Below the pieces are notes generated by a model that searched no databases, had not been told where the DNA came from, and saw only the letters and a list, made by a program, of their open reading frames with translations. From Eledone cirrhosa (Eukaryota): 64,000 nt of DNA. The position numbers and the translations under genes are program-made. The DNA is taken from NCBI GenBank assembly GCA_964016885.1, contig OZ024740.1, positions 71,424,001 through 71,488,000 on the forward strand, given 5' to 3'. Below, one piece after another: positions 1 to 64,000 of this stretch (its first letter is position 1; each line of letters starts with the position of its first letter).

Positions 1-371
1 CTTTTAATGAGAGTATGGGCGTAAGGATGCTTTCACATTTATGCTCTTGTTACTTTCGTAGTCTACTGACTAAATTTGAGTGTTTATATACGTGCATAGC
101 TAAATATGTGAGGAAGTGCACTTTAGGCTTATTCAAATATGTGTACGTGCAGGTCTGTTTTAGTCTTTGTACGTGTTTGTGTTAGTATGTAGTGTTGTTT
201 AGCCCCAAATCTTACCATAAACATCCCAGCCGGAGCCATACTCTCTTTTTTTTTTAATCATGCATAGAAAACTCCGAACTACATTATTCTTTCCTTTTTT
301 TTAAAGATGGAAGGATGTGATTTGAGGAAGATTTGGTTGCTATTACCAGCAAACTGGATGATCGCATACGG

Positions 372-601
372 CAGGGATGGCGAGCCCCTTATCTGTGGGC
401 GAAATTTCGCCCGCATTCAAATTTGTCTCTCACCCTCCCCGGACGAAGTTTTTAAAACACCCAACAGTAAAGAATGGTAATCTAACATATGTTGCATACG
501 TATGAATTTGTAAAATTAAAAGATTCGCCCCCTCCCCCTTTTTTTCAGGTTCTTACACAGTTACAATTAGACCAAGGCTCTGAAAGGGTTGACGACCTCC
601 T
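372..601. mobile_element. Decayed hAT-like MITE
   Basis: Starts CAGGGATGGCGAGCCCCTT and ends AAGGGTTGACGACCTCCT, an imperfect inverted pair with a hAT-type CAGGG terminus; no ORF. Confidence 0.45.
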
Positions 602-2312
602 CTAGCGTAAGGGCTCCCTCATTGAGCGTTACGTAATCAATGTGCTTGATATTGGCTATGTGTATACGTGACTGACGAAATGTATGTGTCTATATTTGTG
701 CATGTGTACATAAGCGAGGTGTGTCTGTGAGTGGATATTTTGTATGGGTTGGCACAGTAATGTAATTTTTTTTTTTATCGTAGTGGTGGGTTAAGATGAG
801 CGTGTTGAGTGCGAGTATGAGCACGTGTGTCACACAGTTTTATGTCTGAGTGCCCATGAGCATATGGAAAACTACTTGCATAAATATCTGTTATCAAGAA
901 CTACATGTGCATGTAAACTAGACTTCATTATTCTAAGTCTCGTTAGGTTTCTCGCTCGTGTTTGTCTTACTTTCCGGCAACCAATTCTAACCTCTCTACA
1001 TGTAGCTATTTATGAGACCGCCCACACGTGTGTCGTTCTTGATTCTTGTAAATGATGTAAACAAATGGGTAGCGCAGCCGCTCAGAAACACTTTGTTTTT
1101 GTTATGATAATAAATAACAAATATACATGGGTACAGAAACAAAAACATTTATAACGAAAAGGATTCAATTGAAAACAAATCAAATATTGCGAGTGTGTTG
1201 GCTTGTCTAAAAAATGATTAGAAACTCCAGCGCCCCTTGTGGTGTATGATTGAGTGTGCGAGTTTTCTCTCTCTCTCTCTATATATATATAATTAACCTA
1301 TAAAAAATTTAAATTAGCTTCTCATAATAATTTCTAAATATTGGCACGTCAATAAATATGTAAGAAGTGGTACACATTTAAATGACCGTAGCTGACAACT
1401 AGCGATATTTAAATTCAAATATATGGATACAATAATGTATACTTATCTAGTTATCTACTAACAGAGGTCTAGTATTAGTTAAGATGGATTTCAAAAAATG
1501 TATATCAAGTCCGTAATAGTCCCATATGGATTGAATTTGAAATGAAATAGTGGTGATGATAATGATGTTGGTTTATATATAAATCGATAAAATGTTTTTC
1601 AAGACTTGTCTATGAACAAGCAAACAAACACTGCCAACAAACATATTTTATCATCCACATCTATAACATTATGAAATTATTAAAAAATTGTGAGAAGTTC
1701 ATAAATATTTTGCAAAAAGTGCTTTTATAAATAATAATCAGAAAAAGAAAAGGAAAATTGGAATGTATATTAAATTAACTATCATAAAGAAAAATTAGTT
1801 GTGTTCGGCGTGGAGAATTTGAATTCCATTCTATTTTGGTAGCGAAAACATTCTGTTTGTTTAGGATGAAAACAATAGTGAGCGAGAAAAACAGACAGAA
1901 CAAAAAGTATGGAAGTTTATAGGCGCAGAAAATGTGTTTTTACCTATATATCCCGTCCTTGACCGATATATAAATATGGTAAACAATCTTCACATCTGGT
2001 TGATACTCAGATAAATAATAAATAAAACTTATTTCATCAATCCATTTTTATTGGGGATTTTTTCTCCTTATTTATAAATACAAAATTTCAACATAACTCC
2101 TCAAAATAATTAATTCCTTTTGAATTTAGATCGTTGGGAGAGAGAATCAAGATGGGACAATATGTTTAATCTTAAATCGGCTAATTCACCTTGTTGGACT
2201 GTAGCAGGATTTTCTTTGGGGAGTTTCCTACAATATTGTCATTTTCGCCATTTATTAAATTGGTCTGAAAGGAAGGACTTCTTAAGCCCTCCTTCTTTGC
2301 TTGTAACTTGCT

Positions 2313-2527
2313 TTGGGCAGTATCAGTTGAGCGTCGGATAACATGCTTTGCAGCATAGAGATACGGCCCTTTACGTTGTGGGTTCAAATCCCGCCGAGGT
2401 TAACTTTGCCTTTCATCCTTACAGGGTCGATAAAATAAAGTACCAGTATTTGGTACCGGGATCGATTTAATCGACTTTCCCCTCCCCCAAAATTGTGCCT
2501 AAATCAGAAACCATTATTATTATTATT
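2313..2527 (+). mobile_element. tRNA-derived SINE (family A, Meta-like central domain)
   Basis: Degenerate A box, B box GGGTTCAAATCCC, core ACTTTGCCTTTCATCCTT..GGGTCGATAAAATAAAGTACCAG and (ATT)n tail; many copies in the window. Confidence 0.85.
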
Positions 2528-3842
2528 AAATTGGTCTGAAAAGAGAAAATTCGAAAGCCCTCTCTCGTTTGCTTGTGGGATGTTTTTATTTATTTATTAG
2601 ATTGGTCTGGAAGAAGGGACTTCGTAAACCCTCCGAGGCCAGTGAGATCGCCGCGGTTAACATCCCCCTTGAACAGTTTACGTTGACGGTTGAATGAAAA
2701 ACGTACCGGAAGGGAATTCCAGACGTTAGACAATCTAAGAAGGACTAAACCCTGATAGTCAATGAAAATTAATAATTTAATAGTCTAGATGTTTTAAATT
2801 ATTTTAGTAATAACTTATTACCAAAATTCAGGTATGTAATGATCAAAATTAGTTATTATTTTCTATTGTACTTTTTTACTCACTCCAGATGTTGTCCCCC
2901 CCCCCCCTCCGTTGTGGGTGAGGGTTATAATCTATTGAACCCATACTCATGCCTGTTTTGCACTTACCTTATTGAAATACGATAATGTCTTGCACATGGG
3001 ATATAGTGAGCTGAAACACTTCGATTAACTGAACATATCCATGCAATTAGTAGACAAAACTCCCTCTATGTGTTTTTGAAACCTAAATACAAAGGAAATA
3101 ACTCCAATAAGATCAATTAATTGAAATTTTTGGTAACCATAGAAAATGCAGTAATATTTTAGTACACCTCTAAAGTATTTTTCCTCAGCCATACTATTGA
3201 AATGTAGCTATGAGTAAGAACTGCTAGAAGGGACTCCCTAGTACTGCTAGCATGATTGTTGATATACGACAACCTTTCTAGTGCTGGTACTATGATAAAA
3301 TACATCCAGAATTCTCTAAAGATATTGGTGATAGAAAGAGCATACAGCCATAGAAACAATAACATACATACAAGAAAAAATGTCGTGGATTCCACGAGCC
3401 ATATTGCAAGCAACCTGTTTAGGAGGGTAGTAATTTTGAATAAGAACTGATGCATGGTAGAGAGGACTTTCTAGTCTGTCTGCATGGGACAACCCCTCTA
3501 CTGCCATGTGCACAATACAATGCATGCAAAGTACAATGTAAAACGTGCATAACACCAAAGCTCTCCCTACTGCCACGTTCACTATAAAATGAACATACAG
3601 TGTAAGAAGCAAATAAAAAGGTTGGTATTAGGGAAGGTATCTAATTGTAAAGATGTACATTACTTCAAAAGATCCCGTCTAACATAGACCAGCTTGAAAA
3701 AAATGGAATTAAACGAAAATGATGTATTAGCTATATGAGAGCCTATTGTAGTTTTATTTAGTACACAGAACATTCCCCCCAAGGAATGTTTACTCGACCA
3801 GGCGATTGACTTACTTTATTGGCCCCAATAAATCAATTAACA

Positions 3843-4000
3843 CAGATGTGGCTGTGTAGTTTAGAAGTTTGGTGCATGGTAATGTAGTTTTAATCCTATT
3901 GTATAACACATTGAATAAGAATCATTTACCGAGCTTTGGATTAACTGTCAACCGAAGCCTAGTAAGTGAAAATTTGGTAAACTGAGTGGAAGTTCGCCAG
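3843..4000 (+). mobile_element. Decayed tRNA/CORE-like SINE (family B)
   Basis: GTGGCTGTGTAGTTTAGAAG head and following sequence resemble the better copy at 58445-58820. Confidence 0.5.
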
Positions 4001-4184
4001 AGGGGATGTTCCTGTCTTTAGATGATAGATTTAATCTATTACTGGATTAACACAAATACCTAGTCAGTGGTTGCTTTTGGTGGAGTCCACTCTCTTGCAA
4101 TCATTGAGACTAAGTCTCTGGTCTAAAGATAACTTTCTCCCACTAATCTCACTATCAATCCTCCTCTTACTAAACCATGGAAAT

Positions 4185-5668
4185 GGCGATACATCATAAA
4201 GAGGGTGGCTAAGGAACTTGGCACGAGTGGGGGGCCTATTCAGCTTAGATCCATCTAACGCTTTCGATAAGGTCGACCATCAATATCTGGCAGCAGTCCT
4301 CAAGACAGCTGGCTGTGGGCCCGTTTTCAGAGGAAGGATCGCTGCAATGTACAGCGATATCTGCTCTGTGGTCTGAGTGAACGGTCACCTCTCTGAACTG
4401 TTCAACATCATGCGCTCGGTTCACCAAGGTTGTCCTCTTTCGTCCCTGTTGTATGTACTGATCCTCGTGCCACTACTGCACAAATTGGAGTCGTTGAGGG
4501 GGTATCCCATGCGAACTAGAATGTGTGAGATCCGTCATCTACTACTGTCTGACCGTCGTGTCTTGTTCTGGTTCCCATCTGACTGCACTGGAGCGTTTGC
4601 TCTTTCAACCTTTGTGGAAGGGATGTGCTTCACTCGTCAGGCAGTCATTTGCTACCAACCCCGGGTTGGTGAAGTGCTAAAGCTACATTTCCTGCTTTTC
4701 CTTGACAGTAAATAGACATGGTCATCATTTGCTAAACACGTTTACCCAGCTTGTCTCCTGCAGTCATGGATCAAACGACAGCCACGAGGGAGCATTTGGA
4801 AACTGGAATGCCTTCAAGGGCTCACAGGCCTCTACAAACCGGGCATAGCGATTGGTTGAAACTCCACCTTGGTGTTCAATAGAGGGTCAGTGGTGAGTGA
4901 AAGCGATGACATTCTGGGCGTTGACGAAAATCAATTAGCCACACTTCCCGGATGTCTTTCGGCCCAGGGTCCATGGATAACCTAAAAAAATCTCTGGTCT
5001 GGCAGTGCTACCGGGGAGCATTGCCAGTTCCAGATAAACTCTACATGCATGGAAGTGCCGTCAGTCGGGCCTGTCAGAGATACGCGCAGGGTGACGAAAC
5101 CGTCTGCACACACTCTTGTGGGTTTATGTCGAACACCTGCTGTCACATGATCCACGTATCAACTGAATATATCGTGAAGATTACCCCGCCATCTTCCTTC
5201 AGCCGGGAAGAACAGGCAGATTTTAACTTATTGGTGGTCATGGCGAAAGAGGTCGTGTGGTTGACGCGTTTGAAAGGGTTGTAGACAAGCATTTTCCTCT
5301 TCGGCAAAGCCCTAATTAACTTTCTCAGATTTTGTTTGAAGAGGAAAATCAGAAGATGGCTTATGGAGGCAAGCATGGCTCGAGTGAATGGGCCTGCTCT
5401 GAGTATACGTGAGGACAACTGGAAGGGAGCACTTCCCCCAGTAGTTAGGGTGACCATAGCTTTTGTGGGCCTTCTCCACAGTGGCCATCGGAGATTTCCT
5501 CCCTAATGGAGGATTTGTTTCGTTTGATTTTTTAAATGTCTTTTTTATTTTTAGTTTTTGTTAACTTTTTTTACACACAAAAACCCATGCTATATCGGCC
5601 TGTGCCGTCTTTATTGTTTAATTAATGCCAGCCATATGTGGCTAATAAAGAAATCAGAATTATTATTG
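4185..5668 (+). pseudogene. Old, internally deleted Tx1-clade LINE copy (RT to 3' end)
   Basis: Fragments NGHLSELFNIMRSVHQGCPLSSLLYVL and WQCYRGALPVPDKLY match ORF2 at 6490-9899; 3' end TGTGGCTAATAAAGAAATCAGAATTATTATT matches the young copy's tail. Confidence 0.9.
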
Positions 5669-5679
5669 TAGCAACAACA

Positions 5680-5762
5680 ACAATGATAATGGTTTCTGAT
5701 TTAGTCACAAAGCCAACACATTTTCTGGGACAAGAAAGTCAATTAAATCGACCCCAGTGCTG
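5680..5762 (-). mobile_element. SINE family A 3' fragment
   Basis: Reverse complement of the CACTGGGGTCGATTTAATTGACTTT...TGTGACTAAATCAGAAACCATTAT tail. Confidence 0.7.
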
Positions 5763-5789
5763 GCTTGCTTCAAAAATCATTAAATAGAC

Positions 5790-6202
5790 TTCCCAGTGCT
5801 TTTGTTATCTTTTACTATGGTAGCGGCTCGAATGATGACGTTTGTGCTCTCCGTCACCCCAAAGCAGCGGTGGAACAGGTGCTTTGGTGAAGAGCTTCTT
5901 GAAATTAGAAATCACCTGCTGATCCGTGGGCTTCAGGACAGGGTTGTTGTTGGGTGGAAGGTAGAGAACCTTTACAAACTTGAACTCTTCGAGGATGTCA
6001 TCTTCGAGATTAGGTGGGTGATCAGGGTTTGCAGGGGTAAGTTTTCCTGGAGATATTTCTTAACGTCAGGACCAAAGACCAAATTCACCCACTCCACAAA
6101 GAACTGCTTGGTGACCCACGCCCTCGGGTTTGCTCTCCACATAACCTGCAGTTTTTCTTTCAGAATCTTATGTGACTTAAAGGCTCTGGGGTTTTCCGAA
6201 TC

Positions 6203-6203
<1 letters not shown>
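5790..6203 (-). mobile_element. Tigger/pogo transposase, DDE-domain half (continues 17231-18145)
   Basis: Translates to SENPRAFKSHKILKEKLQVMWRANPRAWVTKQFFVEW...LPPNNNPVLKPTDQQVISNFKKLF, typical Tigger DDE_1 motifs. Confidence 0.85.

Positions 6204-6205
<2 letters not shown>

Positions 6206-6245
<40 letters not shown>
6206..6245. repeat. (AAT)n microsatellite at Tx1 3' junction
   Basis: Direct read. Confidence 0.95.
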
Positions 6246-6246
<1 letters not shown>

Positions 6247-6489
6247 TTTTCTTTATTAACCACAAGGGTTTACATAAAGTAGACATTAAGGACAGTACAG
6301 AACAATACAGGACGGTACAAATGGGCATTTCTGCGTGTAAAAAAAACAGAGGTTGAAATAAAATAACAAAGAAAAATTCCCCAATAGGGGGGAGACTTCC
6401 GAGGGACATTTGTGGAGAAAGCCCATTAAAAGACCACAGTGGCCCTGACCACCAGGGCAAGTGCCCTCTCCCAGTTTTCCACCTTTAAT

Positions 6490-9400
6490 TTACAGACACA
6501 TACACATATTCATTCGGGCCATACTTGCTTCTCTCACCCATCTTTCAACAAAATGCTGGGAAGAGAGCACTTCCTTCTCTACCCTGATTTTCCTTTTCAG
6601 ATGAAATTTGAAAAAGTTAATCAGGGCATCACCGAAGAGGTAAGTGCTCGTCTTCAGCCCTTTCAAACGTGTCCACCATACTATCTCTTTCACCATGGCC
6701 ACCAGACAGATAAAAACTGCCTGCCCTTCCCGGCTAAAGGTAGAGGGCGGGGCAATCCTCACGATGGACTCAGCTGATAGCTGGATCCGTCCTACACGTG
6801 ACAGCAGGTGTTCGACATAAACCCACAAGTCAGCAATGCTCGGACACTGGACGAGTGCGTGCAGGACGGTTTCGTCGCCCTGTGCGCATCTCGGACATGC
6901 CCGGCTGACGGCACCTCCATGCCTGTAAAGTTTATCCCGAACTGGCAAAGCACCCCGGTAGCACTGCCAGGCCAGGGATTTCTGGAAGTTGTCCATAGGC
7001 CCCGGCCCGAAAGTCCTTCCGAAGAGATTGGCTAGTTGATTTTCGTCGACGCCTAGAGTTTCTCCAAGTACGTCGTCGCTCTTCCCCTCCACTAATCCCC
7101 TATAGAACGCCAAGGTGGAGTTTCCACCGATCACATTGCCCGATTGGTCGAGGGCTGTGAGCGCCTGAAGACATTCCAGTCTCCAAGCGCCCCCTCTCGG
7201 TCTTCGCTTGACCCAGGACTGCAGCTCCGTCAAGGAGACGAGCTGGGGAAAAACGCGTCTAGCAAACGGCGACCACACCTGATCACCGTCGAGGAAGAGG
7301 TGGAGATGTCGTAGCCTGAGCGCGTGTCTGCGCATCATCAGCCACGGCATGCCCAGCCCTCCACGTAGCGGGTGTTGACAGCAGATGGACCGCCTGACCA
7401 TCGGAGCGCGTCCCTTCCACAAGAAGCGAAAGAGCAAACGCTCCAGCGCAGTCAGGCGGGGCTTAGGACAAGGTACGACGGTCAGGCGGTAGTAGATGAC
7501 GGACGCGATGTACGCGTTAGCCACCTCCGCTCGACCTTTCGGGGATAGCTTCCTCTCGGCCCATTTCTGGGTGAGAGAAGCCACCCTGCTCGTCATCTCG
7601 TCCCAGTTTTTGTCCGTCTGGAGGTCTGGACCGAACCAGACCCCTAGCAATTTAACCGGTCCGTCCGTCCAGCGCCCGACGACGCTGTTGGACGGCATGG
7701 ACCTGCCTCTCCAGGTGCCGAGCTGCAGGCCCACTGACTTTTCCTGGTTGATCATTGCTCCTGTCACCGCTTCGTATTCTCTTAGTGTAGTGCCGATCGC
7801 CTCGATGTGTTTGGCGTTCGACACCACTACGGTGACATCGTCGGCATATGCTGACACGGATCTTCCGCATCCTAGTTCGCGCGGGACCCCCCTCAACGTC
7901 TCCAGTTTGTGCAGTAATGGCTCGAGAGTCAATACGTATAATAGGGACGAGAGGGGACATCCTTGGCGGACCGAGCGCATGATGTTGAACGGTTCCGAAA
8001 GGTGACCGTTCACTCTCACTACAGAGCAGATGTCGCTGTGCATGGCAGCGATCCAGCCTCTGAAGACGGGCCCAAAGCCAGCCGCCCTCAGGACTGCCGC
8101 TAGGTAACGATGGTCGACCCTATCGAAGGCTTTCGACTGATCTAAATTGATCAAAGACCCACCCGTGCCAGGTTCCCTAGCTACCCTCTCTACGATGTAT
8201 CGCATGAGGTGGAGGTTGTCGTGAATAGATCTGTCGGGAATGGCGCATGTCTGTGCCTCTCCCACCAGACCACCAACGACAAGCGCCAACCTCTTTGCTA
8301 GCACCTTGGCCAAAATCTTGAACTCTGTGTTTAGCAGAGTTATGGGCCTAAAATTATCTATGTTATGCCCCTTTTTCGGATCCTTTCTCAGCAGCGCCAC
8401 CGCTCCTCGGCTCACAGAGCTGGGAATTCTCCCGTTCTGTTGCCAGTTGCAGTAGACGTCCGCCAAGAGGCCTCCGAACAAGTTTGGCATTTGTACGTAA
8501 AGTTCATAGGGCAGACCATCTAAACCAGGCGATTTACTCCTTGTGCAACTAGTCATTGCATCCCGTACTTCAGCGGTTGTTATCGGCTTTTCGCAACACT
8601 CCGCCTCAGTGGCCGAAAGCCGCGGCAGTCCGTCGAGGTAGACACTAAAGTCTATCCCTCGATCCGGCCCGCCACTGCCCCCGAACAGTTGAGCGAAGTG
8701 TCGCTGAAAAGCTTCACACATTTGCCCGGGATCGAGTAGCATGCGCCCGTCGTGGTCCACCAAAGACCGGATCGTGGCTTTGTTGCCACGACGCGCCTCC
8801 GTCACTCGGGGCCATTGAACGGCTTTCGTCCCCTCGTGTCTGAGAGCACGCACCCTAGCTCTGACAACGCAGCCTTCGTGCTTTGCATTGAAGAATTGGT
8901 CAAGGGCCAATTTCGCCGCAAGTACGTCGGTCGCGATGCCTTTGCTAAGCGCCTCATCTAATTTTCTAACTAATTCTCCCTCTGCTCTATTTTTCTCTAT
9001 TGCTAAAGTCTTACTAAACCTAATGGACTCTATTCTAATTGCTCTTTTCAGAGCAAACCACCACTTATTGTTGACGATGGCCCCCGTCAACGCCCGCTTA
9101 ACTAGTTCGCTAATCCGGTCTCTGTAGGCCTTGCGCGCTGGTAAGGACGCGTTTAGCTTCCAGTAGCCGGGTCCTCGTCTATGAAGCCTATCTAAGTCAA
9201 GCACACAGATCACGAATTTGTGGTCCGTGTAGCTGACTATCTTGAATTGTGGACAGCCTATGCTAGACCTATCTATTTCCCTACAAAATACTCTATCTAG
9301 ATATGATCTGGATGACCCTATGCGATTTGTCCAAGTCCACATTGGTACATTCGGGAAATCCATTCGGTACCTGTCAGACAGTTCAAAACGTCTGAGCAGG

Positions 9401-9899
9401 TTGGTGAGACTCTTGCACCCTCCTTCCCTATCCACTAATCCCACACAATCCCAGCGTGCATCTAAGATCCCGTTCCAGTCGCCCACTAACACTAAAGAGC
9501 GGGACGTTCCAAGAAAGGTCTCCAGACGCCGGAAGAAATCAGGCCGCCCTGCTCCTGTCGGGGCATAGACGGCCACTAACCTGAAAGCTTGGCCGTCTCC
9601 GCTGGTCACGTCCAGCACCACCAACTTACCTTCTGGGTCCAGGAAGATGGCCCGTATGGCAAGATCCAAACCTCTCCGAAAAAGCACAGCAACTCCTCCC
9701 CCCGATCCCGGACGGCTGGGAGATGCGTACACATCGTAGCCGCCGAAGATCGGTGCGAAAGCCTGTGCTTCGGAGATTCTGGTCTCGCTGATGGCCACTA
9801 CATCTATGTTTAGTGACCTGAGGTCGTTGAGCAGGTGGCCCTGCTTCCATGACACCCCAAGCCACGCGCATTTATTCTGCCTATTCTGAGTGAGGTCAT
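6490..9899 (-). CDS. Tx1 ORF2: APE endonuclease + reverse transcriptase + C-terminal zf-RVT
   Basis: Motifs ISET, LVGDWN, SYLDR, TDH, GYWKLN, KSPGLDG, FRPITLLN, KAFDRV, QGCPLS, YADD and CPRC..ETVLHALVQC. The likely start is the ATG at 9899 (MTSLRIGRINARGL), with a 1-nt frameshift in a G4 run near 9856. Confidence 0.92.
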
Positions 9900-9933
9900 G
9901 TTGAAAAGGAGTGGAAAAGATGGGAAAGACCAC

Positions 9934-11892
9934 TTACCTTACTTCTCGTAGAGGAAGGACGGTTTTTCCATCCTTTTCACAGCTTGTGGCCTCCTCAGGA
10001 AGGATGTCCTTATAAATCCTCCTGGAGAGTGCTTGTCGGAAGTCTCCGATGTCTTTGGGGAATTTTTGTTTTAGTGTCATGTACGTTTTCTGTGTGATGC
10101 GAGTGATTTGTATGTGTGGAGGTGGTGTGAATTTTGGGGTTGTTGTGTAGTCTTTTTCTGTGATGCTGGTGTTGTGTTGGATGTAGTGTAATAATTGCTT
10201 GTTGTTCAAATTTAATGCTGTGTAGTGTGTATCGTTTTGGTTGTTTTGTTTTGTTTGCGTTTGTTGTGGGTTTGTTTCTGTTTCGCATTTTGGTGACTTT
10301 TGTGGTGTAGGTGATGGTGGTGTTGGGGTTAATGATGGTGATGGTGTTGGTGTTTGGGTTGATGGGGTTGGTGATGCTGGTGTGGATGGTGGCATATCTG
10401 TCCTAACTTTTTTGTTTCTTAATTTATTTGTTTCCCTCTGTATTTTGTTTTTGGAGGGGGAAGGAAGAGAATTTTTTCTTTTTTGGTTTCTTTTTTTTTT
10501 CCGGATATCGTTTCCCACTCCTCGTCGTCACAATCTGTCTCCAGTTGTGATAGGCCGGGGAGTGGAAAATCCTCCACAGCCGTTAGTTTTGGTTGTGGCG
10601 TGGTGGATGGTGTAGGCGCTGGTGCTAGTTCTGAAGCGTTGGGTGGTGGTGGTGTTGGTTTTGCTGGTGGTGGTGGTGGTGTTGGTTTTGCTACTGTTGC
10701 TGGGGTTGTTGCTGTTATAGTTGCTTCTGTTGTTGCTGCTACAGTTGTTGCTGCCATCTCTGCTACTGGTGGTGTTGATGGTTGTGTCACTGGGGTGGGT
10801 AGGAGAGGTGGCCTCAACCTTTTAGACTGAGGGCAGAAAGCCCTTAGGTGGGTTCCTTCACCACAAACGACACACCTAGGTCTTCTGCCCTCGACAATTA
10901 CCGTGAGGTGGCTGCCGTCAGTGAGGTCTATTACCTCTGGGATCTCCTCAATGCTTTTTTGGTCCGCTTGGATCAGGAGCTCCATCCCAGATCCGGACCA
11001 GTTCTCCTGCTTTTCTTTTGCTGTTGCTATTATTTTCGTGTTGGCTTCGATGCCGGCGAGGACAGCCGCTATTAGCCAGGGAATTTCGATGGCCGGTGGA
11101 ACGTGGGTCACCCTGATCTTTACGAGTCTCTGGCCACAATAGCTTGGGACGAGTGTGAAGTCGTCACTTCTTAATGGGGCCATGGAGTGTTCTCTAGCCT
11201 CCTCTGGTGTTTCAAAGAACACGTCCACGGTTCCATACTTTTTCCCACGTCTGATGTGGGTTTTTCTTGCCCACACATGTCCCAAAGCTTTTTGGATTTG
11301 GGACTCGGATGCCCGTTCCACTCGGCGCGATTTTACATTTATTGTTCTATACGACACGGTGCATAGGCGCCGATGCTCCATTTTATTAGGTGTGGGGGGG
11401 GGCTGACCCTGTACCCATCTTTCTTTACTATTTGTTTGGCATTTTCTAAATCCTCCTGAGTTACCGTATATGCTTCGAACTGTTTTGCTACTATTGCAAA
11501 ACTGAGGGGCGTTTTTATAATGTCATTGTTGTTGTTGTTGCTATCGTTATTTGTGTTAATATTAATTTTAGTTTCAGTTGTGGTGGTGGTGACGTCAGTC
11601 GTCTTTGGTGGGGAAGAGTTAATTTATTTTTTTCTTCTTTTGTTTCTGTTGTCGCGGTGGTGGTGGTGGTGGTAGTTGTCGCGGTGGTGGTGGTGGTGGA
11701 GGCTTTAACACCTGCAGTCATTGGTAATGGCGGGAAATGAATGTCTGCCTGAGACAAATTTAAAATATTGCTAGTGCTTATATTTTTTTTTGTGTTGGCA
11801 AACGTAGTAACATTTACAATGGTGGTGTCGGTGTGAGGTGTTAATTTGTGAGGAAGGCTTTCAGCTGCTTCGTGCAGAGGTGAATTAGCCAT
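9934..11892 (-). CDS. Tx1 ORF1 (RRM-like region, CCHC knuckle, Pro/Thr-rich), broken into pieces by homopolymer frameshifts
   Basis: Track ORFs 11515-11901, 10419-11381 and 9934-10518; CVVCGEGTHLRAFC is CX2CX4HX4C; frame breaks fall at A/G/T runs near 11622, 11394-11402 and 10491-10500. Confidence 0.75.
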
Positions 11893-12100
11893 TTTTTTCA
11901 AAGAAATTTTTTTGATAATAATAAAAGTTTAAATTTTGGGCACAAGGCCCCAATCTTTTTGGGTGTCCTTTTCGGAAAACAATGTATGTGCGCTTATAAA
12001 CAGTTAACAATAACATTTTCCATAAATGACAATTTTTAACAAACGGAAATAACAAACCTTTGCGGAGCTCACGATGATACGATTTACTACGTAGGTCGCC

Positions 12101-12121
12101 AATAATAATAATAATAATAAT
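12101..12121. repeat. (AAT)n spacer between Tx1 5' end and R4 5' end
   Basis: Direct read. Confidence 0.95.
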
Positions 12122-15100
12122 ACAACTGGACGAAAGAATTGAATAGAACTGTTATGCAATGTTACCTGAAGAGTAACCCCAAGGAGAAAGGCTATAGGAA
12201 AAGGATGCATAACATCTGGAACGAGATTGGTCCATTTAAATTAGATGAACAAAAACTGGCCGAGCAGGCTCGGGTAATAAGAACTAATGGGTGGATAAGC
12301 GATCTGGAACTGGAGGAACTAAGCAGAGAGATTAGCTTGGAGATGGAGGGTGGAGTATGCCAGGCAAACGAGCCAGTGGGAAATGAAGGTGAAGAGGTCG
12401 AGAGAACGGAGGAACCACCCGAAACAGACAATGATCTGAATGCTGAGATAAATAATACCTGGAACAGAGATACGGCCACTGAGGAGATGAATGCTGACGG
12501 GCTAGGACAAGATTTGGTAGATATCCTAAACTTGGTGGTAGATGAATTGAACAATGATAGTGGGAGACCTATGAACCTAAGATTTGTAGACAGGAAAAAG
12601 TTAAAAGAAACAACAGCTAAGGTAAACAAAGTCATCCCATACCTTGAGGCAAGGAGCCTTCACCAGTGCAACAATATCCTCAAAGCAACAGCAAATACGG
12701 TGAGGAAACTACTTGGTATAAAAGCGAGAGGAAACAACAGACAAGAAAGAGCAGAGCCTTGGTGGAAGAAACGACTGAGTGGTCAAATCAGGGAAATGAG
12801 AAATGACATTGGAAAGCTTGAGTCCCTACTGAATGGGACACTAAAAAACATAGACACTAAAAATAGACTGGAAATAAAGTACAAAACTAGGAGGAAAAAG
12901 CTAAATATTATCATAGAGGAACTGAAGCAACGCATTGTAGCAAAGAGTGCAAAAATCAGGCGATACGAGAACAGAGTCAGCCAGTATAGACAGAACCGCA
13001 TGTTCGACAACAACCAGAAGATGCTGTTTGGACAGCTTGAAGGGAAAGAAAGAGGCAACGACTTGATCCCTGAGGCGGAACAAACTAAAACATTCTGGAG
13101 AGGAATATGGGAGCAGGATGTTAAACATAATGACCAGGCAGTGTGGATTGAGACAGTACAGAAGGAGATCAGGGAACAGGCACACCAACAAACTGATTTG
13201 AGTATCACAGTTGAAACTCTTAAGGGGCAGGCCAAAAAACTAACCAACTGGAAATCACCTGGCCCAGATGGTGTGCAGGGGTATTGGATTAAAAACATAA
13301 CATCCCTCCACCCGAAACTGACAACCATGTTCAATGACTGCTTGATGTCAGGTGAGGTACCAGAGTGGTTGACGAAAGGTACCACAGTTCTGATAATGAA
13401 AGACCGAATCAAGGGTAATGATGTTACCAACTATAGACCTATCACATGTCTGTCTGTAATGTGGAAACTGTTGACAAGCATTATGTCTGAGGAAATCTAC
13501 CATCACCTCCACACAAACAACTTGTTACCGGACGAACAGAAAGGATGCCTAAAGAAGTCACGTGGTACAAAGGACCAGTTACTTATTGATAAGATGGTAA
13601 TAAGGAATTGCAATGGGATGGATAGACTACAAAAAGCCATTTCACATGGTGCCTCATTCTTGGATCACCAAAAGCCTGGAGATCTTCAAGGTGGCAGATA
13701 ACATCAGACAGTTGTTGGGCAAAAGTATGAAGTCCTGGGAAACAGAGTTAACATCAACTGGAGAATCCTTGGGAAGCGTGAAGATCAAGAGAGGTATCTT
13801 CCAGGGAGATAGTCTGTCCCCTCTGTTGTTTGTCCTTGCCCTGATGCTCCTGACCAGTGTACTGCGAAAAGTGAGAGCAGGATACAGGTTGGGAAAGGGA
13901 GGGCTTACCATCAATCACCTCCTCTTCATGGACGATCTTAAGCTCTTCGGGAAGAGTGAGAAGGAGTTGGATGTGCTTGTTGACACTGTCCGTATTTTCA
14001 GCAATGATATATGTATGCAATTTGGTATTAGTAAGTGTGGAGTCATTGTGATGAGGAGGGGTAAGTTGAGCAGAAGTAACGGAATCCAGATACCAACAGG
14101 TGAGATGATAAAAGAAATTGACTCTGAGGAAGGATACAAGTATTTCGGCGTTCTGGAGGCTGATGACATCAAGAACAAAAAAATGAAGGAATTGATAAGA
14201 ACTGAATACCTTCGGAGAGTAAGGAGCGTATTAAAGTCACATCTGAACAGTAGGAATGCCATAAGTGCAGTAAATTCCAGAGCTATGTCTATTATTAGGT
14301 ACAGTGCGGGAATTCTGAGATGGAATGTTGCTGAACAAAAAGAAATGGATAGGAAGACTAGGAAGCTATTGACTATCTACAATATGTTACACAAGAGGAG
14401 TGATGTCGACAGACTCTACTTAAGGAGATCTGAGGGTGGAAGAGGTCTTATCAGCATAGAGGACTGTGTTCAGATGGAGAAAAACAACCTACACAAATAC
14501 GTGACTGATAGTAGGGAGCCAATGCTCAGAACTGTACTGAAGGAGGGGACAATAGGCCAGGGGATGTCCAAGGAGGAAATAACATCAAGGAGAAAGAGCA
14601 GCCTTCAGGAAAAATCCCTTCATAGTACCTTCTTTGAGAAAACTGAATTTAGAGATCCACAGAAGAGACCTAAAAAAGGCTACAGAAGGAATGTTAATGG
14701 CTGCGCAGGAGCAGGCCCTCAAAACGAAGTGGTTGAAACACCACATTTACAAGGAGGAGGCTAGCCCACTGTGCAGGATCTGTGGAGAGAGAGAGGAGAC
14801 TGTGGCTCACATTGTATCCGAGTGTAAACACCTAGCCCAGACTCACTATAAGGGCTGGAGACATGATGTGATGGGCAGGGTGATCCACTGGCACCTATGC
14901 AAAGTAAACAATTTATCACATTCTGAGAAGTGGTATGAGCATAAGCCAGAGGCGGTGATAGAAAACGATCAGGTGAAGGTGCTGTGGGATTTTAGGATAC
15001 AGACGGACAAGAAACTGGAACACAATAGACCTGACCTGGTGGTTTTGGACAAAGAAAAAAGATCGTGCCTGATTGTGGATGTGGCCTGCCCATTCGACAC

Positions 15101-15420
15101 GAGAGTGCAAGAGAAGGAGAGGGAGAAAATTAACCGATACCAGGACTTAAAGTGGGAGGTAAAAAGGATTTGGAACTGCCATGAAGTCAAAGTGGTCCCG
15201 ATTCTCATAGGCGCACTAGGGACTATCTCAAAAAGTTTCCAGGGATGGTTAAAGAAAATTGGCCCCTTCACGCTTTTTGGAACGATTCAAAAGGCATGCT
15301 TGCTGGGAACAGCAAGAACCCTCCGATACGTCCTGAATATCTGAGGCTGCAGGTAGTGGCTTGATATTCATCTCAACAAACTTTCCAGTTAACTAACATC
15401 AATGACTGAGACTCAAAGAG
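12122..15420 (+). mobile_element. Dong/R4-clade non-LTR retrotransposon (RT + CCHC + restriction-like endonuclease), slightly 5'-truncated, two frameshifts
   Basis: WTKELNRTVMQCY..KGYRKRMHNIW N-terminus, WKSPGPDG, YRPITCL, GIFQGDSLSP, LLFMDDLKL, CRICGEREETVAHIVSEC, NRPDLVV..IVDVACP..KINRY; no APE domain. Confidence 0.92.
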
Positions 15421-15433
15421 TAATAACAATAAC

Positions 15434-15476
<43 letters not shown>
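15421..15476. repeat. (AAT)n microsatellite
   Basis: Direct read. Confidence 0.95.
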
Positions 15477-15479
<3 letters not shown>

Positions 15480-16446
15480 GAGAAAAACAACCTACACAAA
15501 TACGTGACTGATAGTAGGGAGCCAATGCTCAGAATTGTACTGAAGGAGAGGACAATAGGCCAGGAGATGTCCAAGGAGGAAATAACAACAAGGAGAAAGA
15601 GCAGCCTTCATGAAAAATCCCTTCATAGTACCTTCTTTGAGAAAACTGAATTCAGAGATCCACAGACATGGAACTGGTTGAAAAGAGGAGACCTTAAAAA
15701 GGCTACAGAAGGAATGCTAATGGCTGCGCAAGAGCAGGCCCTCAAAACGAAGTGGCTGAAACATCATATTTACAAGGAGGAGGCTAGCCCACTGTGCAGG
15801 ATCTGTGGAGAGAGAGAGAGGAGACTGTGGTTCACATTGTATCCGAGTGTAAACACCTAGCCCAGACTCACTATAAAGGCTGAATACATGATGTGATGGG
15901 CAGGGTGATCCACTGGCACCTATGCAAAGTAAACAATTTACCACATTCTGAGAAGTGGTATGAGCATAAGCCAGAGTCGGTGATAGAAGACGATCAGGTG
16001 AAGGTGCTGTGGGATTTTAGGATACAGACGGACAAGAAACTGGAACACAATAGACCTGACCTTGTGGTTTTGGACAAGGAAAAAAGATCGTGCCTGATTG
16101 TGGGTGTGGCCTGCCCATTCGACACGAGAGTGCAAGAGAAGGAGAGGGAGAAAATTAACCGATACCAGGACTTAAAGTGGGAGGTAAAAAGGATTTGGAA
16201 CTGCCATGAAGTCAAAGTGATCCCGATTGTCATAGGCGCACTAGGTACTATCTCAAAAGGTTTCCAGGGATGGTTAAAGAAAATTGGCCCCGCCCCGCTT
16301 TTTGGAACACTTCAAAAGGCATGCTTGCTGGGAACAGCAAGAACCCTCCGATACGTCCTGAATATCTGAGGCTGCAGGTAGTGGCTTGATATTTATTTCA
16401 ACAAACTTTCCAGTTAACTAACATCAATGACTGAAACTCAAAGAAC
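15477..16446 (+). mobile_element. Second, 5'-truncated Dong/R4 copy (CCHC + RLE + 3' UTR)
   Basis: Near-duplicate of 14474-15420 with scattered substitutions; followed by (AAT)n. Confidence 0.92.

Positions 16447-16500
<54 letters not shown>
16447..16500. repeat. (AAT)n microsatellite
   Basis: Direct read. Confidence 0.95.
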
Positions 16501-16502
<2 letters not shown>

Positions 16503-16640
16503 TGATTTCTTTATTAACCACAAGGGTTTACATAAAGTAGACATTCAGGACAATACAGGACAATACAGGACGGTACAAATGGGCATTTCTGCGTGTAAAA
16601 AACAAAAACAGAGGATGTAACAAAAAAAATAACAATGAAA
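16501..16640 (-). mobile_element. Tx1 3'-terminal stub (~140 bp)
   Basis: TTTCTTTATTAACCACAAGGGTTTACATAAAGTAGACATT...GGGCATTTCTGCGTG is nearly identical to 6248-6375. Confidence 0.9.
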
Positions 16641-17230
16641 ATAATAATAATGAAATTGTGTACAGTGCTCAGGTGCACTACAACTCATCAAAAGTGTATG
16701 TATAGTACATAGAATAATGTTCAAATGTCAGGAAAATGAACATTGTACGAGTCATGAAATACATGTGTGCGTGTGTATGGGGAGGGGGACATCAGGTGCA
16801 GTGTTGGCGAATCTCAGGAAGCATGGAGGTTTTAAAAGAAGCAGTGTCTCGACAGCTAACAACTGATGCAGGTAGTTTGTTCCATGCTTCAGCAACTCTG
16901 AGCGTGAAAAAATGTTTCCGAAAGTCATGGGAGCTGTGCTGTTTTCTGACTTTGTAGGCATACCCACGTGTGTGAGACACATGGAAATCATAAAGGTGCT
17001 CAGGGTTGTTGTTGGAAAGATGGTTAATAATTTTGTGGGTGTTTACCAAGTCAGTTGCCAGACGTCTGAGCTTCAATGTATCCATGCCCATGGAAGCAAG
17101 GCTTTCAGAGTATGGTAGATGCCTGATGGAGGGTATTCGCTTGGTTGCACGTCTCTGAACAGTTTCCGGGAGGTCAATCTTCTGAGCAAGATAGGGGTTC
17201 CAGACTGGTGACGCAAATTCTAAAGGTCTT
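16641..17230 (-). mobile_element. 5'-truncated CR1-clade LINE with (ATT)n tail
   Basis: RPLEFASPVWNPYLAQKIDLPETVQRRATKRI...LKLRRLATDLV...RKHFFTLRVAEAWNKLP; 3' stem-loop AGTGC-N6-GCACT just before the ATT tail. Confidence 0.88.
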
Positions 17231-18145
17231 GATAAACGAGCAGCGGCTTAATCTTGCAGTCGCCGCTCACATTGGCACTCAGTGCGAGTGTTAGCCTTTC
17301 CTTCATGGGTTTCTGGCCTGGCATCCTCTTCTCCTCTGCCGTTATATAAGTCCTTCTTGGAATCTTCTTCCAAAAAATCCTGTCTCATCACAGTTGAAGA
17401 CTTGCTGGAGGGTGTATCCATCGGTTGCTATAATTCTGGCAAAAGTTTTGAGGTAATCCTCAGCTGCCTTCATATCCGCGCTCGCTGTCTCACAATGCCT
17501 GACAACTGAATGCGGGTCTTCTTTTTAAAATTCTCGAACCAGCCCCGACTGGTTTTAAACGGCTCGCCCGATGCCTCATCCGGCGAAGTGCCTGGGGTCA
17601 GCTGCAGAAAATCAGCGTAAATAGCCCCTGCCTTCTCACATATTATAACCCTCGTCACGGTATCTCCTGCGAGCTGCTTCTCTGTCAACCACACTATCAG
17701 CAGCTTTTCCATATTTTCATGGATAGATGTCCGCTGTTTAGAAATTATTTTAACGCGCTTTGCTGGCGTTCTAGTCTTTATCGACTCCTTTTGCTTCAGT
17801 ATTGTGCAGATCGTAGAAGTACTACGCTCGTACTGCTTCGCCAGGTCGACTACACGCACACCTTAGTCATGTTTTTCGATATTTTATTTCTTTAATTCAA
17901 TGCACATCATCCGCTTCTTCTTCTCAGCACTGTCTTTCGCGCTCACTTTCTTCGGACCCATGGGATACTGGGCGGATGTTACGGCATTCATTGTGGCGGT
18001 CGCTACGCCAACTAGCGGTGGGATATTTGAAGCTGGCTCGTAACCCGAATTTTAGCTCGCAACTCAAAGCAAAAAATCGGCCGAGAGACGGCTCGTATCT
18101 TGAAAAACTCGTTAGTTGGGACACTCGTAAGTCAAGGTACCACTG
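17231..18145 (-). mobile_element. Tigger/pogo transposon 5' half: TIR, HTH-psq/CENP-B HTH and start of DDE
   Basis: TA|CAGTGGTACCTTGACTTACGAG terminus at 18145; ATG at 17961 (MGPKKVSAK); STICTILK, FKTSRGWFENFKK, QVFNCDETG, ERLTL..ANVSGDCKIKPLLVY; contains stops and frameshifts. Confidence 0.9.
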
Positions 18146-18240
18146 TATGTGTATGAGTGTGTGTATCCCAGATTCAATCGGGGGTAACCACAATAAGTAA
18201 GATACTCAATACATAGATTATATACAATATTTAATATTGA

Positions 18241-18343
18241 AATGGCTTCTACAGGACTAGAACTGTTTCATTCAAAAGAAATCGTCAGAGCTTTCCTGAT
18301 GATCTCCTTCGAATGAAACAGTTCAAGTCCTGTAGAACCCATT
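18241..18343. repeat. ~100 bp palindrome with hammerhead-like core motifs (Penelope-type remnant)
   Basis: Arms 18241-18273 and 18311-18343 are near-perfect reverse complements; CTGANGA-N12-GAAAC-N7-GTC reads on both strands. Confidence 0.55.
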
Positions 18344-18346
18344 TCT

Positions 18347-18351
<5 letters not shown>

Positions 18352-18427
<76 letters not shown>

Positions 18428-18504
18428 AGCCCTTTGCCACGCATTTCGAAGATTGTGTTTCGTTATTTCGTGGGCCGAGATTCCGATTCTCGATAAATTA
18501 TTTG

Positions 18505-18550
<46 letters not shown>

Positions 18551-18561
18551 GATAAATCTAC

Positions 18562-18660
<99 letters not shown>

Positions 18661-18873
18661 TCAGCGAGAATCGCATTTCGGCGGGTAGAAAAAGCGAAAC
18701 GTAACGCAAATTCCGAGTCATGCTGGCAAGCGCTCCATGGGCTAGCTAAAAGACCAGAGCAATAAACATAGGTTATAAAGGCCATACAAACTGAGAAGGC
18801 GGTCAAGAAGCCATAAACCACCTAAGCCAAAAAACAAATCAAGCTAAACAGGCCAAACAAAATAAATGGCATA

Positions 18874-18913
<40 letters not shown>
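18352..18913. repeat. Cluster of (CT)n/(TA)n microsatellites
   Basis: Four long TA runs; these account for the YIYI-type ORFs. Confidence 0.95.
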
Positions 18914-18917
<4 letters not shown>

Positions 18918-20497
18918 CGCGCACGCACATATTTGTTTTGATGATTACAAAAAAACTTTCTTATCTTCCACAATATGACAACAAACCAAAAGCAAAACAC
19001 CATCATAGGAACAATGCAGAGATAAACTCAAGTATTTGTAAATAGATAATTTCCATGTTGCCTTGGTGATTTGCGATAATGTGTACAAGAGTACTGTTGT
19101 TTCTAGCTCAACTTCATGACTTGGCTTAGTACTTCACTTAGTGAAGTTCATTTTGTTCATTATTAATGTCTTTTTCCCAGTGAGAAAAGCAGCTACCATT
19201 GCTTTTGTGACATTCATCCCCACCTACATCAGCACAGAGTCTTCCTCATCATTACAAGGGGGTTTCTATGTAGTTGCTTGTCACATTAGATACGGCATCT
19301 GTATCTTTTTGTTGTGCAATGTTGTCCTCAATATAGTATACCTGAAAACAAAACAGTATGGTCATGTTTGGAATGCCTTTCATCATAAGTTCGCTCAATC
19401 AAATCTGGTGCTAAACAACAATATATGTTTCAGCATTGCTGAAATAGAGGTCAAATCTCCCTCAGATCACAGTGTGATCATCACACCTTACCGTCTTACA
19501 TAGGAAAGGGCACATTGAAGAATGTAGTCCTAGATATCCGTAAAAAGACGAGGGCGATAACAGCTGGAATGCCTGAGATCAGGGGTTTCAAACATGTGGC
19601 ACCATTTGAAACGAAAGATCTGTCCCCTAACAGCTTTTACTAATTCATAAATTCCACTTACTGTCATATGCGTGTTTATTTTGATGAAAATAAATAAATA
19701 AATAGCCGCCTATCAGTTGTATCACAGATTAGCATTATAACTAGTGGAAATCACACCTCCTACAATATTTCACTTTTGGCCCGCTGTGCCTCTTCCCCGG
19801 TATGTAATGGTCTTTTTAAGTTCTTGAGTTTGTAGCAGAATGATAGTCGTGGTCGCCAGTGTGGTAAAATGATGATATCCTCGTTGGATTGTCTTGTCGA
19901 CATAGACGCGAGGGAAGGTCCCTCGTCTATTTACCATCTTTGTATTTACAATATTCCTTCCGTCAGGTCGCCAATTCCAGCAGCATGGATTATATGTCAT
20001 TGAGACACGAGTAACATAATAATGATTTCAACAGCAGAAATTAGAGATGAAATGTATGTTTATTTTTGATGTAGCACAAACAATGTTTGTTAACTTATAT
20101 GGTTGAAGTTACACATAAAAAAAGGTTACAAAAGGGAATGTGCCATGGCGCCGGAAAGCCGGCAGGCTAAGGTGCAAAATCTCACCGTCACATTGTACAT
20201 GTTGCTGGTTCGAAGTTTCTGGTGCGAGAGAGAGTTTCTTCAAATCTTTTCGGGTAATTTCTCCCTCAGGGCGCGTAGGGATACATCCTCTTCTACTGGC
20301 GCTGATTGGCTGAACTGAGCCAAATCACGCACATAGAATGTATGTGAGCCCGCGGAATGTAGGTCACGACAAGTTTCAGACTCCTGTCTTAGATCAAAAT
20401 CTGATTTGGAGAAGCAGCAACAACAACAACAATCCATACAATATATATGAACCCTATTGCATCGACCTTTAAACCCTCTGGTAAAGTGTCTACCCAA

Positions 20498-20680
20498 TAA
20501 TTCGATTGGCAGTATCGGTAGAGGGTCGGACGCCATGCTTTGCAGCATAGAGATACATTCCTTTACGGTCTAAGTTCAAATCCCGCCGAGGTTAATTGCC
20601 TTTCATCCTAACGGGGTCGATAAAATAAAGTACCAGTAATGCCCTGGGATAACTGGTGGCCTGTGCCAAAATAAGAATTA
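20498..20680 (+). mobile_element. SINE family A
   Basis: TGGCAGTATCGGTAGAG A box, AAGTTCAAATCCC B box, Meta-like core. Confidence 0.85.
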
Positions 20681-20804
20681 TTTATATATATATATATATA
20701 TATTTATATGAAAACATGGCGTGCTGCGTGGTTGCAAATGGGTTACATATGAATAAATTTAGTCCTTCATCAGTGATCTTCCAGCCTTCATTGGTATTTC
20801 ATCG

Positions 20805-20968
<164 letters not shown>

Positions 20969-20970
20969 TA

Positions 20971-23900
20971 TGTCAGGTTGCTCTCGAGTGCTACTGGTAA
21001 CATGTAACCCAGTACTACTTGTCTCATGATCGGGTCGTCGGCGACTAAACCGGCAACCCCACTAAGCTTGCTTGGTGAGGAGGGTGATATTTGGACACCC
21101 TGTGGGATGAAATACAAAACCTGGCAAAGGACGGAGCAAAAACCATCCAAATAGTACTTTTTTTTTTTACCTGGGAGTGAGAGCCCCCCCCCCCCCCCCG
21201 TTGTTGCCACACCTTTCTAGGAGAGGGAAACTCTGAAAAAAAACCTGCGGCTTTGGAAGCATCCAATGATGTTGACCAGTTCTCCTTTTCGGGTAGTGCT
21301 TTCGATGTTCAGAGAGTGGGATTGGTCGTGTGTAAGGCCTTTCCCCACTTAAAAAACCTTCAAAGCACAGGAATCGCTTGTTCAGGATCAGTTACAGGTT
21401 TGTAGCAGGAGTTGCCTCCCTTGTTGTGACACTCACATCCCCAATAGATTAACGCTCTCTAGACAGGAAGTAGAACCCTTTCTGTAACTTCCGGTCAGAA
21501 CCCTATAAAACTAACAACGTTAAGCTCCCTATCTCTCATTCGCCTTTTCGGTCAGGCGCCTCCTGGCCTTCGCCAGGAGTCTTCACTCAGGCGTGTGTAA
21601 TCCTGGCAACCAAGCGGTAACTAATAACTTTGTTTCATTCTCTCATCTATTCATTGACATGTCAACTATACTGTTCTATATATCCACAAATTGTTTATTA
21701 AATATTATACACACAAACCACGTCTCCTTGTTACATTCATACACACTAGTATTTTGTTATAGGTTCGTGTGGCTGGCCGTAGCCTAAAAGTGCACCAAAC
21801 TCTATGATGACAGATGATAACCTTGAGGTCAATGGCAGTAAGGGCTCTGGAACTTATTGTGAAGGGGTCTGGCCCGGCAGGTGTTCCATGGCACCGCAGC
21901 GTGGGCCCGGTCGTCATCCTACAACTGCAAGGAGGTTCAAACCTCTGAATATTGGATGTTGGAATGTAAGAACTTTACTGGATTCCTAGTCCAGAAAAAC
22001 TCGCCCTGAAAGAAGATCTGCTTTGGTGTCGAGGGAACTCGATCGCTTTCAGAAACGAGATTGGCAGGTGAGGGTCAATTCACAGAACAGAAAGGGAGGA
22101 TATACCTTCTATTGGAGTGGAGGAGCAGAGGGTTGTAGGAGAGAGGTAGGGGTCGCATTTGCAGTCAGGAATGGAATCGTCTCAAAGCTGGAAAATCTTC
22201 CTTGTGGATTCAATGATCGGATAATGTCCATGAGAGTCCCTCTGATTCAAAACCGCTTTGTGACTCTGGTCAGTGTGTACGCTCCTACTATGTGTGCTAG
22301 TGATGATGAAAAACTAAGTTTCTACATGTCTTTGAGAGAGGTCATCCATGGTATACCTTATGCAGACAAGATTGTCATCCCTGGTGATTTTAATGCACGT
22401 GTTGGTAATGACTGGGAAGCTTGGAGTGTGATGGGCAGGCATGGAGTAGGTAAGTGCAATAACAATGGCCTACTTCTGTTACAGATGTGCACTGAGATGG
22501 ATCTTGTTGTTGGGAACACGCTCTTTCAGCAGAAAGACAAATATAAGACAACTTGGATGCATCCAGGTTCCAAGAAGTGGCACTTTATTGACTTCGTTTT
22601 AACGAGAAAACGTGATATCAGAGATATCACATTGGTTCGTGTATTGCGAGGCGCGGAATGTTGGACTGATCATCGTCTGGTGCTTGCCAAGTTTCAATTT
22701 ATTGTGAAGCCCAAAGTAAGGGGGAAGAAGGTTGCACTTCCAAAACAACTAAACGTGGCTCGTCTGAAAACAGAGAAAGTCAGAGCTGAGCTGTCGAGGT
22801 CCCTTGAGTCCATGGAATGTGAAAACACTTGGGAATCATTGAAGAAAACCGTCTATGATGTTAGTGCTGGAGTTTTGGGTCATACCAATAGAAAGCATAA
22901 AGACTGGTTCGATGAAAATGATCCAGTGATCCAGACCTTGCTTGAAGAGAAACAAAAAGTGCTGACATCATTGTTGTGTGAGACACGTTCTGACAGGAGT
23001 GACCGAACCTTCAGGCAGATCAAGGCACGTGTGCAACATCGATTGAGAGCCATGCAGGATACCTGGTGGAGCCAAAAGGCTGATGAAATCCAGAAGGCCT
23101 CAGGGAGGTGTATGGTCCGACCGGTTCACAAATATCACCACTTCGCTCCGGGGACGGCAAGAAATTGCTCAGAGATCCGAAGGAAATCCTGATCAGGTGG
23201 CATGACCATTTTGATGAGCTTCTCAACAGACCATCAGAAATTGATGATGAGTTCATCCGGTCGATTCCATCCAGACCTACAAAGCTAGCAATGGCTGATC
23301 CTCCTTCATTTGATGAGGTGGAGAAGGCCATTGCCAAATTAAACAGCGGCAAGTCACCTGGAAATGGATGGACTGAGTGCCGAGATTTTGAAGTGTGCTG
23401 GTGATAACTTCTTAAACCGCTTCACTGATCTCTTTGTGAATGTTTGGAATGAAGAAGATGTGCCACAGGATTGGAAAGATGCACTGATGGTGGTACGTTA
23501 CAAAGGAAAGGAAGCCAAAGATGACTGTGGCAACTACAGAAGTATTTCACTGCTATCAGTGGCTGGGAAGATCTTGTGCAAGATATTGTTGGACAGATTG
23601 ATACAGCACATTGCTGTTGAGGTACTTCCTGAGTCCGAATGTGGCTTTAGGAATGGCAAAGGTACTGTTGATATGATCATCTCAGCCAAACAACTTCAAG
23701 AGAAATGCATTGAGCAGCGCATGGACTTATACCAAGTTTTTTGTCGATCTGACCAAGGCATTTGACACCGTTAATCGGAAGGCTTTGTGGGTTATTTTAG
23801 AGAGATTGGGCTGTCCTGAAAAGTTTGTGATCATTCTGAAACTCTTCCACGATGACATGCAGGCATGGGTGAATATTGGAGGTAAACTGTCTGAGCCAAT

Positions 23901-25240
23901 CTCGGTTGAAAATGGTGTGAAGCAGGGTGATATACCTGCACCAACTTTGTTTGCCTTGTATTTCGCGATGGTGTTCTTCATGGCCTTCAAGGATTGTCAA
24001 CACGGTATCTATCTCAGATATCGCATTTCCGGCAAGCTGTTTAACCTTAGGCGTCTCACTGCCAACACTAAGATATTGAGTATCTTGATCAGAGAATTTT
24101 ATATGCAGATGAGTGTGATCTCTTTGCACACTCCCAGAGTGACATGTAACACCTTATGGATTCTTTTTCCAATGCGTGCAGTGCTTTGGGACTTACAATC
24201 AGTCTGAAGAAGACTGTCGTCATGTACCAATCTGCTCCGGATAAAGTTTTCAATGAACCCTCCATACACGTATACGGTCAAAAGCTGAAGGCTGCTGACA
24301 CATTTGTGTATTTGGGGAGTACTCTGAGTGTGACCTGCTCTCTGCAGATGTTGGTCTACGTGTTAGTAAGACAAGTGAGTCATTTGGAAGGCTCAACGAC
24401 CGTCTTTGGTGCAGGCGAGGAATCACAATGAGGACCAAGGTGAGAGTGTATGCTGCATGTGTACTGTCAGCTTTGCTGTATGCATGTGAGACATGGGTTG
24501 CCTGCAAACGGCATATCCACAGACTGGAACGGTTTCACCAGCAGTGTCTCAGAAAGATGCTTGGTATCAAGTGGCAGATGAATGTGAGTGATGTTGAGGT
24601 CCTTGAGAGAAGTGAGTGTCGGAGCATTGAGAGTATCATCCACCAACCGGACACCTCTGCAGAATGGAGGATGATCGAATCCCAAAACAACTCTTGTATG
24701 GTGAGCTTTGTGAGGGTAAGAGACAACCTCACAAACCAAAGCTCCGATTCAAGGATTGTGTAAATGACTCATTGAAAAAAACTGGTTTGATGATGGTTGA
24801 TTGGGAGATAGAAGCTCTTGAAAGAGAAACTTGGCGTGGAATGGTCAATGATGGGGTCCATAATTTTTAGGACAGACGCATAGAGCACGAGAAAATCAAA
24901 AGGGATGTGCGTAAGCAATGCCCTGGTGTATCTCTTGAAACGATCGGTGTCTCCATTGAATTGAAGTGCCCTGAGTGTGGAAAAATTTGCTTGAGCAAAT
25001 CTGGTCTCAGGAGCCACAGTCGCAGCCAAGTTCAAAGAGAACCAGTGAACTATGATCTCCCCGGTATTGTGAGGGTTCACGGGCAACCTGATGCGAGACC
25101 TCAAGCCAGGAAGATCCATAGTTGTCGTCAGTGTGTGAAGGAGTGCAAGTCTCTAGCAGGCTTGAAAAGCCATATCCGAGCGTCCCTCATCTGAATCTGA
25201 CAAGCGATTGCAATACTCTTGGCAGAGTTTGCAGCCATCA
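20971..25240 (+). mobile_element. Full-length decayed RTE-clade LINE (APE-RT, C-terminal C2H2 fingers)
   Basis: LNIGCWNVRTL, GYTFYWSG, GDFNARVG, TWMHPGSKKWHFID, ECWTDH, NYRSISLL, DLTKAFD, GVKQG, YADE, and CPECGKIC..GLRSH / CRQC..GLKSH; many frameshifts; (TA)n on both sides. Confidence 0.9.
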
Positions 25241-25375
25241 TATATATATATAGAGATTACACAAGTATCAAAGTTATGTTTAAAACATTTAATCGGTGAC
25301 AATTGTTTCTTCCAAACTTAAGCTTGGAGTCCTCGGAGCATTATCAATTATAAATTACTGACCTTCCCTGTATCT

Positions 25376-25448
<73 letters not shown>

Positions 25449-25694
25449 CAAAAGTTTATACGTCTTCTTCTCTAGGTTTATCATATTATTTGTGGTATAT
25501 AAATGTTGAGTGTTGGGGAAATAAATCACTACCACTACAGGGATTGAAGGTTCAAGACCTTAGGGGTATCTCGTATAACCAATCTCTTATATTTATCTGA
25601 TGAAAACGTACTGAAACACCATTATACCTTTGAAATATGTATAATAAAATATATACTTTGGTTATGATAATATATCTCATTTATTAATATTTTG

Positions 25695-25731
<37 letters not shown>

Positions 25732-26009
25732 TTACGAAGATAAAAAATACTGTTATTATTCTCTCTACTGAATGGAATCTTGTGAATAAAATCTTGTTTT
25801 TATCGATCTGTATAAGTATTCCAACAAAATTGAAGAGATTTAAGTTAGGTGTGGAGAATAACATTTTCTATTCTGTATATTTCATACCATAGTTGATGCA
25901 ATCCTAAGCACAATAAGTAATATACTCTTGTTGACACTTAACATTGTATTTGTAGTTTCTATATTTTATTGATCTGATGACCCATATGAGTCATCATTAT
26001 CATCATTGT

Positions 26010-26200
26010 CAAGGGCGGTGAATTGGCAGTATCGGTAGAGGGTCGGACATGCTTTCCAGCATAGTTACATCTCTTTACGATCTGAGTTCAAATCCCGCCG
26101 AGGTTAACTTTGCCTTTCATCCTTACGGGGTCGATAAAATAAAGTACCAGTAATGTACTGGGATAATTGCTGGCCTTGTGCCAAAAGTAGAAACAATTAT
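26010..26200 (+). mobile_element. SINE family A
   Basis: Full head, core and tail followed by (CAT)n. Confidence 0.88.
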
Positions 26201-26699
26201 CATCATTGTCATCGTCATCATCATCATCATCATCATCGCCTTCGTTGTTTTAATATGATCTTTTCCCTTGCTCGATTGGGTTGGGAGGGATTGAGGTATG
26301 GTAAATCAATTACAGGCCAAAGACCTCTATGTGGCCACTCAATCAACTACAAAAATGCAGTTAAATTTCCCCTCAAATTATACCATATATATATATATAG
26401 TACTTCGTTTTTGTATTTCTTATCTGAAAAGGTGTGTTGAAACAGATATTGTTATACTTTGTGCTCCTGTGTCATCTTGTCTGTAAGACCCAACACCATG
26501 AGATCAGAATTCATCACATCTTCCTTAACAAAAGGGTGTATTATATATTGCATTTCTGTAAGAAGAAGAGAAAGGAGCATTGTTTAGAAGAGAAATAAAT
26601 AGAATTATTCTTGCAAACAAAATTTGATATGACAATAAAAATAAATTATTCATCGTAAATTTTAATCCTTAATTTTCCGTTTATTCGGTATTTATTAGC

Positions 26700-26918
26700 A
26701 TAAGCAGTTGATTGGCAGCATCGGTAGAGTATCAGACAAAATGCTTTGTTGCATATAGTCACAGCCCTTTACGTAGAGAGTCAAATCCCGACGAGGTTAG
26801 CTTTGCCTTTCATTCCTCCGGGGTTGATAAAATAACGTACCTGTACGGATTGGGGTTGATTTAATCGACTTTCTCGCCACCAAATTGTTGCCTTATGCCT
26901 AAATCAGAAACCATTATT
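26700..26918 (+). mobile_element. SINE family A (older variant)
   Basis: Same motifs as 2313-2527. Confidence 0.8.
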
Positions 26919-27949
26919 TGCATAAGCACAAAGTCTAAGATTTACATTTTGACTTCATATTCTATCAAAGTCGTTTTACTACTTGAAATGTACTTATGTT
27001 ATCAACCCTGGAAGGATGAACAGTTAAAAATTAACTCAATTGATGACATCACATTAGCAACTCTCAAAAAGAAGGGAAGATATTTTCAAGAAATTAATTA
27101 TTCTTTCAAAGTTAAAATGTACATGCTTAGGACAAGAAATATCTGATCAACTGACCTGTGTAGACATGTTTCAGTCTATTAGACCTTATCAACATAGTGT
27201 ATAGTTTAACCAAGTCCACCAATCAGGTTGCAGTCAGAAAAAGTACATCACCACTAAATTAACCAAATTCATACTTTGGCCTATTTCAGTAATTTCTCTC
27301 AGCTCACTACATTGTTCAATAGAAAACAATGTATTTATTTGAGTTGGTTATAATTTGACAATTTCCCTCCTTCGTCAATGTTAGCATGTTGGGATAACAA
27401 GAGAGCTGAATAAAAGATTATAAACTCGTCTAAAGTTTTTCGTATTAATTTCATGGATAAATTTTGCAAGCCCTTATATTATACATTCTTACCAATTTAG
27501 TTTTAGTCGAGGAAGAAAGGGCAGCACCAATCCTCTTTTCCGAGCCTTCAAGGTGGGGTGGGTGGGGGTGATTTTCAAACTAGAGACCAGGCCTGAATAC
27601 TTGCAAAAGAGCGGACTCAGCTCAAGACACTGAACGTGTCAGGTATTAGCAGGCCCATTGCTAGTGAGGCATCCCTCAAATTTAGAAACATTTACGGTAA
27701 TATATGCTTGTTCTGAAACCCCACCTTAAAATGTTCTGCAGCCTCGAAAATATGAAAAGTGGGATTTTTAAATTCAGAACGCAATGAACTTGAACATACT
27801 CCGCAAAGTATTTTGTCCTATGTACTAACAACTCTGTCAATTCGCCGCTATATGTGAGCCTCCCCAACAACAATATTGAAATTATACATTTGTTTAAATT
27901 TTCGAACTGTCTTTGCCTTCAATCGCATTCAATAAAGTTTAAAAAAGGA

Positions 27950-28130
27950 AAGTAAACAAAGTTCATAAAACTGAAAAAATAAAGTTTTAGAATCAAAAGA
28001 CGCGAGCAAGCACTATTGGTATTCCATACTTACAGAGTTAGCTATCGTCTCAACTTTCCGTGCTCTGCCATGTGACTGGATGCATGCTTAGCAGAAGGGA
28101 AGAGAGAAGCTCGGGAAAAGTGTGCATAAG
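27950..28130 (+). promoter_or_regulatory. Probable 4E-BP promoter region
   Basis: Repeat-free and locally GC-richer, 250-400 bp upstream of the ATG; carries GTAAACAA (FoxO-type, 27952), ATTGG (reverse CCAAT) and CATGTGAC (E/M-box). The TSS cannot be located. Confidence 0.4.
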
Positions 28131-28370
28131 GCTGTTGTTGCTTTTTTTGGTGTTAAAACTTTTGGACGATTGACACAAATTGTTTTATTAACTCCATGAA
28201 GTAAAAAGCTTAATTTTTTATTTATAAATATTTATAAATATTTTTTATTTAATAATATACATATCTATGTGTGTATTAAAATTATATGTTTGAAATTTTG
28301 GCAAAGATATTTATTATAAACAAGTTATACCATAATTAGCCTGCACAGAACAGTCGTATAGAATCTGAAA

Positions 28371-28515
28371 ATGTCCGGAGATAACAAAAGCACCATGCAT
28401 GCACATAAGAATAGGGATATTCCTGCAAAAAGGATATTAATAAACGACCCGACTCAAATGCCCATGGACTACAGTACAACCCCTGGGGGATCTATTTTCT
28501 CCACTACTCCTGGAG
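28371..28515 (+). CDS. EIF4EBP: 4E-BP coding exon 1
   Basis: MSGDNK...RDIP (RAIP-like)...DYSTTPGGSIFSTTPGG; phase-1 donor G|GTAAG. Confidence 0.95.
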
Positions 28516-30920
28516 GTAAGAAAATTCCATATAATATAAATATATATTTTGCAAATCAACCATTATCTATCTCTACATTAAAAAAAATTCGACTTAATAT
28601 GCAATACCAATCTAGTATTGTTTAGTTACATGTTTTCAAAATATAGGAGGCCCCGTGCTCCTTGCTATGTATTCCAAAATGGCGACTATTAATGTCGAGC
28701 ACGTGATAATGTTTAGTGTCTATTATGGAAATTAAACCTTAAACATAAAAAAATACATAAACAAACATCGCTCAACTGCCTTTAATTTCATTTTTGTTCT
28801 GAAAATCTTCATCACAATCACTTTTCCCCACACCATCCAGCGATTTATATATATTAGTCAATCATATCAAACCAAAGCTTAATCTATCCAAGTTGCGATC
28901 TCGTAACACTAAATCTTTTGAGGCAATATGGTCCGAAATAAGTTTGTACTTGTCAACGAGAAATTGGAACTTTTTAACTCAAGATTTTATACAGGAAACG
29001 CTTTAAAATGTAACATTTTAACACACAAACACGATTAATTAATTTTTTAAAATATATGTGGTTGTATAGAAGTTTCGCCCATTCTATGATAATGAAATTA
29101 CACAAGTAAGCTGTAACTCCCATGTGGTCATGTTAGCGAGGATACGATACACTTAGTTGTTTTTTTTTTGCAGTATGTATTTCGTTTGCTTCTGATTTTA
29201 TTTCTGATACAATATATGTAAACAGCGATGCATTTATTTGATGTTTATTAATTAGTTACTGATTATATTTTAATTATTTTTAATAAGTTTTATTTTCAGT
29301 GTGTAATGAAATAACAATTTAGTCACCGTTCTGGTTAAGTTAGGAATTGGAAACTACATAAATAAATGAAAATACAAATGCGATATAAAGGCGAATGTGG
29401 ATCCATATACATTGTTTATGTATAATAAGCATACATATAGTCTTGCTGTGATCAATATAAGACGAAGAAAGCACCGTGTATACTGAAACGACCAGGGATA
29501 TTCCTACAAAAAGAACATGCGTTAAATGTACACGTATACAATTGTTTCTATTCTATTTCTCGTGGTTAAAATATCGAATAGTGGTCTTTGCTTTGAAAAA
29601 AGTTGAGGATTCTTACGAAAGCGATGATGTTTAAAATAAGTGAATATTTAAGGTGCATGCTACATGTATCACACTTTTTTTGCGTTGTTCATAACTTAAT
29701 ACACTGATATCTAAATACTATAATATTTATTTGGTAAGAACATGTATGCTTATCTTTTTTCAATGTTTACAAATACTCTGATGAGTATACGCTGTATTAC
29801 TTTCAGCAACTTCAGATAAGACATGACTAAACTAAATACCAATGATATTGGATCGATTTAATTGACTCAGTATATTATTGATATTTGCCTTACCGAGCCT
29901 GGAGGGATGAAGGAAAAAAGGGATTCCTAGCAAGATTTAAATTTAAAACAAAGTTTCCATTAAAGTGTACGTGAATTTTCCTAGCGGAAAAAAGAAAAGC
30001 AAAACGTACTTTGTTATTGTGGGGGAAAAAAACGAAATGTGAATAGAATTTCCATTACATTCAACAGTATCTGTTAATATTTTGTCTACAATTCTCAGCA
30101 TTGTCCTCTTTTGGAGTTCTTTAATGTAAAGTAATGAAATTTTCGCACTGAATATCGGAATGTAAACACGAACGACGGAATGAAATTAGTTTCTCTATAT
30201 ACGCCGTTACAAGTGAAAATCATCTTTAGAATATAAAAATAGACACTGTTAAAATATAGAAAAAGAGAAACCGTTGAATGTTATTAAAATTGTATTCACA
30301 TTTCGTTCTTTCATTTTTACTCATAGTATATTATGTCCTCAAACAGAACAGAAACTACTTTTCTTTAATTTCAGTTTTCCACTTTCCGTCTGAAATTCCA
30401 AAATACAACTAACGTTCACCTTTTTAAAGAACAATTTTCACTTGTAGCAATATTTATAGACTAATTTCAAATATTCTTATCTTTACAAATAAGAAGGCGA
30501 CAATATCTCGTAATATTCACTTGATTCATTTCAGATACTTGAAGGGGAGAGAGAAAAGGCAAGGGTTGCACCCCGTCCATAATACGGAATACACGAGCTG
30601 ACGAAGAATCCTAATCAGAACCATAATCCTAACCCTATCGTTTATATGAATCTGACGGGTTATTTTCGTTTTATTTCAAGCTTTATTATGGATTCCTCTA
30701 ACTAAATCCCTTTCCATCGTTTGCGTTTATGTTTTAATTTTCTGAACGATAATTTTATTTTTGCTTTAATAGAATCCTCGGTAGGGTCATAAAATACTAG
30801 CGACTGACCCTTCTGATATTTTTACCAACAAAGTGAGTGTGTGGGGAGAATGTGAGGATATTGACAATGTTCTCTGGTTCCGTTTATGTTTTCGAAGTTC
30901 TTTCTTTACTGTGTAAACAG

Positions 30921-31012
30921 ATCAACTTACATTCGCACTTTTAAACAACTGGGTCGCTCGCCTTCATCAACTTACATTCGCACTTTTAAACAACTGGGTC
31001 GCTCGCCTTCAT
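30921..31012. repeat. Exact 45-bp tandem duplication
   Basis: ATCAACTTACATTCGCACTTTTAAACAACTGGGTCGCTCGCCTTC twice. Confidence 0.95.
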
Positions 31013-31919
31013 GCTAATACTAACCTATTATACTATTGACACGCTTTCCGCCTCTGCGTTCTGATTTCATATCTTGTCTAAGCCATTCCTCGGGGTTGAT
31101 TTAATCGACTAACCTCTCCCTCTCCAAAATTTACGGGCTTGTATCTATGTTAGAAATCATAGTATTTATATATACACTCTCACGGCTATCCTGTTATCCT
31201 CCCTCTTTCCTCTGCGCAGATTATGAAATATTTCATCTGCACGTGTGATTATTATTGGCAGATAGTTGGGGACCAAGCAAAGCGGTCTCCTTCGAGTCGA
31301 TATGCGATTTCAGGCACGTGGTTTAGTAGTTAGTATTGGGCTCACTATCTGTTCGTAGGTTCAATTCTAGGACTGAGTGGCGCGTTGTATTCTTGAGCAA
31401 GATAATTCATTTCATGATATGACTGAGGCTCCTATCATTAAAACAATCGAGAAACCTGAGATGCGAAGTCCTGAGTATATATTATCATCTTACTTTTAAT
31501 GTTTAGATAGCTATCAAACAGTAAATATCAAAACAATTTTTCGGTTGGAATAATTTCATGTTTTTGTTTGTTAGATAAATATCAAGTTCACCCCACAAAG
31601 TTTTATTTTGTTTCATTCATCGTAGTTGTGTTTAACAACAGCAAATCACATGGTAACTAACCTGTTTTTGATTGGATCAAAGTTGCATAATGTACAACAG
31701 GTGCAATTAAACTCGCAATGTAAAAGCTGGTATTAATATTGATCCGTGCTGTTCCAGATTATGAATCGATTAAATAATAAATTGTAAACAGTTTCTTGTA
31801 TTATTTAAGGTTGTTTACAAAGTGCAAAAATTAATGAATTTAAAAAATCGATAGATACTCAATTTTTTTAGGGAGTTGAGAATTGGGCTGCACACACACA
31901 CGCACACATATTTTCTTCG

Positions 31920-32300
31920 CTCACTTAAGTCTGAGAGGGTCGTGAGGACAGTCTTCAAACACTCGTTCCAGCGAGTCCTGTCAGAAGCAACCATCTCCAA
32001 CTGATCCGGCTGGATCCCCAAGCAAGACCAGCCAACCATCTTACTCGAGGTCTACCTCTGGGTCTCCTGCTAGTTGGTTTTTGCTCCTTAAAATCAGTCC
32101 AGCGATTCTTTCCTGAGATATTCTAACCACATTTGCTCCAATTTATCAGTCACTTAAAATTGTTTGTATTTATAATCTATCAGTGCTTGTGCACTCACAT
32201 ATATAGTTTTACCAGGTTGTTGGTGTAACCTAGCTCTTCTAATTGTTTGCGAGCTTTTTCGTAGTATTCAGACTCTCTACTCGGTCGTTCCTCAAATATC
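31920..32300 (-). mobile_element. Decayed RTE C-terminal fragment
   Basis: LGIQPDQLEMVASDRTRW and an upstream GDPEV/RP-like segment resemble RTE C-termini. Confidence 0.55.
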
Positions 32301-32519
32301 AGTCTCTAATAACATTGAATTACGTAGTCCTATGTATGAGGGGAAACAGGGCGATGCTGGATCAGGGTCGACTTAAGGTAAAATGATAGTTATTTAGATA
32401 ATACATAATTTGATAAAATTAATTTAACTTTTATGCGTTGCTTGGCGGTCTACATAATAGGTTGGTATTTGAAGCTTTCTGAGCACTTTTTTTTTCTTTT
32501 CTAGTCTTTTATTGTGGTT

Positions 32520-32703
32520 TTTAAAATAGGCAGAGCACCTGACAAAATATCTGATATGTAGTTACTTACATTTTCGTTTTCCGTTCAAATCCCGCTGCAG
32601 TCGGGGATCGATAAAATAAGTACCAGTTATGCACTAGGTTGATTATTCGACTGTTCCCAGTCCGCAAATATGTACCCTTGTGCTTATGCTAGAAATAATT
32701 ATA
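32520..32703 (+). mobile_element. Decayed SINE family A
   Basis: GTTCAAATCCCGC, CGATAAAATAAGTACCAG, CCCTTGTGCTTATGCTAGAAATAATT. Confidence 0.7.
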
Positions 32704-33679
32704 ATTATGGCAGGGTTTCGCATCATGAACGTTTGTGGTTGTTTTATAGTTGAACTCTGATTTTTATGCTTTCTTGCAGATTATAATAATTATTACATTT
32801 TGAGCATCTCCAATTAGCACCATCAAGGTCCATTAAGATTGTTATAATGGCGTTATGATCACATACTTTATATTTCGGTTAAGTGTTAAATTGTTCATAT
32901 TTCCATTTGTGCAGTATCCATGAAACAAGCGAGGCAATAAGATAACAGATACACATGATTTTGAAATGTTTTGTAGATTCTGAATCAAAACCATGCAAAA
33001 ACCATTTTTTAAAAGCCATAAGAAAGGGGAGTGTATTATTTCTATGTTAAGGATTAAGTCGTTTTATGGGTTTGGATTTCCAATTTTAGCCTAAATAGTT
33101 TATAAAGAGGACTTTTCATATTCATTTATAAAACTGATTACTGGAATGAAAAGATTTGTTAGCAACATGCTACTTGAGCCTTTATTTTTAACTGCAGTAA
33201 TTTTTCTGCAACAAGTAGATAAGATAGCCCACTCTATCAAGTAGCTATATTTTAAAATATCTTGAGGGTTAATGCAAAGTTGTGCTGGTTTTGCTTTAGC
33301 TAAAAGCATTATTATAGAATAAATGAAGTGCAAAAGCTTCAGTTCAGATTGAAAAAGCAGATATGTTTAAGTAATGGCAGCAGCAGCAGTTTGTTGCCAC
33401 TTACTCCTACATATGTACACAAAAACAATGTGGCAATAGCAGCAATTTTCCAGACAAACTAGCTTCATTGTACTAAGATGTAAAGAGTTGTCATAGTTTA
33501 TGTAAATGTCTTTCACAGTGTATCTGGTATAATTTATGATAATTGTTATTTAAAGTGTTGGTGATAGAAAGGGCATCCAGTCATAGAAAACTTATCAAAC
33601 AAAACGTTGAGAGAACTCTTCAGCCAACCTCCCTAGTGTTGGTGTTATGATAAAATGTACTCAGTAGTGTGTGAGTACC

Positions 33680-33872
33680 CTCAAGATATTGAATAAAATG
33701 CTTTGAGACATTAGTTCCTGCTCTTTAGATTCTGAGTTCAAATCCTGTATAGGTCAACTTTGCCTTCTCCTTCTGGGGTCAATAAAATAAAGCACCAGTC
33801 AAATACTGGGTTGGTATAATCAACTTTCCCCTCCCCTCAAATTGCAAGCCTTGTGACTAGTTTAGAAATCAC
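33680..33872 (+). mobile_element. Decayed SINE family A
   Basis: GAGTTCAAATCC, core and tail recognisable. Confidence 0.7.
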
Positions 33873-34679
33873 ATTTATTGTTAGAGCAGGTGTTTTGTAG
33901 TTGGGAAGTCATGTACTTCTGACCTTTAAAGTACTAAATTTGAGGCAATTTGAATATCAGATGAAGCTCAGTGATTGTAATGGTTAAAAGGTTGGATTAA
34001 CATTAAAAATGTCATAAGTTAAAATCTTGACATGCATATGTTTACCTAGCTAGGAAGATTCATTTAAGTGTAAGAAAAAAAACAAAAGTGATAGCATAAT
34101 CACCACCACCATCATCATCATTTTTACATCAACTTTTCCATGCTGGCATGGCTTGGACCTCAGCAACCCATTCTAGCGTGGAAGATAGACATTAAACAAT
34201 GATGATTGTAACTTAAGTTATGTTGTATCATCATCACTGTTTTTGCATGGACTTTTTAAGGCACTGTTTTACAACTGGATTGCTTTCCTGACACCATCCC
34301 TTTTAATTACTTCTTGTAATGCAGAGATATGAAAATGTTATTTATTATCTAATGCTTCATTGAGTCATCACACTCTAAAAATTTATCTTTATGTAGTGTA
34401 TCGGGATAAATTGCAAAGATGAGTAAAAATGGCTCTATCTGTGTTAGACACCAGGGGCCTAAAAATCTGTAGTAATACATATACACACACACGACATACT
34501 TCCCTACAGGATTCATCTACCAAATTCCGCTCACCAGGCATTGCTGCTGTAATGGAAGATGCCACACAGCATGACTGAACCCAGAACCACATGACTGTGA
34601 AGCAAACTCCTTAAAACCCTTATGAGTCTTCCAACCAAATATGTAATTTTCTCTTAGTTATACCAAATCCTATTTAATG

Positions 34680-34848
34680 TAGAGGTTGGTGTTAGGAAGG
34701 GCATCCAGCAGTAGAAATCAAGCCAAAATCAATTCCCGTATGAGCAAGACAAGGCCAGCTGACCGGGCACTGCCCACAATAGGACAACCCATCTAACCCA
34801 TGCTAGCGTGGAAGAATGGACGTAAAACGGTGATGATGATGATGATCA
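34680..34848 (+). mobile_element. 3' UTR fragment of the (GAT)n-tailed RTE family
   Basis: Matches 49885-50048: GGTTGGTGTTAGGAAGGGCATCCAG...CCCATGCTAGCGTGGAA...(GAT)n. Confidence 0.85.
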
Positions 34849-34959
34849 TCACCATTTTACGTCCATATATATATGCATTATTATTGTTAATGTATTTAGT
34901 TATATAGTGATAAAAATAATGAAATTCAAATGTCACTGTATGATTTGAGAATTTTCTCA

Positions 34960-35362
34960 GTGGGTAGTGGGTTGGCAGTATCACTTTGCAGCATATGTTC
35001 TGAGTTCAAATCCTGCCACGGTTAACTTTGCCTTTCATCCTTATGGAGGTCGATAAAGTAAAGTACCAGTAATGCATTGGAGTAATTGCTGGCCTTGTGC
35101 CAAAAGTAGAAACAATTATTAATGTGACTAAAGGTGGTGAATTGGCAGTACTGGTAGAGTGTCAGGCATAATGCTTTACAGCATTTAGCTAGGACTTACT
35201 GCATTTTGAGTATTAAACATACTGAGGTCAACTTTGCTTTTCATCCTTCCAGGGGTTGATAAAATAAAGTACCAGTTAAATACTGTACTGGGGTTGATAT
35301 AATTGACTTTCCCCTTCTCCAAATTGATGGCCTTCTGCCAATGTTAAAAAGATTTATTATTG
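34960..35362 (+). mobile_element. Two tandem SINE family A copies
   Basis: Two consecutive head-core-tail units (34960-35120 and 35130-35362). Confidence 0.8.
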
Positions 35363-35544
35363 TGACTGTTTTTGTGCTAAATAGAACAACATGGGAATTC
35401 TAACAACTGCACATGTTAGATTAGCTGTCTAAAATTCAGCAAATTAATCATGAAATATTAACTTCATTAGTGTTTTTATCGTTATTTACGTTTGTTTTTT
35501 ATTATCTTCATGGTTTGAAGTCATTAAGTATTTAAATTGATTAA

Positions 35545-35729
35545 GGGCGGTGGATTGGCAGTATCGGTAGAGGGTCGGACGCCATGCTTTCCAGCATAGT
35601 TACGTCCCTTTACGATCTGAGTTCAAATCCCGCCGAGGTTGACTTTGCCTTTTATCCTTACGGGGTCGATAAAATAAAGTACCAGTAATGCACTGGGTAA
35701 TTGCTGGCCTTGTGCCTAAAGTAGAAACA
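35545..35729 (+). mobile_element. Young SINE family A with ~22-bp TSD
   Basis: ATTAAGTATTTAAATTGATTAA at 35523-35544 and 35730-35751. Confidence 0.92.
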
Positions 35730-35779
35730 ATTAAGTATTTAAATTGATTAATTATGCTGATTTCTTGTGACTATAGTTA

Positions 35780-35950
35780 CAAGGGTCAGCCAAAAAGTTC
35801 ATAGGCTGAACAAATGAGGTTTATTTTTCAACATAGTCTCTGGAAAGAAACAATGCAGTTATTGATAAAAGTTGAAATTAATGCATACAAGATTTCACAG
35901 CTCTAGCATTTCTCCTTTTGATAGCCTATGAACTCTTCAGTCGACTCTCA
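35780..35950. mobile_element. Mariner-like MITE
   Basis: TA|CAAGGGTCAGCCAAAAAGTTCATAGGCT ... AGCCTATGAACTCTTCAGTCGACTCTCA|TA imperfect TIRs. Confidence 0.7.
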
Positions 35951-36874
35951 TAAAATATCAAATTCTGTAGGTTTGTAGTTTAATTAATTGAATAAATTGT
36001 TTATAGTTGCAAAAAGTATATTTTGTAACTTAGCATCATCATTGTTTTTACATTAACTTTTCCATGCTAGCGTGAGTTGGATTGAGTTTTTTAAAGCAAT
36101 GTTTTACAGCCAGATGCCCTTCCTGTTGCTTGTTACAATATGCAGAAATATGGTATACTTTTTCTAAACTGGATACACATGGAAGATACACACTGTGTGT
36201 GTGCAAAGTCAACAAGGAAGAACACTACAGTACAATGATGATGTATATTAGTTTAACACTTGATATAGTAGGAAAATAGTTTTAATGTTTCAACTGTTAG
36301 TTTCTTCATTGGAAGATAGAATTCGAGAGATGGAAGAATAGACAAGAATAAGAAAAGGAAGAAACATAAACAATTTTTTACAGGATGGAAGCATTTGTGT
36401 TTTTAATCAGCCATTATATAGATATAGATAGAAAGAGAGCACTTAATAAAGTCCATTTATTCTTGTTAGAAATATGGTAATCTATTTTCTATTAGCTTGT
36501 TGTTTCAATACGTCTGTATCACCTCATCAAATATAACTAGAACATAGTCCATTTAAATATTCTTTGAACCTTAATGGTATCATGTTAAAGTTGAGAAGCA
36601 ACTGTTAATATTGGATCTGCTACATTTTTAAGATTTAACATATAAACAGTATGGGCTCCTGTTAAATAAACAGTTAAAGTATACTATGCCTATCTATGAA
36701 CTGCTTGCTCAAATAAACTTAGTTTGTCTTTGTACTGGTTAAGCAAAATGTTATCTAAATCTGAAGTGATTAAAGAGACACTATTATTTATATTTGGCTT
36801 GTTGTCAATGTTTCTGTAACAGGATTTTTTTACAGGTTGGGTTGTTAGCCCCACATAAACCTATTTAACCTCTA

Positions 36875-37250
36875 GGTGAGGTGGTCTTGGAGAACAGCAA
36901 GAAACTGCAGCAGAAGATCCAGACATTCTTCAACACCTGCCTAAGGCGCATCCACAACATCAAATGGCCAGGGATCTGTGGGAGCAAGCAGGACAAGAAC
37001 CAATGGCAAAGCAGATTCTGCGGAGGAAGTGGAGCTGGATTGGACATACCCTCAGGAAACTAAACTCCAAGCCCTGAGACCTGGAACTTGCAGGGTAAGA
37101 GGACGAGAGGCCAGTCCCATGACAGCTGGAAGCGTGACACTGAGGCTGAATTAAGAAAGCTGGAAGCCAATTAGAGTAGAGTGGTGAGAGCAGCCCAGGA
37201 TCATGTACAACAGTGGAGACTCCTCAATTGCCAATACTCCACAGTGATGG
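36875..37250 (+). mobile_element. RTE C-terminal fragment (third family)
   Basis: KIQTFFNTCLRRIHNIKWP, RRKWSWIGHTLRK, QGKRTRG. Confidence 0.8.
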
Positions 37251-38819
37251 GGTTGATGGTTATTTATATTTACAATGTTGTTGAGTGTGTATAGTTTATA
37301 ATAAGGCTTGCTTAAATGATTATGTTCACTACACTTTTATATTGATATTTTATAGCTCTATCTGTTACTCATGAGGTTCTCCAATACTATTTCTTGCTAT
37401 TAATTTTAATATCATACACTCCTATTGTAGATGAACATCATTCATTTATTAACATGAGGATAGTGGCAATCTAGTCTCTGCTTCAACAACATCCAGACAT
37501 ATACACTACACAATTAAAACACTCAGTCACTATGCTAGACAACCTCACATGTAATAACCTTACCAAAACTCCATTTCAAAGAGTAGGCTGATCTTCAAGG
37601 CCTGAAAATATTCCTGCTCTGACCAAATTTTGACTTACTACAATGCTCACATATCAAGAAAGAACAGTCGAAAAAAATATGATTGACTGTTTAGCAATAA
37701 ATCCCTCATAGATAGGCTGTTTCTTCTCTCTGCTTTTTCCACTACTACAAAGTCTGCTAATTTTAACTTGCTAACAATGTACTCTCTCCATCCAACACTT
37801 TCATTTCTGCTATGTCTTTTCCCCTAATTACTAAACAAAGTCATTTTTCCTCAAAATAGAATTACAATACCAGAATTCTTTCCTCTACCAACCTGTTTTT
37901 AATTAATGTTGACCTACAATAAAAAATGAACTAAACATTAACTGCATCAGTCTCACCAGTCGGAGAGAGACTACAAAGTTGATGGGCTCTTCTTTCTCTC
38001 AGTTAAAGTAATTAAAAAAACAATTAGCTATGACTCAAACAATATAGTATTGACTGGATGCCTGAATTAACAAATGGCACCCGAATCTGCCAAACTTGAA
38101 TTCGTTCTTCATTCTTCTCGACAGATCGCTTGATCAAATATTGTTATTCCTTTCACAACTCATAGAGGTCCAAACATAAAACTAATGCTTAATACCATAG
38201 TGTTAAAGAAGATGAGTCTTCATGTAAATTTACTATATGTAAAACATTGTACCTATTTCCCACAGCTGGGAGAACTGGAGCTAAGCAGAGAATTGTATTA
38301 ACAAAGAACCTGAAGTCAATTAAATACCATATCAATCTACCATGTAATATACTAGGGTTGTTGCATTTTCGTGGCCATATTTCCAATGAAATACACTCTA
38401 TTTCATTTAATTAATGAAGCATTTAGAGGGATTTACTAAGATAGTAACTTAATATGGTTTTTAAAGAAATTATTTTGGAAGGAAATCATTTAAATGGGTG
38501 GTTTTGTTTTATAGAACTAAACTGGTATCAAAAGGGTGAATGCTTTGGTATTTCAATAAATTCCTCCTGTAAAAAGAAATTAGTCTTTTCAAACTGTAGG
38601 TGCCTCTACGCAGTTGTTCAATCTGCTGAAATTAGCAGCCAAATCTCCTTAAAATTACACCTTAGCATGTCTTAAAAAAAAAGATTTTAATTATGACCAT
38701 AAGAAAAAGATGGAATTGTCACAGTTGGAATGTATGACCAAGATTGCTTTAGGTATAAACAAGTTAGTTTTGTTTATAATAAAAAAAAAAATACATTTTC
38801 AGTTATAGATCTTGTAGAT

Positions 38820-39075
38820 AAGTAGTTTATTTCAGAAGCACATGGTTTGGGGTTTAATCCCACTGTTAGGCACCTTAGGCCAATGTCTTCTATTATAGTT
38901 TCAGGTTGACCATTGTAAGTGAAATTTTGTTGATGAAAACTAGGGAATCCCAATGTATATGTATGTGTACATTTACTGTTTGTTTATGTTCAGCAACTTA
39001 GCAACCTAACAAATGAAGATTGATAAAATAAATACCAGACTAGAAAAAATATTTATCCCCAACATGGCCACAGTC
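38820..39075 (+). mobile_element. Decayed SINE family B
   Basis: GGTTTAATCCCACTG..GGCACCTTAGGC..TGTCTTCTA..GATAAAATAAATACCAG. Confidence 0.6.
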
Positions 39076-39117
39076 TAATGACCCAAAAAATTATGCATAC
39101 ACACAAATTGTAAATAA

Positions 39118-40290
39118 TCTATATATAATATAAAAGAGAGATGTTTATTGGTTGGTTGAATCACGAAAACCAGCCACATCTCAAGAGAGAGAAACTCAGA
39201 GGGAAAGGCAGAAAGAAAGAGATAGGCAGTTATACAGAAAGATAGATACAATTAGTGTTAGATATTCAGAGAGAGAGAAAGAGTAATGTCCCACAAAAGT
39301 CTAGAAACGGCTTAAACTGTAGGTCAAAGGATCTATAGGAAGGTCTAACATTATTGTGTTAGCTTTTATAATATCTTTAGAGGGATCAGATGCTGTTTAC
39401 TTGAGAGAAGACTACGTTGGTACAGTCACGTGATGTGCATGAAAGACGACAGCTGCATAAAAAAAGTGCAGGGCGATCAAAATTGATGGTGGTTACGGAG
39501 TAGGTAGACCATGAAATACCTGGGATGATCTAATAAATTCCGACTTCACACACTTACATCTCTCTAAGACAATGTCTCTGGACCGAGATCTTTGGTGCTA
39601 CGCAGTAATACAGAAGACCCGCCCTGTCTATGTACAAAGCGAAACCTACAGTCAGTAGGCACCTATTAACCAAATATACACCCCAATCCACTACCCTTAC
39701 CCTATCCTCCTACTCCCACCAACAGCACGAGATAATGAGATCGAGATCGTGTAGGTGTCACGACAAAAAACACACAGTCCACGCTGTAATGTGGCCGTGT
39801 AGGTAACACGGTAAAAACCTCCCAGTTCCACACTGTAAATGTGGTTGGTGTTAGGAAGGGCATCCAGCCGTAGAAAACCTGCCAGATAGTCCTATATGCA
39901 CGAGACACGGTCATCTGACCAGCCTTGCCTCAAGTGGAACAACTCCCGTCTAACCCATGCTAGCGTGGAAAATGGACGTTAAACGAAGATGATGATGATG
40001 ATGAAAGTCGTTTAACAGGCTTTGATTTTACAGAACAAAGAAAAATTGATACCATTTTTAATTAATCTACCCTCCAGCTTTTATGCATATACTACTTACA
40101 GACCGTACGAATGAAGCTAAACACTTCGGAAGCAATGTTATGCGGTATATTGCTGTGTTTCAGATGACGTCCTTTGTAGCTGAAAAAGATCATACTGACT
40201 ATGGTTATTTCACAACATTTAAAATCCAAGGCCAATGCTACGATTTAATCGGTAGTTTACTCCCCCAATCTAATAAGGAAGTTTTATGAT
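39118..40290 (+). mobile_element. Helitron remnant interrupted by an RTE fragment
   Basis: A|TCTATATATAATATAAAA 5' end; 40083-40289 encodes KHFGSNVMRYIAVFQMTSF...TFKIQGQCYDLIGSLLP, a Helitron Rep/helicase N-terminal motif. Linking the two parts is inference. Confidence 0.6.
39400..40003 (+). mobile_element. RTE 3' fragment with (GAT)n tail
   Basis: RRLRWYSHVMCMKDDSCIKKVQ..DGGYGVGRP matches 49510-49750, followed by the family 3' UTR. Confidence 0.85.
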
Positions 40291-40896
40291 TGTTTTTTTT
40301 ATGTCTCACTCACACACACACATTACAGTCTCACCTATTACCAGAAACATCGAATACAGTTGTTTTCTCTTTTATTCGTCTTCTCTTAACGCCCACTTTC
40401 AGAACCTCTGGGTTAGACAGATTGTCACACACTGAGGCTAGATAGGCAGGTCAGACAGCTGTGTCTTGCTCATACATTCCATTTTGACATGGTTTCTATA
40501 GCTAATGCCAACTACTTCACAGCCTCTACTGGATTCATTTTCTATTTGCACCACCACTACTCCCTGACAGGTTGGACTGGGTGCTTTTCTTGTGATACCA
40601 GCAATTTACTTTGATAATAATGATGATAATACGTAAAGTAGTCAGTTTTCAGCTCAGTAAAATTGTCCCTTGGTTTCCAATGGTTTATGTTTGAGTTCAA
40701 ATTTTCTTGTGCTTGCCATATTAGTGTCAATAATAGGGTGCATGTGTCTGCGGAATGCTCAGTTTCTTACACATTAATTTTTATGAGCAAAGCAGTTCCA
40801 TTGATTGAATCAACTGGAGCACTTGTCATTGGAAATGACAGATGTCCAACAACATTTATGTATGTCACTAAGAATTTGCCTTAAGTGAATGGGTAA

Positions 40897-41042
40897 ATCA
40901 ATCATGGGCAAACTGTGGCCCATGGGCCTTCTGAATGGCACACCTAATTTCTAAATTGCCTTGAATTTTTTAGTAGTGGAACCCTCATTATAATGAGCCA
41001 TAACCTCTGTGACCCACTGATTGTAAAAGTTGCCCATGCCTG
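40897..41042. mobile_element. hAT-like MITE
   Basis: CAATCATGGGCAAACTGTGGCCC ... AAAAGTTGCCCATGCCTG inverted termini. Confidence 0.6.
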
Positions 41043-42699
41043 GTGTAGATGCATCTATAGATAAACAAAAATGTGTAGACACATGCTGATACACAACCCA
41101 TGTCAGCATGTAGAAATAAATGTATCATATGAGGGTATGTTTGTCTGCATATTTCTTTTACTGATAGAAAACATTTAATCATTTTTAAGATACAGTGGTA
41201 TTAAAGTGTCAGGGGAAAATATAATTTGGTGTAACTTTGAAACTTAACTACCAACAGCAAAACCTAATAAATAATACCAAGTTTAAATGTCTGAATTTTG
41301 TTTCAAATTATAAATCACCTGGAATAAGGAATGCAGTAATAAAAGAAGAAAAAAACTTGTTTAAACTAGTTTGTTTCTCTGACATTTCACATGAAGGCAA
41401 GAGCAGTAGAGGTTAGACACAATACTAATTACTCATAAATCATGAGTTCAGTATTATGTGTATGACACTAACTTCTTGTTTCAAGGATCACCTCTGGGCG
41501 CTGTTCTTGATAAAGGACCAGAAGAGTTACTTCTCCACTCACTAGAACAAAAGTCTATCTTTGCTTGGAGTTGAGAGCATTTACATTATCTAGAAGCATA
41601 ATGCAATTTCATTACTCGATATTCGGTTTGTCATTACAGTTCATTTTACTTCACATTCATTGCTAATGCGCATAAGAAAGTCATGGGTGTTTCACAAACT
41701 TATTGCCGGGTTTGCCCTGCTTTCCAGAAATTGGGGCTCATACCAACCATTAGCAGAAGTTGGGTCGGTTGCTCTGGTTTGAGTACCAACTCTCAGTAGC
41801 AGGAAGCACACTTTAAATGAGACTATTGTGATACTACTTTCCTGACAATATTCAAGTTGTACACTCTTTTTTAGAAGATAATGTTTGTTGCTGTCCAATT
41901 ATCTGATCGAATTCTTAAATTCTCTGACTCCACAATTACTGAAACTCAAGATTGGCTACATTGATTGTCCTGCTGTTGCATAATCATTCTTAATGGACCT
42001 CCTTTGTTTCCAATAAGTGCTGCCATTGATTCAATCAACAGAACTGTCTCCTTATAAAATTAATGTGTATCTGTTAGCATGGAAAATGGACATTAAACAG
42101 TGATGATGATGTGGTTGAGCATTTCATAACACGTGCATAAACCCATAACATAGTTTTCAGGGAAATTCAGCATAATACAATGTAAGATTAGGCTCTTGAA
42201 TTACATGTACAATTCATTTTTGCCAGCTGGGCGAACTGGAACAATGCGAAATAAAGTTTCTCGCTAGTCAGGGTATTGAACTCACGTCAAACACACTAAC
42301 CACTTAGCCACTTGCTTTTCACATTGCAGAAAAAAGATTTCCTGACTGGCACCCTTGTGTTAGTAATGTCCCTCAATGTCCTATACATTTGTGAAATGAT
42401 ACTAAGTGGAAGTAAGAAAGGAGGGGAAATGTTATCAAGTAATACAAATCTTCCCATAATTCTTGCATTTACCGTGACCATCAACTAAGAGTCATTTAAT
42501 CAAGCTGGTATTTTTTTTACTTTCACCTGTTTTTAAGTAGCTTTGTTTTAACATCCTGTAATGTAATGATTTAGCAGAAAATATGTAAAAATGGGTTTGT
42601 TAATACAAATATTTTCAGTAATGTGTACAGTTCTTTACTAGTGGGCAGATTGTTGGGAAATTTACTGTATTATGGTAAAGACTTAATTTTTTAATGCAA

Positions 42700-43100
42700 T
42701 GCAATGATAGAGCTGAATCCTACACCAAGATGTTACATGTGGTGTTCAACATTTCATGGCAAAATCACACTACTAACAAAGTTCTTTATGGTGATCTGCC
42801 ATGAGTTTCATTGAAAGTTCGATCCCGTCATTTGGCTCTTGCTGGTCCTGTTTCCCTCCATGATTAACCTGCAGGGAAACTGCTTCTCTGACCATCAGAT
42901 GCAAAGCGCCAAGTAGGACATCCAAACATAACCACCAGGACACTGTTGGCAAGGGAACACGGGTCTCACTGGTCGGGATCTTCTTGCTGAAATGAGAAAT
43001 TGGAAAGTCTGCAACAAGAACTTTGTGCATGCTTCACTTTTGATGGAGGAATGACTCAAGAAGAAGGGCAGATGAATGCCTTGTTAATGTGGTCTCTAAG
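42700..43100 (+). mobile_element. Decayed RTE-like C-terminal fragment
   Basis: KVRSRHLALAG...AGKLLL*PSDAKRQVGHP resembles the RRLxxAGH..LLW.P...R.GRP pattern. Confidence 0.55.
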
Positions 43101-43899
43101 AGTTAAACAGACCAAGAAAAAATTACTATCTTAATATACTGATAAATAGTAATAATGGAAACAAAGGAAATCTTTATGGGAATTGCTGTTTTACTATGAA
43201 TATTGTGATAAAAGAATTTCTGGAATTATGGTGATTACATATAAATCTTTCAATCTTTTGTAATGTTTTTGTAAATATAGTTTCACCATTATAATTATAT
43301 TATTAAACCATTCAGTGAGCCAGTAAAGAATGTTATAAGGGGTGGGGAGCTGTCATTTTTAATGTTACAAGTGGCTATGTGCTTATATATTTTTGCACTA
43401 TTACATTTATAGTTTATTGACAATTTTTTATTATTAAATACAAAGTGAAGTTTTTAGGTAATGAATTTATCAATAACTTCACCCAGCATTTTGAACAGAT
43501 ACACCATTCCCTATCATTAATAAAAATAGTAATCTTCTAATGCATGCAAGTGTGGAAAAATAGACATTAAACAGTGATGATGATGATGATATATATATAT
43601 ATCATCATCATCATCATTTAATGCCTATTTTCCATGCTTGCTTGGGTTAGATGGGTTGGTCCATTTAAGGCAAGTTGAGTCAGGTGACTGTATCATGCTC
43701 ATACAGAACTGTTTCTGGCTTGGTTTCTATGGCTGGGTGTTTTTTTGTCATGCACCAAAATGACCACTTAATAGTGTGGATGGGATACTGGAGCAGCGGG
43801 TGTAAAGGCATGGGAGAAGGCTCGTGTGATCAGGATGTGGGTGAGTTGTATCGAAGGGAGAGGGAAGATAACAGTTAATTGATGTATACTAGATGTATG

Positions 43900-45096
43900 C
43901 TTCAGTCCGTGCTCATGGGAAGGTGGGTCTTCTGCATAACATCAAAGATCTCAATCCTGTGTCATTGCCTTTGGGAGGTGCTATTGTTTAAGTTCAGCTT
44001 TTATCACCTCATCCTAGGCCTTCCTAAGTCTTCCGTCAACTTTGATTGCCCTTTTTATACAGCTGTCATCCTTCTTACCAATGCAATCTCCTCTTGCACA
44101 CTGCATCTGATCCCTCTTCTACCCAATTTTTTTCTCAGTTCAGTTACGATTCGCCTTTTGTATATATTACTATTACACATCCAATCTTCGCAGGTCCTCT
44201 GCACACAGCACCCAAGTCTCACTACCATGTAACATTGCTGTTCGTATACATGCATCATACAATCTGTCCTTCATTTTGAAGGAAAAACCTTTTGTAGTTA
44301 TTGTACTTTTGGAACATCCTCCTGCACTGCTAATTTGCTCACCCAGGTAACAAACTGTTGACTATTTCTACAAAGCCCTCTGGGCATTTGAAAGAATTAG
44401 TAACCTGTGGGCTCTTCCTATGTACTGCACATGTGCACCGGTCGCATAAAAAAAAACGTTCTTTGATAACCTGCCCGTAACCATAGCTTGTATTTGGGAC
44501 AGAGGATAGAATTTCTACCTACTCCTTTCCTGCACACTGAGCAAGGCTATTTCTCTGAGGGAATCAGGGCCATGATATCCTTTCTACATACTAGGATTTT
44601 AAGACCTTTTGATTCTAAGACATGCTTCCAGCTTTGGATTTTCTTCTCTAACTCTGCCATAGATTCAGCTATAAGTGTTAGATCATCTGCTTACAGAAGT
44701 TCCCTTGGGCTGCCAGTCTTAAACTCTTCTGTTATAGCCTGTAGGGCGATAATAAACAAGAGATGGCTAAGGACGGAGCACTGATGGACATCTACCTGCA
44801 TGCTAAATTCTTCACTGTAGTCACCGTTAATTATAACCTTGCTGATTTTTCCTCTATACATGGCTTGTGCAGCGTTCACAAACCACTCATCTACTCCTAG
44901 TTTTCTGAGAGCCCGCCAGATAATGGAACGGGACTCTGTCAAAGGCTTTCTCCAGGTCAACAAAAGCTGTGTAGAAGGCTTTACTTTTAGCTAGGTACTT
45001 CTCCTGCAGTTGTCTCACAAGGAAGAGAGCATCCGTGGTACTTTTACCTGGTACAAATCCAAACTGCATTTCATCAAAGTTAATCAACTGTGCCAA
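43900..45096 (-). mobile_element. Decayed RTE copy (PHD-RT family) in 4E-BP intron 1
   Basis: INFDEMQFGFVPGKSTTDALFLVRQLQEKYLAK..DLEKAFDRVP, IWRALRKLGVDEW; homologous to 48396-49751. Confidence 0.9.
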
Positions 45097-45309
45097 TTGG
45101 GGTGAAGTAGTTGTGTCGTATCATTGCTGAGATGCAAGTTTGATTTTTATAGTGGGCAGGGATAGTATGATGAACAAGCCTTGGGTGGATTTTACAGTTG
45201 ATGCTAACATCATTTGGCATGGTATTGATGGAATATTTTCCCCATCATACAAATGATGTAGCGCTCATGGTAGCATTGGGGAAAGTAGTTTGAGTTTTTC
45301 TAGTTCACC

Positions 45310-45500
45310 CTAATAGTCACAGCCTGTCACACTGCCTATTTTTTTCGTAATTGACCTCTGGGGTGTTTCAATTTTCATAATACTCTTGTTTCGTATGAGG
45401 AAGCCACAGTGGACAACACAGTATTCAAGGTGAGGCGGGGCAACGGTAGAGTAAGAAGATAGTGTGAATTTCTCAAAACCGGAAAGTTCTGAGGATCCAA
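45310..45500 (-). mobile_element. CR1-like RT fragment
   Basis: PHLEYCVVH...IETPQRSITKKIGSV. Confidence 0.65.
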
Positions 45501-46025
45501 GAATGCATCCTGTAATCCTAGTCAACTTTGGTATTTGAGTATTTCAGCTTAATTACTATAAGTTCTCGAGAGTTGTTTAGAAGTCAAAACCTGGCTTATA
45601 GCTAGTCACATTTTACTGAGACCTTAAAAACGCAAACAAGAAACATTGACTAAAGGCAAAATAATATGAGATGAATAGATTGCATATATCTAAGCTAAAA
45701 TTGCTTATATAGCTGTTCCTCTTTCCAAAGCAGATATGAATGATATCTTTTTTTTTATTTATTTATTTTTTTACCTAGACTACTTATAGAAAAATATTTG
45801 TTGACTGAAATATGACGTAAACAATAAATGCAAGATGAGCCAAATATATGATAAATCTTTCCTGTGTAAGAAGGTTCTAATCAAGGTTATCTTTGTAGTT
45901 AACCATGGTTAGATATTAAGTGACTTGCTTATTAACACCTTCATGAGAAATATGAATGCATGCACTACATGACAAAAATATATTGTGGGATATTACATGC
46001 TAATATTTAATTAAATTTATTACAA

Positions 46026-46487
46026 CTAGCAGAAAAACCACCCTTCGGGTGGTTTTCTGCTAACATGTGTAGTGTGTATATTGATATTATACGCAGGTAT
46101 ATATACATGTAGATATGATACATCAAATAAAATCGTAATTGACAATATATAATACATAGAAATTAAACGAAGACTGCGTTACACTGTCTTAAGTAATCAG
46201 TAACGTAATCCATGATACATTAAAAAAAGACGATATTATAAACTGCATTAGGAGAAAATTAGTGTGTTTATTTAAGCGATGGCCAACCGGAAGTATTGAC
46301 ATTTCAGAAATTTTAAAGAAGTGAATCTTTAAATAAACAAAATATATTTAATCAACAGCCACGAAATTTAGTAGATAAATTATGTAATATTCATTCATTA
46401 TTTATTCAAAGTAATCCAACTTATTTTACAAACGGGATAAAAAAAAATAAACCGTACGCAATCCCACAGACCTTCCTTTATTATAGA
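46026..46487 (-). mobile_element. Non-autonomous Helitron
   Basis: The minus strand reads A|TCTATAATAAAGG ... TAGCAGAAAACCACCCGAAGGGTGGTTTTTCTGCTAG|T: TC start, terminal hairpin, CTAG end and A|T target. Confidence 0.85.
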
Positions 46488-46552
46488 TTTGACAGGTTAT
46501 ATGACACCCATTCATGCATAACTTATGTTGTTAATGCATTTATTTTTTGTAG

Positions 46553-46720
46553 GTACCAGAATATTCTATGACCGAGCATTTCTACTGCAGTGCCGTAATT
46601 CTCCATTGGCTAAAAGCCCTCCTGCAAATATGGCCCATATTCCTGGGATAACAATGCCTGGAGAAGTTCAGATGCCTAGTAATCAGCATTCAACAATTGA
46701 GGAAGAGAAAGGTACTAAAG
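46553..46720 (+). CDS. EIF4EBP: 4E-BP coding exon 2 (eIF4E-binding motif)
   Basis: Acceptor TTTTTTGTAG|; (G)[28 protein letters not shown]; donor G|GTAAGT; phase 1-1. Confidence 0.95.
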
Positions 46721-47994
46721 GTAAGTGGACATATCTACATCTAATAAGCTTTCTTTATGTATAGAAGCAATTGTACATCACAAAACATGATGTTTTCCCT
46801 CAAGAAAGACATCTTGCTTTAATAACCCCTCCCCCCAAAACCAAAATACTTGCAGATAGTAATAACAAACAATAAGAAGGATCCAAGCTTACTGAAGTAT
46901 AAAATGTGGCAACATGTGCAAGCAAAATAGCTTCTACAACTTATTAGCTACAACAGAGGCATTGATAGACATTGCATTCTTGCTGGCTGCTTGTCAATTA
47001 ATATATCTTATCACTGATACTATTGTCACTATTAATAACCTAATTGTTATTTGAAAGATATCTCGATTTTGTTAGATACAACAAAACAGGACTTCAGTGA
47101 CTCACAGGAAAAACTATACCTATATCAAGCATTCATCATAAAACAAAGTTATATTCATGGGGTATAGGATCGGCTTCTTTGCAATATATATATATATATC
47201 ATACTTGTCATATTTTTAGCAGGTTTTTTCTGACTGGATTCCCTTCCTATCACCAACCACTTTACAATGTGGACGCATTATTCATGCCACCAGCACTAGA
47301 GAGGTTGTTTAACTGGACTCTAGTCCCCTCCAACTTGTGTCAGTTTTTATTTGGAGTGTCTATTCTTCTAGACGGATTGCTTTCACTACGGTTTACAGAG
47401 CCCATCTCTGCTCCATGCAGTCGCTTTTAATTGGAGTCACTGCTCTTTTAGACTGGCTGCTGTCACCATGGTTTGCAGAGTCCACGTCAGCCTCATGCAG
47501 TCATTTTTAATTAGAATCACTGCTCTCCTAGACTTTCATTTCAAGTGCGGGGTCCATGTCTGACCCAAGAGATCATTTGTAATTTGGTATTTCTCCCATT
47601 CCAGGTGATTTGCCGTCTCAATAGCTTACAAAGCTTAGCAATCATAATCTTACTTATCTCTGAGCAAATCAACATTGGTGGTGTAGGAGGGTAAATGTGA
47701 AGGTGTGAAAAGCAACAGGTGGGAAGGTGGTGGAAAGGAAGAGTGCAGGGCCATGTTTGCCGAACAGCAAACTGGCACATAGTAGATAGGGGGTGGGTGG
47801 GAACTGTGCGGAGATGCTAGAGCAAAAGGTGACTGAGAAAGCCAGCGTGTTTGCGTTGTGTGATGGCAACATGAATGAAGGGGAAGGGAAACAACCGGTC
47901 AATGTAGTAAAATGTGGCTCTTAAACATCGTAATAAAAACAACATAGTTAATTCAGAAAAATGGAGAGGACTAGAGAAACTCAGTTTATCTGAT

Positions 47995-48232
47995 TGCCAT
48001 GGGAACATCTCTATGCAGATGATTTGGTCCTTATAACCGAATCCATAAAAGAACTAGAAAATAAGTTCCGATATTGGAAACAGAATTTGGAATCCAAAGG
48101 TCTTGAGAGTAGACTTAACCAAAACTAAAGTGTTAGTGAGTAGGAGAGAAGATAGGATCCTGATTCCTACAGGGAAGTGACCCTGCAAAATATGCAGAAA
48201 GGGAGTAGACATAAACTCCATATGATATACAC
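47995..48232 (+). mobile_element. Older RTE RT fragment
   Basis: PWEHLYADDLVLITESIKELENKF..WKQNLESKGL..PCKICRKGV. Confidence 0.85.
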
Positions 48233-50610
48233 CAGGGGCGTGCAATAGGTGGCCCGTGGGTCACAATCTGGCCCGCGATGGCCGTTTTTAATTTTTACCT
48301 TGTAGGCTTAAGAATTTTTTCGTAACCGTAATACAATTTTCTGTTAGTTCACCTATACTAAAGGACTTCACTTTCTTTTATATTATATATATAGGGTGAA
48401 TATAGACGAGATGCAATTTGGGTTTGTTCCAGGGAAAGGCACCACTGATGCGCTCTTCCTTGTGAGGCAATTACAGGAAAAGTACCTAGCTAAAAGTAAG
48501 CCACTCTACTTGGCATTTGTCGACCTTGAGAAAGCCTTTGACAGAGTTCCACGTGCAGTAATCTGGTGGGCTCTTAGAAAACTAGGAGTAGATGAATGGC
48601 TTGTGAAAGCGGTACAAGCCATGTATAGGGGAGCAGTCAGCAAAGTTAGGATTGGCAATGAGTATAGCGAGGAATTTAGCGTACAGGTTGGGGTCCACCA
48701 GGGCTCTGTTCTTAGCCCTCTCCTGTTCATCATAGTCCTGCAGGCAATAACGGAGGAGTTTAAGACCGGATGCCCATGGGAACTCCTGTATGCTGATGAC
48801 CTCGCACTCATAGCTGAATCTATGGTAGAACTAGAGAATAAATTCCAAACCTGGAAGCAGGGACTAGAGAGAAAGGGCCTCAAAGTCAACATGACAAAGA
48901 CTAAGGTCCTTATAAGTAGACGAGAAAACAGAACCCAGATCCCCTCAGGGAAATGGCCTTGCTCAGTATGTAGGAAAGGTGTAGGTAGGAACTCCATTCT
49001 TTGCCCCAAATGCAAACAATGGGTACACAAGAGATGTAGCGGGATCTCAGGAAGCTTAATTAAGAATGTAGGATTCACATGCAGCAGCTGTGCTGAAACA
49101 GCAAGCAAACAGCCACAGGAAACAAGTACCACCAATCTCTGGGAGGGCCCTGTAGAAACAGTAGACAGCTTCTGCTACCTAGGTGACCGAATTAGCAACG
49201 GAGGTGGGTGCTCAGAAAGTACAATAACTAGGGTAAGAACGGGATGGAAGAAGTTTAGGGAACTACTACCACTGCTAGCTGCAAAAGGCTTCTCCCTCAG
49301 AATGAAAGGCAGACTGTATGATGCGTGTATCCGAACAGCGATGTTGCATGGTAGTGAGACCTGGGCGCTGAAGGTGGAAGACTTACGTAGATTAGAGAGA
49401 AACGAAGCCTGCATGCTCCGATGGATGTGTAACAGTAATATACGTGAACGACAAAGCATAAATGAATTGAGAGAGAGACTGAGCATAAGAGGAATCAAAT
49501 GCTGCGTGCAGGAGAGGCGGTTACGCTGGTATGGACATGTGATGCGTATGAAGGATGACAGCTGCATAAAAAGGTGCAGAGCACTAGAAGTTGATGGAAA
49601 CCGCGGAGTGGGGAGACCCAAGATGACTTGGGATGAGGTGATAAAAGCCGACCTTACCCAACTACACCTCTCAAAGTCAATGACACACGACCGTGACTTC
49701 TGGCGTCACGCAGTAATACAGGGTACCCGACCTCCCATGGGTACATGCTGAAGCATATAAACAATATGCCCCCCCCCCCCACCGCAAGGTGGTCGTGGAG
49801 GTGCCACGGCAAAAAAGCACCCAGCCCACACTGTAAAGTGGACGTGTAGGCGCCACGAAAAAGCACCCAGCACTCACTGTAAATGAGGTTGGTGTTAGGA
49901 AGGGCATCCAGCTGTAGAAATCAAGCCAGATCAGTTCCTGTATGAGCAAGGCATGGTCAGCCGACCAGACACTGCCCACAACAGGACAACCCGTCTAACC
50001 CATGCTAGCGTGGAAGAACGGACGTAAAACGGTGATGATGATGATGATAGTAACCTAATGTTGTGTGCATTAAAAAGTACTTAATACCGTTGGTTCTTAG
50101 CTACGACTTCGTATATATTTAATTCTCCATCGGCCTCACAGTTAACACCGCTTTATCTTCAAGCTGTTTTCTCAGCCATTTGACATGGCACTTGAAGTGA
50201 CAGTCCTGATTATTTCCAAATGAAGCTGATAGATTTGCAATCTTATATGGACTTGAGAAGAGCATTTGATAACAATGATTTGCTAACTTTCTACAAAAAT
50301 TATGTATGTGGTAATCATCCAAATTTGGAGCAATATGCTAGGAAAATGACATCCCTTTTTGGCAGTACATATTGTTGTGAGCAGTTCTTTTCAAGAATGA
50401 AATTTACTAGAAATAGATACCGAAGTCAGCTCACAAATGAGCATCTGACCAGTCAGCTTCGAGTTGCCACTACATCAGTCAAACCAGACATTGATAAATT
50501 GTGCAAAAACACCAAATACCAAGTCTCACATTAATAAAACTAAATTATATTTTATTTGTCTTTATTCTTTAAAAAATGTATTCACAATGTATTTATGACT
50601 CAATTCACTG
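48233..50610 (+). mobile_element. hAT (Charlie/SPIN/Buster-type) remnant interrupted by a young RTE
   Basis: 5' CAGGGGCGTGCAATAGGTGGCCCG..TCTGGCCCGC; 50220-50534 encodes LIDLQS...SLFGSTYCCEQFFSRMK..RSQLTNEHL..LRVATT..QVSH (hAT dimerisation domain). No 3' TIR seen. Confidence 0.75.
48396..50048 (+). mobile_element. Young 5'-truncated RTE (open 451-aa RT with PHD-like insertion; (GAT)n tail)
   Basis: QFGFVPG, DLEKAFD, GVHQGSVLSP, LLYADDL, C4HC3 finger, FCYLGD, RRLRWYGHV; stop at 49751. Confidence 0.92.
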
Positions 50611-50619
50611 GTTTTGAGC

Positions 50620-51351
50620 TGCAAAAGATTTTTCCCTCAAAATGATAGGCCGGCTGTATGATGCGTGCATACGAACAGCAATGTTACATGGTAGTGAGAC
50701 CTTGGCGCTGTGTGTAGAAGACTTGCGTAGATTAGAAAGAAACGAAGCTTGCATGCTCTGATGGATGTGTTAATATACTCGAATGGCAAAGCATAAACGA
50801 ATTGAAAGAGAGACTGAACGTAAGAGAAATCAAATGCTATGTGCAGGAGAAGAGGTTGCTTTGGTATGGACATGTGATGCGTATGAAGGATGAAAGGTGC
50901 AGAGCACTAAAATTCGATGGAAGCCTAGAGTGGGGAGACCTGGGATGAGGTGATAAAAGCTGACCATGCCCAATTACACCTCTCAAAGGTGATGACACAG
51001 AACCAAGACCTGGCTTACACAGTAATACAGAAGACCCGACTTCCCACGGGTATAAGCTGAAGCATATAGACAATATGCTCCCACTGCAAAGTGGTCGTGG
51101 AGGTGTCACTACAAAAAAACACCCAGTCCACACTGTTTCGTGGTCATGTAGGCGCCATGGTAAAAAAGCACCCAGCACTCACTGTAAATGAGGTTGGTAT
51201 TAGGAAGGGCATTCAGCTGTAGAAATCAAGCCAAAATCAGTTCCTTTATGAGCAAGACATGGTCACTTGACCTGGCATTGCCCACAACAGGACAACTCAT
51301 GTAACCCATGGTAGCATGGAAGAATGGACGTAAAACGGTGATGATGATGAT
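50620..51351 (+). mobile_element. Decayed RTE 3' half
   Basis: Parallels 49280-50048 with indels; ends in (GAT)n. Confidence 0.88.
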
Positions 51352-51998
51352 TTTTCATCTCTCAGGGTTGATGAAATATGATGTGTATATCCGGTTAAGA
51401 ATAGTTACACCTGTCCAACCCAACCATGCATGAAGAACTCGACATATTCCACAATATACTGCCAAGCACAATTCACTCTCAAGGCTGGCTCCATGATACA
51501 CCCCAGTAAGCAACATTTAGCCTGACGCTCTCTCATTTTACTCTTGTCATTGCCTCCCCATGAAGGACACAACGAGCAACCAAATGTCATAATAAGGTAC
51601 ACTCGTGTCGTGGCTTAAAGCACCCAATCCACCCTGAAAGGTGGTTGGTGTTAGGAAGGGCATCCAGCCATAGAAAACCAAACCAAAAATAGAGCATATG
51701 AGCAAGACATAATCACCTGATCTGTCTGGCCTCATAATGTGACAGCCCATGCAAGCATGTCCCTGTGCCGTAAGAAACAACTAAAAGAGTTGGCTGAACA
51801 CTTGACTGTAAAACATTCCCTCAAAAAGGACCCTGTGGTGAGTATGAAGCTTGTTGTGGGGTCCACTTGGCTAACTCATGGTTTTAGCAAGGAGATGGGC
51901 CTTAAAACTCTTGCAGTAGTTGTGTATATTCAATTAAGTACCTTGCAAAAATTGACTTTGTCACTAGACAAAGGAAATTTGTTATATAAACATTAACA

Positions 51999-52081
51999 TT
52001 TTTTTTTTACTTTTTCTTTTTCTTTTTCTTTTTCTTTTTCTTTTTCTTTTTCTTTTTCTTTTTCTTTTTCTTTTTCTTTTT
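51999..52081 (+). repeat. (TTTTTC)n forming the polypyrimidine tract of the exon 3 acceptor
   Basis: Direct read; runs into TACAG|. Confidence 0.9.
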
Positions 52082-52085
52082 ACAG

Positions 52086-52123
52086 AAAATGATGAACCGT
52101 CACAATTTCAGATGGATATTTGA
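52086..52123 (+). CDS. EIF4EBP: 4E-BP coding exon 3 (TOS motif)
   Basis: TACAG|AA AAT GAT GAA CCG TCA CAA TTT CAG ATG GAT ATT TGA = (E)NDEPSQFQMDI*; phase matches exon 2; total CDS is 351 nt. Confidence 0.93.
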
Positions 52124-52802
52124 ACCTTACTTCAAACCTTTCGTGTGATTTTCTATGGCCTTTCTTGATGTTGTTTCTTCTGAACAGGCATTTAAAAAAA
52201 AAAAAAAAAAAAACTTGATACATGCAAACCCCTGTGCTGGTGCTGGATTTTATGTGCCAATACATAATCTAAGTGCCATGCACTCATTGTCTAACATCTT
52301 GTGTCACCAGTTGCTCATTGAGGAAATTTGGTCCAGTTTTGTAAAGAAAAGAAAAACTTATAAATGGAAACAACAGTAGCAACAAGTACATAGACAAATC
52401 TCTTGGAATTAAATTTGTGATGTATGTCCCTTGGTCGATGTGTGAGTGATTGTGCCAGTATGTGTTAGTGTGTGTATATATACATCTACATAATTGTGTA
52501 TGTAATATATATATAATTATATATACATACATATAATTATATATGTGCGTGTTTATATATACATATATTTGTGTGTGTTTATATATACATATATTTGTGT
52601 GTGTAATGACTTGTATAAAGGACAGCAGACAGCACTCTGAACTTGTAATAAAAATGGTAAAATCTAACTCAGAGTATGCAGGCCAACCTTTATGAAATCA
52701 ATTATATATATATAATCATAGTTCAACAATTACAATTATTTGAATCTGATTTTATTTATATATATATGTATGTGTGTATATATATATATATACTTGTACA
52801 TA

Positions 52803-52840
<38 letters not shown>

Positions 52841-55508
52841 ATCATAGTTCAATAATTAGAATTATTTTAATGTGATTATATATGTAGTGTCTATTTTGTT
52901 AAAATGTTAAGTGCTACACTTGTTTCTCTCCTTTTTTGCAAGCACAAGTATACATGTGTAGCATTTAACTTTTTAACTAGATTAAATAATTCTCTCTGCT
53001 AGCCTGTTGTGTCCTTTTTAAATTTCATACTCTGTCTTGTTCATTGAACAAACATTCTTAAAAAGCTATATCGCTATTCTAAAGTATTCTTCTTAATGAT
53101 TTGTATTATCCTCATCACTTACTTTGAAAGAATGCAAAGATAAAGGAGGAAAATAGTATTAAGAAGGTTTTAAAACAAAAAAGAGAGATGGGAGAAGAGA
53201 AAGCATTTCCCCTCACTTCTCTGTTATAAATGTGGTTTCACATAACGTTTTGCTTTTGTCTTTGTAAGACATGAAATCCAACAAGAAAAAGTTACTTTTT
53301 CTTCTATGGATCTCTTTCTCTTTATATAGTATCTATGAGAACCAAACAGTTTCATTTGTATTTGGTTTAAGAGTTCAACACTGGTTATTCTTTTTTTTTC
53401 TTTCAATCATTTTTCTTTTTATATATTTTTAATATCTTTTTACTGAAATATTTTGAATGTAAAAAAAAAAAAAAGAGAAAAATAATTTCTGTTCTTAATT
53501 TTCATTTACTTACAAACAAATCAGATTGCCTTTTATTAAGTTTTTAATTTTCTTCCTTTCCTTTTTTTATGTAAAAAAGAGGGGAAAAAAACAACAACGA
53601 AAGGGTTAAAATATTTTATGCTTATTTTCCTCCCTTTTCCTTTCTTATTTTTTAAACTTTACAGAATAAGTTTCAGGTTGGAATAAATTCTTCACTATAC
53701 AGTTTCTGCTGTCCAACTATTATTAAATATCGACTTATTCAATGAACAATGGTGAAAATATGCTCCCAATTTAAGTTTGGAGGTTTGTGCTTTGTGCATA
53801 TGTATAGGCCTTTGTTGTCTATATGCAAAATTTATATCTTCAAGTCAGTCTGTCTTCCACTGATCTCTGTGAAACCTAACTAATAACATTGATATTTATC
53901 TTCTTTCAGAATCCTGTGATATATATTTTTTAATCTATTTCCAGTGAATCTTTATTCTCTACACAATTCAGTTCAGTGCTTTCTTTCTTAGCCTGTCATA
54001 AACTCCTTTCCATTTTCACATCCCTCCTCTTTTTATTTCTCTTTTAAAGACTAACTTATAAAACTTTCAGTTGCTGTTACAATCTATATAAACTATGTAT
54101 AGTACACATTTTAACTGTAGCAAGTGTAATTTTATTAAAGCTAATGATCATTCACTAGTATTCAACTCCTTGCCAAACTCACTAGTCATATTAAAATTAT
54201 TAAAATAAATACATTAAGTGAAAGTTTATTATTACATATGTTTATATCGATTATCTTCTTAAAAAATGACAGTATAACAAGAAATATATTTGTATATAGT
54301 GAGTGTATTCTTACTGTGTGTGTGTGTGTATATATATACATATACATTCATAAACACTTAATTTGTTGATTATACATTGGTGCTGTATTGTGTGTTAACA
54401 TTAGAATTATTTGGTATTTTATTCTAATTCTAATTCTTAAAAAAGTTTATTATCTAGTATTCTACTGGCTATTGATTCTATACTGTCTGGTGATTATTTA
54501 TTTATATATATATATATACATACATACATACATACGATCACTAGACTGTAGATCGGTGCTATAATAGAAGCTCTCTTTAGATTCAGTTTCTGGTGCTATA
54601 TAACTGTTTGAGGTTTTTTTTTTTATTTTCTCTTTTTTTTCTTCGTCTACTGTCAGTATTTACTAATGTATTACGTTTTTAGTATTTAGTAATATATTAC
54701 CTACTACACTTCAAGGTCTACATTTGTCACTATAAAATTGTTCTCATATCTGGGATGGTTCAATTCCTTTGTCCTTATTCTGAAATACATTTAAGAAAGT
54801 GGTCATTTTTTTCTCTCTCTCTTGCTGCTTTTAGATTATCAGTAAATTTTGTTTTAGATATACTATCTAGTTTAATATCCAGATATGCATATATGTATCG
54901 ACTACCTTGTTTCTTTTTGGTGGGGGTGATATAATATAAATATAAGTGGATGTAGTACTGTCTAAAAAAGAAACTAACATTAAAAAAAAAAAAAAATTGT
55001 AGGATCTGAGGAATCTAGTGGATGTTATGTGACAACAAAATAATACAAGTGTTTAGAAATTTTGTCATGCAGGAGTCTAAAATAATTTTATAACTTTTTT
55101 TAAAATGCACTTTGCCTTGAAAGAAATTTTAAAACATAAATTGCAGAAAACAAAACAAAACAAAAAAGTATTTTAAGTATATTTTATTTTTGTTTGCTTG
55201 AATGATTTAATTTCTTAATTAGGGTTAGTCAGATTGTGTTTTAAATCAAGAAACAAACAGAATGGCTAGAATTCTAAAAAAAACTAGTCATGATGGTAAG
55301 AAGCAATGAAATATTTTGGTTTGACATGAGAGAAAAAAAATCTATTGTTTTTGGCAGCGACCTTCATCGAAGAATCATTCTCTGATGAGATGCTAACTGA
55401 ATATAAGATATTTCTTTTCATGGCACAATAATATATCTCCCAATTTTTTTCTTTTTCAACATTGATACATGGTTCCTCATTTTTTAAAATATTATTTATA
55501 AAGTCTGT

Positions 55509-55618
55509 GTTCAAATCCTGCCAAGGTTAACTTTGCCTTTCATCCTTACGGGGTCGATAAAATAAAGTGCTAGTAATGCACTGGGATAATTGCTGGCCTT
55601 GTGCCAAAAGTAGAAACA
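55509..55618 (+). mobile_element. 5'-truncated SINE family A with 18-bp TSD
   Basis: ATTATTTATAAAGTCTGT at 55491-55508 and 55619-55636. Confidence 0.9.
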
Positions 55619-55722
55619 ATTATTTATAAAGTCTGTACGTTAAACTTCAATGAAATGTTACAATCAACAGTTGAAACAAAATATTAGACTGTCCTGTTTT
55701 AGGATATCTTTACTTTTCTTTT

Positions 55723-55756
<34 letters not shown>

Positions 55757-56449
55757 AATTGAGATTCCTTAATTTGCTTTGAATAAAACTGCGGTTCAAG
55801 AAATGATAAACTCACAGTATATGTAATATTACTAATGTTGAATTTAGTCAAGTTTTTTAGTAGTTTCTTGATAGGTTTTAGGGAATTAGATTCATTTGAT
55901 AACATTCTCTAAAACAAGTCTCAGTATTTGTTTGCAAATGGTAGTTGTGAATGCTTCTAACAGAAAGCTTTGTCAATTTCAATTATTACGTTTTTTTACG
56001 TCGTAGTTGATGTCACTGATAAGACTTAGGACGTCCTACAAGTAGGCTGTCTTTGTTTGAATCTAACCAATCATCTCTTCAGTTTGTTTGGATTAAATTT
56101 GAACATCTTTCATCATCAATTTTACAAGTGAAACGTAACAATGTCTGTTCAAGGTTGTGTGACTATGTATTCATGTGAATATCTATTTCTACAAATATTT
56201 GTATGGGTGCAGAAAAAAAGAAAAGAAATTAAAAACAAAACAAATGAACAAATTTTAAATTATAAATTCTAGAAATTATAGCTTCACATGTAATGTGAAT
56301 CTTTATTCTTTCTCCAATTTAAATGATTTGATATAAAATGGTTTTATATTTTAATCCTTTTTATAACAAATACTAATAAACTGCCATTTCAAACATTAGA
56401 CTTTTCTATCTGGAATAAACTAAGCTTGAGCATTCTGCAATGCTAGCAG

Positions 56450-56742
56450 TGTATCAAGTCTGTATATTTAAATAGCTGTAATATAGTCCTTGTAGATTCT
56501 GCAATTTGAGCTTGAGTGCAAACTCATTTGTTTCTCAATCTAATCTGCAGATCTTAATTACTGATACTTTCTATAAATCTCGTCTGTGGCTCTGCAACTG
56601 TATCAAGTCTGTATATTTAAATAGCTGTAATATAGTCCTTGTAGATTCTGCAATTTGAGCTTGAGTGCAAACTCATTTGTTTCTCAATCTAATCTGCAGA
56701 TCTTAATTACTGATACTTTCTATAAATCTCGTCTGTGGCTCT
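56450..56742. repeat. Tandem duplication, 149-bp period
   Basis: 144-bp unit TGTATCAAGTC...TGTGGCTCT repeated with a GCAAC spacer. Confidence 0.95.
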
Positions 56743-58108
56743 AACTAAGGCAAATATTTTCACCTATAACACTCCGGATATAATTTAAAAACTTATTTCA
56801 GGATTTTTTTCCCTTTGCAAACAAAACCCAGTTTAAATAAAATAAAAAAGAAGCATTATATGCTATTTCTTTTGTGAACATTTTTTAATACACATGGGAC
56901 CTTATAGTATAATTTTAAATGATAGTTAAAAAAGGAAGAATCCAACAACTTTTTTTCCACAAGATTGGCTATATATGTTTCTTTATTCAAGTATTTTACC
57001 ATTTTATATATATATAGTGGATGCACTTTTTTACTCTTTAATCAAAAAATAAATGGCAAGTAGAAAAGGGACAATTAGAAATAAGCAAATACACCTCCTG
57101 ATATAATTACATTGAATATTAATTTATAACTGAATGTATATGTGTGTAAGTTATTATTGGAATTTGTTAATATATATATATCAACTAATACACATATATA
57201 ACATATGTATAATAAAACATAAGTGAAATGCAAGCATATAAAGAAAGTTAACTATTTTATTGGTCTTGTATTTAAAGGTACCAAACAATTTTTTTTAAAT
57301 TGTAGTTTCTTCAAAAACTACTTTTATTGCTCCAATTATTCTAGACAATGTCAGTATGAGAATATGAGAAGGAAACAAGGCACGATAAAATATGTTACCA
57401 ATGGATAAATTTAGGGTAAAATTTGTTCAAGACCACTGAACAATTAACCTTATCTATCATGTTTTTGTAGTCTATGTTGCTTTTATTGGTCCATACTTTG
57501 ATGACCTTAAAATGGTACATTATTACATGTATACATATATCTCTGCTGAGTTCAACCACGATACCAGTCTGTCCAAACATTGTGCTGGTAGTAGAAGACC
57601 TCAACATTATCAGAGATTGGACCAATCAAACAAGTAACATGAAAATGAAGTTAACAGACTGAAAATTTTAGGTTGTTCTTTAACCCCAATCCACCCACTA
57701 TCCAAAACCCTTTGAGATATTTTTAAATTGATGTATAATTTAGAATACAAACAATATATTTTAAGCCCCCCCCCCCCCCCCATAATAGGTTTCATATGCA
57801 TAATGGGGTCCTTTTTGAGGCAATGTTTTATGACTGCATGTCCTTCCTGGTGCCAATCCTTTTAGTCATCTTTTACAACATGCAGGGATACTGTGTACCT
57901 ATTCGAAACCAGATGCACATGTAGGACACAGAAAGAAACAAAATGAAATCACAAACTAATTTCGCAATAACTCATTTCAAGAAAATATCTTAATATCTAA
58001 TTTAAATAAACATTGACTTAAAAAAAGTATTAGGAAAATTTGAAATGTAGGTGCTGCATAATAGTTGATCACTATAAATAATAGTTGAGAAAATGAAGTA
58101 AAATGCCC

Positions 58109-58174
58109 CTGGCTAGAGACAGAAAGTAGGCAGAGGCACCTCTGGCTAGAGACAGAGAAAGTAGGCAGAGGCAC
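58109..58174. repeat. ~32-bp tandem duplication
   Basis: CTGGCTAGAGACAG(AG)AAAGTAGGCAGAGGCAC twice. Confidence 0.85.
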
Positions 58175-58444
58175 TTCTGTCTACTTTTTTCCATCTCCAG
58201 ATGTATTTTACTCAATTTTCTCAAATATTATGGTCATTTCTGCATTTCAAATCAATTCCTGGCGTTTCTTTCTATTTGGAAACAAAGATAAAATAGTATT
58301 CAAAGTAAAAAATATATAAAGAAAACTATTGTCTTTTCTTTGCTAAACTGCTGGAGGTTTATTTTTTCCTAATGAAAATATACAATTTTTCGTCTTTTTT
58401 TTTTTTAATTCCTTTTATATTTTAATATGAAAATACTTATGTAT

Positions 58445-58820
58445 AGGTGCAGGTATGGCTGTGTGGTTAAGAAGCTCCTTTTGCAACCATGTAGTTTTGG
58501 GTTCAATCCTACTGCACGGCACCTTGGGCAAGTGTCTTTTTCTATAGCCTCGGGTTGACCAAAACCCTATGAGTTAAATTTGGTAGGCGAAGACTGTACA
58601 GAAGCTCATTATGGGTATGTGTGTGTGTGTGTATATGTATATTTACAGACACACGACTGGCTTCTGCACTGTTTCCGTCATATATGTATGTGTGTGTGAC
58701 TGTTTAGGTTGTACCCTTTTATGTACCGTAACTTAGCGGTTCGACTAATAGATACCGATAAGATAAGTACCAGGCTGAAATGAATCCTGGGGGGGTCGAT
58801 CATAGTCCAATGACTGAAAT
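58445..58820 (+). mobile_element. tRNA-derived CORE-like SINE (family B)
   Basis: TGGCTGTGTGGTTAAG A box, GGGTTCAATCCT B box, CACCTTGGGCAAGTG CORE-like segment, internal (TG)n and a GATAAGTACCAG motif. Confidence 0.75.
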
Positions 58821-59157
58821 CTGTAAGAGAATGTGCATTTATATTTGATTTTGAAAAAAAGTTTTTTTCCAAAAAAATAGTATTATATTTTTGTTTGTTA
58901 CTTATTGAAGAAAAACATTAAAACTTTTTTTTTTTTTTTTGTGTCTGATGGAGGAGGTTTCCTCCCTCTCATTTTAAAATGTTTGTGTGTGTGGGAATGT
59001 GTGATCCCATGAATAAAATTATTTGTCTAAAACATTGTGGGATGAAAAATATTTGAAAAATAAAGTGAATTGACAAGATTTTGTTCTTTTATTTTTAATT
59101 AATTTTATTCTTAAGGTTTGTCTAAAATGATTTGCTTTGATCTAATGAAATCATTAA

Positions 59158-59452
59158 CCCTTTTGTTACCATATATCTAATGAAAGGCACTGCTTATAAT
59201 TTTTTAAATAACCAAGGTTTTGGAGGGATTTAAACCAGCTGCATCTGGCCAGAACTCTCTCTCCTCTTTCTGTTCAAACTGGGCTGTAACTGGCCACTCA
59301 TCATCATTTAACGTCTACCTTCTACACTAGCATGGGTTCATACTGATGTTAAGGTATTGTTCTCAAATTATCATAGATTCAATATTATGTAAGGTAAAAC
59401 CTTTACTGCAAAAATACAATAGTAAATATAGAGTAATGTAAATGCTAAAGGG
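59158..59452. mobile_element. piggyBac-like MITE (mosaic)
   Basis: TTAA|CCCTTT ... AAAGGG|TTAA; right part homologous to 60881-61090. Confidence 0.7.
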
Positions 59453-60880
59453 TTAATGATATAATTAACTTTCTCATTAAGCTCGTGTTTGGAACATACA
59501 TAACTTAAAGGTTCTGACATAAAATTATGATGGAAAGTTTTTAAATATAAAGACAAGCAAGTTTTGTATTGTAGAACCTGAGAAAGTTTAGAAAAGCCAT
59601 TGCTTAAGCTGCAAAGGAAAGCTAACAATATCCAAGAACAGATTTACTGATAGGGAATGAGCCACATGTTTAGACTCAGAATCAACTTTTTTTTTTTTTT
59701 CAAGCAGACTTATGATCAGTGGCATTTCAGACATGATCATCTTGTCTTATATATTTAATATTGTGCCCCTTTTTTAAGAATGATAAATGTGATTCAATGA
59801 TGTGAGGGATTTGGCTACTATTTCTAGCAGGTCATGTGACTATATAGAGGCTTCCTATTGACTTGAACCAAATATGTTTTCGTCAGGCGATCTGTTGATC
59901 TTTTGTCAAATTAGTGTTTATAATGTCATTAAAATCTTAAGTTCATTCATAAAATTGTTCTTTTATATCAAGAGGAGTTTTAGTTGTGTCAGGGGCATGG
60001 CAACCTCTCTAGGTTTGGTGAACTACTTGATAAATGCACCCAGTTCACTCTGTAAAGTGGTTGGTGATAGGAAGGGCATCCAGCTGTATAGGAAATTTGC
60101 TAAACAGGGTCAGGAAAACTTTTTGGCTATATGAAAGACATGACAACTTCCCTAGGATTGGTGCCCCAATAAAATGCACCGGATCGTATATCGGGCCCCC
60201 AGCTGACTTGGAAGTCAGAGGTTCCACTTGAGTACTGACTAATCTGTGACAACACATCCAATCCTTCCTAGCAGCAAAAGTGGATGTTAAATAATGACCA
60301 TGATCTCTGGTCTAACTGTATTAATACATGTCCATTAGTTCATGTTTACTGAAATACATAAAAATGTAGTTGGCATTCAAATATTTCCTACAGATTTTAG
60401 AGTTTAAAATAGCAAAATTGTCCTGTCATTTCTTTAATATTTTAATCCTTTTGATATCAAACCACTCCACAATACGTAAAATGTTTATATTAATCTTAAA
60501 ACATTCCATCATAATTTTATGTAAGAACTCTTGTTAAGTTATATTGTAAACACTAGCTTAATAGTAACACAGTTAGTTATATTACTAAAGCTCTCCAAAT
60601 TCTTAATGGTTTTCAAAATTATTTGAAAATCATAGGTAAAGTCTTTCATAAGAAATATGTTAATGAATGATTTAATTCACATGACTGTTATTGAGGTGTT
60701 AATTCATACTGTTTTTGTTGAGCTGTATTTATGGCTTTATTCTGTCTAGCTGTAAGTAATACCATAGTGATACATATGATTGCTTTAAATTAACAGTTAT
60801 AATCATGCTCACTGGTTGTTAATTGGACATTAGCAATCTTACCATGTATTTTCTTTTTAGTAATTGCGCACTAACTTTAT

Positions 60881-61090
60881 CCCTTTAGTATTTAAACCAG
60901 CCAAAATTCTCTCACTTCTTTCTGTTCAAACCGGCCGTATCTGGCCACTCATACTGATTTTAAGGTATTGTTCTCAAAATAAATAACATCAAAATCTCAT
61001 AGATTCAATATTATGTGAGATAGTTATGGGAGGTGAAGTGTTTACCATGAAATACAATAGTATATATAGAGTAATGTAAATGCTAAAGGG
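60881..61090. mobile_element. piggyBac-like MITE
   Basis: TTAT|CCCTTTAGTATTTA ... TAAATGCTAAAGGG|TTAA. Confidence 0.75.
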
Positions 61091-62669
61091 TTAACAAAAT
61101 GTCGCTGAATACACAAAATCTGTTGAGAACATCTTTATGTCACTCAAATTCCTTTCCAAGAATTCATGTTTTCAACATATGAATATACTTACATTTGAAA
61201 TGAAGTGAAAATCTTGATGCACTCTTTGGAATTATAGCACCCTTGTGAACTCAAGACATTAGTTGTGAAGTTTTGTAAGCTTTTTTTTTTCTTTTTTGAC
61301 ATTGGACTTGATGGCAGCACTTCTCAATAATTTTATAACTGATGGGACTCTAGTAAGGTGGAGAATTTAAACTCAGAATGCAAAGAACTGGAACAGATAT
61401 CACAAGGTATCTTACCTTGCCTGAGAATACTCTTTCTAACAGCTTGAACTGGACTGGAAATATTTTCCATGGCACCAAAACTACCACACTACAGGATGAA
61501 CTGGGTGCTTTTTGTCATATATATTATCATCATCATCATCATCACTGTGTATATATATATATATTTGAAGGAAAATGGAAAAACTCGACATAAGGAAGCT
61601 GTTGAAACAGCAAAATACCATCGAAACAGTGTTGGGTAAAACATTGCCTCGTAGGATAGAAATCAGTGGCTCAAAATGAGTTGGCTCAAAGAATTGATAA
61701 GAAGGAAGAAATAAACTGGTTGAGAGGAGATCATAAACATTTAAATACACTCATCAGCTTTCAAACCATCTGCAGTTTCAACGATTTGACTGAAAGGACT
61801 GTGAAGGATATATATATATATATCATTTTACATCCACTTATTCATGCTTGACGGGATGTTTTGAGGCAATGATTTATGGTCGGATGCCCTTCTTGATACC
61901 AACCCTTTTAGATGCTCCTTTCAACTTTATTAAATACTTCACAACATAATGATTTCTGACTGCTGCAGAGAAGCCTTTCAGTTGAAGCGACTCCAATATG
62001 CCACCATAGTGACTTGAACTCAGCACTGCAAGCTCACCTCACATTTATTATACAGTGCTCCTGCTGTTTACAACAGTAACTCTACCTATTTCCTGACACC
62101 AATTTACAGCTAGGTGGACCAGGTAATTGTGAACTGGTATATGAAACCATGAGAGCTGATTATACAACACCCTACCATATAGGTATATATAGATTTTTTT
62201 TTTTTAAATGATCGACAAGTTTCCAGACCTTCGCTTACCAAATAGGGTGGAACTTGTTGAATCAGACCAAGGAAACAATGTTTCCATTGCTGATACTATC
62301 TAATGGTCACAACTGGCAGAAAGAGCAACATGTCTTGTTGAAGGACATAGGGCATCACCATGTCTGGGAATTTAACTTGCAACCTCACAATTGCAAATCC
62401 AATTCTCTAACCACTAAGCCACGTACCTTCACTATATATCTTATATACAAAATAACTAGGGTTATGATGAGATATATTTAAATAGTCCATCTGCATGATT
62501 CCTCTTCCAATGCTTCCTCTTCCATGGTAGTAAACCCCACCAGCTTCTATAAATGCTTTCCCACTGCTGGTGCCACGATAAAAAAGCACCCAGTGGTATT
62601 ACAGGTGCCACAATAAAAGCACTTAATTTGCAATATAAAGTGATAATGCTGGTGCCACGATAAACACAT

Positions 62670-63370
62670 TCAGTCCACGACCTCCTTGCAGTGGGGGGTG
62701 TGGGGGCATATTGTCTATACGCTTCAGCTTGTACCCATGGGAGGTCGGGTACTCTGTATTACTGCGTGATGCCAGAGGTCACGGTCGTGTGTCATCGCTT
62801 TTGCAGCTAGCAGTGGTAGTAGTTGTAATTGGGTAAGGTCGGCTTTTATCACCTCATCCCAGGTCATCTTGGGTCTCCCCACTCCGCGGTTTCCATCGAT
62901 TTCTAGTGCTCTGCACCTTTTTATGCAGCTGTCATCCTTCATACGCATCACATGTCCATACCAATGCAACCGCCTCTCCTGCACACAGCATTTGATTCCT
63001 CTTATGCTCAGTCTCTATCTCAATTCATTTATGCTTTGTCGTTCGCGTATATTACTATTACACATCCATCGGAGCATGCAGGCTTCGTTTCTCTCTAATC
63101 TACATAAGTCTTCCACCTTCAGCGCCCATGTCTCACTACCATGTAACATTGCTGTTCGGATACACGCATCATGCAGTCTGCCTTTCATTCTGAGGGAGAA
63201 GCCTTTTGCAGCTAGCAGTGGTAGTAGTTCCCTAAATTTCTTCCATCCCGTTCTTACCCTAGTTATTGTACTTTCTGAACACCCACCTCCGCTGCTAATT
63301 CGGTCACCTAGGTAGCAGAAGCTGTCTACTGTTTCTACAGAGCCCTCCCAGAGATTGGTGGTACTTGTTT
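62670..63370 (-). mobile_element. Young RTE 3' fragment
   Basis: Highly similar reverse complement of ~49120-49810. Confidence 0.92.
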
Positions 63371-63970
63371 GAAAATAGATGTTAAATGGTGATGATGATG
63401 ATTTGAATGTTAGAGCATTTATGATTGCAAAAGTGACAAAGCAGTGTTAGATAACAGGCGTAATAAAAACTAGAGAATTTAGTTTCTCACTAAATAATAT
63501 ACATATGATAATATCCATATTACCGGTATCAGGTGATGTCCATCACTTCGATACCAGTAACTGATGTGGGTTGGTTGTTTTGCTAGGAGTGTTAGGGATG
63601 TATTTGATTTTTGCTTTGTTTTGATGTAGATTTGTTTACATTAAAGCAGTTGATGATCTCAGTTACATATATGATGGGCTTTCACATAGTTTCCGTCCAT
63701 GAAATTCCACTCAAGGTATTTGTCAACACAAGTCTATGATAAAAGCCCAAGGAAACGCAGTGAGATCTAACTCGGAACCATGAGGTTACAAAGCAAACTT
63801 CTTAATGACACACTCATGCTTGTGCTCATATTTCATTTAATATTAACCAAAACATTAGCAGGAAAATTTTCATTACATCATTCATTATTTGAATAAATTT
63901 ATGCATTTCAGATTCAGAAATAAATTGTTATACATCTATTTTGTGAATGTCTTTTGCTTTTCATATAGCC

Positions 63971-64000
63971 CAGGCATGTCAAACATGCGGGCTGCATGTG
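63971..64000 (+). mobile_element. Possible hAT-type terminus at window edge
   Basis: CAGGCATGTCAAACATGCGGGC. Confidence 0.4.

What the first reader, a model, noticed from the sequence alone, without database searches (positions are those of the whole stretch)
5790..18145. Nested stack: a CR1 tail creates an (ATT)n landing pad used by two unrelated LINE clades inside a split Tigger
Seen: on the minus strand the Tigger frame stops at AAG CCG CTG CTC GTT TAT CA (KPLLVY, ~17231) and resumes 11 kb away at T TCG GAA AAC CCC AGA GCC (SENPRA, ~6201). Joining them restores KPLLVYHSENPRAFK. Between them lie CR1(-), AAT, Tx1 stub(-), AAT, R4(+), AAT, R4(+), AAT, full Tx1(-), AAT. Every internal junction is (AAT)n, and the Tigger itself has no such repeat. 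Inference: the CR1 inserted first and supplied the microsatellite; an APE-type Tx1 and an RLE-type Dong/R4 then each inserted twice with fixed, opposite polarity, regenerating the target each time. Known: Dong/Rex6 target TAA repeats and some Tx1 families (Kibi, Koshi) target other microsatellites. A shared, TE-made target niche like this is something I do not know to be described.
Basis: partly seen in the sequence, partly recalled or inferred. Interest (0 to 1): 0.82.

Follow-up and report, generated by a model that had tools for sequence, protein, structure and literature searches.

The report
Two jumping genes share AAT repeats
In this animal genome two unrelated families of jumping genes sit almost only inside AAT repeats, facing opposite ways, and pile up there; in this window the pile likely grew on the repeat tail of a third, older element, and the ATT preference of the Tx1 family was not found in the papers searched.

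Summary
The stack is real and laid out as described. Intact Tigger copies read through the break point, and the two halves align as one piece. Genome-wide, 1570 of 1687 exact Tx1 heads follow (ATT)3 in one phase, and 0 follow the opposite strand. The R4/Dong family has (AAT)n at 30 of 30 full-length heads and at 34 of 39 copies picked by their 3' end. Divergence orders the pieces Tigger, CR1, then R4b/stub, then R4a/Tx1, which fits a CR1 tail as the seed here.

The CR1 pad is not the rule. A CR1 tail is the neighbour in 1 of 73 flanks where it could be seen, another Tx1 or R4 in 45. Similar stacks are common. The niche is AAT microsatellite in general, largely regenerated by the targeting elements.

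Dong on TAA is known, including in molluscs. One target shared by an APE and an RLE element is known for U2 genes (Keno, Utopia). An (ATT)n-specific Tx1 family was not found in my searches, but Repbase was not searchable. Verdict: new variant of a known kind.

The parts
17230..18145 (-). Tigger (pogo-like Tc1/mariner DNA transposon), 5' half with its terminal repeat after a TA; ends KPLLVY
   Evidence: HTH_Tnp_Tc5 E 2.8e-10; 82-88% to intact copies; about 10% from family column majority; end seen
16652..17229 (-). 5'-truncated CR1-type LINE, 578 bases, the likely seed of the microsatellite
   Evidence: C-terminal ORF LEFASPVWNP...FFTLRVAEAWNKLP (CR1 label from recalled motifs, no Pfam hit); 5588 exact family 3' ends with 2 or more ATT; 3.5-4.0% divergence
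16640..16651 (+). (AAT)4, proximal part of the CR1 tail
   Evidence: family tail median 4 units, n=28
16504..16639 (-). Tx1 3'-UTR stub of a sister variant
   Evidence: 89.6% to the full Tx1, 97.7% to a copy elsewhere
16447..16500 (+). (AAT)18 between R4b tail and stub tail
15479..16446 (+). R4b: 5'-truncated R4/Dong-like LINE (3' 968 bases, RLE region)
   Evidence: 94% to R4a, 3.1% from column majority
15421..15478 (+). R4a tail with (AAT)15
12122..15420 (+). R4a: R4/Dong-like LINE lacking 5' leader and ORF start; RT, CCHC knuckle, restriction-like endonuclease motifs; frameshifted
   Evidence: RVT_1; CRICGEREETVAHIVSEC and RPDLVVLDKEKRSCLIVDVACP in the translation; 0.8% from column majority
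12101..12121 (+). (AAT)7 shared by the Tx1 head and the R4a 5' junction
6246..12100 (-). Full-length, frameshifted Tx1-like LINE: about 210-base 5' UTR, ORF1, ORF2 with APE, RT and zf-RVT, 3' UTR ending in a CUUGU-loop hairpin
   Evidence: Pfam Exo_endo_phos, RVT_1, zf-RVT; best solved relative L1 ORF2p, E 4.8e-50; 0.3-1.2% divergence; hairpin; frames
6207..6245 (+). (AAT)13, Tx1 tail plus distal remainder of the CR1 tail
6201..6205 (-). 5 bases resembling the end of the Tigger left half with one mismatch: short target duplication or degenerate tail
   Evidence: this CR1 family shows no regular duplication
5828..6200 (-). Tigger 3' part, resumes SENPRAFK; no right terminal repeat seen
   Evidence: DDE_1 E 1e-07; 82-85% to intact copies; joined alignment

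Best explanation
A CR1 copy likely inserted first into an old Tigger and left a short (ATT)n tail, and four later insertions by two AAT-repeat-specific LINE families, a Tx1-like and an R4/Dong-like one, then likely accumulated in that tail in opposite orientations. Shown: the layout; the uninterrupted Tigger site; the repeat preference and fixed polarity of both families across the genome; the divergence order. Inferred: target-primed reverse transcription in which the Tx1 APE nicks the AAT strand first and its (AUU)n RNA tail anneals there, with the second nick after ATT on the other strand (one phase at 1570 of 1687 heads), while the R4 restriction-like endonuclease nicks the ATT strand first. 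Inferred: each insertion leaves repeat on both sides and adds units (tail, duplication, slippage), so a seed of about 4-6 units became 57 units in five runs and targets multiply. Specificity is for the repeat sequence, not for CR1: most pads in this genome are runs flanking earlier Tx1, R4 or SINE copies.
For: Tigger empty site and joined alignment. Tx1 heads: 30 of 30 sampled, 1570 of 1687 genome-wide, 0 in the opposite polarity, background 0.00028. R4A: 30 of 30 full-length heads (three with short or degenerate runs) and 34 of 39 copies picked by 3' end, with breakpoints spread along the element, background 0.0057. Polarity among 163 flanks: R4-type 66 forward against 2 reverse, Tx1-type 27 reverse against 1 forward (sets overlap, so not all independent). 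Divergence: Tigger 0.097-0.106, CR1 0.035-0.040, R4b 0.031, stub 0.022, R4a 0.008, Tx1 0.003-0.012. CR1-tail landings elsewhere: L193, L296, L303, L305, L308. 14 of 20 traced loci, chosen for having a LINE-like neighbour, hold three or more such elements in a row. R4 truncation points share 1-3 bases with the repeat in 20 of 23.
Against: Only 5 of 10 5'-truncated Tx1 copies have ATT at the 5' junction (3 more of the 29 copies undetermined). CR1 and R4b ages are close (0.035-0.040 against 0.031), and the stub's age rests on 134 bases. Two R4A copies sit in (AAG)n and two have no repeat. The samples are best hits, so they lean to young copies. No endonuclease assay; nick positions are inferred from junctions only. 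R4 clade membership was not tested against named references.
Confidence: 0.82

Rival explanations
1. The (ATT)n before Tx1 heads is carried on the RNA (read-through from upstream repeats), not a target chosen by the endonuclease; Tx1 would make its own flanks.
For: Half of the truncated Tx1 copies (5 of 10) lack ATT at the 5' junction; no ribozyme was found at the head, so the transcript start is unknown.
Against: Beyond the run, 33 of 44 heads abut the end of another element that itself carries or needs an AAT run, which random insertion would not give; 5 truncated copies with different breakpoints do have ATT; run lengths vary from 1 to 24 perfect units.
Confidence: 0.07
2. A Tx1 or R4 copy entered the ATT-like bases of the Tigger site first and the CR1 came later, so the CR1 is a passenger.
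For: The empty site contains an imperfect ATT stretch; CR1 and R4b divergences nearly overlap; the SINE of this genome uses sites with only one or two ATT units.
Against: The CR1 5' end abuts Tigger with no repeat; the CR1 family shows no ATT preference (0 of 29); the run next to it equals the family's median tail; R4 and Tx1 nearly always have a real run on both sides.
Confidence: 0.06
3. The stack arose by duplication, recombination between AAT runs, or misassembly across them rather than by four separate insertions.
For: Every inner junction is a low-complexity repeat; no read or contig spanning the laid stretch was available.
Against: The paired copies are 6% and 10% apart and each is closer to copies elsewhere; the Tigger halves meet at the base; the ages are ordered; polarity is kept across many loci.
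Confidence: 0.05

Closest known systems
Dong and Dong-like R4-clade LINEs (Bombyx mori Dong, DongAg, DongBg, Darwinula Dong1/2; PMC3812793, PMC7998251, PMC3774820; passages read)
   Same: Single ORF with RT and restriction-like endonuclease; (TAA)n target, stated to hold for most insects, molluscs and cnidarians; TAA lies upstream on the sense strand, as here.
   Different: Here at least two families (R4A, R4B) share the runs with a Tx1-like family and form multi-kilobase stacks; no 5' ribozyme was detected by Rfam.
Microsatellite-specific Tx1-clade LINEs: Kibi (TC)n, Koshi (TTC)n, crocodilian Tx1 on (TTCC)n/(TTTC)n (PMC4494074, passages and section 15; its Fig. 3 and supplements not seen)
   Same: APE-RT element inserted in a simple repeat with fixed strand; repeat on both sides; a SINE that appears to share its 3' end.
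   Different: Target is (ATT)n, not a pyrimidine-strand repeat; at least 1687 near-identical heads in one genome; shares the target with an RLE element.
Keno (APE, Tx1 clade) and Utopia (RLE, NeSL clade) in U2 snRNA genes (PMC4640811, passages read)
   Same: [quoted passage not shown]
   Different: The target is a gene, not a microsatellite, and insertion does not multiply it; here the two families face opposite ways in one genome and regenerate the target.
TRAS and SART in (TTAGG)n telomeric repeats; R1 and R2 in 28S rDNA
   Same: Two LINE families in one repeat, opposite orientation (TRAS/SART); APE and RLE elements side by side in one target (R1/R2).
   Different: TRAS and SART are both APE-type R1-clade elements at telomeres; R1 and R2 use different sites of a gene.

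Membership tests
Tx1 clade (L1 group) | Two ORFs; ORF2 with APE, RT and C-terminal zinc-binding region | tested here: met
   Pfam Exo_endo_phos, RVT_1, zf-RVT; copy L194 has an open 1139-aa ORF2; best solved relative is L1 ORF2p over residues 30-866
Tx1 clade (L1 group) | RT groups with Tx1/Keno/Kibi/Koshi references | tested here: inconclusive
   No named references were available. In a FastTree RT tree the element falls in a clade (support 0.83) that includes elements ending in U2 (L233, L236; Keno-like) and U1 (L243) genes, apart from plant L1s, but not as their sister
Tx1 clade (L1 group) | Target-sequence preference (over 20% of flanks, criterion of PMC4494074) | tested here: met
   1570 of 1687 heads follow (ATT)3
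Kibi/Koshi | (TC)n or (TTC)n target | tested here: not met
   Target is (ATT)n
R4/Dong clade | Single ORF, RT, CCHC knuckle, PD-(D/E)xK restriction-like endonuclease, no APE | tested here: met
   RVT_1 only; knuckle matched and RPD...D..P...K...Y read by eye in the translation, my regular expression for it returned nothing; L177 has one frame of 513+628 aa split by a stop
R4/Dong clade | (TAA)n target, repeat upstream on the sense strand | tested here: met
   30 of 30 heads; 34 of 39 5' junctions
R4/Dong clade | RT groups with Dong/R4/Rex6 and not with HERO or NeSL | not testable with these tools
   The 120 listed homologues (48-67% identical) carry no informative names
R4/Dong clade | HDV-like ribozyme at the 5' end | tested here: inconclusive
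   Rfam found none in L324 1440-1900; Rfam models miss many such ribozymes
R4/Dong clade | Diverged N-terminal SANT/Myb-like domain without zinc fingers | not tested
   No Pfam hit there; profile-profile search not run
CR1 clade | C-terminal ORF2 motifs, short-repeat 3' tail, 5' truncation, no regular target duplication | tested here: inconclusive
   Tail and lack of duplication seen; the clade label rests on recalled motifs; RT is not in this fragment
Tigger/pogo | HTH_Tnp_Tc5 and DDE_1 transposase, terminal repeat after TA | tested here: met
   (left end only; right end not present)

The most novel reading that the evidence does not exclude
This genome holds a self-amplifying guild on one trinucleotide: an undescribed (ATT)n-specific Tx1 lineage (several subfamilies, over 1600 young full-length copies), a partner tRNA-type SINE recognised through a shared CUUGU-loop 3' hairpin, and at least two Dong-like RLE families that cut the other strand. 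Each insertion multiplies the common target, non-specific CR1 tails seed new sites, and the guild itself would be a main source of the genome's AAT microsatellites and of its retroelement pile-ups.
Probability: 0.45. Interest if true: 0.66.

Novelty: new variant of a known kind. Interest (0 to 1): 0.5.

Why it matters
It adds a target, (ATT)n, to the list known for Tx1-type APE endonucleases, in a young, high-copy family with at least one open ORF2 (L194), so the basis of specificity can be tested directly. It gives a microsatellite case of an APE and an RLE element converging on one target from opposite strands, where insertion multiplies the target. It offers a testable cause for AAT-rich, retroelement-dense patches, and warns that such AAT loci are poor markers and prone to presence/absence variation. 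The CR1 landing pad itself is a tidy example and not a new system.

Tried and rejected
Reads: laying four public runs (all short contigs) on 5900-12500 showed the Tx1 family in runs labelled with three organisms, but no piece spanned the stretch and repeats were skipped, so the assembly was neither confirmed nor refuted. The metagenome scan gave 64 more distant relatives; none shows four ATT or AAT units, one at 42% ends in (AT)27, and many contigs stop before the element ends, so conservation of the ATT target outside this genome is open. A DNA search with the SINE returned nothing because it is too common; I used 37 copies from loci not picked through a targeted element. Rfam found no ribozyme at the Tx1 or R4A head. 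Rejected: CR1 as the main pad; local tandem duplication of R4a/R4b or of the stub; ATT targeting by the CR1 family; the SINE as a long-array specialist (it uses sites with one or two ATT units). A maximum-likelihood tree failed at the display step and was replaced by FastTree. Literature: nine searches ran; none listed a Tx1 family on (ATT)n or Tx1 with Dong on one microsatellite. Repbase, Repbase Reports, Kojima and Fujiwara 2004, and Fig. 3 and supplements of PMC4494074 were not seen and may hold such a family.
Full report
Observation. The window is G000:C1:71424001-71488000 of a 3.0-Gb assembly. I did not determine the species; the mix of young Dong-R4, L1-Tx1, CR1 and SINE families resembles the one reported for an octopus (PMC13282606, first third of the text and passages read), which is an inference about the kind of host only. 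Five of the window's six perfect AAT/ATT runs of four or more units are in this stack. Pfam gives HTH_Tnp_Tc5 and DDE_1 for the Tigger halves, APE + RT + zf-RVT for the Tx1, and RT for R4a.

The Tigger. All 29 other copies fetched read on through the break point with no ATT run; 25 of them lie clustered on one contig, so they are not 29 independent witnesses. The two halves align as one block of about 1290 bases at 85-87% to L130, L138 and L139. Five bases at the right junction match the end of the left half with one mismatch; this CR1 family shows no regular duplication in 13 copies checked, so a degenerate tail is as likely as a duplication.

Tx1 targeting. All 30 sampled heads, the window's own included, follow an ATT run in one phase and continue for 1.4 kb or more as the same element. 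Over the whole genome 1687 exact 21-base heads exist; 1570 (93%) directly follow (ATT)3; none follows the repeat in the opposite polarity. The chance rate in 200 kb taken at round coordinates is 0.00028 per position. Among 29 copies picked by the 3' end, 16 are full length with ATT at the head, 5 truncated with ATT, 5 truncated without, 3 undetermined. The truncated copies are the weak point.

R4 targeting. Of 39 copies picked by the 3' end, 34 have (AAT)3 within 60 bases of the 5' junction (two loosely), 2 sit in (AAG)n, 2 have no repeat, 1 is undetermined; background is 0.0057. The breakpoints are spread along the element, so the repeat cannot be part of the RNA's 5' end. All 30 full-length heads follow an AAT run. 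A second family, R4B (41-43% protein identity), behaves the same way.

Polarity and neighbours. I classed what lies across the run for 163 flanks (sets overlap): R4-type 66 forward and 2 reverse on the AAT strand, Tx1-type 27 reverse and 1 forward, SINE 15 reverse, an unidentified family 4, CR1 1, unclassified 47. One reverse R4 is a 5' inversion of a forward copy (L365). In the 73 flanks where a CR1 tail could appear, it does once (L193), against 45 Tx1/R4, 8 SINE and 19 unclassified. Following 20 loci chosen for a LINE-like neighbour over 10 kb, 14 hold three or more such elements in a row and none reaches this CR1 family; about seven run past the fetched stretch.

The CR1 as seed. The family has 5588 exact 3' ends with two or more ATT units; tails are 1-7 units, median 4 (28 of 29 scored); no ATT run lies at the aligned 5' end in 29 copies, though in about half that end is only the limit of my query or of the alignment. 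None of those 29 has a Tx1 or R4 in its tail, and 4 have the SINE there. Of 671 tails with eight or more units, the first 30 listed have R4A (2), R4B (1), a Tx1-type head (1) or the SINE (2, one followed by R4B) directly beyond. So the pad is replicated but minor, close to CR1's 1 in 17 share of AAT runs in the arbitrary sample. Divergence from the column majority of the 15 nearest copies is 0.097-0.106 (Tigger), 0.035-0.040 (CR1), 0.031 (R4b), 0.022 (stub), 0.008 (R4a) and 0.003-0.012 (Tx1). This fits CR1 first and growth away from it, but CR1 and R4b are close.

Mechanism. Shown: positions, phase and polarity. From established knowledge of target-primed reverse transcription (recalled): the first nick is on the strand opposite the element's sense and primes on the RNA 3' end. 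Inferred: the Tx1 APE nicks the AAT strand, the R4 endonuclease the ATT strand, which gives opposite polarity in one repeat. A seed of about 4-6 units became 57 units in five runs after four insertions. A side result bears on this. A CUUGU loop on a short stem lies 16-20 bases before the ATT tail in three Tx1 variants (stems AACC/GGTT, GCC/GGC, GGCC/GGCT), in the SINE (TGGC/GCCA) and in the Tx1 5' UTR (GGGC/GCCC); folding recovers it for the Tx1, stub and SINE ends. SINE copies have duplications of 11 bases or more in 16 of 37 cases against 2% in shuffled pairs, mostly starting with ATTA. If the Tx1 lineage moves this SINE, which is inferred, its staggered cut would copy 3-7 repeat units per insertion in a pure array.

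Comparison. Dong on (TAA)n is known and stated for molluscs (PMC7998251, PMC3812793, PMC3774820; passages). Tx1-clade microsatellite targets in the papers I saw are (TC)n, (TTC)n, (TTCC)n and (TTTC)n (PMC4494074). Parallel use of one site by an APE and an RLE element is described for Keno and Utopia (PMC4640811). Microsatellite birth from LINE tails is reviewed in PMC3812793, and stem-loop recognition shared by LINE and SINE 3' ends in PMC3747384 (passages). The octopus annotation lists young Dong-R4 and L1-Tx1 families, and the word 'target' does not occur in its main text; PMC9115989 mentions a Dong without target analysis in the passages seen. TRAS/SART and R1/R2 are recalled. Nine searches found no (ATT)n-specific Tx1; Repbase was not searchable. 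Relatives in metagenomes include U2- and U1-flanked elements, in keeping with the Tx1 clade, but the tree has no named references. An earlier scan report from another genome (e1-9959201) describes a SINE tail hit by two Dong-like families; it is an unchecked note and suggests such pile-ups are not unique.

Verdict. Observation confirmed; interpretation right for this locus and for the targeting, overstated on the CR1 pad. The part worth keeping is the (ATT)n-specific Tx1 family that shares Dong's target from the other strand. New variant of a known kind; interest 0.5.

Noticed in passing
window 6258-6270 and 11921-11933; SINE in L320:1320-1497: A CUUGU-loop hairpin with four or five different but pairing stems precedes the ATT tail in three Tx1 variants, in an abundant tRNA-type SINE and, oddly, inside the Tx1 5' UTR before a short ATT stretch; it suggests a Tx1-SINE partnership.
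   Followed up: partly
SINE copies in L092-L120, L210-L229 and the window: The SINE makes 9-22-base target duplications that mostly begin with ATTA, at sites with only one or two ATT units.
   Followed up: partly
window 4186-5667: An older, degraded Tx1-like fragment on the + strand (72-81% to the full copy) ending in a short ATT tail just left of the stack.
   Followed up: no
L174:1-1561 (oriented), L308, L354-L373: A second Dong-like family (R4B, 41-43% protein identity to R4A) is a frequent member of the same stacks.
   Followed up: partly
L182, L305, L335, L344, L039: An unidentified element end with an (AAT)n tail recurs next to targeted elements; no protein match to R4, Tx1 or CR1 in 1.5 kb.
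   Followed up: no
L173, L183, L325, L333, L350: Some R4A copies sit in (AAG)n or at an AAT-to-AAG transition; the element's own head begins with AAG-like units.
   Followed up: no
L365 and L362: R4A copies with an inverted segment at or near the 5' end, resembling twin priming.
   Followed up: no
G000:C25:19.2-23.7 Mb (L122-L150): Most of the best Tigger matches lie in one 4.5-Mb stretch, suggesting a large tandem amplification.
   Followed up: no
L233, L236, L243, L244 (metagenome contigs): Tx1-like relatives ending in U2 (two) and U1 (one) snRNA genes, and one ending in (AT)27; a U1-inserted LINE would be unusual.
   Followed up: no
L194: A Tx1 copy with an open 1139-residue ORF2, a candidate for biochemistry.
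   Followed up: no
window 56450-56742: A perfect two-copy tandem repeat of 149 bases.
   Followed up: no
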